This document shows, piece after piece, positions 1 through 64,000 of a DNA stretch of 64,000 bases; position 1 is the stretch's first letter; the number at the start of each line of letters is the position of its first letter. The notes under the pieces are model-generated. The model was given only the letters and a program-made list of their open reading frames with translations, ran no database searches and was not told the origin of the DNA. The translations under genes and the position numbers were made by a program. This DNA is from Schizochytrium sp. TIO01 (Eukaryota > Protista > Bigyra: Labyrinthulomycetes): NCBI GenBank assembly GCA_004764695.1, contig SMSO01000031.1, positions 2,208,436 through 2,272,435 of the forward strand, read 5' to 3'.

Positions 1-366
1 AAGACTGCGACTGAGTCGCTAACCAACTAGTGCCAGAGAAGACTTTCTCTAAAACGTGGAAAAAGGAATAAAAAAGGTCCAAGAATAAAGCTAAGAATAT
101 CTTCTTTGATAGTTGATGTTGCACTTTCATTGACAATAACTTCGACTTCGCCTCGCCCCTCGCGACCTCACGCAGCAGCAGCAGCTGCCGTTCCTTCGTA
201 GCTACTAGCCACAAAGGAATCTCGCAAAAGCATCTGTGCGAGGATTTGGCCTCCGCTGTGTAATTTGCGGTAAGCGGCGTGTTGAAGTCGATGTTCGCCG
301 ATAGGAAGAGCATCAGCAGCTTCTCCAGGCCCAAGGAAGGGCTTAGAGGGTCCAAGAAGACGGCGC

Positions 367-984
367 TTAGCGGTAGCGGCGGAGCTTGAGGGAGTTGCGG
401 ATCTTCCAGTTGGCGCGGCGGGAGGAGCCGATGACCTTGTTGGCGCGGTGGCCACGCTTGCGGAGTCCACGGTAGGCGCGGCCAGCAGAGGTGAGGCCAC
501 GGAGCTCGCGGTGCTTGTGGGTGGGGTTGGCGATCCATTGAAGACGGGCGTCTTTGCGGATGGTGGGGCTCATGGGGTCGACAAGGATGACCTCGAAGTA
601 CTTGTAGGTGGCATCCTGGTTGACCCAGTAAGAGTTGAGAACACGGAGGTTGCCGCACTTGCGACCAACACGCTCCTCAGCGAAGGAACGGAGGTTGCGG
701 ACGGGCTTGAGCTGGTTGATACCGTGGTGCTTGGGCTTGCCGTACACGATACCCTTGGAGGCCTTGCGCTTGCGGCCACCGCGGCGGATAGCAACGCGGT
801 AGACAACGATGCCCTGCTTGGCCTTGTAGCCGAGGCGGTGGGCCTTCTCCGGGCGGGAAGGGCGAACCAACTTCTTGATCTTCTTCTCGTGGCGGTACTG
901 CCAGGCGCGAACGCGGAGCAAGAAGCGCATCACATCGCTCTGCTTCTTGCGCCAGAGCTCCTCAGTGTACTTGTACGCGCCCAT
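367..984 (-). CDS. RPL15: 60S ribosomal protein L15 (eL15)
   Basis: 205 aa, starts MGAYKY...[16 protein letters not shown]; contains [32 protein letters not shown] and [13 protein letters not shown]; ends LRRYR. Intronless, strong codon bias. Confidence 0.99.
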
Positions 985-3900
985 CTTGCTTGAGTCGAGA
1001 CTCTACGAGTGAGACCGAGCACCTATCGACCTCGAACTAAAGGGAATTGACGAGACCTTCTCCCGCCGCCTGTCAACCTCGTCCTCCTCTTAGCCTTATC
1101 TTTTCTATTCCCTACTTGTCAACCCTATACTCCACTTTGCCACTCTATTCTCTTCTGTAAGTTACTATCCACTATTCATTTGCTCTACTGTATCCACCCT
1201 CACCACTTCGCAGCCTTTCCTTTCTGCGCAAGAGAGACCACTACACTTAAACCTATGTGCAGTGCTAGTGCGGCGCAGCCAACCAAAGCCCCTTACAAAA
1301 AGATGGCGAGAGATCAAATGCAACAAATGACGCTATTAAACTTTCGTCTAAATGAAGGCCAGTAGGTCAACCAGGCAGGGTCTGCCCTGCCAACCATCTA
1401 TTGTCAATGAGGGGGAGAGAGGAACAAAGGGAACAGTAGGGTCCCGTGTTCCCTGTTAAGGGAGGCTTAGGGAGAATTAAGAGGGGGACTGCGCAACGCA
1501 ACCCTATCCCTAGGAGAGGAACGCAAAAGTAAAATAGGATGCACAACGCAAAAAGAAGGTAGGAGGGTGCACACGTTTGGGCATGTTCTGTTTCATAAAT
1601 CTCTGGGAAGTGTTCTTTTTGTTGGATGATTGTGTGTTGTGCAAAATCAGGGAGGGACTTGAGGAGAAACCATGAAGTCGCTACAGACACGCGTGGAGAT
1701 TAATGCTGCTGTAGTTGTATGCATGGAGCTTCAGGGTTCAAGATAGTTTTGTTTGGCTGTTTTAACAATATTCAAGGAATATTGTGAATTCCTAGCTAGG
1801 TTTGTGAGTCTTCAAAATGCAAACGTACCACCTAGGGATTAAGTATTACCGTGACAGCTCTCCGGAGTGGATTTTTGGTGATCAATTCATACTTAGCGAA
1901 AGTAATGCGTTTCGATCATCGCTGTTGCAATCTAGTAAATATTATAGTCTACCACAACGTTGCTGTGTATCTAGCACCTCTTGATTGATCAAGCAGCAAT
2001 ATCATTCCATGGAAAGTTATTTTGTGAAGAACATAACGCAGAAGAGCATTGAGAACTGCAGGACTATTGTTATCCTAATCATAACAATAGAAGTGCTGCT
2101 AGAGTGGATTGACCGCTTCCTGCGGTTCGTGGCAAGCAGCTTGCGACTCTAATGTGCGCGCTTTGATTCCTTTCTCGGTTGTTCTACGGACAATTCACGC
2201 GACTCCGAGAATCGAAGCACCCAGAAACCATCCTAGATCTGCGTTCGCCTCGGCACAGCAGCGTTGCTTCTTTGTTTGGTCGTGCGAAGTCCACAAAACA
2301 TTACATTGACCAAATAGGAGTAAAAATTACACTCGTACCTGGGCTTCCCCGTTGTACTACGCAACTGCTATAACCGGATATGAAACTCTGGCTCCGGGAG
2401 AAGGATCGTCGCAATTCGCAAGCAAAGCCCAAGCATCTATTAGGTATCGATGAAGCATTTGACTCGAAGAGCTCTTTGTCCCCGCTGCCAGGTGGTCAGC
2501 AACAGCGGAGCAAGGATGTCCTCAACTGACCGCACGCTTAGCTGTCCATGAGCTCGAGTGAGAGCAATGGCCAAGTCGAACTGTACTCACTCCTGCTACT
2601 TGGAGAAGCCAAAGTTCTATATTCATGTATCAAGCCAGAATCTACTCAGGCACATGACAGCTTTGCTTACTCACTCTGTAATGATTTGGTTTAGAAGCCT
2701 GCCTTTTCGCACCTTTCAGGCCGAGCTGTCCGTGAACTGTATACATAGTTTGACGATGTGCTCTTTTAATAACTTGCTCGCAGGTCTTAATCTGAGCACG
2801 GGTGACTTATTCGCCACCCAAAGGAGGCCGACAGTCCCGGTCCCTGAGCATTTACTCAAAGTATCAGAGCCCTGAGCTTGTTGTCCGGTACGTAGGCGGT
2901 TCGCACAAGATCATACCAAGCACTTCTGCCGCGTAATACTCCTCTCAAGGTTTTTATAGATGAATCGTAATTCTCCATTCACCACACGAAGAGCATCGTT
3001 AGCGAATCGGTTCCACTCGCACTGCTTTCTTTCTGAAGGTCGATCCCAACTCGAAGATTTAGCTAGCTAGCTATTCAATTTTGATTGGGAGGTAGATAGC
3101 TTTTGTTTGACCCCAACTATATATTTGCCAGATTGTCAATCGTGGACATGACCCTGTCACCTCAATCAATCAATCTATCCATCTATCTATTGGCCAGCCC
3201 CACCTTCTTCAAACCAAACTGCAAACAAAGCCTCTGTAACTCGACTATCCAGAAACACCCAAAGAAAAGCCACCGCAAAATCATAATTCACTGAAGAGAG
3301 ATTGATCAACGACGATCGACCAATAAAGGTCAATCAAAACGAAGCCGCTGCCTCCAAGAACCCCGGAACTACTCCGTCCTACTCTACCTTAGCTTTTCCC
3401 CTATGCCCACACAGGGACAAGCGTACCCCGTCCCAACAGGTCATAGTAGGTCGATCCGAGTCTGTCTGTCTTGTCTAAGGGTGGTTTCGATACAAGACTG
3501 ATGTATGCATCGGCTAGTAGAATCTGCTAGTATCTACTATTAGGTAAAAGTAGTTCCGATGAGGGCTTGTGACGTTTAAAGTTTAGGGTAGGAGGTTCAT
3601 AGAGCCTGAAAGGAACTCGAAAGACCTGGAGAAGGAACACTTTAGTTTTCTTCTATTTCTTTAACATTAAAATTAATTTTTTAAATAAATAATTCACTTT
3701 GAAATATAATTAATAATTAAGATTAAAATTAATTCCGTGCCTATAGGAATGAGGGGGAAGCAGTCTTTAATAAAAAATCAAGAAAAGCGTCTTCAAGTTG
3801 TCAGAATCGTTGAAAGGTCGTACTGCTGCTAATAATAACGTGGTAAACCTCGCGTTTTCCCTCTCCTCATCCTCCTTCCTTCTTCTTCTTCTTCTCTTCT

Positions 3901-4166
3901 TTTTTGGGGGAACTTTTCTTCTCAGATCGATTGACCATAGATAGATTATGGTCGTGGAATTGCGGTCTCAATTCCTTGGCGCTCCCGACCTGCTTGCAAT
4001 CTTCTTCTTCTTTCTTTTGCTTGCTTGCTGGCTTGCTTGGTGCTGCGAGTGGTAGGAAAGCCCTCTTCGGCAGACGCAGCAGAGCGAACTCGAGGCCTTC
4101 AACTTTGCAGACCCCGCGAATCCGAGTTCCCTGATCTCGGCACGAGCATCTCCTAATTCCTGTTGG

Positions 4167-4286
<120 letters not shown>

Positions 4287-4739
4287 GACTGCATGAATGA
4301 GTATACGAATAAATGCAAAGTCTAAATGTCTGACTGAATGAGAGATATTGATCGATGAACCGATTGCTCTTCAAAAGAAAACAGTTTAACTCATCATTTA
4401 CTTTCTCTGACTCTAGCAGTGCGAGGTAGGCAGTACTACAGTTCCTCTACCGAGCCTCTAGTAGCAGTAGAAGTGCTCGAAGACCCTGCATTTCCATATG
4501 CGCGCCAACTTGCTACTGGGACTACGGTTTACGGTAGAAGGGCGCGCCTCTCCAAAGCTGCTCCCGTAATAGTAGCCTCCAGCTACCCCTAAAGCTAAGG
4601 ACGACAGCGCAGAACCCATCTCCATTTGGATGGTGCCTCCTATGGTAAACAGTAGAGGTAAGCTAGCACTGGGCCCGGAAGAAGAAGAGGTGGAATCGAG
4701 CGGTGGTATCTTCTCTCACTTTTTCATAGTGTTGATTAA

Positions 4740-4773
4740 ATAGTTAGTCAGTTAGTTAATCAGTTAGTCAATC

Positions 4774-4836
<63 letters not shown>
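4740..4836. repeat. (GTTA)n microsatellite with GTCA variants
   Basis: Visible directly. Confidence 0.95.
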
Positions 4837-6809
4837 CGATTAGTAGGTACTAGTTAGTAGGAGCTGATGAAACGCGAGTGATTCTTTGCGTTTGGGCACG
4901 ATTCGCGATGCGATTAGTTGATGGAGAGGCTGGAGGAAGCATATATTGGTGCAAAGAGGGAGGGAGTGCAAGGTTTTATCTGAATCTCTCCGACATTATG
5001 TTCAGGCTGTCAGCAACTCCGAAGAGGTTGGCCCTATGAGTCAAAATGTAAAGTTCTAAGTTTTGAGGAAATCGAGCTCCAAAATTCTATAAAACAGTTT
5101 GTTTGTTTTATAGAAGAAAGAGAAAAAATAAAAGTAACTCTTTGTTGTTGGTAAGAAGTTATAAAATTACGAAGAATACTAACTCAGACAGCATCATAGA
5201 AAAGATAATGACCATGTACAATGGGTATGTGACATGAAAGCAAGCTCTTCCAGGAGCCAAGTGTAAGGGCTTGTTGGAGCCTGTTAGGTTTGCTGTTTAG
5301 TTGACCAACTCGATTCAGGTTTTTCGTATTCTTCGGAGAAGAAGAAGAAGGAAAAGAACTTTGAGAATAGTTATTTCATTTTATTTAATAATAAACTTTA
5401 ATTATAAAATGAACTATTAAAACAAAATTAAAAAAATTAAGAAGGCCCGTGCACGGAGGTTACGGATCATCGTTGTGGCAGGCTGCACTTTGTTTGTTTG
5501 TTTATTTGCCTCTTAGCTTGTTTGTTTCCAAGGCCTAGTCCGAACACGACGTAGTTTCTGAAGACAGGCAGCCGAGCAAGACAACCGGTGCTCTCTACGG
5601 CTCTGAAAAGACCGCTGTTATTTCTGGCTTCATTCATTGCCCATCAGTCTCCATCTCTCACTGGGAAGAGAAAGAGGAAGACAGAATTAAAAACGAAGAC
5701 ACTTTGAATGATAACTACTAGCTGTAAGCCGTAGGTAGGCCTAGTACCGAGTTGATAATCTCTGTGAACTGATTGTTTCCTTTTTAGGTGATTTTTCTAC
5801 TCAGAGAATAGAATATATGATGAACTAGCAGAGTGCAAGCGCGTACAGTGGTGCGATTATAACTCACTTGTGCACGTTTATACAAGTAGAGGTTTGGGAT
5901 AGCTCTTGTTTGTAGGCGGCTTTTGTTTCACTTGTGGAGGGGGCCGCAAGTAGAACAAAATCGCCGCTGGAGAAGGGCATAGGGAGAAGCGGCGGCCCAA
6001 CGAGCAGGCAAACAAACAGCCAGCCGCCACCTCGCGAACGGCAGGCGGAGGCTCGAGTCGTGCGGCGGCAGGAGCCGCTGCCTGGCGGAAGCCCCGGATC
6101 ACTGGGCTGGATCTTGGCCGAAGACGGATTTCTCTGCGAAAGAAAAACGGGCGGAGCTGGCCTCTCCAGGCGGGCAGAGAGACCTCAGTCATTCAGCATT
6201 CATTCATTCTTTCTTTCTGTTTCTCGCTCCTTTCCCTATATCTTCTTCTTATTCTTCCTCTCTTTACATATAAGGGTTCGAAGTGTTGTAATCTCTCGCT
6301 CTTCTCGGCGGATAAAGCTCATCTGCAAGTAGAAGAAGCCAAAGCAGCCTGTGCGAGGTTTCTCTGTAGCAGGTATTGTAAAGGAGGATAAACCTTTCTT
6401 GTATATCTACCTGCAGAAGCGTGTTAGTTCTGTCCAAAGGGTGGGGCAGAAGAACGTTATTCAGGTTTTGTGTTAAGACCACCTAGCTAGCACGAAACCT
6501 CGTTAAACATCCCAATTGCTACTTACTCAGGATATCTCAAAGGTCTCTTCTGTATTGATAAGACTCATTACGTGAAGATTCTTGTTGCTGGCTGTCATTT
6601 CTACGCTGTGTAACTAAACTCTTCTCAAATACTCGAAGCTGGAATTAACTGTGACCATTTACGCTTATGTGCTGGAGGACCTGATTTGCAAAGCCGGCCT
6701 TTCACCTCTTTCGAGGTTCGCGAAAGCCTCGCTTAATTTACAAACTTCCCATTTGCACTGTGTGTTTGTAAGGGTTTTGTCCTAGCCCTGGCAAGAAACC
6801 AAAACAGCC

Positions 6810-9800
6810 ATGAACGCCAGACACAACACCGGGTATCACCCGCCAACACGGTATGTGCCTATTGAAGTTTCAAGTCAACCAAAAACTAGCGTGGAGCACA
6901 CCCCATCCTTCCCACGTGGCGATCTTTTCCACAAAATATGTGACTACTTGCACGATGCAGAAGTCTTTGAAATTATGCCTTTCGTTTGCAAAAGTTTTGC
7001 CGCCGGGCTCCAGAATTTCCCTATGCGCCTTGATCTCATGTTGGATCACTCTATTCCGCTTGAGGAGCTCAGGAACTACCCGATTCGTGTTGTGAAATGG
7101 AAAATTATTGGTGTGCGCCTCGATGCCGCAGGCTGTGAAACTTTGTTGAGATCAGACTTCGAGGCTTTTGATCTGAGGAACCTCGAGCTACTCTTTCTTG
7201 AAAACGTCAATCCTTGTCACGCAGGTGATCTTGGCTCAGTTCTTGACGAGTGCAGGTACTTGCAAGCTCTGCAGCTGTACTTTCGTGGTGAACTTCCAGA
7301 TGAAGGTCAGTGTATGCGTCTCGTGAACATGATACATGAACGCATAGGCCTACTTGATTGCTTTGAGACGAATCTTTTAGACCTCCCAAATCTACCCCGT
7401 AGTTTGCAAAGTGCAATCCGCACAGCATGGACAGCTGCCACTTATGAGCAGCGAATTAATTCCAAAACTGTCCTCGCTGCAATCGAACCGATTCTTCGCC
7501 TAGCTACTGAAAACTCATTCGACAACCAACCAGCCTATTCACAACAGCCAAACATTGGACTAGGTCTCACTCTACAAATGCACCGAGCTAGCTCACACGA
7601 TGATGTCTTAACAGCTCAAAATAACGAGCGCAAACTACTTAACGCATTATTGGAGATGTGCTTGGTACATGGGCGCAATCTCCGTCACAGTCGCGGCGCA
7701 GTGCGCAAGGGTGCAGACGCTTTACTTTTTGGGCTCCAACTTGCCATTAATTATGCCCAGGACCTCTTAAATCTAGCGCGGGTCGAAACTGTTTCACCAG
7801 AATCTAAAGGTAAACGTTGGATGAAACGTATGCAAGAAGAAGATGACCTCATTTCCAATAGGTTTTCGGACCATATCCAATGTTCTATCGTGGACGAGCT
7901 TCGCCCTCCTCAGAGACGTTTCTCTCGTGAAAATCCTGGGTCTACTTCCCGGCTTGCAAGACTGCAAGAATCAAAAGCAACAGGTTTTTCTGCAACTGAA
8001 AACGAACAACTTGTTGAATTTCACCAAGACGAACTCTTTTTGGCATCTAACACCAATGGCGGGACTGCCCCTGGATTTGGTAACCTGCACGACAGTGTGC
8101 CTGTACCAGTTCGTAATCGCTCATACTCTAGCACAAGCGAAGGGGCTCAATCTGCTGATGGAGGCCGACGATTACGTGGCCGTGCAAGTCGACTCGTGCC
8201 CTCAACTAATGCGCCAATGGGTGCTGTTGTAGGCCCCCGAAGCCCTCCCGCACAAACCAGTCATGGATTCAGAATTATATCGGATGCCGTGGAAGACCAG
8301 GAGAATCAATCTCGGCATGCAAACACGTTGCGCGTTCAAGTCCCCCCTAATGACATAAACTCCCGCGACCGCTCCCTCGTGACACCTTCAACATCTTCGT
8401 CATCTTCGAACCTAACACAAAATCAAGCCGCATCCTCTTCCATATCTGACCTAAAAATACCTGTATACGGCCCTGCAAGCTCTCGCTCCTCGTCACTACG
8501 TCGTACAAGCATGTCCCTGCCAGCTCATCTGCAATCAGAAGACTACACCTGGATGCTTGTGCGCCACCTTTGGCGAGAATTTCTCAATCGAATCGGGCCA
8601 CGCGAGTTACCTGAGCTGATCAGTGCGACATCCCACATATGCCATTACTCGCGCGGAATTGACATCACAGACGCCATTATCCTCATGCTGACAATTGTAA
8701 TTGACCAAGAGGGCCTCAATGGGTCAAAGGAACCTACTATTTACGCTTGCGCACTCATATCTGACCTAGCACGACGTAACTTATGCTACAGTCGAGCAAT
8801 CGCAAGTTCACCGATACTTGATCACCTGCTTGAAGATCTCTTTCCCGAACAGCTCGGCATGCTATCTCCAAGCATTGGATCGCCACTTGGAGGTGCAAGT
8901 CGTGGGCATAGCGGAGGGGCATGTTATCCTCCTCAAGAGGTATCCATTGATCTTGCCATGGCTGCCTCGATCTGCGAGATCCTGCGCTATTTCCCTAATT
9001 TTGCTCTACAGCGAACGCAAATCGCTCCGGCATTGGCCTTTCTAGCCAGCCGGTCAGAACGAATCCTTCTGCAGGATCCGTCTGCCCCTGAATTGCAAAT
9101 GGAGCATGAGGATGATTACCCAATGGTATTCGCATCTGCTCGTCGCCTCATTCTCTCTGCACAGACTCTTACATTTGAACTCCTGCGATGTGACGCGCTA
9201 GAAGATCAAACCAAAATCCTTGTACCTCGCACTTTTGTTTTAGTGCTGGACATTGGACATCGGTGGCTTGAAGGTCCACCCGAAGCTGTCCGTGAGGCAT
9301 CTTTCCGAATTGCAGACTGCGCTATATACTTGAAACAAATTGGAGCAATCGGAATTGCATCATGCGACAGCCTCGTGGACTTTCTGTTTGATATCACTCC
9401 TCACCTTGCTGATGTATTCATGAAAGAAGCCATAGATTTTGGGATTGAACTTGTTCAAGAGAGAGAGGAGATTCAGCTTCGCTGGATGCGAATGGGCGAA
9501 AGCATCATTCGGCGACCCCCACCTGACTGCACACAGTATCCTGTGATTGCCCTCCAAATCATGCAGCACATGATTAATCTTGCACAACAGGTTGATCCCG
9601 ATTTTGTCATCGTCTGCCAATGTACATTGTATCTTTTTAAACACGCGCAAGACCTTGGGATGGACATGTCATCCTTAAGTTTGCTTCTGGAAAGCTTTCA
9701 GCACTTGCTGAATGACTTTTTCCATACGTTGGCTCCAGACAGCCAGCACCGACTTTACTCTGCACTTTCTGGTGCTTTACTTCCAGTTACCAACCTTGTT

Positions 9801-10056
9801 AACGTATCTGCTGAGAAGGCAGCGCAGCAGCTGACCATTAACATATACAATACCCTAGCGTTGTGTGTTCCTCGAGAAGATAATGAGCCCGAGGAGCTTC
9901 CACTATATGAACCACATTACCAATATCCTCAGACACACCATCTGCCACCTCAACAGCACCAACAGTATTATCATCATCAGCAGCACCAACACCAACACCA
10001 ACAGCTACAAGAATACCACTACCATAACTACGAGCAGCACCAGCAACAGCATTATC

Positions 10057-10093
<37 letters not shown>

Positions 10094-10166
10094 TTTTTAC
10101 GATCCCCAGCAATTCCAACAACAGTATCAGTACCACTATGAACAGCGTCGTAACGCTTATGAATAA
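6810..10166 (+). CDS. Large F-box-like protein with a helical C-terminal region and a Q/H/Y-rich tail
   Basis: 1118-aa uninterrupted ORF. The N-terminal FPRGDLFHKICDYLHDAEVFEIMPFVCKSF fits the F-box consensus (LPxEILxxIFxYL...L..VCKxW). Leucine-rich segments follow, then a Ser-rich disordered middle and (CAA)n-encoded polyQ at ~10058-10092. The CDS is secure; the domain call is moderate. Confidence 0.85.
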
Positions 10167-10556
10167 ACATATAATGATCATCATGAAACAATTTTGCTAT
10201 ACTTGAGTTTTTGCTGTTGAATTTCTTATCAAATTTAATGATAATCCTAGTGTGTACAGGCTACTCCTTTTTTACAGGATTTGAGTAAACCTGAAACATG
10301 GTTGCAAACATCAGCATTGCAGTAAGTACGGTAGTCTACACAATGACCATAAAATAAAAGTAAGATAGTTTCCAAAGTATCGTTGCTAGATTATGTTTAC
10401 AATCAACTGAGCGGAGTTAGCACTCGCAATCTTTTATTTTTAGTTTTCCGTCAAGAAAAGAGATTCTGTGAAGTACCGGCTTGCCTAAGATGTAACAAGC
10501 AAGGCGTCTCTTTTAATTTAGTTTCATTTAGATAATGAGTAAAGTCATGTAGAGAC

Positions 10557-11975
10557 TTAGGCTCGGGTCGGGATGTGGAAAATCTGGTGAGACACAATGT
10601 GTCTAAGGAAAATACCGAGCGCTGCGGAGACAACCTGCAGCACAATCAATATAAAGCACAGAGTTCGCTCGTGCATACTTCCAAACATTCGCAAGGCGAG
10701 GCACAGTAGTGTCATATTATCACGGTCATCACCCGGCCCTACCTTCGACGGCTCTAAATACCCTGTCCTCAAATTGATGCGAGGCAACCGGTGCCTTGGG
10801 ATAGGCACCATGTGAAAAAGCTGAGGTACAGAGTAGATAAAGTTGACAACTTGTGGGATCACAAGAAAAAGGAGAGACTTGCTAAAATGGCCCAGAATTG
10901 CAGCGGTAGCAATCGTCATTCCTGCGTAGTAAGGGTAGACATCGCCCACAAAGCATTGAGCTGGATACCAGTTGTGCACCAATAGACCGGCTGAAGATGC
11001 AATAAATGGAAGCATAAGCATAAGTGAGAACAAATGGTGATTTCCATCACCGCTGAGAATGTTTTCAGCAGTTGCACCACGCCATTCAAGGTCAAGTAGA
11101 TTGACAACCGCGATACTAAGAGCCACAACCATGGATTGGCCAACTTCAATACCGTTGATACCGGCGTAAATGTTAACAGCATTCGTGCAAAAAATTACCA
11201 AGGCTAGCATGTACCCGTAGTATAGTACACCAAGATCTAGAAGTGCGCCCTGGTTCTGGATCTCAACCGTTGGGAGCTGGTTCAACATTTTGCCCAAAGA
11301 AGTCAAGTCACCAGCTTGATCATGAACCAAGACACCGATCATTGACTTAGGTACAAGAATCGTTGTTGCGCCTTTGTAGGTAAGGAGAAGAGGAAGAGAC
11401 ATGAGCAGCCCAATTAGCAGCTTATGTTTCCACTTGAGATCGATAACGTCATCAACAAGACCAAGAAGAGTTGCAAAACAAATAGATAGAAGCGCTGCAT
11501 TGTACTCAAGCATTTGATTATTCCTTGAGGCAAAAAGCGCTTGCAGAATGCCAATAGAAATCATGAATGCCATCGCTGAGACAATGCCCATGCTCTCAGG
11601 GATGCGCTCTCCATCGTGCGGGCCACCGAGACCGCGTTTGCCAATATCCACGCCAAAGAGCTTGGGTTTAATCTTTTCTCCGACAAGAGGGACCATGTAG
11701 GACGTGACGAAGAATGCCAAGACAGAAATCAGTGAACACACAGCAAGTTGCACTCCTACATAGTGGTTTGTCTTTGACACACGAACCATGAGGAAAATAA
11801 GCGGCATCATTAGACACAAACAAAAGAGTTTGACAGGCGGTTGAAACGCCGCGTTGGAGGCTTTAGTCTGCAAATCGCCTGTTGGTTTTCCATTGTTTTC
11901 ATCTCGCAACTCCTCTTCTGCTCTCCTGATAGGCTCTGCAGCATTTTTCTGCGGAGTGTTTTTGGTCCGCGCCAT
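10557..11975 (-). CDS. DPAGT1: UDP-GlcNAc:dolichyl-phosphate GlcNAc-1-phosphotransferase (GPT/ALG7)
   Basis: Multi-pass membrane protein with family motifs IPESMG, LGLVDDVIDLKWKHKL, FCTNAVNIYAGINGIEVGQS, NWYPAQCFVGDVYPYYAGM, GHFSKSLL, NFIYSVPQLF and PRHRLPR. Confidence 0.97.
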   Translation of the reverse strand: MARTKNTPQKNAAEPIRRAEEELRDENNGKPTGDLQTKASNAAFQPPVKLFCLCLMMPLIFLMVRVSKTNHYVGVQLAVCSLISVLAFFVTSYMVPLVGEKIKPKLFGVDIGKRGLGGPHDGERIPESMGIVSAMAFMISIGILQALFASRNNQMLEYNAALLSICFATLLGLVDDVIDLKWKHKLLIGLLMSLPLLLTYKGATTILVPKSMIGVLVHDQAGDLTSLGKMLNQLPTVEIQNQGALLDLGVLYYGYMLALVIFCTNAVNIYAGINGIEVGQSMVVALSIAVVNLLDLEWRGATAENILSGDGNHHLFSLMLMLPFIASSAGLLVHNWYPAQCFVGDVYPYYAGMTIATAAILGHFSKSLLFLVIPQVVNFIYSVPQLFHMVPIPRHRLPRINLRTGYLEPSKVGPGDDRDNMTLLCLALRMFGSMHERTLCFILIVLQVVSAALGIFLRHIVSHQIFHIPTRA

Positions 11976-13128
11976 GGCTTCGGAGTCTTCTCAGCGTGGC
12001 CGCGTTACAAGTAGCGGAGCAATCAAAGAAGCAGGGTAGAGTCCTAGGTCTCGCAGAATATTCGATCGTGCGTGGCGCAAGGTCTCGCAAAGCCTCAAGC
12101 AAGCCTTCTGGCACCACTCACTCAGCTCCAGTGTCCTCTCTGGAGCTCCGTTGCGAGCAAATTCAAGGTCTGCCACGCTGTCTCAGACTGATAGACTGAA
12201 TAATTGACTGACTGACTTCCTTCCCTTCAAAGATATGTAATTTATATTTCATCAAATATCGTATAGTACCACCTATTAAATGAAAGAAAGGAAATATCGA
12301 TTGATTGATCTCAATCCCTAAGACAATGAGCTTAGGGCCAATTTAGAAGCCCTATTATTATCAATACTTGGTCAAACCGGTTCATCATTTCCGACCCAAT
12401 ACCTCGTGAGCTCTAATGTAAGCAACCTCCCAATCGAACCTCTGAGTTTGTAATTGTACAGGCGATGGGAATTCAGGCGCTGAAGGAGGGAATGAATGGA
12501 TTGGCCGGGGGGAGCGATGCATCGCGTAAACTGGCTCGGGCAACATTATAGCAGGAGGTGATTTTTCAACGAACAGCAGATAATCAATTCGGGCTGAGCT
12601 GGCACTCCCCACTAGTAGTCAGAGAAGACTTCAGTCAATACTGATAGTACGACTTAGTTAATCAAAGAATCCACAATTCAGAAATAAGACAATGGTAAGT
12701 AGGAAGGAGGAAGCTATGTAGGGATGGTGAAAATAGTGCAAGGGGAATTGCTTTGTGCTTTTGAAAACAACGTAAGCGAATTCTTAAAAAATGGAAGCGT
12801 AAATTGCTGTTCATCACCCAAGAAAAGCAAGCTTTAAAGTATATTCAAGATGTATTTCTGTTTTAATTTAGTTCTTGCATTCTACTAAAGAAAGAGTGCA
12901 AATGACTTTTTTAAAAAAGCAGTAAACATGAGCTCCGAACAGTGAGAATCGTAAAAGAGTTGATAGTTCTGTAACAGGCGCAGCTAAATAAGCTACAATG
13001 TTTGCAAAACGAGCTTCAATAAGACTGTGTGCTATGGCAACAAGATCGTCATCTTTAGTCAAACAGACAACATAGGGGGGGCATGACAAAGTGAGATAGT
13101 ACAGGCTCGTTGGTAATCCACATCTCGC

Positions 13129-15051
13129 TTAAAAGATGGCGATACTGCCCTCAAGAGCATAGCCCTGAAGACTAGGATAGATCTGCTCAAACTTGGGAGC
13201 GGATTGTGGGTTTTGCTGTGAAGGCGAGGCAGCATTTGTCTGCACGGTAGGAAGCTGACGTGGCTGAAAATTGGGTGAGATATCTTTCTTGAACAACTCA
13301 AGAAGAGCAGGCGGCATGTCTGGAAGTTTATCACCAACCTTCATTCCAGCAGGAAGAATAATTCCAGGTGCGATTTGTGGCAAAGGCAAAGGTGCTTGAA
13401 CAAGTCCTTGAGTGCCCTGGAGTGGAACACGAGGGTGCCTCTTCTCATCGTCGTCATCGTCGTCGTCATCGTCGTCATCTTCTTCATCGTGGTCTTCGCT
13501 ATCGTCTTCTTCCTCTGCAGTGCCCTCCTTGATAGTATCGTCTTCAGGATTGGTAATTTCTGCTGCGTTCGTGACCTTGGAGACCCCCTCCATGGGTTCT
13601 GCAGTTGCCGATTTGAATTTACTGGCAGCTGCGGCAACCGCCTCTGCAGCTGTTGCCGGTGTTGTTGGTTTCGCAATTGCTACTACGGGCGCAACCGCTG
13701 CAGAGGAAGAGGAAGACGAAGGCAGACCTGGAACATTAAGCTCTGCTCCATTGTCGCTGTTGGCAGTAGAAAAAACCTCGGAGTCCTTGCGTCGCTTCTT
13801 TACATCAGGGGATCCCACATCTGCCTTGGAGTCCTTGTCACCGCCCCTTGCAGAATCAGTTTCACGGTTGTTGGACTTTCGCTTGACAGCCCATCCCACG
13901 CGAATTGCCTTGGTAGAGTTTGAGAGGAACAAACGACCTTGAAGGTGCTGCACAGCAGTTTCTGCATCATTGCGATTCGTAAATTCTACGAGAGCGCTTG
14001 TTTTGCCTGGTGCATGTTTAAGTTGGCGTACCTTTCCTAAGGATTCCAACGCCTTTCGCAATGACTGCGTTGTAGCATCCTTGGGAATTCCTGCAAGGAA
14101 CAACGTTGTGATAGACGCATCCGAAGGCGGTCTGAGAGCTCTTTCATGGCGTCTATCGAAGTCTGCTTGCGCAACTGCAAGTAACGCAGCCTGCACTTGA
14201 GGGTCCGTGGGCACGATCTTGATCGGACCTTTCTCGCGTAGCTTCTTCTCCAGATCCCAAACTCTTGGAGCAATCGGGCTCGCGTGTAGCTCTGGAAAAA
14301 TGAAAGCTCCACAGCATGGTCTGCTGCGGCATGCAAGTCTCCCAGACCTTCCACAACGGCCTCGAGCCCAGCTCGTGCAGATTGGTGGCAGGTCGATCGG
14401 AACACCTGCCTCGCTAGTGGTCTGATTTGCCATGGGTCTCAACTTAAAGCCAGGAGCCGTCTGCGACCACCCCCCACGTCTGCTCTGATCCGCCAGCTGC
14501 TGGTTGTAGTAGAATGCTTGGTTCACCTCGCTGACAGGGACACCTCCAGTTCCACGGTGCTGTTGCTCCAGAAGCCTTTGGTGCTGTGCTTGCATTTGGC
14601 CTAGCTGCTGTTGATTTCCGCCCAGATTTTTTATTTGATTTTGCGCAACTTGAAGATGGGCGCCGGCACTTGACGATGAGCTGGACATAGCAGCCTCCAT
14701 AGACTCGCGGAGTGCAAGGGGAATATTGAGTTCAAGATCGTGCATACAGCACTGGCAGACATTCTTCTCAGCAGCGATTTCGTAGCAAATTTGTGTTTCT
14801 TTAAACTCACGGGTATCTGCTCGACGCCACCTAAATACTGTGAAGGGCCGACCAGTGAGCTTGCATGCGGCAGGAGCTTTGAGCTTCATCATGCGTACAA
14901 GGCGGTCTTCGCCAAGGCACGTCTCGCAAACGAGCGGAAAATCCTCTCCCAGGCGGAGGCCATCCGGAGCCTGAGCTGCTCGCAGCCTGCCCATGACGGC
15001 ACCAGTGGTCTGCTCGTTGGCACCCGCCAGCTTCGGACCAAAACGAGACAT
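13129..15051 (-). CDS. RBM22: Pre-mRNA splicing factor RBM22/SLT11/ECM2-like (divergent)
   Basis: FPLVCETCLG..VRMMK..CK...RPFTVFRW...KNVCQCC..DLEL.IP zinc region; RRM preceded by PPSDASITTLFLAG; C-terminal IYPS. The likely start is MSRFGPK (ATG at 15051), although the ORF is open to 15204. May be a paralog rather than the ortholog. Confidence 0.85.
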   Translation of the reverse strand: MSRFGPKLAGANEQTTGAVMGRLRAAQAPDGLRLGEDFPLVCETCLGEDRLVRMMKLKAPAACKLTGRPFTVFRWRRADTREFKETQICYEIAAEKNVCQCCMHDLELNIPLALRESMEAAMSSSSSSAGAHLQVAQNQIKNLGGNQQQLGQMQAQHQRLLEQQHRGTGGVPVSEVNQAFYYNQQLADQSRRGGWSQTAPGFKLRPMANQTTSEAGVPIDLPPICTSWARGRCGRSGRLACRSRPCCGAFIFPELHASPIAPRVWDLEKKLREKGPIKIVPTDPQVQAALLAVAQADFDRRHERALRPPSDASITTLFLAGIPKDATTQSLRKALESLGKVRQLKHAPGKTSALVEFTNRNDAETAVQHLQGRLFLSNSTKAIRVGWAVKRKSNNRETDSARGGDKDSKADVGSPDVKKRRKDSEVFSTANSDNGAELNVPGLPSSSSSSAAVAPVVAIAKPTTPATAAEAVAAAASKFKSATAEPMEGVSKVTNAAEITNPEDDTIKEGTAEEEDDSEDHDEEDDDDDDDDDDDEKRHPRVPLQGTQGLVQAPLPLPQIAPGIILPAGMKVGDKLPDMPPALLELFKKDISPNFQPRQLPTVQTNAASPSQQNPQSAPKFEQIYPSLQGYALEGSIAIF

Positions 15052-17211
15052 GTTATGAACCCTGTGCAAAGCTCTCGATCCCCACCTAAGACCGCGCCGC
15101 AGAGGTCTCTCTCCTCGCGCGCTTTCGCTCTTTGTTGGCGTTCTCCGTGTCCTTTTCGACGTCAATGATTCACTCTCTTTCTCTCTCGTCTTATATTTTA
15201 CCATAGGTCATCATCATCATCATAAAACATTTTATTTTACTTTACTTTATCTTCATTTCAAATAAAGTAAAATAAAATACAATACGGTATTAAAATACAC
15301 TTACGCTCACTCTGCCGGCGTGTATGTATTCTATTCCTTATTCATTCGGAATAACCCCTCTCTAGTACAGAGAAAAGCTGATTAGCTCTACAGTAGCGCA
15401 ACGAAATGGCCCATAGTAAGGGTCGAATTGTCTATAGTACGCCCCGCCGGCAAGTGGAGTATAGCGAGCGTGCACTATGGCAGATTGAGAATAGTTCGCA
15501 AGTGAAGTAAAGGAAGTGGACACTTGAGGAAGGAACAAACTCCGTGGTTTTCCAAGACGCCTTCAGAGCTATTGCCAAGGTGGTAGTAGCTCAAGGCTTA
15601 AGGGCCAACTGAGCTAAGTTCATAGCGGCTACGAATTCCAAGACCGATTCGCACGTCTAAGATCTCTGAAAGAAGGCGAAATGTGTGGGCATCAATCAAT
15701 CATTATTGGAGATGAAGAAGAGGAGTCAAAGGAGCAGGAAAAGCGGTCCTTGAAGGACGTGGAGATCGACTGCTGTAAATAAATCTGTTGAGGCTTCTGC
15801 TTCTGTGGGATGGAGATGAGAGATGCAAAGTTCTCGATTACAACAGCTTTAGTCCTGAAGTAAATAACGTTGTGGAGCAAACTCAAGACTCTTGAAGCAG
15901 ACGATGAAGAACCTTTGCACGTCTTGAACTGCACCAACCAAGATAGAGGAGGCCTGATCCGAAAGAGCTCCAGGAGAATCATAAGGTGAAAATGAGGGGC
16001 ACGAGAGTCGTAAAGAACTCGAAGGCAATGCTTAGTGCGAAGGCCAGATTGAATTTATGTAAAATTCCGGTACTTTCGTTCTTGTTCGTGTGTGTAGTCC
16101 ATAATGGAGTCAGATTAAAGACTTGCGCTAACCCTTCGACCAATCCGAATGTCATCACTTGCTTGTCGCTCGACGAAACTTGGCTCTTCTTGAAGTCCAC
16201 GGCATGGCAATTGGAATTCCCTCCCAGAAGCAGAGCTAGCTAGCTCGATCGTCAGATCAATCTCCAGGTCTTAATCGATTAATTCCATCATCCCATCATC
16301 CCATCATCGGCAGTCATCTACAGCAACGCAGGCACCTCATCTCAAATTCATGATCCCCAATCGTGCTCTCGCACGATCCAGGCCCAGACCTTTTGTCTAG
16401 GGAGACATCGATTCACAATCACGATCGTCGTCAGAGCAACTTGTGCATGTCAAAGACTGATCTTCGTCGAAGGATCAGCAATCAGAGATTGGATTTTATT
16501 TTTGATTTCGTCAGTTTGGGCCGAGATCTAAAAGTGTTCTTTTGCTGCCGTTGGGCTAGCAGTGGTTAGCCACTCCTATACCAGCAACATGCGTTCTCTA
16601 TGGCAATTGGAACGCCGAACCGGGCCGGGAAAACCCAAAGCAAACAGCTCGAAAGAAAGCAATCATCGAACGCGGAATCCTCTCTGTGGGCCCTTGCGTG
16701 GCGCCGGGGCTGCGCGCCATCGTGGGATAAGGGGGTCGGGAGGGGCATTGTGCTCAATCACACATCGCTGCGAGACTTGGCCCTGCGCTTGACGAGCTGA
16801 TCTTAAGCTCGCTCGCTCACTCGCTCGCTCGCTCGGCTCGTTCGCTTGTTTTGGGAGACTGGTACTAATTATATCAGTGCTAGCGGTCTTTGCTCTCGAC
16901 ACTCAAATTGGTAACAACCAAAAGACTCTAGTCCAAGGGAGAACAAGCTGGCAGGTGTAACTTTCAAGACCTTTAGCTTAATCTTCTTGTTGTTATTCTG
17001 ATTGCGCCACTCACTTTATTTACATTTTGCCTCCCCTTGTAAAGAGGGCAGATCTCTGGAGCGAACTAGTTTTTGAATTTGACACAGAGACAAATCACCA
17101 ATACTATTTAAGTGTAACTGTTTCATTAGCCTTGAGCTGTCCTTTTAAGGAATCCAGATTAGGTTCACTCATCGATCACTTTGCGGTGAAGATTTCCTCA
17201 CTTTATATACA

Positions 17212-18561
17212 ATGCTTGCGAAGATTTGGTGGCGTGTAAGGTCCCGTATGAGGCGACTGCTAAATCAAGGTCTCGGCAGCTCATACACAGTGAAAAGGGT
17301 AAACTCAGCTGATGATGACAAGGAGGTGAGCATGCGTCTCTTGGCCATCATTGCCTTTTCTTCATTCTCACTGTGTGTCATTGTCCTCTACCTTGGATCA
17401 CATATGCTTCACCTCTCCTTATGGCGATGGACGAGGTATTGCGATTCAGTTAAGATCAACGGAACATGGGTTGGCCCGGTACCTGAATTCCCGGCCACTC
17501 GCTACATGTTTAATATTGATGAGAAAGATTCATGCTCATACGAATACATCCTTGGGTTTGAGCGGTTGAGCCGGAAAATTCCAAGCGATCTTCGCATCGA
17601 AGTCTGGGGCGACCGCGCTCAGCTCCAGCTCACCAGCGCACTAATGTGCTGGGTGAGTGGCATTGTACCCTGGGAAAATGATGTTTCGTTACCGATCTTT
17701 CCTGTACCGATTGGTGGCTCTGACTCTACCGGATTCACATGGGACGGAAATGACAAATGTTTTGATGGTGCCCCCGAGCCTGATGTAAGTGAATGTCATA
17801 AACTTACTGGACAGAAGAAATCTGAATGTTACTTCAATAAACTTCAGTTCGCATGGCAGATCCCTACAGAGGTAATTCGTGAAAACCCTCTGGTCAACAA
17901 GGTACACAACGTTTTTGGCAGATTTTCGAGCGATGAATCAGTTAACTCTGGCAAAGACCCGTCAGAGTGGATTTCTCCAATGATCAAGTATCGCTGGGCA
18001 GACACTACCAAACAATTGGAGCGCCGCCTTAAAAAATGGATTGATATCAAGACCAAAGCACTGACGCGTGTGCGCGGCAGCAAATCCTCAGCGTCACAGA
18101 ATCAAGAACTGGAAAAAGAAATAGATGACATCCTCCCCCTCCCGAATGTACTGATTATCTCAGCTAATTTGTTTGAGGCCCCAGGATCGGAGAACTTCTT
18201 GAAGAATTTACAAAACTTTTTCCAGACATTGGCGCTCAACCATGATTTGCTGCACCGCGTCAAGGTTATCTTCCTTGAGCCAAATATGGCATACAATCCG
18301 ACTGATTTTTCTTTACCTCCAGTAAAGTCTGAGCCGCAAAATTCAAAGATGGTCATGCAGAGTGTCATTGCCAATGAACCCAATCTACGACGTCAGCGTG
18401 CCACTGAGCTCGCCGCCAGTTATGGGGTCCCTGTTATTCGCACGGCTCACCTCACCTCTTCATGGGCTTCATTTGGCCTTTCAACCGATGTGAACTACCC
18501 GCAACTCAGCCAACATCGTGCCCAGCTCGTTCTCAATTTCATCAAACACCTTCGCACCTAA
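17212..18561 (+). CDS. Type II membrane protein with an SGNH/PC-esterase (CASD1/TBL)-like lumenal domain, catalytic motifs degenerate
   Basis: 449 aa with one N-terminal TM (LLAIIAFSSFSLCVIVLYLG). Shows a GTW...C.Y pattern, a block-I-like IEVWGDRAQLQL and a C-terminal STDVNY...LVLNFI. The start codon is uncertain (later ATGs are possible). Confidence 0.75.
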   Translation: MLAKIWWRVRSRMRRLLNQGLGSSYTVKRVNSADDDKEVSMRLLAIIAFSSFSLCVIVLYLGSHMLHLSLWRWTRYCDSVKINGTWVGPVPEFPATRYMFNIDEKDSCSYEYILGFERLSRKIPSDLRIEVWGDRAQLQLTSALMCWVSGIVPWENDVSLPIFPVPIGGSDSTGFTWDGNDKCFDGAPEPDVSECHKLTGQKKSECYFNKLQFAWQIPTEVIRENPLVNKVHNVFGRFSSDESVNSGKDPSEWISPMIKYRWADTTKQLERRLKKWIDIKTKALTRVRGSKSSASQNQELEKEIDDILPLPNVLIISANLFEAPGSENFLKNLQNFFQTLALNHDLLHRVKVIFLEPNMAYNPTDFSLPPVKSEPQNSKMVMQSVIANEPNLRRQRATELAASYGVPVIRTAHLTSSWASFGLSTDVNYPQLSQHRAQLVLNFIKHLRT

Positions 18562-19256
18562 TCTTTCTTTCTTTCTTCTGCTATCGTTCGAATATTGTGT
18601 CCCTACTCACGGTTAAGAAAGAGAATAAATATTTCTTCTACACAATCACAAAAATGGCACAGAGTGAAACAAAGGTAATCAACTGACTCCGAAGGGAGCT
18701 GTGGTAGTAGAAACTGCATATACAACTTAGCTCCTTTTGCACTTTACGCAATATAACTCTAGGAAAACAAAAAGAATGAACAAGAGTATACTTGTTGCAC
18801 AGATTAAAGCATTAAAGTTTCTCTTCAAACATATAATTTAGATTTCTGTACCTGCTCCATCTCCATGTATGTTTTGATTGACTTTCAATAGGGTACTCTT
18901 ACACATATCACGTACACCTTGATATGAATTATCCTTCCTCTCTTTTGTATATGTTTATCTTTAATAGTTTTGTATATACCTATACATGTATTTTCAATTT
19001 TAAAAAATAAATACAAGCTCATAGCAATAGGCATATATTGAAAACAAGGTATCAACACCAAGGTGTAACGGCTAGGTAGCCCAGTTTTGAGGTTTTTTGG
19101 GCGCTTTCAGTATCACAGCATTGGCAAGACCTTCTAAAGTTTTGCAAAAAAGGATAACATATCCGGTCTTTTTATTGAGCAACTACTTTTCACAAGGTGA
19201 TTTCGCTTGAGAAGGTCTGGACGAGTGGGACGAAATAGTAGAAAGACAAACTCGCC

Positions 19257-22200
19257 ATGAGTCTTTCTGGTGGGCTAATACCTCTGGTCAGTAGCTCTGC
19301 CAAAGGTAGTGGCAACACCGCACGTGAGCGTGTTTCATCAAGTTCAAATTTTACATATGGCTTTGAGGAGAGCGATGGCAACGACGATGACTCGGTGATG
19401 GATGCTCAGGTAGATGAAGAAAGGGAAATGTTTACTCGCAGCATCAATCGGAACAACGCAGGTACAAAGAATAATTCCAGCTTATTAAGCCCAAGCGAAT
19501 TTGACCAGGAATCAGACGAGGATTGGGATGAAGGCATGGATGATCTAAATGAAGTGAAGGAAGCACTGGACGATGCGGATCTCACAACTCAATATGAGCC
19601 CGCTATTTCCCTGCAGGAGGATTCCAAAAGACGATCAGCTGCAAATATGGCAGCTCTTGATGAGTTGTTTATGGATGACTTCCCATCGGCACCAAAGCAA
19701 TCTATACATAGTCAAAAAAACGCTAGCATGCCTCTGCACAATGCAAGCTTAAATCAGAGGCAGACATCATGGCGAGAGCCATCTTCATCCAGATATGGAA
19801 AAGCTTCACAGATAAAGATCTCATCTGGTCAGGAATCTCAAACAAAGAAAGGGTCAATCAAATTTGACAGTGAGGATGATGATAATGATGATGATGATGA
19901 TGACTATAACTATGACAACGATGATGATGATTTTACAACACAATACAAAGGTCATACGGATCAGCCCCGCGCACCTTTCATGTCTAACTTAGTAAAGGAT
20001 ACAAATACTAACGCTTCGCATTCTGAGAGTGGAAACCAACCAAAAAAACACGTATCATTTGGCAATCTTCAGAGTAATGGCCAGAACACCAATAACAAAA
20101 TTAACAAGGAGGAGAATCCCTGGAGTGTTCAACGGGGAAATAGTAGAAATGCAACCGATGACAATAATGAAATTGGTGGATTTAATTGGTCAGATTCTGA
20201 TGAAGAACCAGAAACAGATAACGAGGATAATTTAAACAATAAGAAAACCTTGCCAGAGCCAAAATCTGTAAAACCATCGGGTCTATTTCCCAATGAAGCA
20301 GGTACACAGAGCACAGGAACATGGAATATCGAAGCCAAGCAATATAAATCAGATATAATTGATGAAGTTCATAGCCCAGCGCTCTTGCCATCTCCCCAAA
20401 AGAGCCGAGCGTCAACTTCCGACAAATTGAATTCATCTGTTGATGAAGACAGCTGGGGACCAGATCTACTCGATTCACTTATGCCAGAGGGAGAGGACCA
20501 AGTGAAGTCCAAACAAGAGACCAATGAATCCTCACCAAATGAGGATAAGCCCGTGCAACAACCGGAGCAATCATCTGGAAAAGCAATTAAAGCAGCCACA
20601 CCAGTTGTGAACATGAAAAGTGAAGAGGAATCGAGTTCTTTAAAGAAAAATGCAGAGAATGTATCTGATGACAAACCTTCTTCATATGAATTCTCCTTTG
20701 GTCGTCGTGAACGTCGTGATCCTGTGGTACAAGCAGCCTCGACAACTCGTGGGTCTTGGAATAATGCTTCCAAGAATTCTACTTCGCGTTTGCAATCTGC
20801 CAAACCGAAGAAAACATTTACCTTTTCTGATTCAAGCGATGACGAAGATCTTGCTATTCTTCGAGGCCCTCGTGCTGTAAGGCCTTGGAAAGGCTTGGCA
20901 TCACAGAAGGCTGAAACTTCACCGTCAGAAAACAATAAATCAGAGGAGGGATCCGCGGCCGCAGTGGATCAGCGTGAAAGCAACAGTCGTAAAACAATTC
21001 AACCCTCCGTCGAGCCAGGGAGAGAATCTCCCCGGCGGAAGTCTGTCAGATCAGTGCCAGAAAACAAAGCCGAAGAAAACATTCACGACGCTGAAAAGTC
21101 ACCTCATTTTGGTGTTGCAGGTCGTATAAGCCCTCATCGCGGAGAACCTCGATCGCGTCAAGTTTCAAGCCCATCTAGTGGAAAGGATTGTAACTCGCCA
21201 ATATTTCAACCTGATCGACATGATAGTGCGAAAAGGGTTTCATCGCCTCATATGCATCAGATCATTCAAGCAGCACCCCCCCCTCATGTTCCAGCGATCG
21301 ATGTATCAAAGCTTGTTCAAGAAGTTCGCGAAGAGCTTACAAAGTTGCACACGAGTATGCGCGAAGAGCAAGAAAAACTTTTCCAGGGACGTCTTGCAAG
21401 CCTAGAGGCGCAACTAAAGTCCACATCAGATAACTTCAACGCGGACAGAGCATTTTGGCGAGAACAGGATGCTAAGAGAAATGAACGTGTTCTTGAATTA
21501 GAGGCCAGTGCTGCAGAAGAACGTCTTTCGCGTGAACGAGCAGAGCAAGCCCTTGCTGTTGCACGCGATGATCACGAGAAGTCTTTCAAGTTGTTAGAAG
21601 ATGCACAGAATCGTGCTTTAGAGCAAGCACGGGGCAATACAGAAACGGCAAAGACACTTGACAAGTTATTATCTGAGATGGGTGAAGCTACGACAGGACT
21701 CACAAACTTAGAGGAGCGACTAGCAAAGCGCCACGATGACAGCGAAAAGCTTCGTCTTGCTCAGCTCGAGTGTCGCGAGCGACTTGTGACGGATGTGGAA
21801 ATCAATGTTCGCGAGCAGCTTGAACGTTCAACTGACGAGGCACGTAAGCTGCAGTCCTTGTACAGCACGCTTGTTGAGACAAATCAATTGGTTCGCCGTC
21901 AATGTGAGGATGATCGCGTGAGACTAAATGCAGAGCATGCGCGTCTTGAAGCTTTGCAGCTGACGCTTAAAATCGAAGCAGAAACAATTCGCAGCGACGC
22001 AAACGATGCTCGGGCTAGGCTTCGTGAAGAGCGCGTGAGATTTGAAGCCGAACGACAAGCTTGGCAAACGCAGATGCATCGTAAAGAGACAGCACTCGAG
22101 GCAGAACGCCATTCTCTTGATATTGCGAAGCGTGCTTTCGAAAGTGAGCGCAGTGTAAGCATTCGCGAAGCAGAAAGTGCTCTAGCACGCGTTCGTGAAG

Positions 22201-22700
22201 AAGAGAGACTCTTGAAAGAATCTCGCGAAGCCCAAGCCAAGGCACGTATTGTTCTAGAAGAGCAAGCAAGCAAACTTGAAAAAGAAAAGGAAGCTCTCGC
22301 AGTTGAATCTAAGAAACAATCAAGGGACGCAGAGGAACTTCGCCAAAAGGCTGAAGAGACACGAGAACTTTTGAAGGAGCTCAGAGTAGCTAGCCAAAAG
22401 CATCGCGATATGGAACAGCTTGATGTTCATGTTAGCAAATCTCGCTCTGAAATGTCGCGCGAAGCTGCACAACTTGAGCAACGTAAACAAGAACTTTTAG
22501 AGGAGCAGTTTAAACAACGCAAACTCCGTCTAAAAGTAACGGAGGAAAGATCGCAAGTGTACCGTCGGCAGGCTGAAGCACTTCGAGAGACGAGTGCAGC
22601 ACGTGCACTGCAAAGGAAGCTTACGGTTGATGCGGCACTCTGTGGTTCCATGTCAACAACAGAAGAGAATATGGGAACTTATTCGAATATATTTTTCTAA
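19257..22700 (+). CDS. FBF1: FBF1-like (Fas-binding factor 1; ciliary transition fibre/distal appendage) coiled-coil protein
   Basis: 1147 aa: ~680 aa of acidic/Ser-rich disorder, then a long coiled coil. The segment TAKTLDKLLSEM...LTNLEERL...QLECRERL...EARKLQSL...DDRVRLNAEHARLEALQ parallels the conserved FBF1 C-terminal region as I recall it. The CDS is secure; orthology is moderate. Confidence 0.7.
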   Translation: MSLSGGLIPLVSSSAKGSGNTARERVSSSSNFTYGFEESDGNDDDSVMDAQVDEEREMFTRSINRNNAGTKNNSSLLSPSEFDQESDEDWDEGMDDLNEVKEALDDADLTTQYEPAISLQEDSKRRSAANMAALDELFMDDFPSAPKQSIHSQKNASMPLHNASLNQRQTSWREPSSSRYGKASQIKISSGQESQTKKGSIKFDSEDDDNDDDDDDYNYDNDDDDFTTQYKGHTDQPRAPFMSNLVKDTNTNASHSESGNQPKKHVSFGNLQSNGQNTNNKINKEENPWSVQRGNSRNATDDNNEIGGFNWSDSDEEPETDNEDNLNNKKTLPEPKSVKPSGLFPNEAGTQSTGTWNIEAKQYKSDIIDEVHSPALLPSPQKSRASTSDKLNSSVDEDSWGPDLLDSLMPEGEDQVKSKQETNESSPNEDKPVQQPEQSSGKAIKAATPVVNMKSEEESSSLKKNAENVSDDKPSSYEFSFGRRERRDPVVQAASTTRGSWNNASKNSTSRLQSAKPKKTFTFSDSSDDEDLAILRGPRAVRPWKGLASQKAETSPSENNKSEEGSAAAVDQRESNSRKTIQPSVEPGRESPRRKSVRSVPENKAEENIHDAEKSPHFGVAGRISPHRGEPRSRQVSSPSSGKDCNSPIFQPDRHDSAKRVSSPHMHQIIQAAPPPHVPAIDVSKLVQEVREELTKLHTSMREEQEKLFQGRLASLEAQLKSTSDNFNADRAFWREQDAKRNERVLELEASAAEERLSRERAEQALAVARDDHEKSFKLLEDAQNRALEQARGNTETAKTLDKLLSEMGEATTGLTNLEERLAKRHDDSEKLRLAQLECRERLVTDVEINVREQLERSTDEARKLQSLYSTLVETNQLVRRQCEDDRVRLNAEHARLEALQLTLKIEAETIRSDANDARARLREERVRFEAERQAWQTQMHRKETALEAERHSLDIAKRAFESERSVSIREAESALARVREEERLLKESREAQAKARIVLEEQASKLEKEKEALAVESKKQSRDAEELRQKAEETRELLKELRVASQKHRDMEQLDVHVSKSRSEMSREAAQLEQRKQELLEEQFKQRKLRLKVTEERSQVYRRQAEALRETSAARALQRKLTVDAALCGSMSTTEENMGTYSNIFF

Positions 22701-23468
22701 CCAAGCCACTTGTGAAGGCATGCATCATTTGCGCAAATGAAAATGAGACTCATATCACTATCCTTGCCACCAGACCGGTTCATCATCATGCAGGCCTCCT
22801 TACCCTTACAAAGCGGGCATCGAGTATTAAAAGTACGCGGCAACGTCGGGTCTCGTGCAAGTTCAGTATCAATCAGATCAAGACGCATTGCAGCGTTCTT
22901 CTTCATCTTATTCACGTAAATGTACGGGTCTTGGGCCTCGTCTTCGTAGTTACAGTTTTTGCAGTGCATAAAGAGTTTTTTGTCTTTGAGATTCTCCTTT
23001 GGGTGGAGCATGTTTTGACTGTGAGGTTACCATTCCCAGACCAATAAACATTCGTCCACAGTCACAATTGTATTGTACCAGAAATTCATGATCTTGTTAG
23101 CATTACTCTCTTGTCATAACACCATGATTTCATCAATTATGCATAGTATTTTTCCATGACTATATTATTCATCAGGACCGTTGCTTTCCGATTTAACTTT
23201 TCCAACACATGCACACAACAATGAAGTAACAAGGTCCCAGGTATTATCCCAAGCGTACCCCTCCGTTGCATTCTTAAGGATTGCCTTCGTCCAGAGAGCG
23301 CACGAAAAGAAAGTACGTTCACGAGGGCCCCCTTCCATTCTCTCTCTTCTTCGTCACCTTTACTAAACCCATCTACAGCCACTTCATCACTGTTCTCGAA
23401 TTGTGCAGTACAGAGGCACTCCATGAATACGAGACGTACCATTCTGGGCAGAAGTTGATGCTCGCCAT
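22697..23468 (-). CDS. RPB9: RNA polymerase II subunit RPB9; two exons, join(23468..23440, 23018..22697), 116 aa
   Basis: Exon 1 ATG GCG AGC ATC AAC TTC TGC CCA GAA TG|GTACGT, a 421-nt GT-AG intron (23439-23019, ending CTCACAG) and exon 2 give MASINFCPECQNMLHPKE...CKNC...DPTLPRT...CPLC...LIFICAN..CLHKW. Splicing restores both zinc ribbons. The ORF track shows only exon 2. Confidence 0.95.
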
Positions 23469-24705
23469 CGTGCCCAACAAACACAACCTTCGTCCAAGGC
23501 GCCGCTGCTGGTTTGCTTCGAGCTCCTGTACTCGCTGCTTCGTCGGCGCCGAGGCACTGTCCCTTATGATATAGCAACTCCTCGGGTAATGATTTGCCAA
23601 AATTATCCACCCAAGAAAACTATGTTTAACCCATTCTCAGGTCTTACATAACTACTTGGAGATCTTCTCCAGAGACTGCCCTGAGATCGCAAGTGAGGAT
23701 ACTTTATTTGTGTGTGGCGTAGATCTTATGAAAAGTTTGTCAAAGGGGTAATTGGAGCTGCTTTTACGCAACGATCTGTGTGATATGAATGGTTTTAATT
23801 AAGGAGGGATCGTTTTGGACAGTGTTCGGTATGATTACGAACCGGGAAGAAGCCCAATTGAGGGATCCTAGCTAGGGATTTCGGAAACATTTCGCGCTTG
23901 CCGTGCTCCGGTTAGAGATATGCTTGCTTGTGCGAGACCATTTCGTTGTAGATAAGAGCACTCGCATCGCGACAGCGGTAGCGCCAACAATGCCAATTGA
24001 GGCGGAAAGGCCAGGAGTTAACACGCAGCAATTGAGATGACGGACATAAGATCTGTGAACCGGAGCCAAGCTTGAACAATACAAAACTTACATCAGGGTC
24101 AGGGTTTAGGCTTGCACTATATCTTCCCTCAAATGCAGGCAAGGGCCTGCGTTGGGGAAAGCAACACGCTACCCTCGCTCATCCCGCGGCTTCAGTCACT
24201 GACGATTGACTCAGTCTGAGATCACTTCATCTCTGTTTTACGATAGAACCAGATTTCCCAGCTTTAAGGAGGGAGGGTCTTAGATGGAATGGTAGCACTG
24301 ACTAGGGATTGCAAACAAACTTAGTCTCTGGGCCAAGCCAACCCCACGCGTACATCGTTCCGGCCTCCGTGGTGGTAAGCAACATTCGCAATTCTCTCAA
24401 AACTAAAACCGAGGGCTGCGCGATCAAAGGGCGAGGCTGAGGCAAAGGGTCCAAGTGGCCAGGAACTTGCTCTGGGGCAGCATCCTTTTGAGGTTTCCTG
24501 TGGCAGGATTGCAATCTGAAGATCGACAGAGCAAGTAGTATATACAAGCGCTGTTAAGTTTGGCTTAGCATTAGGAGGTGGCAGAACAATCATTGCAAAC
24601 TCGAAAGCAGCAAACAGTAAGGTCTGGAGCTTACAGAGTGCAGGCGGTGAGATTATATAGAGACTTTCTTAGTTAACAAGGCTTCAAAGTTTCGCGAAGT
24701 ACAAA

Positions 24706-25656
24706 ATGGTTAAGGAGTTTCGTTCTGCAAATGGAGCGCAGACTGCATGGTTTGGTCGCCAGGTCGGCGCTGAAAACTCAATGAAGCGAGGAGCTTTGAT
24801 GGTCTTTACGCACGCAAATGGGTTTTGCAAGGAATTGTGGTTTCCAGTATGGGACCTTATTCTAGAGAAGGCTGACACAAACCACGCCCCATTAGATTTC
24901 TTATGCCTAGATTTGCCTGGCCATGGCGACTCAGCTCCTTTTGACTTTCCTCTTGATCTGAATGAGTTTGGCCGCAGCGTCTTGAGGGCACTAGAGGAAT
25001 TTCGCGCAGTCACCAAAGCAAGCTATGACCAAATCCTGGCTGTTGGCCACTCAATCGGTGGCTCGGCTTCCATCATTGCACAAGTTTTGCAGCCAACATT
25101 CCAGCGCATGCTTCTCATGGAGCCTATCATGCAGGATCGAGATGAGGATGGAAAATTTGTGAACCGTGCTAAGAGCATGATTGCGAGCAGTACTCTGAAG
25201 CGTCGTGCTGTTTTTACGAGTCGTAAAGCAGCCTTGGAAAATTGGCGAGGCAAAGGTGCGTACAAGAATTGGCCACTTTCCTCGTTGGAAATATTCGTCA
25301 AGCACGCATTACGCGACGAGGCTGATGGTACGGTTCGACTGAAATGCGATCCTAAGTCTGAATGTGAATCATACACAATTCCTATCTCAGTTCTCGATAT
25401 TCTTGGGCGCGTGAGCTGCCCTGTGCGAGTCTTGGTAGGCTCTGAGAGCACACACATGCCCGTGAACCTTGTGAAAAAATTTCATCCAGAGTACCGCTAT
25501 CCGAGCGGTTACGAAATCATTCCTGGTGGTGATCATTTTGTTCCCATGGTGAACCCCGACCTTATGGCGGATCGCATTGTAAGAGAGTTCTCTTTGCCAC
25601 GTGCGGTTGAAGTTTATAAGGAAACAGAGTCAGATGGTCCTGTTTCCAAGTTGTAA
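24706..25656 (+). CDS. Alpha/beta hydrolase (Abhydrolase_6-like) with PTS1, predicted peroxisomal
   Basis: HANGF oxyanion motif, DLPGHGDS, nucleophile GHSIGG, GGDHFVPM catalytic His, C-terminal -SKL. Confidence 0.92.
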   Translation: MVKEFRSANGAQTAWFGRQVGAENSMKRGALMVFTHANGFCKELWFPVWDLILEKADTNHAPLDFLCLDLPGHGDSAPFDFPLDLNEFGRSVLRALEEFRAVTKASYDQILAVGHSIGGSASIIAQVLQPTFQRMLLMEPIMQDRDEDGKFVNRAKSMIASSTLKRRAVFTSRKAALENWRGKGAYKNWPLSSLEIFVKHALRDEADGTVRLKCDPKSECESYTIPISVLDILGRVSCPVRVLVGSESTHMPVNLVKKFHPEYRYPSGYEIIPGGDHFVPMVNPDLMADRIVREFSLPRAVEVYKETESDGPVSKL

Positions 25657-25998
25657 GCTGTGCGCAACATATTCCTACCACGTCAAATTTAATCAACCAT
25701 TAATACTCTTTTCCTTACTCTTTTGACTTTAATTTTATCTTTAGTTCTTTCACAGATAGTTAACCGACTCTCTCGCTCTATCCAAAACTGACATTGCCAT
25801 TAAACTGCACCGGTTCGCCAAGACACATGTATTTTCTCCGTTCACAACCAAGATGCGCTTATGATGGCCAAGTTGAAACAACCAAAGGAATAGTATAGAA
25901 GCAGAGTCGAAAGAAAAGGAAGGGGATATAAGATCTAAGTTTGCATGTTCTGTCATAATAGCTGAAGAAATTCCTTTTACACTGTCACATCTCTGAGT

Positions 25999-27507
25999 TT
26001 ATCGCGATGCGTACCTAGAGGCGAATGAAGAAACGTCGGATTTTACCTTGCTACTAAGCTCCGAGAAGAAATCAGCAGCGTTAGAAAAGTCTACACCACC
26101 AGTAGAACCCGAAACGGTGCGCGCACGGCTGGGCTCAGCCTCACGGCCAAAATAAGCGTCAGACGAGATTGAACTTGCGCCAGAGAACTTGCTGAGTTGC
26201 TGTTCACGCTGACGACGCTCTTCAAGGGATTCGTCAGTATCGCGAAAGAACTCTGAGGAGGAAATACCCTTGGAGTTCTTGAAACGTCCAAGAGTATCCT
26301 TAACACGGTCCGTGTCGGCCCCATTGCTGGCACCACCAGTGATGCTGAAACCACGAGAGGCGCTGCTTCCGCTTCCGCTATTGAGCTCTGAGCTTGCTTT
26401 TGGTGGCGAAAGTGCCTTTGCGCTTGAATATCTGGACTCAGGTTCTTCAGGAGCCTTGATGGGCGGTGCCAGAGGCTTTACAGGCTCCTTCAGCAACTCG
26501 CTGAGATCTTCACTAGCAGCAGCCCCTCCTGCACGAACACGTTGTGCTCCAAGGCCAGGTTTCTTCTTTCTGGTGGTGGTCACGCGCCTCTTAGTCAATG
26601 CTGCCGCTTTCTTGTGTAACGCTGACGGATCGCTGGCGTCATCTGTTGGGCCCCCGAGCTTGAGGCCAGCCATATCCTTCGGCTCAAGTTTAGGAGCAGG
26701 TGCCGTAGGAGGTGCGGCAGAAGAAGCATTACTGACCTCTTCGTCTTCCACGTCGTCTTCATTGTCAGGATCTGGGGTGACATCATTCAGGTCATCTCCA
26801 CTGGTCTGCGACTCGATCTTTGGGGTGGGGCCCCGAGCCATCGGAGCTGTAAACCCAGAAGTTGCTAAAGGCGAGCTGCTGTTTTCCGGGGTTCGGGCGC
26901 GCTGTGGGGGTGCCAAACCAGCTTTGTTTCCCGTTGGCGGGACTGCAGTGTTAACGGCAGCAGCGGAGACAAGAGAAGCTGGGGACGGGGTGTTACCACG
27001 AGAAGGCGGGGGGGTGTTTTCACGAATAAGGTCATCCAGACCCTTATCGCCGCCAAGCTGAGCCGCAGTCAGCTTTTTTTGTGCCTTGGCCTCACCAGAG
27101 TGCAAGAGGTCATCGAGATTTGCGGCCTCCACCTCCTTATAAAGAAGTTTGTGGTATTTCTTTGCCGTCGAGGAGTGGTACTTCTCCTCGAAGTCCTGAG
27201 AGCCAGAGGTACGCCATCCGTGCTGCTTAAAGAACTCCTTTGCACGGCGGTTGCCACCGAGGAACATCGCCTTGAGGTGCTCAGGTTTCCAGGTATCCAT
27301 TTCTGCGCTTCGAACATAAGATACATGGGTACCGAGCGAGCGGTGACGCCCCGAACAATCCAGGCAGATGAAGACTCCGTAGGTGGCACTGCACCAGCGA
27401 GGGTTCTTACTGGGACAGTCAAAACATTGCTTGTTTTCAGGTTTTGTCCGCAACCTCAAGAGCTGTTCCTTGCAGGTCTTGGCATCAACATATCCTGCCA
27501 AACTCAT
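25999..27507 (-). CDS. ADP-ribosylation factor GTPase-activating protein, Glo3/ARFGAP2/3 type
   Basis: CFDC-x16-CLDC..RHRSLGTHVSYVRS ArfGAP zinc finger, a KKKPGLGAQRV motif and two Glo3 repeats (KGISSSEFF, SSISSDAYFG). Confidence 0.96.
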   Translation of the reverse strand: MSLAGYVDAKTCKEQLLRLRTKPENKQCFDCPSKNPRWCSATYGVFICLDCSGRHRSLGTHVSYVRSAEMDTWKPEHLKAMFLGGNRRAKEFFKQHGWRTSGSQDFEEKYHSSTAKKYHKLLYKEVEAANLDDLLHSGEAKAQKKLTAAQLGGDKGLDDLIRENTPPPSRGNTPSPASLVSAAAVNTAVPPTGNKAGLAPPQRARTPENSSSPLATSGFTAPMARGPTPKIESQTSGDDLNDVTPDPDNEDDVEDEEVSNASSAAPPTAPAPKLEPKDMAGLKLGGPTDDASDPSALHKKAAALTKRRVTTTRKKKPGLGAQRVRAGGAAASEDLSELLKEPVKPLAPPIKAPEEPESRYSSAKALSPPKASSELNSGSGSSASRGFSITGGASNGADTDRVKDTLGRFKNSKGISSSEFFRDTDESLEERRQREQQLSKFSGASSISSDAYFGREAEPSRARTVSGSTGGVDFSNAADFFSELSSKVKSDVSSFASRYASR

Positions 27508-28670
27508 GATAGCAAGTTTCTACTGAATCCCGCAACCAGAATTGAAATATCTCTCTCAGACTTCGTAAGCTGGTATTGATGAAGCTTTAAAGCGATCAAT
27601 CAAGATCAAACAGGAGATCTTCCTGTCACACGTATCCCCGAAAATCAAGCTCGTCCGTCAGCTGATCCTTCGGAGAAGAAACTTGCGACGGCGAGAGAAT
27701 TAGGGTCTTTTGAAAGAAAACCTCGCGAGATCGCCAGCACGATACACAACACCAAGAGACCTCCGCTGCCTTGAGATCTCTCGCGTACGCACGCAAGGGG
27801 GCGATCCAGGCTAGCGGCAGGGGGAGCTCGAGCGGTTGACAAGCTCTGGACCGAGCCTCTCTTTTAGTAGTTTGCTTGTTTCTACCTTTGTTCCTTTTCA
27901 CAATGGATTCAAAAGAAATCAATCCCTTTAGTGAATAGCCGGTGTTGCAGGGCGGTCTATTCCTGTTAGACCACTTTAAGGGTCATGATGCGGGATAGTA
28001 TTGTGACATTTGCGGGGAATTGTCATAATAATATCGAGTACCACTTACCTACCATGAAAGTCAATTGGACAGAGGTCCGCGCCGTTGAAGGTTCTCATGA
28101 ATCATAAATCATGAGGGACGCGACTTGCTCGGAGTTGTTTGGAAAGCGACCAAATATTTGTGAATTGGAAAGCGAAAGTGTGTCAGGATGAGAAGGGAAT
28201 AGGATCCTGTTTGGAAAAAGCTTTTGGAGAGTGGTGGTCTAATTTTTATTTGGAGAGGGGGGGGGGGGTAAATTTATAATCTGGTGAGGTGGAACTGCTC
28301 GTAAGAGAGACTTTGTGTGGGGATAGCGAGACGTTCGTGGAAAGCAACAAGCACGTGCGTGTAGAGGTGTTGAGGAGTTTGGGGCTTGTTGGAGGTCAGT
28401 GAGATTTTTCTGATCAATACGTTAGGGGCTATTGTGCTCTTGCTTATGCATTGATTCATTTTCTGCAACGATTGAAGAGTCGAGTGCCGGGAATAAGTCA
28501 GGAGAACATAAGATCATATTTCTTTAGAGGTCAGCGGTATTGTGCTAATTGATTTCAAGATCCTCTCGATAAATTCTGAGAAGAGCTTTGAGATACACAG
28601 ATTCCCTTTGTGGAGGTCAGTTAAACAGCGGGTAGGCCTGTTTAGCAACGTTTTAGTCAACGTTTTAATA

Positions 28671-29267
28671 TTAAAGCTCCGTTTTTTCATTCGTTGGAGA
28701 CATTGCTGCCTTCCGCTTTCGACGCCTTCTGCGACTTTTGACAGGCTGGCTTTGTTGCCTTGGATCCGAGGACAGTGACGCAACGTCCGAATCACTTCCA
28801 TCTGCAATACCTCTGTGGACGCCATCTTGCCACAGAACGTGCTCCACCTCAGGCTGTGATTGTGCGAGATTGTAAATTCCTTCCGCAAACCATCCTTTTT
28901 GCAAAGTGACCACGAGCTTTGAAGGTTCGAGCTTGAAGACTGAAACGTCAACGCCGCCAGTTTTGGCTAAAATCTTGAGCCTCTCTCCAAAATCCCTTGT
29001 GTCTTGCTCATTAGTTTCTGCCTTCAGTTGCACGAACATCATCGTGGCACCTAGCTCTCCAGCGTTTTCCTTCTTCTCAATCTCTTCGTACAGAGCTCTC
29101 TCGTGTGACTCCAGTTCTGCAGCATCGTCGCCAGACTCGAGCTCTTTCTCCAAGCGCTCCCAGTCTTTGTCAGTCAGATCTTGCCAACGCTTACCTTTCG
29201 GTAGGGCTCCAAGAGTGTGAATCGCGAGCAAAAGGGCGAGGAGAGTACTCAAACATAGACCCCTCAT
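28671..29267 (-). CDS. MESD/boca-like ER chaperone
   Basis: Signal peptide; DLTDKDWERLEKELE..DD helix; MMFVQLK...VSVFKLEPSKLVVTLQKG...SQPEVEHV ferredoxin-like core typical of Mesd; ER-retention-like KTEL terminus. Confidence 0.8.
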   Translation of the reverse strand: MRGLCLSTLLALLLAIHTLGALPKGKRWQDLTDKDWERLEKELESGDDAAELESHERALYEEIEKKENAGELGATMMFVQLKAETNEQDTRDFGERLKILAKTGGVDVSVFKLEPSKLVVTLQKGWFAEGIYNLAQSQPEVEHVLWQDGVHRGIADGSDSDVASLSSDPRQQSQPVKSRRRRRKRKAAMSPTNEKTEL

Positions 29268-29959
29268 TGTCCCAGCTCCTCGCAGAAGTGCTTCACACGT
29301 CGCGAGGACAACTGATCGATTGGGTTGTGGTTTTAGGTTAATATCGATAAAAAGAAAAAATGAAACATGCTTTGAAAAAAATTAAAAATTAAAAAATATT
29401 AAGAAGGATTAAGTCGTAATGAAAATATAAAAGTATACTGACAGTATACTGTCCATTTCAAACACTTCAAATAACAGTTATAACTGTTGTTGGACTTGCG
29501 AGGCAAATCTGATGGAAGTTTAAAGTTTTGGCGATGAGTTTAGAAATAACTAAGTGATAATTTTTACTTGTCAGAAACCTCCTCGTATCAATTTCTTTTC
29601 GATATTTTCAAATGCCACCCTCTGGCAGTAAATTTGGTCTGACAGACTGTGCCTCTAAGGGGTAACGTTAGGCTTCAAATGTTTTGGATTATCGACCTAT
29701 GGAATTGCTATAACAAAGAAAGGGTAAAAATCACACTATTGTAGTTTCATGTAAAGCCTCATTTTGAGAAACTGCAACCTAGACAAAACATCATAAAGGT
29801 GGTAAGGCCTAGGAGTACATATATCGACAGGGTGCTTATTGACATATACGGCGACGTAGAATAAGAGGAATCGGAATGCTATTATCACAGAAAAGTGATT
29901 CATATAAACAAGCGACAAATGGCAAAGAAGTCTTATTATGACCTGCAGTCATAAACTTT

Positions 29960-31381
29960 TTATGCAAAATTTCGTGAGATGCGAATGTGCACCCTGAATG
30001 CGCGAGCTCGTTCACGTAGAATCTGTTCCATTGTTTGTTGATTACTGAGAGGTCGCTGCTGCTGCTGCGTTTGCTGATCCTTGCCATCACGGGAGCCATT
30101 CTTGCGCGAGCTAATGCTTCCGCTGCTTAGGCGACGGATCCAATCGAAGCGTGAGCTTGAGCGTCCCTTGAACGCACCAGCACTATGGGTAGCGTCAGTG
30201 GCATCTTCATCACGCGCTGATGCGTCTTGATTATAGTCAAGCTCATCCTCTTCGCCTTCTTGACCACAATTCTTACTTCGACGATGGAGAGGGTTGTTAC
30301 TTATTACTCTTACACGAGGTAGAGGATGATCAAATGATCTCTGCGAAGCACTCTTTAGTGACCTTGACGAAAATGATGCACTCGAATAAACCGATACCTC
30401 ATCTTCATATTGGTGCTTTGATGGCACACGCTTGAAGGGCAGGATATCGATTGTGCTCATGCGTGAGCGAATTGATGATGCCAAGCTGAGTTGGTCAGAG
30501 CTTTTGTGCGACTTCAGGCTTCGAGAGGAGTCAGACAATGATGACGATGAAAATGCATGACCTTCTTTCGAAAATGACTTGCTCCGCCTCGAGGCTCGGC
30601 TTCGATGAGAGGATGACTTGCTCTGAGAACGTCCTTGTGAACTGTGTTTCATAGACTTTGCACGGCGCGAGCTTCTTCGAGGAGGGATCTCGGGTGCTGG
30701 ACCATCTTGCACCGTTTTCCTACGTGTGGACCTCCTACGCGGAGGGGCTTGTGGAACTTTCTCGTGACTATATAATTCTTCATCATCATCATTGAAATGG
30801 TTCTCTGAATCCTGATGTCCGTTGCGATCCTCCATTATGTCATCAAAGTCCATGTTGCGGCGCGTGCTTCCCGCCCATGAATTATGTGATAGAGTTCTAG
30901 TTGTCCGAACGGACTGTCTCATATTAAATATTGATCTAACAGAGTAGCGGGTGCTAGGCTGGCGACTTCCTGGATCAGACGCTACTTCTAGCGTCTGGTG
31001 ATCCTTCAGCAGCGACGGTGCGCTTGCCCACGGTCTGAATGCAAAATTTCTGAACCTCTCCAGAGGATCATCATCCGGTTCACTCACCTCATCAAATCGA
31101 CTCTGCCCGGATTGCCGGCTATCAAATTCCCCGCTAAAGGCATCTCTTTTCTGTCTGAAAGGACCAAACACATCCGTAAACTTGGTCTGCACAGGTGGCG
31201 TTTTCCACGAAGCCTCTCTAACCGAGTCCGCCATGGTGCGATCAGCTTTGCGGTCACCTACAAAGCCATCTTCCGAAGGACCATCCTCATCTTCGTGGCA
31301 TTTTGTGGGCCGCTTGCCCCTCGCCCGAAGCTTCTTCAGTCTCCTCAACATCTTAGAGACGGCCTTCTCCAGACCCTGCAC
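29960..31381 (-). CDS. Hypothetical Ser/Arg-rich intrinsically disordered protein
   Basis: 473-aa ATG-initiated ORF with no recognisable domain; contains two PxxPxR motifs (PQAPPRR, PEIPPRR). Confidence 0.7.
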   Translation of the reverse strand: MQGLEKAVSKMLRRLKKLRARGKRPTKCHEDEDGPSEDGFVGDRKADRTMADSVREASWKTPPVQTKFTDVFGPFRQKRDAFSGEFDSRQSGQSRFDEVSEPDDDPLERFRNFAFRPWASAPSLLKDHQTLEVASDPGSRQPSTRYSVRSIFNMRQSVRTTRTLSHNSWAGSTRRNMDFDDIMEDRNGHQDSENHFNDDDEELYSHEKVPQAPPRRRSTRRKTVQDGPAPEIPPRRSSRRAKSMKHSSQGRSQSKSSSHRSRASRRSKSFSKEGHAFSSSSLSDSSRSLKSHKSSDQLSLASSIRSRMSTIDILPFKRVPSKHQYEDEVSVYSSASFSSRSLKSASQRSFDHPLPRVRVISNNPLHRRSKNCGQEGEEDELDYNQDASARDEDATDATHSAGAFKGRSSSRFDWIRRLSSGSISSRKNGSRDGKDQQTQQQQRPLSNQQTMEQILRERARAFRVHIRISRNFA

Positions 31382-31747
31382 TCTCCGAGCTTCTATTCAA
31401 GTTTTGCTCTCCAAAGTAACCACAACTGTTAATATGAAATAAGCGCCACTCTTGGGAAGTGAGCGCCGTCCACAATTACGTGTGCCTAGCTAGTTCTGAT
31501 GTGCATGCCTACCTAGTACCAAGGTACCATCAACAAGCTTAATCTCCAACTTAATTCATCCCCATTCCTACACTCCTGCAAAGAAAACCTTCCCACTCAC
31601 TTCGCACAGGTGAGCTCCCTCGCTCGCAGCGCGTGCACGATATTAGGTCGCAAGAGACGGCTCGACTTCTCGCGCTTCGAACTTGGGGTTTCTCAGTTTT
31701 AATTAGTAGATCAAACAAACCCTTCACTTCCCTCGCCTACTTGATTG

Positions 31748-31782
31748 GTTGATGATTGATGATTGATGATTGATGATTGATT
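31748..31782. repeat. (TTGATGA)n heptamer repeat
   Basis: Visible directly. Confidence 0.85.
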
Positions 31783-34700
31783 AATTCATGAGTCAGCTGG
31801 CAGAGTGACAGTTTGCAAGCCCGAGGAGGCGTAGGTCGTACCTACAAGCTTATTCTTGACGGCATTGCCGTCGTCGTCACCTTTGGACAGCGTGGGGCCA
31901 GAGAAGGGCCGAGAAGTGGAAGGTAAAACTAGCTAGACTAGCAGGGGCTTCGTTTCTTCAAGTTTCGTGTGTAATGCCCAGGTGCCTGCCTGCCTATCTA
32001 ATGCTTCTACCGTGACATCGCTGACGAGTCGGTGAGGAACGAGCAACCTGGATATCCAGCCCAGGTAGGCAGGCACCTCTAAATACCCTGCGTTGGCTTT
32101 AGTTCAAGTTTATTGTGATCATGATGGGCTCATACAATACACACTATTTCTGCAATCGAGTTCAATTTCTCATACGAACGGCAGAGATTAAAGAGAATCA
32201 AAACCACCTTAATAGATAGGCGCTAAGCAGGCGCTCACGGGACCGGGACTTCTGGAGCTCGTCTCAGAGGGACGAGTGAGATATGTCAGAGTGCCAGAGT
32301 GTGGCGTGCGCTTATTTGCAAGGTAGCAGGGGTTACCACAGTCCTACTGCAGCAACCACAACTAATACGTGCTAGTACTATGTAGGCAGAAGCTACCTTT
32401 AGACAGTTGAAGGAGGGATCTTGATGAAGATGACGTCTAGTACTACAACGAAGTTGATGTTCACGCACGAAGAACTGGCCACGGGACAATGGGGTAAAGA
32501 TTGGCCGTGATAGAAGGGAATGAATGCTGTAGAGAGTAGCAGCGATAGCTTCTTGTGCACTAAACGAAAGCTTTTATAACCAAATTCATCTGGGAATAAG
32601 AATGTAACTCGAAAAATCGCACATTACAGGTACGAAGTGGGCGTGCGCGCCTTTAAAAGAAGCATCTTAACGTCCAACGGCATATGCAAAGTCTAACGGC
32701 ATATCCCGTCAGCAGGACGCGGTAAGTACACGGGATGCTGGTCTTGGGTAGGTAAGATGTGTGTCACGAACGTGATGCAAAAAAAAAACTAGTTCTAGGG
32801 CATCATCAATTTGGCAAAAATATTCTTCTACTCCACTGTATTAAATACGTCAGATCTGGGTCCATTCTCATTCTTAGATGGGCCCTTTCCAAACCGGTCC
32901 CACTGATCCCTAGCCCCTTGGATCTTAAGTCCGCTATGTACTTCTATTCATGCATAATAGTACAACCTTTTTCACGGCAGGTACGAATGTGTCTAGATAA
33001 TGACAAGACTTCATCCCCCAATCGGGGATGAGTAATCTGTTCAACAGCGTAGCAATTAACAGAGGATACATATTTCGATAAAACAGGAATAGGATACCTT
33101 CATATCGTTCGGATAGTTAATTTTACTAATTCAAAAGACAAATGGGCGGATTTCATCTTCTCAGGATTTAAAGAGCATGCTGAAAAGGCGATCTCCAGAA
33201 AAATTGTTCATTAGTGTTGCTCGCGAACATGTTTCAGGACAGGATCTTGCGTCAGGACTGTCGTCAGCTCTTACATTTTCATATCTGATACAAAGGTGTG
33301 TTTCATAAGCTCTCAATCAAGAAGATGGGGGCATAGGGCATATCATATCTTTATGGAAAGTGGTGATTAATATATATAAGAAATGAAATGGGCACCAGCA
33401 TTAACAAGAGAAGCGAGTTTTAAAACCAAACTAAACTATATTACTTCACATGCACGGGATGTTATTTGTTGTCTGGTGGAGTCTCTACAGACGACCAAAC
33501 CTGAGAAGCAGTTTGCTTTTCAAGCTTAAAGATCAAGGTCTTCTATGTGCTGAGGTCTCAATTTTAATCTTCGCGCTATTTTTTGTGAGCGAAATGTTGC
33601 AAAAGATAAGAAAAAAGTTAGTTGGGCCAAAACAATTGGGTAAGATAGATGCACTAGCAAGTTATGCCAGCTATCATGGAACACTCAGTTTGGTCTCATC
33701 ATTGAAAGCTCAAAGAATGTAAATATATTCGCACGCTGTCCACTAATTTATATCGTTTCGTCCAAAACGTAAGTTGGCTGAATTTTTAGTTTTCCGAGGC
33801 ACCGGAGCCACCTGCTTCTTCTTAGCGCAACTTATAGTTCTTTGGGTATTTCCACAGTTTGGGAAAAGAAAACAGTTAGTTGTGTTTTCGTCTAATCAGG
33901 CTTCCTTTGAGAAATATTGAAATAAAATCATCTAGATTATTTTAGAGTGGTGGGGGCAAATACCTCTACAAGCATGGACTACCTAATTGCTTATTACTGT
34001 CACAGATAATAAGACAATGTGTCACAAAGATAAAGGACTAGCTGCCATCGCATAGTATCTACTTCTTATGATTTGATTTCGGCTTCGGATTCGTACAGCC
34101 GAGGGGCGTGCAAGTGAGGTGGTGGGGGCACTGGGGAGGGCTGAAATTGATACAGGATAAAAGATGATTGTTTCTCAGCCATTCAATTAAAAGGAACATG
34201 AATATTTTACAATTGAGGGAGGTTTTGTATTCGGTGCGAGCCGCACGGCCTCAGCGCTTTAGCGCTGACACACATACGCAGGCTACTATTGTAGATGAGC
34301 AGGAAGAAAAGTGGTCGGTCAGGCAAAGTGTTCATGTGTCCCTATTATGTTTTCTACTCTTTCCTTTTTGAAAATAGTAAGTGACATTATCTGGTCTAAC
34401 CAGGAGCATATTTTTTGAACTGGGAGCTTGTATTCTTAACATCACATTTGATGAAATCATTTGAGATCCCTCAACCGATTTTAAAATGTTGTCATCAGAA
34501 AGCTTTCAAAGAGAATAGCTAAGTCCTAACTAATTTTTAAAGTCAGGTTTCGTCTGAGGAAACAATGAGTAATTGACCTAAAATGTATCTTGCTTGGTTG
34601 CCTTGTAGAATGCAAAAAATCTACGTTAAAGGTCTGAGGACAAGGGCTAATTGATGGATGGTTGTCAGAATAAATTATGGTTCCAGAAGAAATACATCAG

Positions 34701-35961
34701 CTGTCATTTGTAGTCGTACTGCCTTCCCTATCGTGTACGTTTGCTTTTACCAACGGGCTCTTAGCTTCTCAATTTTGATACGATGAAGTGTCTTTCCCAG
34801 GCAGAGGGAGGTCATGACCCGTAACCCTGTTGAACTACAACAGCAAGTTGATGACGCATTTTCCCTTAGGTCAGCAGTATCAGCAAGAGAAGACGCAAGT
34901 TGCTTTAAAAAATGAAATATTTCTCACCAATGCTAAAACCACAACTAAAACTGCATGCGGGTTCAACTACTTGTGAGCGATTTGCATTTCTACCATCTGC
35001 TCTTGATATCAATCACTATCTGAATTTTATTACTTATAGAGGACACAGGATGATTGAGTTTCACTAGTAGGTCATAATTACGAGTTTTTTCAGAGAGGTT
35101 TGTAAGTTGAGTCGCCGCAAGCAACATAGGAGTCAATGCGTCGATTGTTTCATTTAGAAAAAAAGTCCTTATCATCCATGACGATTGGTCTGTAAAGGAA
35201 TTTATTGTCTTGAAAAGGGATCGCGTGGTCTTTTGCTTCCTGTAAGTAAGTGAGCGAGTTTTTCTTTTGTTAAATTTATAGAAGCACTTGTACCTTGTGA
35301 TGTCCAGCATATTTCTCAGCATCGCTCTGAACATAGTAGCACTGGCCGCGAAAAGCTAGCTAGGTACGGCAAGGCCTATTTGGAATTCCCATGCGCCTGT
35401 GTTTTCTAGAAATAATGTATTTAAATGCAACTCACCACTCAAGCTCCTGTATACTCTTATCAAACACTGATGAACTTTACAGTGGTATTCGTGCTGCGAA
35501 AAGGCAAATCGTGTGCCATGGCACTCATGAACATTGATCACTGGTGCTCCATGAGAACTGAGAACACCAGGCTCCAAGTAACTTCATGAGTGGATGGACT
35601 CACAGGTCTCAAACTAAAGCTTCCACTATCTCTTTTCTTCCGGTCCGGTTCGCCTTTTAATTTCCAGCACTCCAAACCTCGAAAAATTGTAAAACAAACT
35701 ACAATTAAGCACTCGCGCTGATTGCCTAGAAATCTTAAGCGTACTCTTTCGAAGTAACTAATAGTAATAGTCTCCTGCTGTTTGGGTTGTTCCCCTTCCC
35801 TAAACCATTCAAAAGAAGATTCACTAACTTCGCATAGTTGAAGTAGTCCAGCTCACGACGACTATTGCAATGTGTGGTATCTCCCCCCTCGCCACTTCTG
35901 TGGTGGCTCCGGTGGCTGATCAGTCTACAGCACACTGAACAGAAATTGAAATACCAACCCA

Positions 35962-36014
<53 letters not shown>
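35962..36014. repeat. (GGCT)n microsatellite
   Basis: Visible directly. Confidence 0.95.
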
Positions 36015-36015
<1 letters not shown>

Positions 36016-37274
36016 GTCGCCACGACTACCTTGACTCCGCTACTTAGGGAAGCGAGTGGGTCTTCTTGAGCTCTCTCTGCGTGCACGGGAACAAGAGTCC
36101 AGGCAACTCACTAACTTCAGGGCGAATCACAGCCAGCCGCTCAAAGACATCCAACAACATGTTCCATTGCAGTGTTTTCTTAGCTTTGACTTAGGGTTTA
36201 TATATTCTTAAATTAAAGAAGAGGAACATAAAATATATAAAATCACGTGAAGCAATTCACCGCGCTGGGCATTTATTTTACTCCGCAAAGGGGCTTTTAC
36301 GCATGTGAACTACTGATGCGCGATTGCTGCTTAGGGCCTAGTCCTATGAGGCCGCTTGTAATTATAGATTTTCATTCTCGTTCATGGGCATCAGAGTGCG
36401 ATGATCCACCTTCTGGTTGGTTCAACTTTTAATTAATCAATTATTAAAAAAATAAAAATAAAAATAATACCAATTATTATTGACGCCTCTATGAATCAAA
36501 TGTTTCCATCTGTCTTCAAAGTTTTCGAGAACAAGCATACTTACTACCAACCATCGCAGCGCAGTGGCCCCAGGCCAAGTCGTGCTTTACAGAAACCAAT
36601 TCTCTCCTTTTCATTAAAAAGGAAATTAAATATCTTAACGATGTGATGGTGCTGCTGTACGCAAGACTTGAGGAACTTTGTGTGCCACTGTGTGGTGATT
36701 TATAGCGCCGGGTCAATCACCCAGCGAACGCCAGGAACTGTCAATCACTTCGTTTGGAAACCGTCGTCCGTGGCTCGCCCTGGACAAGTTCACTAAGTCA
36801 TCTGCAGACACCCTCCAAACCAGAGTCGGCCTCGCCTTTCGAATCAACAAGGTGAAAACACCCGAAAGGCAGCTTCTTCGTCAACGAGTTGAGCATCTTG
36901 CCCAGTCCAGTCTACTCGCAGCCCGCTTCTTCAGACCAACCAATGCACCGCCATTTCTTCAACGTCCATGCTCTGAGCATCGCTCACTCGCCCATTCATG
37001 TGCACCCTCGCCAATAGCACATCCGTGGCTGCTGCTTTGCCGCTCTTGTGAAGTCACTGGCTCCGGTGCACGCGCTGCTCCCAAGATGAACGTGCGTGCA
37101 CAGCGTTGAGAGCGTCCGCAGGCACGTTCTTGGAGACCGGCCGGACGCCGCGCTTCTGCGGTCCCTCGAGAGAACTCGCCGGAAAGGAAACGCCATCGGT
37201 GCGAAGGAGAGACGGCGGTTGACGACTGCGCGAGCATTCCCGGCATCAAGTCTCGAGGCGACAAAGCTCCGCAC

Positions 37275-37355
<81 letters not shown>

Positions 37356-37358
37356 TTG
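37275..37358. repeat. Compound (TTG)n(ATG)n microsatellite
   Basis: Visible directly; source of spurious poly-L/M/N/I/C ORFs. Confidence 0.95.
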
Positions 37359-38177
37359 TTATTGCGATTCGGGCTTTGGCGGCCAACAAACCGTCGAACG
37401 AAGTCCTCGCGCAGGTTTCTTGAACGGATCAAACTGAGAAGCTTGAGCTTTTTGACGCTTGCATCGCATTACTGCGTGAAGCACGTGGGAGCTCGCTCTG
37501 AGGGCCCCAAGGAGTCTAGTTCCCATCTCATCGCATCTCATCTCAGCGCGCTACGAGTTCTGATCTCAGCGCAGAAACACCTCTTTGGAGGGGTCTCGAA
37601 AGACACGAGGGTGCTCAAACGAAAGAAGCGCTTTAGAAAGACCTGAACGGATCAAGAAAGACCTACTCAAGTGGAGCGAGCGAACGAAGGAATCAACAAA
37701 TCTTTGAGTCAACGAATCCGTCAACGGGCGAGCTATTCGCCCAGGCTCCTCTTCAAGATCAATCAATCAATCAATCAATCAACCGATCGATAGATCGATT
37801 TGTTCTGCTTTGCTTTGCTTTGCTTTGTTTCAAGGGAAGGACCCGTCAATTTCCTCCTCCTCCTCCTCCTCATGAATGAATCAATCGAAGCGATCTTTGC
37901 CCTCAATCGCTCTCTGTCTCTCTTCATACCCTTCGTTGGAGATCAGATCTTGCAGAAGCACGACGGTGGGACAAGGCGTCACTGCGGGGCGATTCGAGCA
38001 GCGGCGCGCCCAGGCCCTCTCGGCCCGCGACCGCTTCGAGCTGCCTTGGGCTGCTTCGAGCTTCTCGACTCGCAAAGCAGCTGGAGCAAGCGAGGCCGGC
38101 CGTCTGTTCTGTTGTGGTCCGCTTCCTGCGGCATGCGTCCCCGCAGGGCCGAAGAACTTGAAAAGTTCGCCTCATCA

Positions 38178-38235
38178 AGAGAGAGAGAGAGAGAGAGCGC
38201 TAAGTACTAAATAAATAAATAAATAAATAAATAAA
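38178..38235. repeat. (GA)n and (AAAT)n microsatellites
   Basis: Visible directly. Confidence 0.9.
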
Positions 38236-38776
38236 AGATGTTTGAGTTGAGGCGGAGAAGACGAAGGATAAAGCGAACCTTGGATGCAGTTTTGGTTGTT
38301 CTCCAATCCAAGCTCTTCTGGACTGACTGGCTGGAGACCGGTTTCTTTCAAGGTACGCAGGTTCCTCCGGAGCTTCTCGAACTCGATCCTTGGTATGGAT
38401 GCTTTGGCGACTTCAGGTTCCGTCGAGCGGAGACGATCGGCACTGGGAAATAGGAGAAAGAACAAGAGGTCAACTTTTTCTCTTTATTGCGACGACCAAT
38501 TAGGTTTGAAAGAGCAGTGTTCAATTTTTGAAGACGTTTTTAACTTTAAAACAGAAGAGTCATTGTTTTTCAAGTCAACAACGCGAGGCGTGAGAATCGC
38601 CGCCGTGTTTTCCCATCTTCTTCTCTTCCAAAGAAAACTAAAATACTTCTTACACCTTAGTACACCATGTGATAAACTGCTAGCATATAGTATATAAATT
38701 GCTTTTTTAATATTTTTTATTCTTTTATTCTTTTAATAAAATTAATGAAATTAATTTTGAAATATAACATGGTTCG

Positions 38777-38809
<33 letters not shown>

Positions 38810-39230
38810 AATAATACTACTAGGTTTGTCTGTATTATGGCCTCTATCCGGTTGCCCTGGAAAATAATAATAATACGAAGTTCTGCGAAGAGCTAGCTAG
38901 CTCCTTTTCTCAACAAGCGACCTGAACTTGAGGAGAGGGAGGCTCAGGGGAGGCGAAGGAGCCACAGGTCATCGCGAAATGAGGTGATTGGAGGTCAGTG
39001 TTCATCACGAGATCTTCGGCCGTCGAGCTGTCCAGCTCACGCTGCTCAGTCTGAGCAGCAAAACAGCAAGCAAGGGTGCAGAAAGCGAGCAGCTTCAGGC
39101 CACAACTAAGCAGTAATAGTCAGCCAGAATCTGGAAAGAGAAGTCAGAGAGCAGCGGCAGAGGGATAGAAAGAGAGAAAGAATGAAAGAAAGGGCTTTGA
39201 AAGAATAGGAAAGAAGGAAATAAATAAATT

Positions 39231-39274
<44 letters not shown>

Positions 39275-39280
39275 AGGAAA
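39231..39280. repeat. (AAAG)n microsatellite
   Basis: Visible directly. Confidence 0.9.
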
Positions 39281-40528
39281 GAAGGAAGAGCAGGAACTTT
39301 GTGCTGCCAAGGCACGCCATTTATGTTCTGTACTGGAAGAAGAACAGCCCTGCCTGCTTCTTTCAGTGCGCGCTTAGCTATTAAGTGCCTCCTATGCTTA
39401 TCCTTAGGACACCGGGAAGCAAGCCGGGGGAAAGGGTGGACAGGGAGCGAGTGAGAGAACTAACTTTCAAGAAGCGAAATGAAATGACATGAAATGAAAT
39501 GAAATGACTTGAAAGAATGAATGAAAAACTCAGACTTCTTAGCTGCCGATGCGTTTCGAAGAACATGCTCAGAAGATGGACGATCTGCAGTTTTGCCAAT
39601 TGTGGAGATGTAAATGAGGTTTATTTCCGCAAGTTTTGCACGCGATTGATCAATTGAGAACCTTTCTGTTCTCTACCACTCTTCATGTTGTGAATGTTCG
39701 ACCTATTTAGTGATCTTTATGATGACAGGATGGAATAAGGACAGAGAGAGGAGCTTTGGATAATGATGGCGATGATATATATGATGGACGAAAGCCAAAA
39801 ACACTCGCAAGAACATTGTAACTACGTTTCAAGTCGATCGGCGAAAAGCGAATGAGCTCTCTCGCTTCTCCGAGGGCTTGAACTGAGAGCGTTGCAGCCT
39901 CCTCACGGCCACCTTTGCGAACGAACCTCTTTGCGCCATGAACTTAGTTATCCTATCCGTATGATTGAGCCTTTCGATTGCATTTAGGCTATTTGCGAAA
40001 TTCATTTTCCTAAGAAAAGGAAGAATCTTTAGAAAGTGAACGAAAGAATGGGTGAATGACTGTATGTATGGATGGATATATGGATGTATGGATGTATGTA
40101 CAGCCGCCAGAATTACAAATGAATCGCTAAAGAGCTACATTCAATGAGGAAGATCCGCACTTGTGGAAAGAGAGTCCTTTCAACCTTGCGAAAGCAAAAC
40201 AGGGTCACACAACTTCTTTCAAAGACTCCTGGCGGTGTGCTAAAAAGTAGTAGAGAGAATCTTTTTTGAATGAGTAAAAAAGGAGCCTTCAACCTCCAAA
40301 GATGTGGACTGAGTTACGATCCAAAGTGGTTCTTATTACTTTCTTTCTACTTCCCTTTCTTTCTTACACATCGCTCGAAGCGTCGGCTTTAGGGCCCCTT
40401 TCCACAGCCGAGCGGAGTTTTCGAGCGGTCGTATTCCCTCTGAAGGAGCGTGGGTACCTCTGCGACTGCCGTCAAACTGAAATGAAAATGGCCCTTTCGC
40501 GGTCCTCAATGTGTGAATGGATGATAAA

Positions 40529-40595
40529 CATTCATTCATTCATTCATTCATTCATTCATTCATTCATTCATTCATTCATTCATTCATTCATTCAT
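40529..40595. repeat. (ATTC)n microsatellite
   Basis: Visible directly. Confidence 0.95.
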
Positions 40596-43500
40596 ACCAC
40601 CGCAAAGCAGAAGAGGCCTTTTCTACAGCCTAAATAGAAAAACCCTCTGTTTTCGGAAATTGACCCTGTTCAAAGGAAATGAGGGAATTGGCTTTGAAGT
40701 CTTCAGCTCTTCGAAAAGGAGAACTTCTTAGCCTGCAAAAGTGCGCTTGCAAGAAAACAGAGCCTTTCACGTGACCAAGAGTAAGTCAACAAACCGCATT
40801 TCTCAGTCAGGCGATCTCAGCAATGAAAGAGGACGGCCATGACTCAATTGCCGCCTCAAAAGTCAGGCAGTCAGTCAGTCAGTCAGACTCGCACAGCTCT
40901 GACTTCAAATTGTGACCGGTCCGTCCGTCATGGACTCTTAGTTAGTTCATGAGAGGCGCGAGTCTTTCTTTCTTTCCTTCTTTCTTTCCTTCTTTCAAAG
41001 CCCTTTCTTTCTCTCCTCCTCTGATTCAAATTCATTCGCTTTTCTGCTGTCAATCAGACGGAGTCACCTCTTTCACCTCTTTCACCTCTTTCATCTCTTT
41101 CACTGCTTGAACAACAAACGGGTAGCCAGGTCTGTCGACTTGGCGAGTACTGTGCTGCCCTAGTCGAGCATAAGGTACTGACTGCAGTTCCACTCTGAGG
41201 CTGCGAAGAGTCGCAGTCCAAGATGGCCTAAGAAGCACCCACCTCCCTGATTGATAGGTTTGCTTGCGATTTCGATTGATGGAAAGATGAGCAGATGGAC
41301 TGCAGATCTGATTCAGTTGGAGATTCTGACTGACTGGCTGGCTGGCTGACTGTCTGTCTGGCGATTGGTCGATCGGTTCATAGATTTGTTTGTTGATTGG
41401 CTGCTGTGCACAAGGATATTTTAATGTGCAGAGATTGTGTACGTAGGTATGGCTAGCTAGCGCTAGTTAGTTTAACTAACTGTTAGCTATGGCAGTACGA
41501 GCCTCCTCCAAGCACGCCGTTTTTCAGAAGCGATGGATAAAATGAACCTCATTGATTTGCAAGTATATAAGTTAACTTGGTGTTGCGCAGAGGGAGTCTA
41601 ATCTATTCTTGGGACCCGCGGAATTGGCGATTTCGTTTGGCAAGAGTTGGCATTCATTTGCAGCTCTCGACATCTAAAGGTTCATCTCGTTCTCATATAT
41701 TCTCGTTGATTGTCGTCTGACCGCTTGTTTTCGATTATTTAATAAACATGGAAAGAATAGGAAGATATAACTAGTATTTAAAATATAATATTCAATTTTG
41801 TTGGTTTGTATATATATAAAATACATTTTATTTTATTTTATTCTATTTTAAAATTAACATATATAGAAATAGATCATGGAAGAACAACCGATCACAGGCA
41901 CTGACAGTGGCTCGGACCTCGGGCGCACTATGTACTCGCGCGCCGAGGTCTGAGACCCGAGAGGATCTTTTGGTTCAGGACGTTGTGCCGCTCAACCAAG
42001 GCTTCCTTCCTTGCCTTTCTTGAGTGCACAGGTCTTTTCCTCTGGCCAAGCGCCCTCAGGCTGGCCAACCTGGGCGGCGAGGGAAGCAGCGATGTCGAAT
42101 GCGCCATTCTTGTCAAGAAGAAGCATCGCTCATCGCTCATCGCTGTCGCCTTCGGTGTGCTAGAGCCTTCAAGGCGATCAAGATAGTCCCCCGCTTCGAC
42201 GATTCATCCCAGTTGCCTTGAAGTATGCTCGAGCTGGCAATGCTTCTCTGTCTCCCAGACTTGCAATATGGACGTCGCGCTACAGTCTCGTTGGGCAACT
42301 TTCCGAGGATACCGTGGCGTCTCAGCGATGCTACTTCAAGAACTAGTATCCCGTCAGTTTTGAGAAACTCAAGCCCAAAGCCATCGACCGCGACCGCGTT
42401 TCCTATCAAACTTCTTGCCTTTGCAAACTCAAGTATACTCGCATCACGTCTCTATTGAGAACGCTTTCGTCTCGCCTTCGCCTCGCTGTAGTTGGGAAAC
42501 GAGGGTTCTCTCAGAGTGTGTACCTACCTCTCATTTTGCGCTCATGCTCATGCACCAAAGCACGACGTCCAGCCTCTTGACCGAGAAAGCGCCCTTACTA
42601 CAACCAAATAAAGCCGCTGTTGTCGCAGAAGCGCAGCAGCAGTTCGTCAGTTCTTTCATGTAGCTAGCGAAGCGCCCACAACGTTGCAGCAAGAATGCTC
42701 CGGTGCATTGGGTGCTTAGCTCCCGTCGAAAGTAAGAGACAAGAGCAGGGAATGCCGTGGCACGCTGTTGCACTCTGTTGTAGGGGTCCCGTGCGGTGCA
42801 TAGGCACGGGAACTACACTTCTCACTATTCGCAGACTATGAAGAAGGCGTTGACAACAGCGCTTTCCAGACTTGAAGCGCCTCTCAGATTTGCCGCGAAG
42901 GTTTGACCCCGCGAGCTTGCTGCCACGAGCGCTTCGCGCGCATCGCGCATCGTGCATTGCTCATCGCCTTTTCACCCCTCTAGCTTTTCTTTAGTGTTTT
43001 TTTGTTATTTTCAATATCCACAGTTTTAATGGCCGGAGGGTGCTGATTGCTTGCGAGAAAGATGGCGAGAATGTTTGCGGCTCAGACGCAGGGGCCTGAG
43101 TCTCGTAGGGCTTTGCCTCTGCTCAAGCAAGTCAATTCGAGGCGCATTCGAAGCGAAGAAGGAGAACATATCCCTCACGTTCTTCTAGATCGTTCCTTTT
43201 TCGAGTTGAGTAGGAGGAAGAAATTAGAACGAAGGAGAGAAAGACTCTTCTTTGGGTCGAATTTCTTCACATCTTCATAAATAAAACAAGAAAAAAAATT
43301 AAAGTATATTGTTTTTGTTTTTCCTACTGGTGAGTTTTTTGAAACAAACTGAGGGGGAGTAATTTCCATATATATATATAATATATTTAAAATTAATTTC
43401 AATTAGAAATTATTAAATAAAGCTATATTGCATATAAATTAAAACAACATCTTCCCTCTCTTACTATCTATCATTTTCTTCTCCCTTTCCCCCAAACTCT

Positions 43501-43794
43501 GAGAAAAGAAAGAGAAAAGAAAGAGAAAAGAAAGACCTGTTTGTGTAATGGACACGATCGACGAATTATAATCATGGCATTATTGCACCTTTTCCCACTA
43601 CATCTTTGAGAGCAGCTCTCTGCCGTGTTGGAAAGACAAGGAACGCAAGACAGACTAGTGCTTGCTCCATTGCTCCATCCATTCCTCCAATCAAGCACCA
43701 TCGACCTCGAATCAAACCTACAGAGCATCGTTTCGCTTCGAAAGATCGATTGCGTTCGTGCGGAACCCGACTCCTCTCGACCGCCACGGATGAA

Positions 43795-43918
43795 GAATGG
43801 ATGAATGAATGGATGAATGAATGGATGAATGAATGAATGAATGAATGAATGAATGAATGAATGAATGAATGAATGAATGAATGAATGAATGAATGAATGA
43901 GTGATGAATGATGAATGA
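43795..43918. repeat. (GAAT)n microsatellite with GGAT variants
   Basis: Visible directly. Confidence 0.95.
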
Positions 43919-44031
43919 AGCTTCTGCGACGAGGAGGCCAATCGTTTTCATAGATGGTGAGAGGGTCTTCTAAACAGAGAGAAAGAGAGAACGAGAGAGA
44001 AGGGCTCTTTCCAAGAAGGTTTGGAGAAGAC

Positions 44032-44138
44032 CTTGACTCGAAGAAGAGCTTGAACTCGAGGAGAACTTGAACTCGAAGAAGAGCTTGGACTCGAAGAAGA
44101 ACTTGATTGAGCTCGAAGAGGAACTTGATTGAACTCGA
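44032..44138. repeat. Degenerate ~18-bp minisatellite (consensus approx. CTTGAACTCGAAGAAGAR), about 6 units
   Basis: Repeated ...CTCGAAGAAGA.CTTG... units visible directly. Confidence 0.8.
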
Positions 44139-44537
44139 CGCCAGCCACTAAACAGCTGGCAGATAGCTAGCTAGCTAGCTAGCAAAGTAGCGAAATCGCG
44201 AAATCATCACGAGCTCTCTTAGCAGCTCACTCCCAGCGAATCGCTCTGGGCCTCCTCAATTACAGGTCACCAGGACAACCAGAGACAAGAGAGGGCCTTG
44301 AAGAAGTAGATTTATTGCGCCAACCATGAGGAACAAAGCTCACTCTCACTCAGTCAGGCGGCTAAACAAGAAGAGTCGAGCTGTGAACACCCAAGTTTGC
44401 AGCAGAGGAGAGGGAGGCGGAAGAAAGCACCCACGTACGTACACGCTATCGAAGGAGAGACCTGAGACAGAGAGAGAGAGAGAGAGTTAGAGAGAGTTGT
44501 TGAGGGGAGAGCGGAAGAGAAAGACAGGCTCCCGGGC

Positions 44538-44575
<38 letters not shown>
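44538..44575. repeat. (TTG)n microsatellite
   Basis: Visible directly. Confidence 0.95.
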
Positions 44576-45154
44576 CTTTCCTTCTCCAGAGCTAGCAAGG
44601 AGGTACGCAGTGATCGTGTGCGTACTTCTGCATTCTTCGAGGCGGCGATGGCCCTGACTGCGTTTTTGAGAGAAAGAACATAAAATGGTTGATAATAAAG
44701 TAAAATAAAATAATATAAAACTACAATTTATTTAACTAACATAAAAATGAAAATAAGATAAAGATAAGAATTATTATTGTTATTATTATCATTAAGCATA
44801 TGCATTGGCCGAATGAATCAATCGTCGCTCAGTCCGTGAGCAAATCGGCTGACGCTGCTGAGGAAGGAGAGGCTGAGGGTATGTGATTGCGCTCGAGCAG
44901 CGGCTTCTCTGGTCTATGTGCACGCCAGCCAGCCAGCCAGCCAGCGAGCGAGCTAGCTAGCTAGCTACTGCGCGTGCGGTGGGCCGTGCGGAATACGCGC
45001 ACGCGAACCTTGGGAAGTGCGCCTCTCTCTCTCAGAGTCTGTCTGCCTTTGTGTCTGTGTGTCCAAAATGAGCAATTTTATTTAAGTTTAAGTTTACTTC
45101 TCCATTCCCCCCTTCTTCTCCCTTCTATCTCCCTCAAAGAAGCGAAAAGCCCAA

Positions 45155-45155
45155 T

Positions 45156-45247
<92 letters not shown>

Positions 45248-45291
45248 TTGCTCTTTCTTTCTTTTGCTCTTTCTTTCTTTCTTTCTTTTGC

Positions 45292-45331
<40 letters not shown>

Positions 45332-45359
45332 TTGCTCTTTCTTTCTTTCTTTCTTTTGC

Positions 45360-45391
<32 letters not shown>

Positions 45392-45455
45392 TTGCTCTTT
45401 CTTTCTTTCTTTCTTTCTTTTGCTCTTTCTTTCTTTCTTTTGCTATTTCTTTTGC

Positions 45456-45487
<32 letters not shown>

Positions 45488-45590
45488 TTGCTCTTTCTTT
45501 CTTTCTTTCTTTCTTTTGCTCTTTCTTTCTTTCTTTTGCTATTTCTTTTGCTCTTTCTTTTGCTCTTTCTTTTGCTCTTTCTTTTTGCTC
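45155..45590. repeat. ~435-bp polypyrimidine tract: (TTTC)n interspersed with TTTTGCTC/TTTTGCTA
   Basis: Visible directly; source of the spurious FFLS/KKER ORFs. Confidence 0.97.
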
Positions 45591-46136
45591 ATTGTGCACT
45601 AAATTAGAACATAAATAAAAAGCAAGTCTTATTTTCTTTAAAATTAAAATGAAAAGGACACTCGGCATAAAGCGTGCCGAAGGAGCGATGCAATGAAGAT
45701 CATCAATGAAGATCATCACAATAACAAGGACACAGACGGTCGTATGAAAGAAAATAAATGCGTAGTCGTTGTTTGAGACACAGAAGGTACCTACTACTGT
45801 TTTCGTAGAAGTGATCTAATGCTGTGGTATCGGCTAGATGGAACTTGGTCGGGGATCCATCTATCTCTCTATCTATTGATCTATATATTTGTCCTCAAGT
45901 CACTTGGTCCAATTCAAGGCAATCGACAGCTTGGGCAGCTCGGCCTCTCTCGCGTCGCTCCTCGCAAAGACGGGCATCAAAAAGCTCTCCAGCTCACGAG
46001 CAAAGCCATCTCTACATGTCGCTGGTCTGTAAAGCAGACAAAGGCGGCGGAGGCCGAGATTATGGAGCTGAGGAACTCAGGTTAGGTTTCTTTCACGCTG
46101 CAAATGGGAACCAACTTGAAGAGGAGACAATCGATA

Positions 46137-46173
46137 ATAGATAGATAAATAGATAGATAGATAGACAGATAGA
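46137..46173. repeat. (GATA)n microsatellite
   Basis: Visible directly. Confidence 0.85.
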
Positions 46174-47305
46174 TGGCGAAGAGGGTGTGTACTACGTACG
46201 CACGTGAGGGTTTGTGAAGAATGGCGCAGTGGGAACGAGGTCGGTGCCGCAGCCTTTGCGAGAGGTGCACCTCTAGCTAGGCAGCAGCTGCAGATGCTCG
46301 CAAGTGGAGGCAGAGGACACCTCCTCCTGAGGAGCAAGACGCATCGCGACGTGACGGTGATCATATTTGTCGCTCATGGCTGGATAGCTTGCTGCAGCTC
46401 CCCGGTGGAAGCAGCAACATCTCGAGTCGTACCGCTACGTCGACTTCGTCTCGCTGGCGTGAAGCTCGAGCATCGCCACTGACGTTGCAGTCATCGGCAC
46501 TACCACCACCGCAGGCAAACTAGTTGCCTGCGGTGGCGCCAAGTCCTCTGGCTGGTGAGCTTTGACGCGAGCCCTTGTGCTTTCAGGAGGAGTCATCAGC
46601 GGCTCGCTCCTTCATCCATCTCATGGACTCCCTCGCACACCGTGCACGGAAAGTACCGCTACAGAAGGACAGTGACCGAGAGGGCTTTATTGAGTACTCG
46701 CAGGCGCTCTTGGAGCACAGCGAGAGCGGCGTGCCGAGTCAATCATCTGCTGCAAACACGCACACACACGCAGACGTGGAGAAAGATACCTTGCTAAGCT
46801 CCCGCTCGCGATTCGTACGAACTTGTTGAAGAACGTGAGTGAGGTAAGCGAGCACACAATCTTCAGAATCTCAGAGAGTCAATGCGGAGGGAGAGATTCG
46901 AAGAAGTAGAGTGCGAAGAGCTCAGGCTCAATTGCTCAGACACACAGCAGACACGCGCGATGACGACGGTGATTACGAGGATGACACGTCTATTGCAGGT
47001 TTTCAAGCGACGATCATCATGTCACCGACCTGATTAGCAATGGACAGTTTTTTTGTGAAGATTTTATGGTATTATTATTCATTCATTCGGTGTTCATTTG
47101 TCCCTCAAGAAAGAAGGAAGGACAGGAACGAACGTTAAAAAGTATTCATTCAGCCTCTGTCTACTATGAAATGAAATTAAATAAAATTATTCACAACAAA
47201 TAAATCAAAGTTCATTTATACTTACATTAAAAGAAGAATGTTCTTCAGAAGAAGTGAAAGTTCCTGCGAAGCAGAGCTGGAAAGAGAAAAGGCGCCGACC
47301 AAAAC

Positions 47306-47340
<35 letters not shown>

Positions 47341-48403
47341 CTCTGCTCAAGAGCAAAAGGCTCTGAGAAAAGAAAGACTGAAAGAAAGTAAGAAAGACAG
47401 GCCTCCTCAAAGAGAGTTCCGCTGCTGTTGGTCTCCCGTCAGTCTTTCACGGGTGTCTGTCTTCTTCGTACCTCCTTCATTGTTTCTCTAGCTAGAGTGT
47501 TCGCCTCTCTCGGTGTGCAGTAAAGTATCTCTTCACTTGCTTGCTTGCTTGCTTGCTTGTCTTTCTCCAAAGCACTCTGTGCGGCTGGAGCTTTGGAAGA
47601 AAGAGAGCTCGATCGATGATGTAGTATGCGAGTAATTCAAGCGATTTATTCATTCATTCATTCATTCATTCATTTTGCGAGATTGAAAGATGATCGAGTG
47701 AGTGCGTGTAAATAAACTCTTTTCGCGAGACCCTCTTTCTCTTCCTTTCACTCCGCCTGCTCAAACTTTGCGCTTCTTCGTTCGTGGGTCTGCTGTCTGT
47801 CTCTCCGTGACGTAAAGAGGAACGAGGCGGAGCAGTCTCGAAGCTGCGAAGAAGCTGCGAAGCGAGGGGAAACCTTCTTCGATCACCAGTCAGTGAATCG
47901 ATTCTTGAGAGCAAGAACTCTCGCTGCTGGAAAGGCGAAGAAGAAGAGGCGACCGGAGAGACAGAAGACAGACAGTGAGTCAGTCATTTATTTATTCGAT
48001 CTGAAAGAGAGAGGAGAGAGTTTGAAGCAACAATGAAGAAAGAAACCACTTCTAGCGAGTCACTTACCCCCTTCGCTACTTCTCTGATAAAAAGAACACT
48101 TGACTGTCCTGTCTGTTTGGAGCTTACGAATCGACCATTTCGTTCATCACCTCTGTGAAAGTCGTCCTCGCTCCTCTCTCTGCAAATGGTTATAAAATAA
48201 TTCAATTCTGTTTTCTCTGAAAAGGCGAATATAAGATCGATTGGTCGCAAGATTGCAAGATAAGTGATGTGCTTTTATAAGTTAAAGAAAGCAAGAACTG
48301 CTGTTTTCTTGTTTGAGACTTTGAAAGGCGACCTAGGCTCGCCCTAAGCGGCGGTAGGGAAATTGGTGGGTTGGAAGAAAGAAAGCCTTCGCCGCGTGGA
48401 GAA

Positions 48404-48438
<35 letters not shown>
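48404..48438. repeat. (TGTC)n microsatellite
   Basis: Visible directly. Confidence 0.9.
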
Positions 48439-50469
48439 ATATCTTTTGAAATGCTTTTCTGTTACTTTTAAGCGGTGCCTGGCTGCTCTTCTTTCCTGCT
48501 CTTTCTTCTTTCCCGGTTTCCGCCTCTCTGGGTGCCTTGGTTTGCGGGTCTCGAGCGCTGCGGAGACGGCGAAAGTTGCGATGATCAGTGGTATTCTTTC
48601 GAGAAATCACCGAATGCAGAAAGAGCTCAAGACATCACGAAAGAAAGCGAAAAAGTAAGCAAGCATTAGTCTGGAACCAACGCAGGAAACTGAGGGTTCC
48701 TGGTTGGTTGGTCCATCATTAGGAAGTGCTAATGTGCGGATAGACGGACTACTATGATGAGGGAGGTGATGATAGTTAATTATTGAATTGTTCATTAGTT
48801 TTAGTTTGTTTATATATTCTCAAATTAAAAAACAATAAAAAATTATTTTATTAGATCTTATTGATGCGAAGTAAAAAAAAAGGACTGCTGCCTAGATACC
48901 TAATACTAGCTACATGAAGAAGACCTTGATGATGCTTTTCTCTTCCTCAAATTCGTGCTGTGTCTGAGTCAGTGGGAAAGAAGAGGAAGGAAAAGGGCAC
49001 AGAGTTCCATAAAGAAATGGCCAACGAAGCAGAGTGAATGAATGAACAAATAAATGAGGGGAAAGAGGCGCACGCAGCGCATAGTTTACGCGTTGGATTC
49101 TTCAAGTTCTTTCGAGCACGATTCGTTCAATCTTCAATCGCCTGAAACCAACCTCTGGAAACTAATCTCTTGAATATATCCTCTTGAAGTTAATCTCTTG
49201 AAATCAACCTCTGCAAATCAATCACTACAATACATGAATACATGAATACAACAATCTCGCGGATCTTCTTACCTTCTGATCAGTGAGTGGCCAAGAGAGA
49301 AGACAGCGAGAGAGGCACAGCACGTGCGTGAAGAATGCATGAATGCCAAGACGATGAAGCGTTCGCAAAGCCGCGCGTGAGCTCCTCTGTCTCGCCACCA
49401 CCGCCACCAACCCGATGCCGTCTCGTGCGTGGGCGTGCGAGGACAGGCCGTGGGACTGACGGGTTTAGAGGAGCTGCAGTTGTGTAGTAATATTGGCGCT
49501 CCGTGCAGAGACTCGGGTTCGCTGGAGACCAAATATATCGAAGATGTATGGGCCAGCGCCTGCCGCATTGCATATATATTACCTACTTCTTCTACCCTGC
49601 TAAAAGTACGTGAATGATCGATCGTGCGCTCAAAGTGCTGGCGTCTCTGCGTGGGGGGGCTCTGGTGAATCGTCGAACGCTGGGGAACGCAAGTAGGTGC
49701 CTGCCTACCAGCCGACCGTTCTCCGGAGGGCGAGGAAGAGGTCTATGTCCTGGTTTCTGACTGGTTTTCGCAAAGCTTTGCTTCGAATGGTGGGTAGTTA
49801 GTTAGTTATTGCAATAGGTACATGAGGTATGTACAGTGTGCGAAGACTCACGGTGAACTTCTGCTGGGCTCGCAGTTATCCTGAGAACCGCTGGCAGTAA
49901 TAGATGCGAGAAGCGAGAGCGATTGCGAGGGCGAGAGCGCTTAGGCCGACTTGAGATCGATTATTGAGTCGCCGTTTGCCTCATCCGTCAGCCTGCTTTT
50001 TAGTTTCCTGGGTGGATGGATGCCAAATCGATGGCGGTTTTGATCCCTCGTGTTTGAAGATCGTTCTGCTTATTTATTTTTCCCATCGATTCGAAGGCCT
50101 CTTTCACTTCTTTCACAACAGACGAAGCGAAGTTAGTTAGTTAGTTAGGTTGGTTTTCACGTTCAAGAGCTCCTCCCGCTCGGTGTGGAATGCCGCCAAA
50201 GAGGCACTTAAGGCCCAGTTTGGCAGGCTCGAGGGCGTCTTTGGTCCCGGTCGGTCTGCTGCCTGCTGGAGAACAGCGCGCGCTCTCGAGCTGCATATTT
50301 GATGCCTCTCATAAGCGTAGTGTAGCAAAGCAGGAGAGAAGGAAGGAATAGATCAATGATTATTTGCATCTATAATGTATTCTATAATGCGGATATCATC
50401 CGCTTCGTAGGTACTACGCTGATGGGAAAAAGAAGACTATGCATGAACTTTTAGGAATACGATTGAGTG

Positions 50470-50677
50470 ATTCAATTCGATTCAATTCAATTCAATTCAA
50501 TTCGATTCAATTCAATTCAATTCAATTCAATTCAATTCAATTCAATTCAATTCAATTCAATTCAATTCAATTCAATTCAATTCAATTCAATTCAATTCAA
50601 TTCAATTCAATTCAATTCAATTCAATTCAATTCAATTCAATTCAATTCAATTCAATTCAATTCAATTCAATTCAATT
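50470..50677. repeat. (ATTCA)n pentanucleotide array, about 41 copies, two ATTCG variants at the 5' end
   Basis: Visible directly. Confidence 0.97.
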
Positions 50678-50843
50678 TGCGAATACACTTTGTGAACGAC
50701 GCAGGATCGTGACTGATGGGTGATGAACTAGCTGCAAGGAAGAGTAAGACCGGCTACTGCTTTGCATAGGGTGGACGATTGAATACGCAGAGGAGTGAAA
50801 AGAAAAGAACGGGAGAAAAGAGAGAAAGAAGAAGTCAGTCGGA

Positions 50844-50846
<3 letters not shown>

Positions 50847-50896
<50 letters not shown>
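50847..50896. repeat. (CT)n microsatellite
   Basis: Visible directly. Confidence 0.95.
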
Positions 50897-50898
<2 letters not shown>

Positions 50899-52733
50899 GC
50901 CTTTCTTTCTCTTCCTCGTTGTTGCTTTTACGCAGTGGTACGCATTTATTTCAAACATAAAAATCAAGTCGTTCGTATTCTTCGCTGTCGTCTTTTATAT
51001 TAAACATTTTTAATGACTCTTTTTCTTTTCTTTTCTTTTCTCTTAAATTGAAGTTACGAGACGGTCACTCCACTCCTTAGGATCACCATGGTGGAATCTG
51101 TTAGTTATCCCCTTTTCATCATTTTTAAAAATAAGGTTTGAAAGTGGCATCTCCTTCGAGGCCTTCATGAAAGAGAACGATTTCCTGCTTGTGACTTTTA
51201 ATTCTTATAATTGAAAGAGCAGGAATAAAAGAGGAAAGGAAAGGAAAAGGCAAATTTAATTTAGTTATTATTGTTGTGACGCATGCACGCATAAAGTGAA
51301 CTGCAGTGAGTGAGTGATATTGTTGTCGCAGTGCAGATGATGATTGATGGATGGATGGATGGATGGTTGGTGATTGCGTGCATGTTTGCATGAATGTATG
51401 TTTGTTTGCACGAATGTCTGCATAACGTGTACGTGTGTGCTCTCGAGGCAGACTCTAGTCTGCAGCATACTAAGGCCTCGCGGCAGCAGAAGACCAGGCT
51501 CAAGGCCGTCTGCAAAGACGCTGTGAAGGCAAAAGCGAAGAAGGCAGACAGACTTCTTTGGCGCTTCCCGTGCGGGTTTCTGGGTCTTCGCCGTATTCTA
51601 TAATTTTAAAATGTTTTTTTAATGTTTTTTTTTTTTTTTTTTTTTTTCTTTCTGGCTTTTGTGTGTTCTTTCGCTCACTCTCTCTTCTTTCACATCTCCG
51701 CTCTTCCTCTCGCTGGCTAGCAGAAAGAAAGACGAGATAGTGAAATAAGAACGAAGAGAGGGAAAGTGAGGGCGCAGAAGAGAGAGTGAGGGGGAGAGAG
51801 GGAGGAGCACACTAGTTAGGGGTCTAGGAGGGGAAGGCTGGGAGGCAGTGGAGGATGTGAGGAGGAGAGCACAAAGTGGAGGCTTTTGGAGGAAGGTAGG
51901 AAGAAAGAGTGCTTGCTTGGTGAGAGGGGGATTGGTAGCTAGCGAGTCTTTCTTTCTTCCGATTATCCATTTATGTTCACAAGAGAGGAAGGAACACAGG
52001 AAAGGAAAGGGAGAGAAAGACACATTGCATGCATGCAAGTATATACATGTATGTATTCTGTATGTATGTATGTGGACGGATGGATGGATATGTTGAGCGA
52101 CTACGGCCGAAAGGCACATTCACACCGGGTTTTCCTCGTGATAATCAGGGTGAGCACATGATGAGGCTGCGTTCCCGTGCGCCTGATCTGACTCTGAGAG
52201 GGACATCCACGAGGTTTTCAGGAGTGATCAATCCCATCAGGAATGCGCTGTTCTTCGGACTTCTTTCTTTCTTTCTTTCTTTCTCTTTTTTTTTTTTTTT
52301 TTTTTTTTAATTTTTAATGTTAACATTTTGTTTTGTTTTGTTTTGTTAGAAGTTGGTCTTGTTAGCTGTTTCGATTTGTTTCGATTTGTTTTTGTTTTAG
52401 GATTTAAAAAAATGAAAATTAAAAAAAAAAAAAAAAAGTGTCTTCATGGTTGTTTTTCCTGCAGGTAGAAAAGGGAAGAAAAAGAATCAGTCGATGAAAG
52501 AAGGAAAGAAAGAAAGAAGAAAAGAAAGAAGGGAAAAGGAGGGAAAAGAAGGAAGAATGGAAAGAAAATAATCACTCAGGCGATGGAAAATCAAAATCAA
52601 ATCAATCAATCGATCGATTGATTGATTGATTGATTGATCGATTGTCAATCAAAAGCCAAATCGCAGCGCACGCGAACGACTGAGGTAGCGCGAAGGGCCG
52701 TGCTGGGATTGAGAAAGCCTGGGTTGAAGCATC

Positions 52734-54653
52734 ATGACGGGGTCTGTGGCCTCACCAGACTCGAGCGAGTCCTCATCGAGACGACCGGGGCGGCGTCTGG
52801 GCCATCCTTCATCGCAGATTCTCAAGCAATGGCTGTTCACGCACAGAGAAAATCCGTACCCTACGCCAGAACAGAAAGAAGAACTGCAGCGTATGACAGG
52901 GCTCACGCGGATGCAGCTTGACGCATGGCTTACGAACGGAAGACAGCGATATGTGGCACCCAAGGAGCGCCGTGGAGCCAACCCGAACTACGCAAGGTAC
53001 TCCAAAGACGTGCGCGAGATCCTGGTGGACTGGCTGGTGGATCACATCAAACATCCTTATCCCAAAAATGAAGAAATGGCAGAGCTCATGGAAAAAACCA
53101 AGCTTACCAAACGCCAAATTCAGAACTGGATGACCAACTCGCGCAAACGCAAACTCATTGAACGCATGGCAGCGGATGGTAAAATTTCGGAAGAAGGGCC
53201 AGTATCAGCCGGACCTGCAGGAGCGCAGAACCCGGCAGCGCCAGGATCTGCCAGTAAGAATAATGTGTCATTCTCGTCGGCATCATCACCGTCATCGATC
53301 TCATCCAACCAAACTGCTATGTTCGGCTACAAGTCCACGCCTTTGGCGGCCGGCAAGCCTTCAGAAAATGGCAGCAGCGGCAACAAGAGCCTTAAAAAGG
53401 ATAACTGCAACAACGATAAACACGAAGAATCAGGGGGTGACAACAAAAGTAGCAAGATACTCCGAAAAGCACTCTCCCTCAGCATTCGCCCTGGAGGTAC
53501 TGATTTCTCAAAGCTCACTGTTGACACCAGTGCGAACGTCCTGACGCCGACCAATATTACCGGCCCCACCTCGCTTGCCTTCTCACCATCCAATGCACAT
53601 GAGGGCTTCTTCAGTGGCTCCATGATGGATATTCCTTCTCCCATGAATAACTTCGGTAACCTCAACAGCATTCGCGGCGCCGGTGGTAGCTTTGAGATGC
53701 CTCCCGAGTCACCACACAGCCAGCATGCGAATGCATTCCTGACCCCTATGCTACGTCAGCAATTCCAACAACAGCAACAGCAGGCTTTCTCTTCTGACAA
53801 TAACCAGCAACAACGACTTGCTAGTCAAATGAACATGAACTCACTAATGTCCCCTCAAGGCTTCTTCCCTAGCCCAAGCCCAAATGCTCTGGGTTTAGCA
53901 GGGTATGCTGGGTTTGGACAGAGTTTGTCTCCTCGAGGCTTCAATGGCGCCTTCTTTGGAGCGGGTCTTCCGGCGTCTCCTTCGCATGCAAGCATCTTGC
54001 AACAGGCCAGCCAGCCTCAACAGCAGCAGCCGCAACACCCTCGCATGCCTTCTTCTGAAATGGAGCAACAACAACAGGCCTTGATGAAGTTTATGCGTCA
54101 ATCGAATATGCTTCCGCCATCCACCCCGATGGTTTTCTCGCCTACGAATGCCACTGCAATCCCCAGTTTGTCTCCGGGAGGTAAATGGAAGCCGAATCAG
54201 CTTCAGCAGCTTCAACAGCTTCAGGCTGTACAGCAGCAACAATCTGAGATGCAACTCCAGCAACAGCTCCAACAACACCATCAGCAGCAGCAACAACAGC
54301 AACAGCAACAGGCGGCATTCTGGCAAAATATGCCGCAATTTTCCAAGCCTCAAGAACCTGAAGAGTTCGCACAGGATAAGCAAGAAGTGAATTCTCCAAA
54401 GCGTGTTCTAGACTCTGCGGGACTGAGTCCGGAAAACACTGCCGAGAATGTACCTCTAAAAAAGCGGAAACGCGCCACTAAGCCAAAACTTAAGCAGCTC
54501 GCGTCTCCTGAAGAAACCCCAATTCTCGCCAGCAATGATGGGGTGGAGAACTTTAAAGTAAGCAAAAAAGTAGGGCCTGCATCCGCAAGCAAGAAGAAAT
54601 CTGCAACATCCTCCCCGAAGGTTCGAAAAGGGGGCGCCAAGGCTAGCGCTTAG
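52734..54653 (+). CDS. Transcription factor with two tandem TALE-class homeodomains and an SP/TP- and Q-rich C-terminus
   Basis: HD1 is ILKQWLFTHRENPYPTPEQKEEL...TGLTRMQLDAWLTNGRQR. HD2 is ILVDWLVDHIKHPYPKNEEMAEL...TKLTKRQIQNWMTNSRKR. Both have the TALE PYP loop and WxxNxR helix 3. PolyQ tracts and an NLS-like PLKKRKR follow. Confidence 0.95.
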   Translation: MTGSVASPDSSESSSRRPGRRLGHPSSQILKQWLFTHRENPYPTPEQKEELQRMTGLTRMQLDAWLTNGRQRYVAPKERRGANPNYARYSKDVREILVDWLVDHIKHPYPKNEEMAELMEKTKLTKRQIQNWMTNSRKRKLIERMAADGKISEEGPVSAGPAGAQNPAAPGSASKNNVSFSSASSPSSISSNQTAMFGYKSTPLAAGKPSENGSSGNKSLKKDNCNNDKHEESGGDNKSSKILRKALSLSIRPGGTDFSKLTVDTSANVLTPTNITGPTSLAFSPSNAHEGFFSGSMMDIPSPMNNFGNLNSIRGAGGSFEMPPESPHSQHANAFLTPMLRQQFQQQQQQAFSSDNNQQQRLASQMNMNSLMSPQGFFPSPSPNALGLAGYAGFGQSLSPRGFNGAFFGAGLPASPSHASILQQASQPQQQQPQHPRMPSSEMEQQQQALMKFMRQSNMLPPSTPMVFSPTNATAIPSLSPGGKWKPNQLQQLQQLQAVQQQQSEMQLQQQLQQHHQQQQQQQQQQAAFWQNMPQFSKPQEPEEFAQDKQEVNSPKRVLDSAGLSPENTAENVPLKKRKRATKPKLKQLASPEETPILASNDGVENFKVSKKVGPASASKKKSATSSPKVRKGGAKASA

Positions 54654-55115
54654 ACTGCGCAATACCAAATACAAAAATAAACAAGAGCCTTTGATCATAA
54701 GCGTACACACCTCCTCTATCACACGGGATGAGCGGCCAAATCCAATGAACTTGTGATTTATATTACTGCATCCCAATGCTTGCAAAGCACATTCGGAAGC
54801 ATATGCTGTTCTGTTCTCTCCGTCATTCATTTGTACTTTACCCTGACTATTCTTCTCAAACCCTTCCTGAAAAAATGATGTCTCGACTTTATAACACTTA
54901 TTTACTTTTCAAACAACGAGTCATTTGCAACTATGATACTTCTTGTTTTGGCGAAACACATCCTGTGTGAGGTACGTATTTCCTAACCGATATGTTAGAT
55001 ACTCTTTGAAGTTGAGTTACACGAGTGCGCTCGTTTTCTTGTTTTGCGTTTTAATTAAATTTAATGTTTGCAAATTAATAAAATAAAATAATAACTCTTC
55101 TTATTTCTTTTGCTA

Positions 55116-57909
55116 TCAATTGTCATCGTCATCATCGTCATCATCAGAATCCATAATCAAATGTGTCGGTACTTTCAATAAGGATGAGGCCAGTATATTA
55201 TGTTTATATGGAGCAACCGGTGCAGTGCTTGACGTGTAGTTATTTCCTCTTTGCTTCTTTGTGCTCAAGGAAGGAGAACTAGACAAACTTGTATAGTCAT
55301 TTTCACTGCCGGTACTCTTAGCTTCGTTTGCAAACATATCAGACTCACTCTTCCGTTTCTTTTTCTTTTTCTTTTCACTCTTCTGTTTCTCCGCAGCGAC
55401 ATTCATGGAGCTACTGCTGATATGATCATCATCACCCTTGTTGAACCTGTCCGCCCGTAACTTCTTCTCCTTCTTTTGCTTTTTTTCTTTAATCCCAGAT
55501 TTTGTGGTGGAGGGTGAGTCATGATTATGAAGACTTGACTCAGAGTGCTTTCTCTTCTTGTCCTTCTTTCTTTTCCCCTCAATAGTATCGTCTTTGCTTA
55601 AGGAGTCTTTGACCGCCTCCTTTTTAAGGATACCTTCACCCAGGTCTTCTGCGGTATCAACAAATACATCTGAATGGTTCTTCTTCTTCTTCTTCTTCTT
55701 CTTTTTCTTGCTTGTAGCCGAATCCAGAGTCCAGCTCACAGGCTCTTCAACAATCTGATCATCTTGTTCCTCAATTGTTAAATTCGTAGCCTTATCATTC
55801 TTGTTCTTGTTCTTCTTGTTCTTCTTCTTCTTTTTATCACTGGTGGCCACCTGTGCAGTCCAGCTTAGAGGCTCTTCAATAATCTCATCTTCTTGATGTT
55901 TAATCTTTTTGTCCGCATCCTTATCTTTCTTTTTCTTCTTCTTTTTGTCACTTGTAACCAAATGCGTGGCCCTGCTTACATGTTCTTCGACGATTGGATC
56001 ATCTTGTTCCTCGGTTTTTATACTAGTAGCCTTATCTTTCTTCTTCTTCTTCTTCTTCTTCTTCGTTTTGTCAATCGTGGTCGAGTCAGCATTCCAGCTT
56101 ACAGATTCTCCAACACCCTGGTAATTTTGACCTTCAATCTCTTTATCCGCGGCCTTCTTTTTCTTCTTCTTTTTCTTCTTGTCACTTGCAGCCAAATCCG
56201 CGGCCCTGCTTGCAGGTTCTTCGACAATTTGATCATCTTGTTCCTCGAGCTTTATACCAGTAGCCTTATCTTTCTTCTTCTTCTTCTTCTTCTTCTTCTT
56301 CGCTTTGTCAATTGTGGTCGAGTCAGCATTCCAGCTTACAGATTCTCCAACACCCTGGTAATTTTCACCCTCGATCTTTTTATCTGCGGCTTTCTTCTTC
56401 TTGTTGTTGTCACTGATGGCCACCTCTGTAGCCCAGCTCACAGGCTCCTCGACAATCTCATCTTGATGTTCGATCATTTTGTCCATGATCTTATCTTTCT
56501 TCTTTTTCTTCCTCTTCTTGTCACTGGTAGCCAAGCTCACAGGCTCGTCGACAATATCATCATCTTGATGCTCGATTCTTTTGTCTGTGACCTTATTTTT
56601 CTTCTTTTTCTTCTTTCCACTCGTGGCCGCCTCGGTAGTCCAGATTATAGGCTCTCCAAAAACCTGGTTATCTTGATTTCCAACCTTCTTGTCCACAGTC
56701 TTATCTTTCTTCTTCTTTATCTTCTTGGTATTTGTGTCTGGGGTCACAGGCAAGCTCACAGATTCCTCATCATGGTGGTCGCTGGCATCTTCAGTGAGAT
56801 GGCTTGTAGCCTCAGATTGCTTCTTCTTCATCTTTTTCTTGTTAATGCTCACAGCTGTACCTAAATGCTTAGTCGATCCTATGGGATCCTCAATGACAGC
56901 TTCTGTTTTGTCTCCAGTATAACTGCTCGCAACATTATCTTCCTTGTCCTTCTTCTTCTTGTCCACCTTGTTCTTCTTCGAGGATACCACATCCCCACTT
57001 GCAGTGATATCCGTGCTCACGTCTTCAGTGTCATTTGAAGGATCTTTGAACGTCTTGTGCTGTCCTGTCTTGATCTTGCGTTGCTCCTTTCCCTCCGTAA
57101 GAATTTCATTCTCGTTCAGCAAAATTGCAGATGATTTGCCAAACTGCATTGTGTCAATTGGTTCAGGTTTATTCTTCGTTTGCTCTGTATCGTGTTCAGG
57201 CTCTGCCTCGTCCATATTAATGATGTCATCTTCAGTCACATGACTTGCTACACCAACACTTTCATTATCGTCTACCATGATAACATCGACTTTATCCGAA
57301 GAAGAAGATGACTTGGTGGGACTTTTATAAACCAGATCAGCTTGAGGTTTGGTTTCTTGATGCTGAGCTTTAGCCATCGATGAATTGTTCGAAGCTTGAG
57401 GCCCAGACTTTGACGCGGTGTAAAAAGTACTGTCTTCAGCGCCACTGTCATCGCTGTCATCAATCAAGAGATTAATAGCTTGGGGAGAGGTCTTCACTTC
57501 AGAAACCTTTGGCAAGGCGCTCTTCTTAGGACTATCGGCAACATTATCAGATTGTGGCACAGTAGCTGGGTATTGAAAGAGATCCATTGGTTCCTCTTCT
57601 TCATCACTATCATCTACAAGAGGAACAACAACTGGAACAGTAATCAATTTCGGGAATTCCACTCGACGGAGCTCCTCTTCAGCCTGCCCATTATCCGCTG
57701 TCGCAGGATCTTCCATTTGTTTTGTTTCCTTCTCTTTCAATGAGCCGCTTCTTTTGTCAGAGCTTTTGTCAAACTTGCGCCTCGAATTAGCCTTTGTAAT
57801 TCGCTTCTTCGTAGTGTTTTTTCTGTTTTTCTTCCTGTTCTCACTGCTGCTGCTGCCGCTGCTGCTGCTACTACTACTACTACCACTGCCGCTACTACTG
57901 CTGCTGCCG

Positions 57910-57943
<34 letters not shown>

Positions 57944-59294
57944 CGCTACTACTGCTGCTGCCGCTACTACTACTGCTGCTGCTACTGCTGCTGCTGCCGC
58001 TACTACTGCTGCTGCCGCTGCTGCTGCTGCTGCTGCTGCTACCACTACTACTACTGCTGCTGCTGCTGCTACTACTGCTGCTGCTGCTGCTGCTACTACT
58101 TCTTTTCCTTCGACGCGAAGATGACTTAGAAGCACCTGCGGAAGCTGCCTTCTTTTTCACTTTCTTGCTTGAACCTACTGTACTTTTTTTTGACTTGGCA
58201 GATCTTTCTGAAGGGGTTCTTTTGGTCTCCAAAAATTTGTAAGAAGAGGACGAATCAGGCTTTGAGATTTTCTCTTCCGAAATATCAGGAGTAATCTGAT
58301 CCAACATATCAGGGCAATACTCTTGAACAAGAGTCTTTATCTTTGTAGCAAATGATTCGTCCTTCAGATTTTTCCTTTTCAAGAGCAGATTGTATTGGCA
58401 TCGCACCAGGTTTGGATGTAAAGGAAGGGGGAAGCTTTGCCACGGAATTTGATCTTCTTCTCTTGCCTTGGAAAAAACAATAGACTTGAGAATAAACTCA
58501 AACTGCTCTGGACCCCAATTTTCGGACTTTAGACCAATCAGCTTAGGGTATAGATAACCTGTGTACCGAGAGCTCAGTTGAAATGGACTTCTCAGTGGCA
58601 TATGCTGACAAAGATCTTTCCATGATATACCGTATAGAGGTGCTTGACCAGACTCAAATTCTTCTGGCTTTGCTTGCCGCACGAGATCAAGCAATAGTCT
58701 ATCCTCTTGAGCAGTGAAAGCTGATGTTTTTCTTTTTCTTTGACGCTCAAGATGGTTCATGTAGCAGTCCCGCGTTGTGTCGGGGTTTTTGCCCAATAAA
58801 GAAGATATCTTTACCCACTGATGTCCATACTCTTCTACGAGTTCCAAAAGTTTTTTAAAGTCCTCTGCGTCCCAAGTACTTCGGCCACCCAATGGATGCA
58901 AAAGGCGTTCTCCATGGTTTGTAATACCTTTGATAGTTCGATTTTGGATGTATTGTGCGCAATAAGCCCAAACACCCCTAAACTTTTTGTTATCTTTATT
59001 GGCTCGCGCAGCATAACGATTTTCATTAGCCAGATTGTCTTTAAACGCCTCAATTGTGGTGCCTTTGGATTCCAAAAACTCCTTCACAAGCTTTACAAGA
59101 TGCTCATCTTCCTCTCTAGACCATGGCCCTTTGGTCTTCGGGGCTGAAGATGACACAGGCAGATGATTCGTTGGTCGTTTCGCAGTACGTGCGAGTGTAT
59201 CTGCATCGATCTTTAGCTTTAAGACATCGAGCTCCTCTTTAGAGAACTCTGGGAACTCCGGGGTTTCCTGTGGAGCATTTGCTTCTTTGCCCAT
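55116..59294 (-). CDS. Myb/SANT-repeat protein (TTF1/Reb1/DMTF1-like) with a poly-Ser tract and Lys-rich tandem repeats, probably nucleolar
   Basis: Myb repeats KGPWSREEDEHLVKLV, TWDAEDFKKLLELVEEYGHQWVKISSLLGKNPDTTRDCY and FTAQEDRLLLDLV...ISWKDLCQHMPLRSPFQLSSRY. First ATG at 59294 (the ORF track starts at an upstream GTG, 59300). Confidence 0.88.
55670..56790 (-). repeat. Coding tandem repeat of ~38-41 aa (poly-K, DK, EEQDDQIVEEPVSW), about 9-10 units, with a near-identical two-unit duplication
   Basis: Visible in the translation and in the DNA (GATTCTCCAACACCCTGGTAATTTT occurs at ~56104 and ~56341). Confidence 0.9.
57843..58098 (-). repeat. (AGC/AGT/GGC)n coding repeat giving an ~85-aa poly-Ser/Gly tract
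   Basis: Visible directly. Confidence 0.95.
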
Positions 59295-59962
59295 TTTCAC
59301 GAGCTGAAGCGTCTGCTTTTGCCTCTGCCACTTGTTTTAACACTCGTGATTGTGAAGTCCCGCGTAAAGCACAAAGCAGGCTGTTTGGACTTTTTGCTCC
59401 GCCAGATCTTGGCCACCTCAACCCAGAGTCCGTCTTCTGACACGGGCCGACCACTCGGCCCAGAGATCCTGGGGCTGCTCTATAACGGCGTCAACAGCTC
59501 ACTTTCTAAGAATGTTTTGATCAATCGCAATTCGAGACTGCAGCCCCAAGTTCTTTGATGTTGTGTTTGTGGCTATTTGCAAACAAATAGAGGGCATAAC
59601 AATAGGTGGCTGGGAATAGCCTATAAGTCGCTAGCGAACTGCTATTGCTTGGGACGGGAGTGACAAATAGCTGTTTATTGGGAGGTACTAGAAGCAACAA
59701 ATAATACCGTAAAGGGTAAATGAACAATAATTGGATATTGCTTTCGCGGAGCTGATCATCTAGAGAGACAATCTGAGAGCGGGAAATCTATGATTGTGAA
59801 ATTCCATTAATACTTTTAGGGGGAGAGTAATAAACATGAAGTATAGACCAAGTGAGTCATCATGTTGATCAAATAGTTTGCATAGAGAGGATTTGGTTGG
59901 AGGTTGTACGGCGGAGAGTAGTGAATGATTACAATGGTATTTAGGCCTGGTTGGACGCAAGG

Positions 59963-61834
59963 TTATCTTGTAGAATTATTATCTGCAGCAGAAGCATTCA
60001 CAAGCGCCATCATCTGCAAAGATGATGTAAATGTATCTGAGCTGTCACGAAGTCTCTTGGCATGGTTAACGATTTCCTTGATAGAGTTCATCTCCACACA
60101 GTCAAACAGTACACCCTGCACGACCAGACCCATACGTTCATACGCAGATCGTTCAGCCAGTGCAATTTGAATTAAGGTATTACGTAAAGTGTCGAGACGA
60201 TGCAACTCGAGAGATTCAAGCATGTCAAACGCTGCCATCATACTGTCTCCATGGGAGTCCTCAATTTCAGATACCTCAAGCTCACAAGCCTCACGGTCTG
60301 CGACCAGCCGAGTACACTCCTCATCAATTTTTTCCAAGTGTGCGAGTTGGCGTTTAGTCGGTTTGTTGTTTTTAATGTCGCTCTTAATACCCTCAGCACG
60401 CATAAAAATTTCAGTTTCGGCTTGAATGGCTTGTTGTAACCTGGAACGTGAATCCACCATCTCTTGAACAATGGGCAAATTATCATTGTATATCTCCTTT
60501 ATAGAGCTAGTCACAGTAGTCTCGAGTTCTTGAAGTGGTACAATGCCATATTTTTCCAAGTCTTCCGTATTTTCCATCAGCACCGAGAGCATCTTAGTAA
60601 TCATTGTAAATAGTTGGAAGACTGCCCGTTCTAAAGTGCCCTCCGGAGCGGTCGTCAAACCTAGACCATTGATATATCGCGTTGACATCTCTTGTAGCTG
60701 TGAAGTATAGTTGAGCGTGATTCGCTGCACCTCAACAAGAAAGCTTCGCAAAGTTCGGACCTGATCAACAGCAGGCTGGAATTCTGACATAAGTGTGTTG
60801 TACCCATGAAGACCCGTATGAGTCCAAATACTCGAAAAAGAGCCTTCCATTTCTTGCGCTTGCATTGCTCTTAAGGCACGCTGTTGTACTTGAGCAACAA
60901 AGGTGGAAAAAAAGTTACGGAACATCAACGACTCAATCTCGCGAACGGAGGGAGTGAAGACGTCGGCTGGTATATCCACATCACTTTCCTGAAGATCAGC
61001 AAATGTATCAGTGAGCATCCGACTCATAAATGAAGGCAAGTTAACTTGATTTGGGGCACTGTCCTTCACAAACTCATTTACGATGCTTGGGAAGAGCTCA
61101 TTTCGTTCTTGCTGAGTGCCTAGTTTTGTAAACGCCTCGACTGCCTCATAGAATGCAAGATTTTCTTCAGCAAATGCATACTTCAGAAACGATTTGAATT
61201 CTCCGCGCAAATCTGAGGAGTCTAGAATGTCATCCAAAGTGCGAATCTCCTTCGTCCGCTCAAGCATTGTCTTTTTACGCAAGGTAACACGGCGACCCGA
61301 TGGCCTCGGCCCATTCACAGGAAGGGAAGATGAGGTTGCTGTTCCTCGGGATCTTGAGAATCTCTTGCTCACTTGGGTTCGCAACGTAGATCTCAATGAA
61401 CCACGTTGATTGATATCTTCAGATGCTTGACGAAGATACTCGCTAAGAAGAAATACTACGCCTTGATGCTTGGTGCTATTGCCGAGCATGGTTGTACGTT
61501 CGGTGGAATGAATATATATTCTGTCATCGTGTTCATTGTTGATTCGTGTTGATTTTCCCAAATCAATGACACTCGTAAGATTCACTTGCGAGCCTGGCTC
61601 AGTATTTTCCAAAACCTTGGCAACGCTCTCGCACAACACGTTGCGCTCCGTCGCTGGTTTGTCATTGTAAAACCTTAGTGTGAACTTGCATTTGCTGCCT
61701 TCACCAATCCTGACAAACGCAAAGTACTCGTTCTTCGTTTTCCCCATCAAATCTAAATCAAGCGCCACCTCTGTGCCATATTCAACACTCGCTCTGACTA
61801 CGTAGCCCTCGAAGAGTACCTCTAAAGCCGCCAT
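59963..61834 (-). CDS. RGS-domain protein with a C-terminal F-BAR-like domain and a possible N-terminal PH-like domain
   Basis: RGS: TLDDILDSSDLRGEFKSFLKYAFAEENLAFYEAVEAF...IVNEFVKDSAPNQVNLPS...VF..SVREIESLMFRNFFSTF. F-BAR-like: FSSIW..TGLHGYNTL...LRSFL.E...I..NYTSQL...EGTLERA...PLQEL...FDMLESLELHRLDTLRNTL. Confidence 0.88.
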   Translation of the reverse strand: MAALEVLFEGYVVRASVEYGTEVALDLDLMGKTKNEYFAFVRIGEGSKCKFTLRFYNDKPATERNVLCESVAKVLENTEPGSQVNLTSVIDLGKSTRINNEHDDRIYIHSTERTTMLGNSTKHQGVVFLLSEYLRQASEDINQRGSLRSTLRTQVSKRFSRSRGTATSSSLPVNGPRPSGRRVTLRKKTMLERTKEIRTLDDILDSSDLRGEFKSFLKYAFAEENLAFYEAVEAFTKLGTQQERNELFPSIVNEFVKDSAPNQVNLPSFMSRMLTDTFADLQESDVDIPADVFTPSVREIESLMFRNFFSTFVAQVQQRALRAMQAQEMEGSFSSIWTHTGLHGYNTLMSEFQPAVDQVRTLRSFLVEVQRITLNYTSQLQEMSTRYINGLGLTTAPEGTLERAVFQLFTMITKMLSVLMENTEDLEKYGIVPLQELETTVTSSIKEIYNDNLPIVQEMVDSRSRLQQAIQAETEIFMRAEGIKSDIKNNKPTKRQLAHLEKIDEECTRLVADREACELEVSEIEDSHGDSMMAAFDMLESLELHRLDTLRNTLIQIALAERSAYERMGLVVQGVLFDCVEMNSIKEIVNHAKRLRDSSDTFTSSLQMMALVNASAADNNSTR

Positions 61835-64000
61835 CTCACTTGCTTCGGACCAGCTCGCCCAGCTCTACCCACAGCAGAGCTCCAGTTCTCCCCTGTGCCA
61901 CTTGCAAAGCCAAGCGCTGCGTCTCAAGCAAACCAATACCTTTCAGAGGCCCTTGGCGTCTAATTTTAGCAGCTCTGGGACTGCAGCCCGAGATTCTACA
62001 CGCTGCGATGGACCTTCCTTTGTACTACGGCTCTTCAATTGCAAGTAAAAGCGCGCTTCCATACCAAAACTAAGTTTGTTTATTCAGCCATCCATGTCTA
62101 TGACCACTTCTACTGTTTACTCTAACCCTGTGCTTCTCTTTCATCGAGTTTAGCCTAGACAGCCGTAAAACCACTCTAGCGCACCGTATCAGTCGCTTTT
62201 TGCACGTGCACGACGTGCGTCTGTATTTGTTTGGCTTCCTTCCCTTTTAACGTGTGTTTAGAGAATGGATTAGGAGTGGGCTAGTGCTGTCCAAGTTTAT
62301 CTCCTCAGCAATTTCAGACCTCGATCGTTCGATAGCAGGTACGTAAGTACAGTATTTCTGAAGTGGTCGAAGCTTCTCCAAGCAAAGCTCGGACTGGATT
62401 CGCTCGAGGCAAAAGGTGGGTTGATGTCTGGCATTAATCCTGGTGGAGAGACACGCAAGCAAGTCTGGGATAAAATGGTGCGGCGACAATGGCCAGAGAA
62501 GAAGTAGAACAGAGCATCCACGGCTTGCGAGTGCAATATTCAAGGCAGGACTTAAGACGAGAGAACGAACTTTGCGGGTGCACATAGTGGGCACTAGCTA
62601 GCTAGTTATGACTTAGGTAATTGCACTTCAGGCTTCTCTGTGTTAGTCGAAGGAATACGTAGGTGGTAGTTGTGGGCATACAGGCTCTTCAATTATAGCA
62701 ACCAAGTTAAGACTATGTTTTCGCAAGCTTTAAATTAGGTTACCATTCTGTATCTCGGTGTTGAGCAACATAACAATTGTCTTCACAATACCAGCGGTTC
62801 CAATGCTGTAGAATTGGCAGGGAGTTGCATTGCCATAATTCCCTAATAGTCTTAAACCTTAAGAATGAGAAGCCTTTGTGGACTTCCTGAGGTCTGAATT
62901 CACCCTCCCCTAGTGCTTTCGTAAGCTTGCCTGAATGTAAAATTAAAAGATGGCTGCCTAGAGTTTGAATAAAGCTCTTCAAGATTCCTTCAAAGAGCGG
63001 CAATGTAATAACCATCTATGAAATATTTCTTTCGAAAACAAATAGTAACCAGTAATTATCAAAAATATAATCGGTGGTAGCCTTCGTAGAAAAATATCTA
63101 ATTTGCTTGTAGCTTGATATTATTCTTTCTGAGAAATTTATTTTACTATTGGGTGGTCCACTCAGCCAAACATCATATTTGCTAAACTGCTTGACCTGCT
63201 TGTGGCAAAACCGTGATCTTGTGCGTTTTGGCTTTTATACAGAATCATAGCTACCCCCTACCACTACCAGCTCCTAATAACACCAGTAGCAAAACCCCCA
63301 TGAATAGTCTTAATGAAGCCTTAGCGATCCCTAGTGAATAAATATAACATGAACACCTTCGTCGGTTACCAATTCTGTCTAATCTTTGGCGCAGAGCCCG
63401 AAACCACCACCGAGCTTAGAGTTCCAAAGCTTCTCAGGCAAAAGCTTTGGAGGTTTCCGAAGACTGCGCTAAAACCGTGGTGCGTTGTACGCGTTTTGCG
63501 GACGACCTGTGGACTATTTGTACAGTCACACAAAGCCGAAAGCTGGCGCAGGATGGACGGTTTGCTCGACAAGGTAAGTCACTAAGTGAACGATGGCAGA
63601 GCAATCTTCTGTGCAAGAGGCTCACGTGGTTCAAGCGACTGCGACACTTACAGATTCAAGATCACTGAGGATGTAGGAAAGATCATGTGCTACTACTGCT
63701 ATTGCAAACACAATTGCTGTTGTCAATGTCAATCGCATGTTACAATTTTTCGATGCCACCGACTAGTTGGTATTTATTGTATGTGCATTCGCAGAGCAAC
63801 TTCGTCAACCTGTTGTATCAATACATCCATGGTCGCTCATGCAATCATCAACATACAGACTTACTAACATGGGTTGTATATGTGTACTTTATTTTTTTTG
63901 AGAAGGAAATGGGCGAGAACACCGGAGATAAAGCAAACCAGGATGTACTCCAGGCAAATGGCAAACAGAAAAGGGCTCCACTTGATTTGCCAGCGGATAT

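What the first reader, a model, noticed from the sequence alone, without database searches (positions are those of the whole stretch)
52776..53165. Two TALE homeodomains fused back-to-back in one polypeptide: a possible single-chain heterodimer
Seen: two complete TALE homeodomains (approx. aa 15-77 and 82-144) joined by only ~4 residues. Both have T50/N51 but differ at position 54 (Q vs K). Known: TALE proteins usually carry one HD and act as heterodimers (PBX-MEIS/PREP in animals, KNOX-BELL in plants, GSM1-GSP1 in Chlamydomonas, ORO-SAM in brown algae), often controlling life-cycle transitions. Seen: there is no room for an N-terminal MEINOX/PBC-type dimerisation domain. Inference: the fusion may hard-wire composite-site recognition without a partner, making this a candidate life-cycle regulator.
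Basis: partly seen in the sequence, partly recalled or inferred. Interest (0 to 1): 0.8.

Follow-up and report, generated by a model that had tools for sequence, protein, structure and literature searches.

The report
Thraustochytrid double-TALE factor with locked linker
This marine-protist gene encodes a protein with two TALE homeodomains back to back, joined by a short linker whose length and sequence are kept across a family of relatives, so it likely reads one two-part DNA site on its own; multi-homeodomain TALE proteins and this idea are already in print, and a life-cycle role is untested.

Summary
ORF 52734-54653 (+, 639 aa) carries two TALE homeodomains (aa 15-77, 82-144), 4 residues apart, T50/N51 in both, Q54 versus K54. 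A transcript-derived protein matches it at 638 of 639 residues. The host is a thraustochytrid, likely Aurantiochytrium.

The architecture is not new. Arun et al. 2019 list stramenopile TALE proteins with several homeodomains, one back to back, and propose that they act like heterodimers.

New here: the gene belongs to a family (16 distinct proteins; named members in Hondaea and Mucochytrium) with W48-W48 spacing fixed at 67-69 residues. The junction is as conserved as the recognition helices. The two helices are stably different, and HD1's N-terminal arm is missing or unconserved. Two control double-TALE groups show no such fixed spacing.

Neither domain has the I50 of ORO or MEIS, and trees weakly favour an old internal duplication over a fusion of two partner classes.

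Best reading (0.6): a DUX4-like single-chain reader of an asymmetric composite site. DNA binding is untested, and nothing here supports a life-cycle role.

The parts
52734..54653 (+). Uninterrupted ORF, 639 aa plus stop: double-TALE homeodomain transcription factor
   Evidence: transcript-derived match at 638 of 639 residues
52776..52964 (+). TALE homeodomain 1 (aa 15-77): D46 A47 W48 T50 N51 R53 Q54 R55; N-terminal arm unconserved in the family
52950..53000 (+). Conserved junction (aa 73-89): end of HD1 helix 3, the 4-residue linker and the HD2 N-terminal arm (motif N-P-N-Y-x-R-Y)
   Evidence: modal conservation 0.79 overall and 0.87 for the HD2 arm, against 0.82-0.85 for the recognition helices; conserved through synonymous changes
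52977..53165 (+). TALE homeodomain 2 (aa 82-144): Y5 R7, Q46 N47 W48 T50 N51 R53 K54 R55
53751..54338 (+). Glutamine-rich low-complexity region (28% Q), inferred effector or activation region
   Evidence: function inferred
54459..54473 (+). Basic patch KKRKR, candidate nuclear localisation signal
   Evidence: function inferred

Best explanation
The gene encodes a protein with two intact TALE homeodomains and a conserved short junction, which likely binds, as a monomer, one asymmetric two-part DNA site of fixed spacing, much as DUX4 does. Shown: two domains, a fixed spacing, an invariant junction peptide and stably different recognition helices across the family. Inferred: each helix 3 enters the major groove of a neighbouring TGA-type half-site (N51, R53, R55 kept; HD1 Q/H54 and HD2 K54 would give different flanking preferences). 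Inferred: the 17-residue junction serves both as HD2's N-terminal arm and as the spacer, and makes up for the arm HD1 lacks. Inferred: the Q-rich tail recruits transcription machinery. The pair likely arose by an old internal duplication followed by specialisation, not by fusing a KNOX/ORO-type gene to a BELL/SAM-type gene. The regulated process is unknown.
For: W48-W48 spacing is 67-69 in 14 of 14 family proteins (sd 0.9). Two unrelated double-TALE groups of similar divergence give 80-106 (n=17, sd 6.8) and 74-144 (n=7, sd 20). HD2-arm modal conservation is 0.87, against 0.50 and 0.71 in those controls. Y5 and R7 of HD2 are present in 16 of 16. Against locus L001, 13 of 17 junction residues are identical, 7 of them through synonymous codon changes, so selection is on the peptide. 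N51, R53 and R55 are kept in 16 of 16 HD1, and in 15, 14 and 15 of 16 HD2. Position 54 is Q/H in 16 of 16 HD1 and K in 14 of 16 HD2; position 46 is D/E in 16 of 16 HD1 and Q/R in 16 of 16 HD2. 7 of 16 members start at HD1 position 6-7. The top six Foldseek PDB rows are DUX4 HD1-HD2 complexes, but at E 1e-3 to 8e-3 and TM 0.33. In DUX4 the linker contacts the minor groove and constrains the two domains (10.1101/2023.01.21.524976, passages). Separate-chain fold of HD1 with HD2: weak support, score 0.43 against best control 0.00, runs agree in at least 80% of contacts, partner pLDDT at least 69. The mark was reached by 51 of 78 solved complexes and 2 of 108 mismatched pairs, but at 0.60 or under by only 5 of those 78 and by all 4 mismatches that passed; the chains are halves of one protein and may pass by likeness to solved complexes.
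Against: No DNA-binding data exist. AlphaFold2 gives no fixed relative orientation without DNA (pTM 0.52 and 0.49; junction pLDDT 65). The Foldseek match to DUX4 has rmsd 12-14 A, so the geometry was not reproduced. In a three-homeodomain Phytophthora protein only the N-terminal domain gave a binding result when the domains were tested separately (PMC11267843 passage). HD1 lacks N47 in 15 of 16 members and lacks a conserved arm. The family was partly collected by the junction motif, which inflates its conservation. This is offset only in part by the 14 HD1 rows, which lack that motif, forming their own clade (SH-aLRT 98). Predicted starts of the unnamed members may be wrong.
Confidence: 0.6

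Rival explanations
1. Only one domain (probably HD2) reads DNA. The other is an auxiliary or protein-binding module, and the junction is conserved simply as HD2's own arm.
For: HD1 has no conserved arm (modal 0.33 among residues), an acidic residue at 46 in 16 of 16 and N47 in only 1 of 16. Precedent of one active domain among three in PITG_19220.
Against: HD1 keeps N51, R53 and R55 in 16 of 16, and its helix 3 is as conserved as that of HD2 (0.82 against 0.85). HD2 is the more degenerate domain in some members. The fixed spacing is not explained.
Confidence: 0.2
2. A true fusion of two partner TALE classes (ORO/KNOX-like plus SAM/BELL-like) that hard-wires a life-cycle switch.
For: HD1 and HD2 are only 41% identical over the core, no more than either is to unrelated TALE domains (medians 41% and 39%). 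The quick tree separated them. HD2's arm ends in R7-Y8, like the K7-Y8 of SAM in Arun's table (by eye). P. infestans homeodomain genes are highly expressed in mating.
Against: Neither domain has I50 or M54 as ORO does. Holding HD1 and HD2 together gave a tree 50 log-likelihood units better than the quick free tree, p-AU 0.86 (the constrained search ran longer). The careful tree joins them with two long-branch outsiders at 88/56. No stage-specific expression evidence.
Confidence: 0.12
3. Beads on a string: two independent domains that only add avidity, with no fixed site geometry, like many repeat-expanded multi-TALE proteins.
For: Multi-domain TALE proteins are common among the hits: 144 of 187 non-family proteins have two or more domains, and 66 have a pair at spacing 72 or less (enriched by the double-domain query). 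Low pTM.
Against: Spacing sd 0.9 and an invariant junction, unlike the control groups. The two domains are long-diverged, not recent repeats.
Confidence: 0.08

Closest known systems
Multi-homeodomain stramenopile TALE proteins of Arun et al. 2019 (PMC6368402, Table S6): Aureococcus '17', T. pseudonana 22757, P. infestans PITG_05545, P. sojae 484958
   Same: Two or three TALE domains in one chain. Aureococcus 17 is back to back, about 5 residues between the listed domains. The same heterodimer-mimic idea is stated.
   Different: The Aureococcus domains are near-identical recent copies. The Phytophthora second domain is far away and has lost N51. No labyrinthulomycete name occurs in the table. 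The fixed spacing and invariant junction were not seen described.
DUX4 and DUX double-homeodomain proteins (PRD-like class)
   Same: Two tandem homeodomains with different half-site preferences, a linker that fixes the geometry, and a C-terminal effector region. Top fold rows.
   Different: Non-TALE domains and independent origin. The linker is longer (about 15 residues, recalled) against 4 here, so the head-to-head geometry of DUX4 need not carry over.
TALE heterodimers ORO-SAM, KNOX-BELL, GSM1-GSP1, PBX-MEIS/PREP
   Same: Two different TALE domains acting on one regulatory site (inferred here).
   Different: Here one chain, no MEINOX/PBC/ORO/SAM dimerisation domain, and no I50 domain. There is no need for two cell types to bring partners together, which removes the logic that makes those dimers life-cycle switches.
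Spiralian TALE-IV and TALE-XIX double-homeobox genes (PMC6118893)
   Same: TALE proteins with two homeodomains.
   Different: Animal lineage, independent origin; not compared by sequence here.

Membership tests
TALE superclass homeodomain | [quoted passage not shown] | tested here: met
   Both domains align without gaps over 63 columns, carry PYP, and match Homeobox_KN twice; definition from PMC4901127
TALE superclass homeodomain | Three-helix fold with W48, N51, R53 | tested here: met
   MEIS chain matches at rmsd 0.9 A over 51 residues
Typical homeodomain arm | Arg at position 5 (minor-groove contact) | tested here: not met
   G5 in HD1, Y5 in HD2; HD2 Y5 in 16 of 16 and HD1 R5 in 1 of 16; norm
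KNOX/MEIS/ORO-type partner | I50 in helix 3 and an upstream KNOX/MEIS/ORO domain | tested here: not met
   I50 in 0 of 16 HD1 and 0 of 16 HD2; 14 residues before HD1; no such Pfam hit. ORO-specific domains were not profiled.
PBC/BELL/SAM-type partner | PBC/PBL, POX or SAM domain outside the homeodomain | tested here: not met
   No room upstream and no Pfam hit. The SAM-specific domain has no profile here, so only position and Pfam were tested.
Fusion of two partner classes | HD1 and HD2 fall in different ancient classes | tested here: inconclusive
   One-clade hypothesis not rejected, p-AU 0.86; joined at 88/56 in the careful tree; 65 columns only; outgroups mostly unnamed, with no verified ORO or SAM
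DUX-like single-chain composite-site binder (works like) | Both domains bind adjacent half-sites at fixed spacing | not testable with these tools
   Indirect only:
DUX family (membership) | PRD-like 60-residue homeodomains, eutherian mammals | tested here: not met
   Domains are TALE; 23% identity to DUX4
Life-cycle regulator | Stage-specific expression and mutant phenotype | not testable with these tools
   No homeobox term in the 4 supplementary files held for the zoospore proteome paper

The most novel reading that the evidence does not exclude
An ancient labyrinthulomycete family in which two TALE domains have merged into one DNA-reading unit: HD1 gave up its N-terminal arm, and a Tyr/Arg junction packs between the domains, possibly in HD1's TALE pocket like a covalent Hox hexapeptide. 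It would be a natural single-chain equivalent of a TALE heterodimer that controls the zoospore, amoeboid or vegetative switch in a transformable protist.
Probability: 0.15. Interest if true: 0.72.

Novelty: new variant of a known kind. Interest (0 to 1): 0.4.

Why it matters
Arun et al. 2019 proposed that multi-homeodomain stramenopile TALE proteins bind like heterodimers; I found no test of that in my searches. This family looks a better test case than those they listed: both domains are intact, they are long-diverged, and their spacing is locked. It sits in a thraustochytrid group that is cultured and used in biotechnology. A 130-residue fragment would suffice for SELEX and a co-crystal. A positive result would show convergence on the DUX design from TALE parts. 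It would not by itself say anything about life cycles.

Tried and rejected
No whole genome is held, so paralogues and single-domain TALE partners in the same organism could not be counted.

Run search: 24 holders listed, no RNA holder listed on record; no reads were laid, so introns in the 5' region and the transcript start are unchecked.

ESM Atlas: best score 0.86, Homeobox_KN clusters, no new information.

The metagenome scan gave 27 loci, of which only L001 is a full-length family member. Its neighbours (FAD-binding protein, G-alpha) differ from the window's downstream neighbours (Myb, RGS), so no synteny was seen.

Recent duplication rejected: HD1 against HD2 averages 39% (27-49%, n=14), while HD1-HD1 averages 55% and HD2-HD2 52%.

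The quick tree that separated HD1 from HD2 was not the best tree and is not relied on.

The extra two residues in the HD2 loop of some members first suggested a link to the stramenopile long-loop class; the careful tree did not group them.

Autoregulation through the TGAT array upstream was considered and set aside as microsatellite background.

No earlier findings of this scan by sequence or by words.

No model with DNA could be run.

Full report
Observation. The stretch lies at the 5' end of an uninterrupted ORF, 52734-54653 (+), 639 aa, with an in-frame stop 6 bases upstream of the ATG. Pfam Homeobox_KN matches twice (E 5.3e-32). Anchored on W48, the domains are aa 15-77 and 82-144, 4 residues apart, with T50/N51 in both and Q54 versus K54. 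AlphaFold2 models two confident three-helix bundles with an uncertain junction (pLDDT 65) and pTM 0.52 and 0.49. The rest of the protein is low-complexity, with a region of 28% Q and a KKRKR patch.

Organism and expression. An MMETSP transcript-derived protein has the same start and length and differs at one residue (P0005). The closest named relative is Hondaea fermentalgiana 'Homeobox protein 4' (84% over the domains). The transcriptome record's taxon number resolves to a fungus and looks like a transposition of the number for Aurantiochytrium limacinum. That MMETSP0958 is this species is recalled. So: a thraustochytrid, likely A. limacinum.

Family. Searches gave 210 stored proteins, of which 23 carry the junction motif between two domains. 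After dropping 7 redundant records (P0002, P0005, P0006, P0007, P0014, P0158, P0025), 16 remain; some analyses used 14 (also without P0167, P0168) or 12. Named members are Hondaea and Mucochytrium quahogii. Only the best 150 of 5101 hits were visible.

What is conserved. W48-W48 spacing is 67-69 in 14 of 14 (sd 0.9). Two other double-TALE groups among the hits, of similar HD1 divergence (0.63 and 0.61 against 0.59), give 80-106 (n=17) and 74-144 (n=7). The HD2 arm is as conserved as the recognition helices (0.87 against 0.82-0.85) and more than helices 1 and 2 (0.55-0.60). Against locus L001, 13 of 17 junction residues are identical, 7 through synonymous changes. HD1 keeps N51, R53 and R55 in 16 of 16; HD2 in 15, 14 and 15 of 16. 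The helices differ stably: position 46 is D/E against Q/R (16 of 16 each), and position 54 is Q/H (16 of 16) against K (14 of 16). HD2 has Y5 and R7 in 16 of 16. HD1's arm is unconserved, and 7 of 16 members begin at position 6-7; two of these are transcript-derived and labelled complete. Caveat: membership leaned on the junction motif, which inflates its conservation. The HD1 rows alone, which lack it, still formed a 14-of-14 clade, with one long-branch outsider inside it.

Origin. HD1 and HD2 of the window protein share 41% over the core, the same as the medians to 118 unrelated TALE domains (41% and 39%), so this is no recent repeat. The quick tree separated them, but a search holding all 28 family rows together found a tree 50 log-likelihood units better, p-AU 0.86 (that search ran longer). 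A careful tree on 54 rows (16 family rows and 38 hand-picked outgroups) joined them, with two long-branch outsiders, at 88/56. Neither domain has the I50 or M54 seen in ORO. An old internal duplication is weakly favoured and a fusion is not excluded. With 65 columns and mostly unnamed outgroups the question is not settled.

Mechanism. Fixed spacing, an invariant junction and two intact but different recognition helices are what a single-chain composite-site binder should show. DUX4 is the worked precedent: its two domains prefer different half-sites, and its linker contacts the minor groove and constrains them (10.1101/2023.01.21.524976, passages). DUX4 structures are the top Foldseek rows, but weakly (E at least 1e-3, TM 0.33, rmsd 12-14 A). 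I infer that the junction is both HD2's arm and the spacer, and makes up for HD1's missing arm. A TGA-type half-site is inferred from TALE precedent (recalled) and from four of five P. infestans homeodomain motifs containing TCA (PMC11267843, passage). Folding HD1 with HD2 as separate chains gave weak support only: 0.43 against best control 0.00, at least 80% contact agreement, partner pLDDT at least 69. At such a score only 5 of 78 solved complexes and all 4 passing mismatches fell, and halves of one chain may pass by likeness. Against this reading: no binding data, low pTM, and the P. infestans three-domain protein in which only one domain bound. In PBC-Hox structures a motif upstream of the Hox domain docks on the TALE domain (PMC4901127 section 28). 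A covalent version of this is the bold case, not shown.

Prior knowledge. Arun et al. [quoted passage not shown] Their table has a back-to-back, near-identical pair in Aureococcus, a three-domain Thalassiosira protein, and Phytophthora proteins with a distant second domain. No labyrinthulomycete name occurs in it. Spiralian double-TALE genes are described (PMC6118893, passages). Joo et al. 2018 (PMC6219170, passages) had no hit for tandem, double, fused or stramenopile. Among my own hits, 144 of 187 non-family proteins have two or more domains and 66 have a close pair (enriched by the query). Searches (listings and abstract starts) showed no paper on this family; subscription journals are not covered. 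The zoospore proteome paper (PMC12221091; listing, and a term search of 4 supplementary files) had no homeobox term.

Verdict. Tandem TALE domains and the heterodimer-mimic idea are known. The locked-junction family with specialised helices appears undescribed and is a good test case for that idea. The life-cycle claim is analogy only, and a fused protein loses the two-partner logic that makes ORO-SAM or GSM1-GSP1 work as switches. New variant of a known kind; interest 0.4.

Noticed in passing
P0112, P0144 (proteins, named): Giant-virus proteins (Hyperionvirus, Harvfovirus; 167-172 aa) with two TALE domains of apparently different types: the first has T50, the second has M54 with I50 (P0112) or T50 (P0144), ORO-like in helix 3. 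They may be a better candidate for a real two-class fusion than the window's gene. One literature search listed nothing on them.
   Followed up: partly
P0008, P0010, P0157, P0159, P0019 (C-termini): 5 of 16 family members end in a short A-A-x-x-[LM]-x-x-L motif, resembling a Sin3-type corepressor motif (recalled). The window protein lacks it and has a Q-rich tail instead, so the family may hold both repressors and activators.
   Followed up: partly
P0032, P0043, P0166-P0169: A subfamily with K50 in HD1 and R47 in HD2, a changed linker start but the same N-Y-x-R-Y arm; it likely reads a different site.
   Followed up: partly
window 52619-52638: Five TGAT copies about 100 bases upstream of the ATG resemble PBX-type sites, but similar arrays lie at 4220-4283 and 37758-37781 in a microsatellite-rich window.
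   Followed up: partly
window 55116-59336 (-): The convergent neighbour is a Myb-repeat protein (about 1390 aa) with a long Ser tract and repeated Lys-rich blocks.
   Followed up: no
window 45800-52700: No ORF of 200 aa or more lies between 45815 and the gene; the long, repeat-rich upstream region would fit a gene under complex regulation, or small spliced genes.
   Followed up: no
PMC6368402 Table S6: Saprolegnia SDRG_04312 and SDRG_04313, TALE genes of two different helix-3 types, have consecutive locus tags, which suggests an adjacent partner pair.
   Followed up: no
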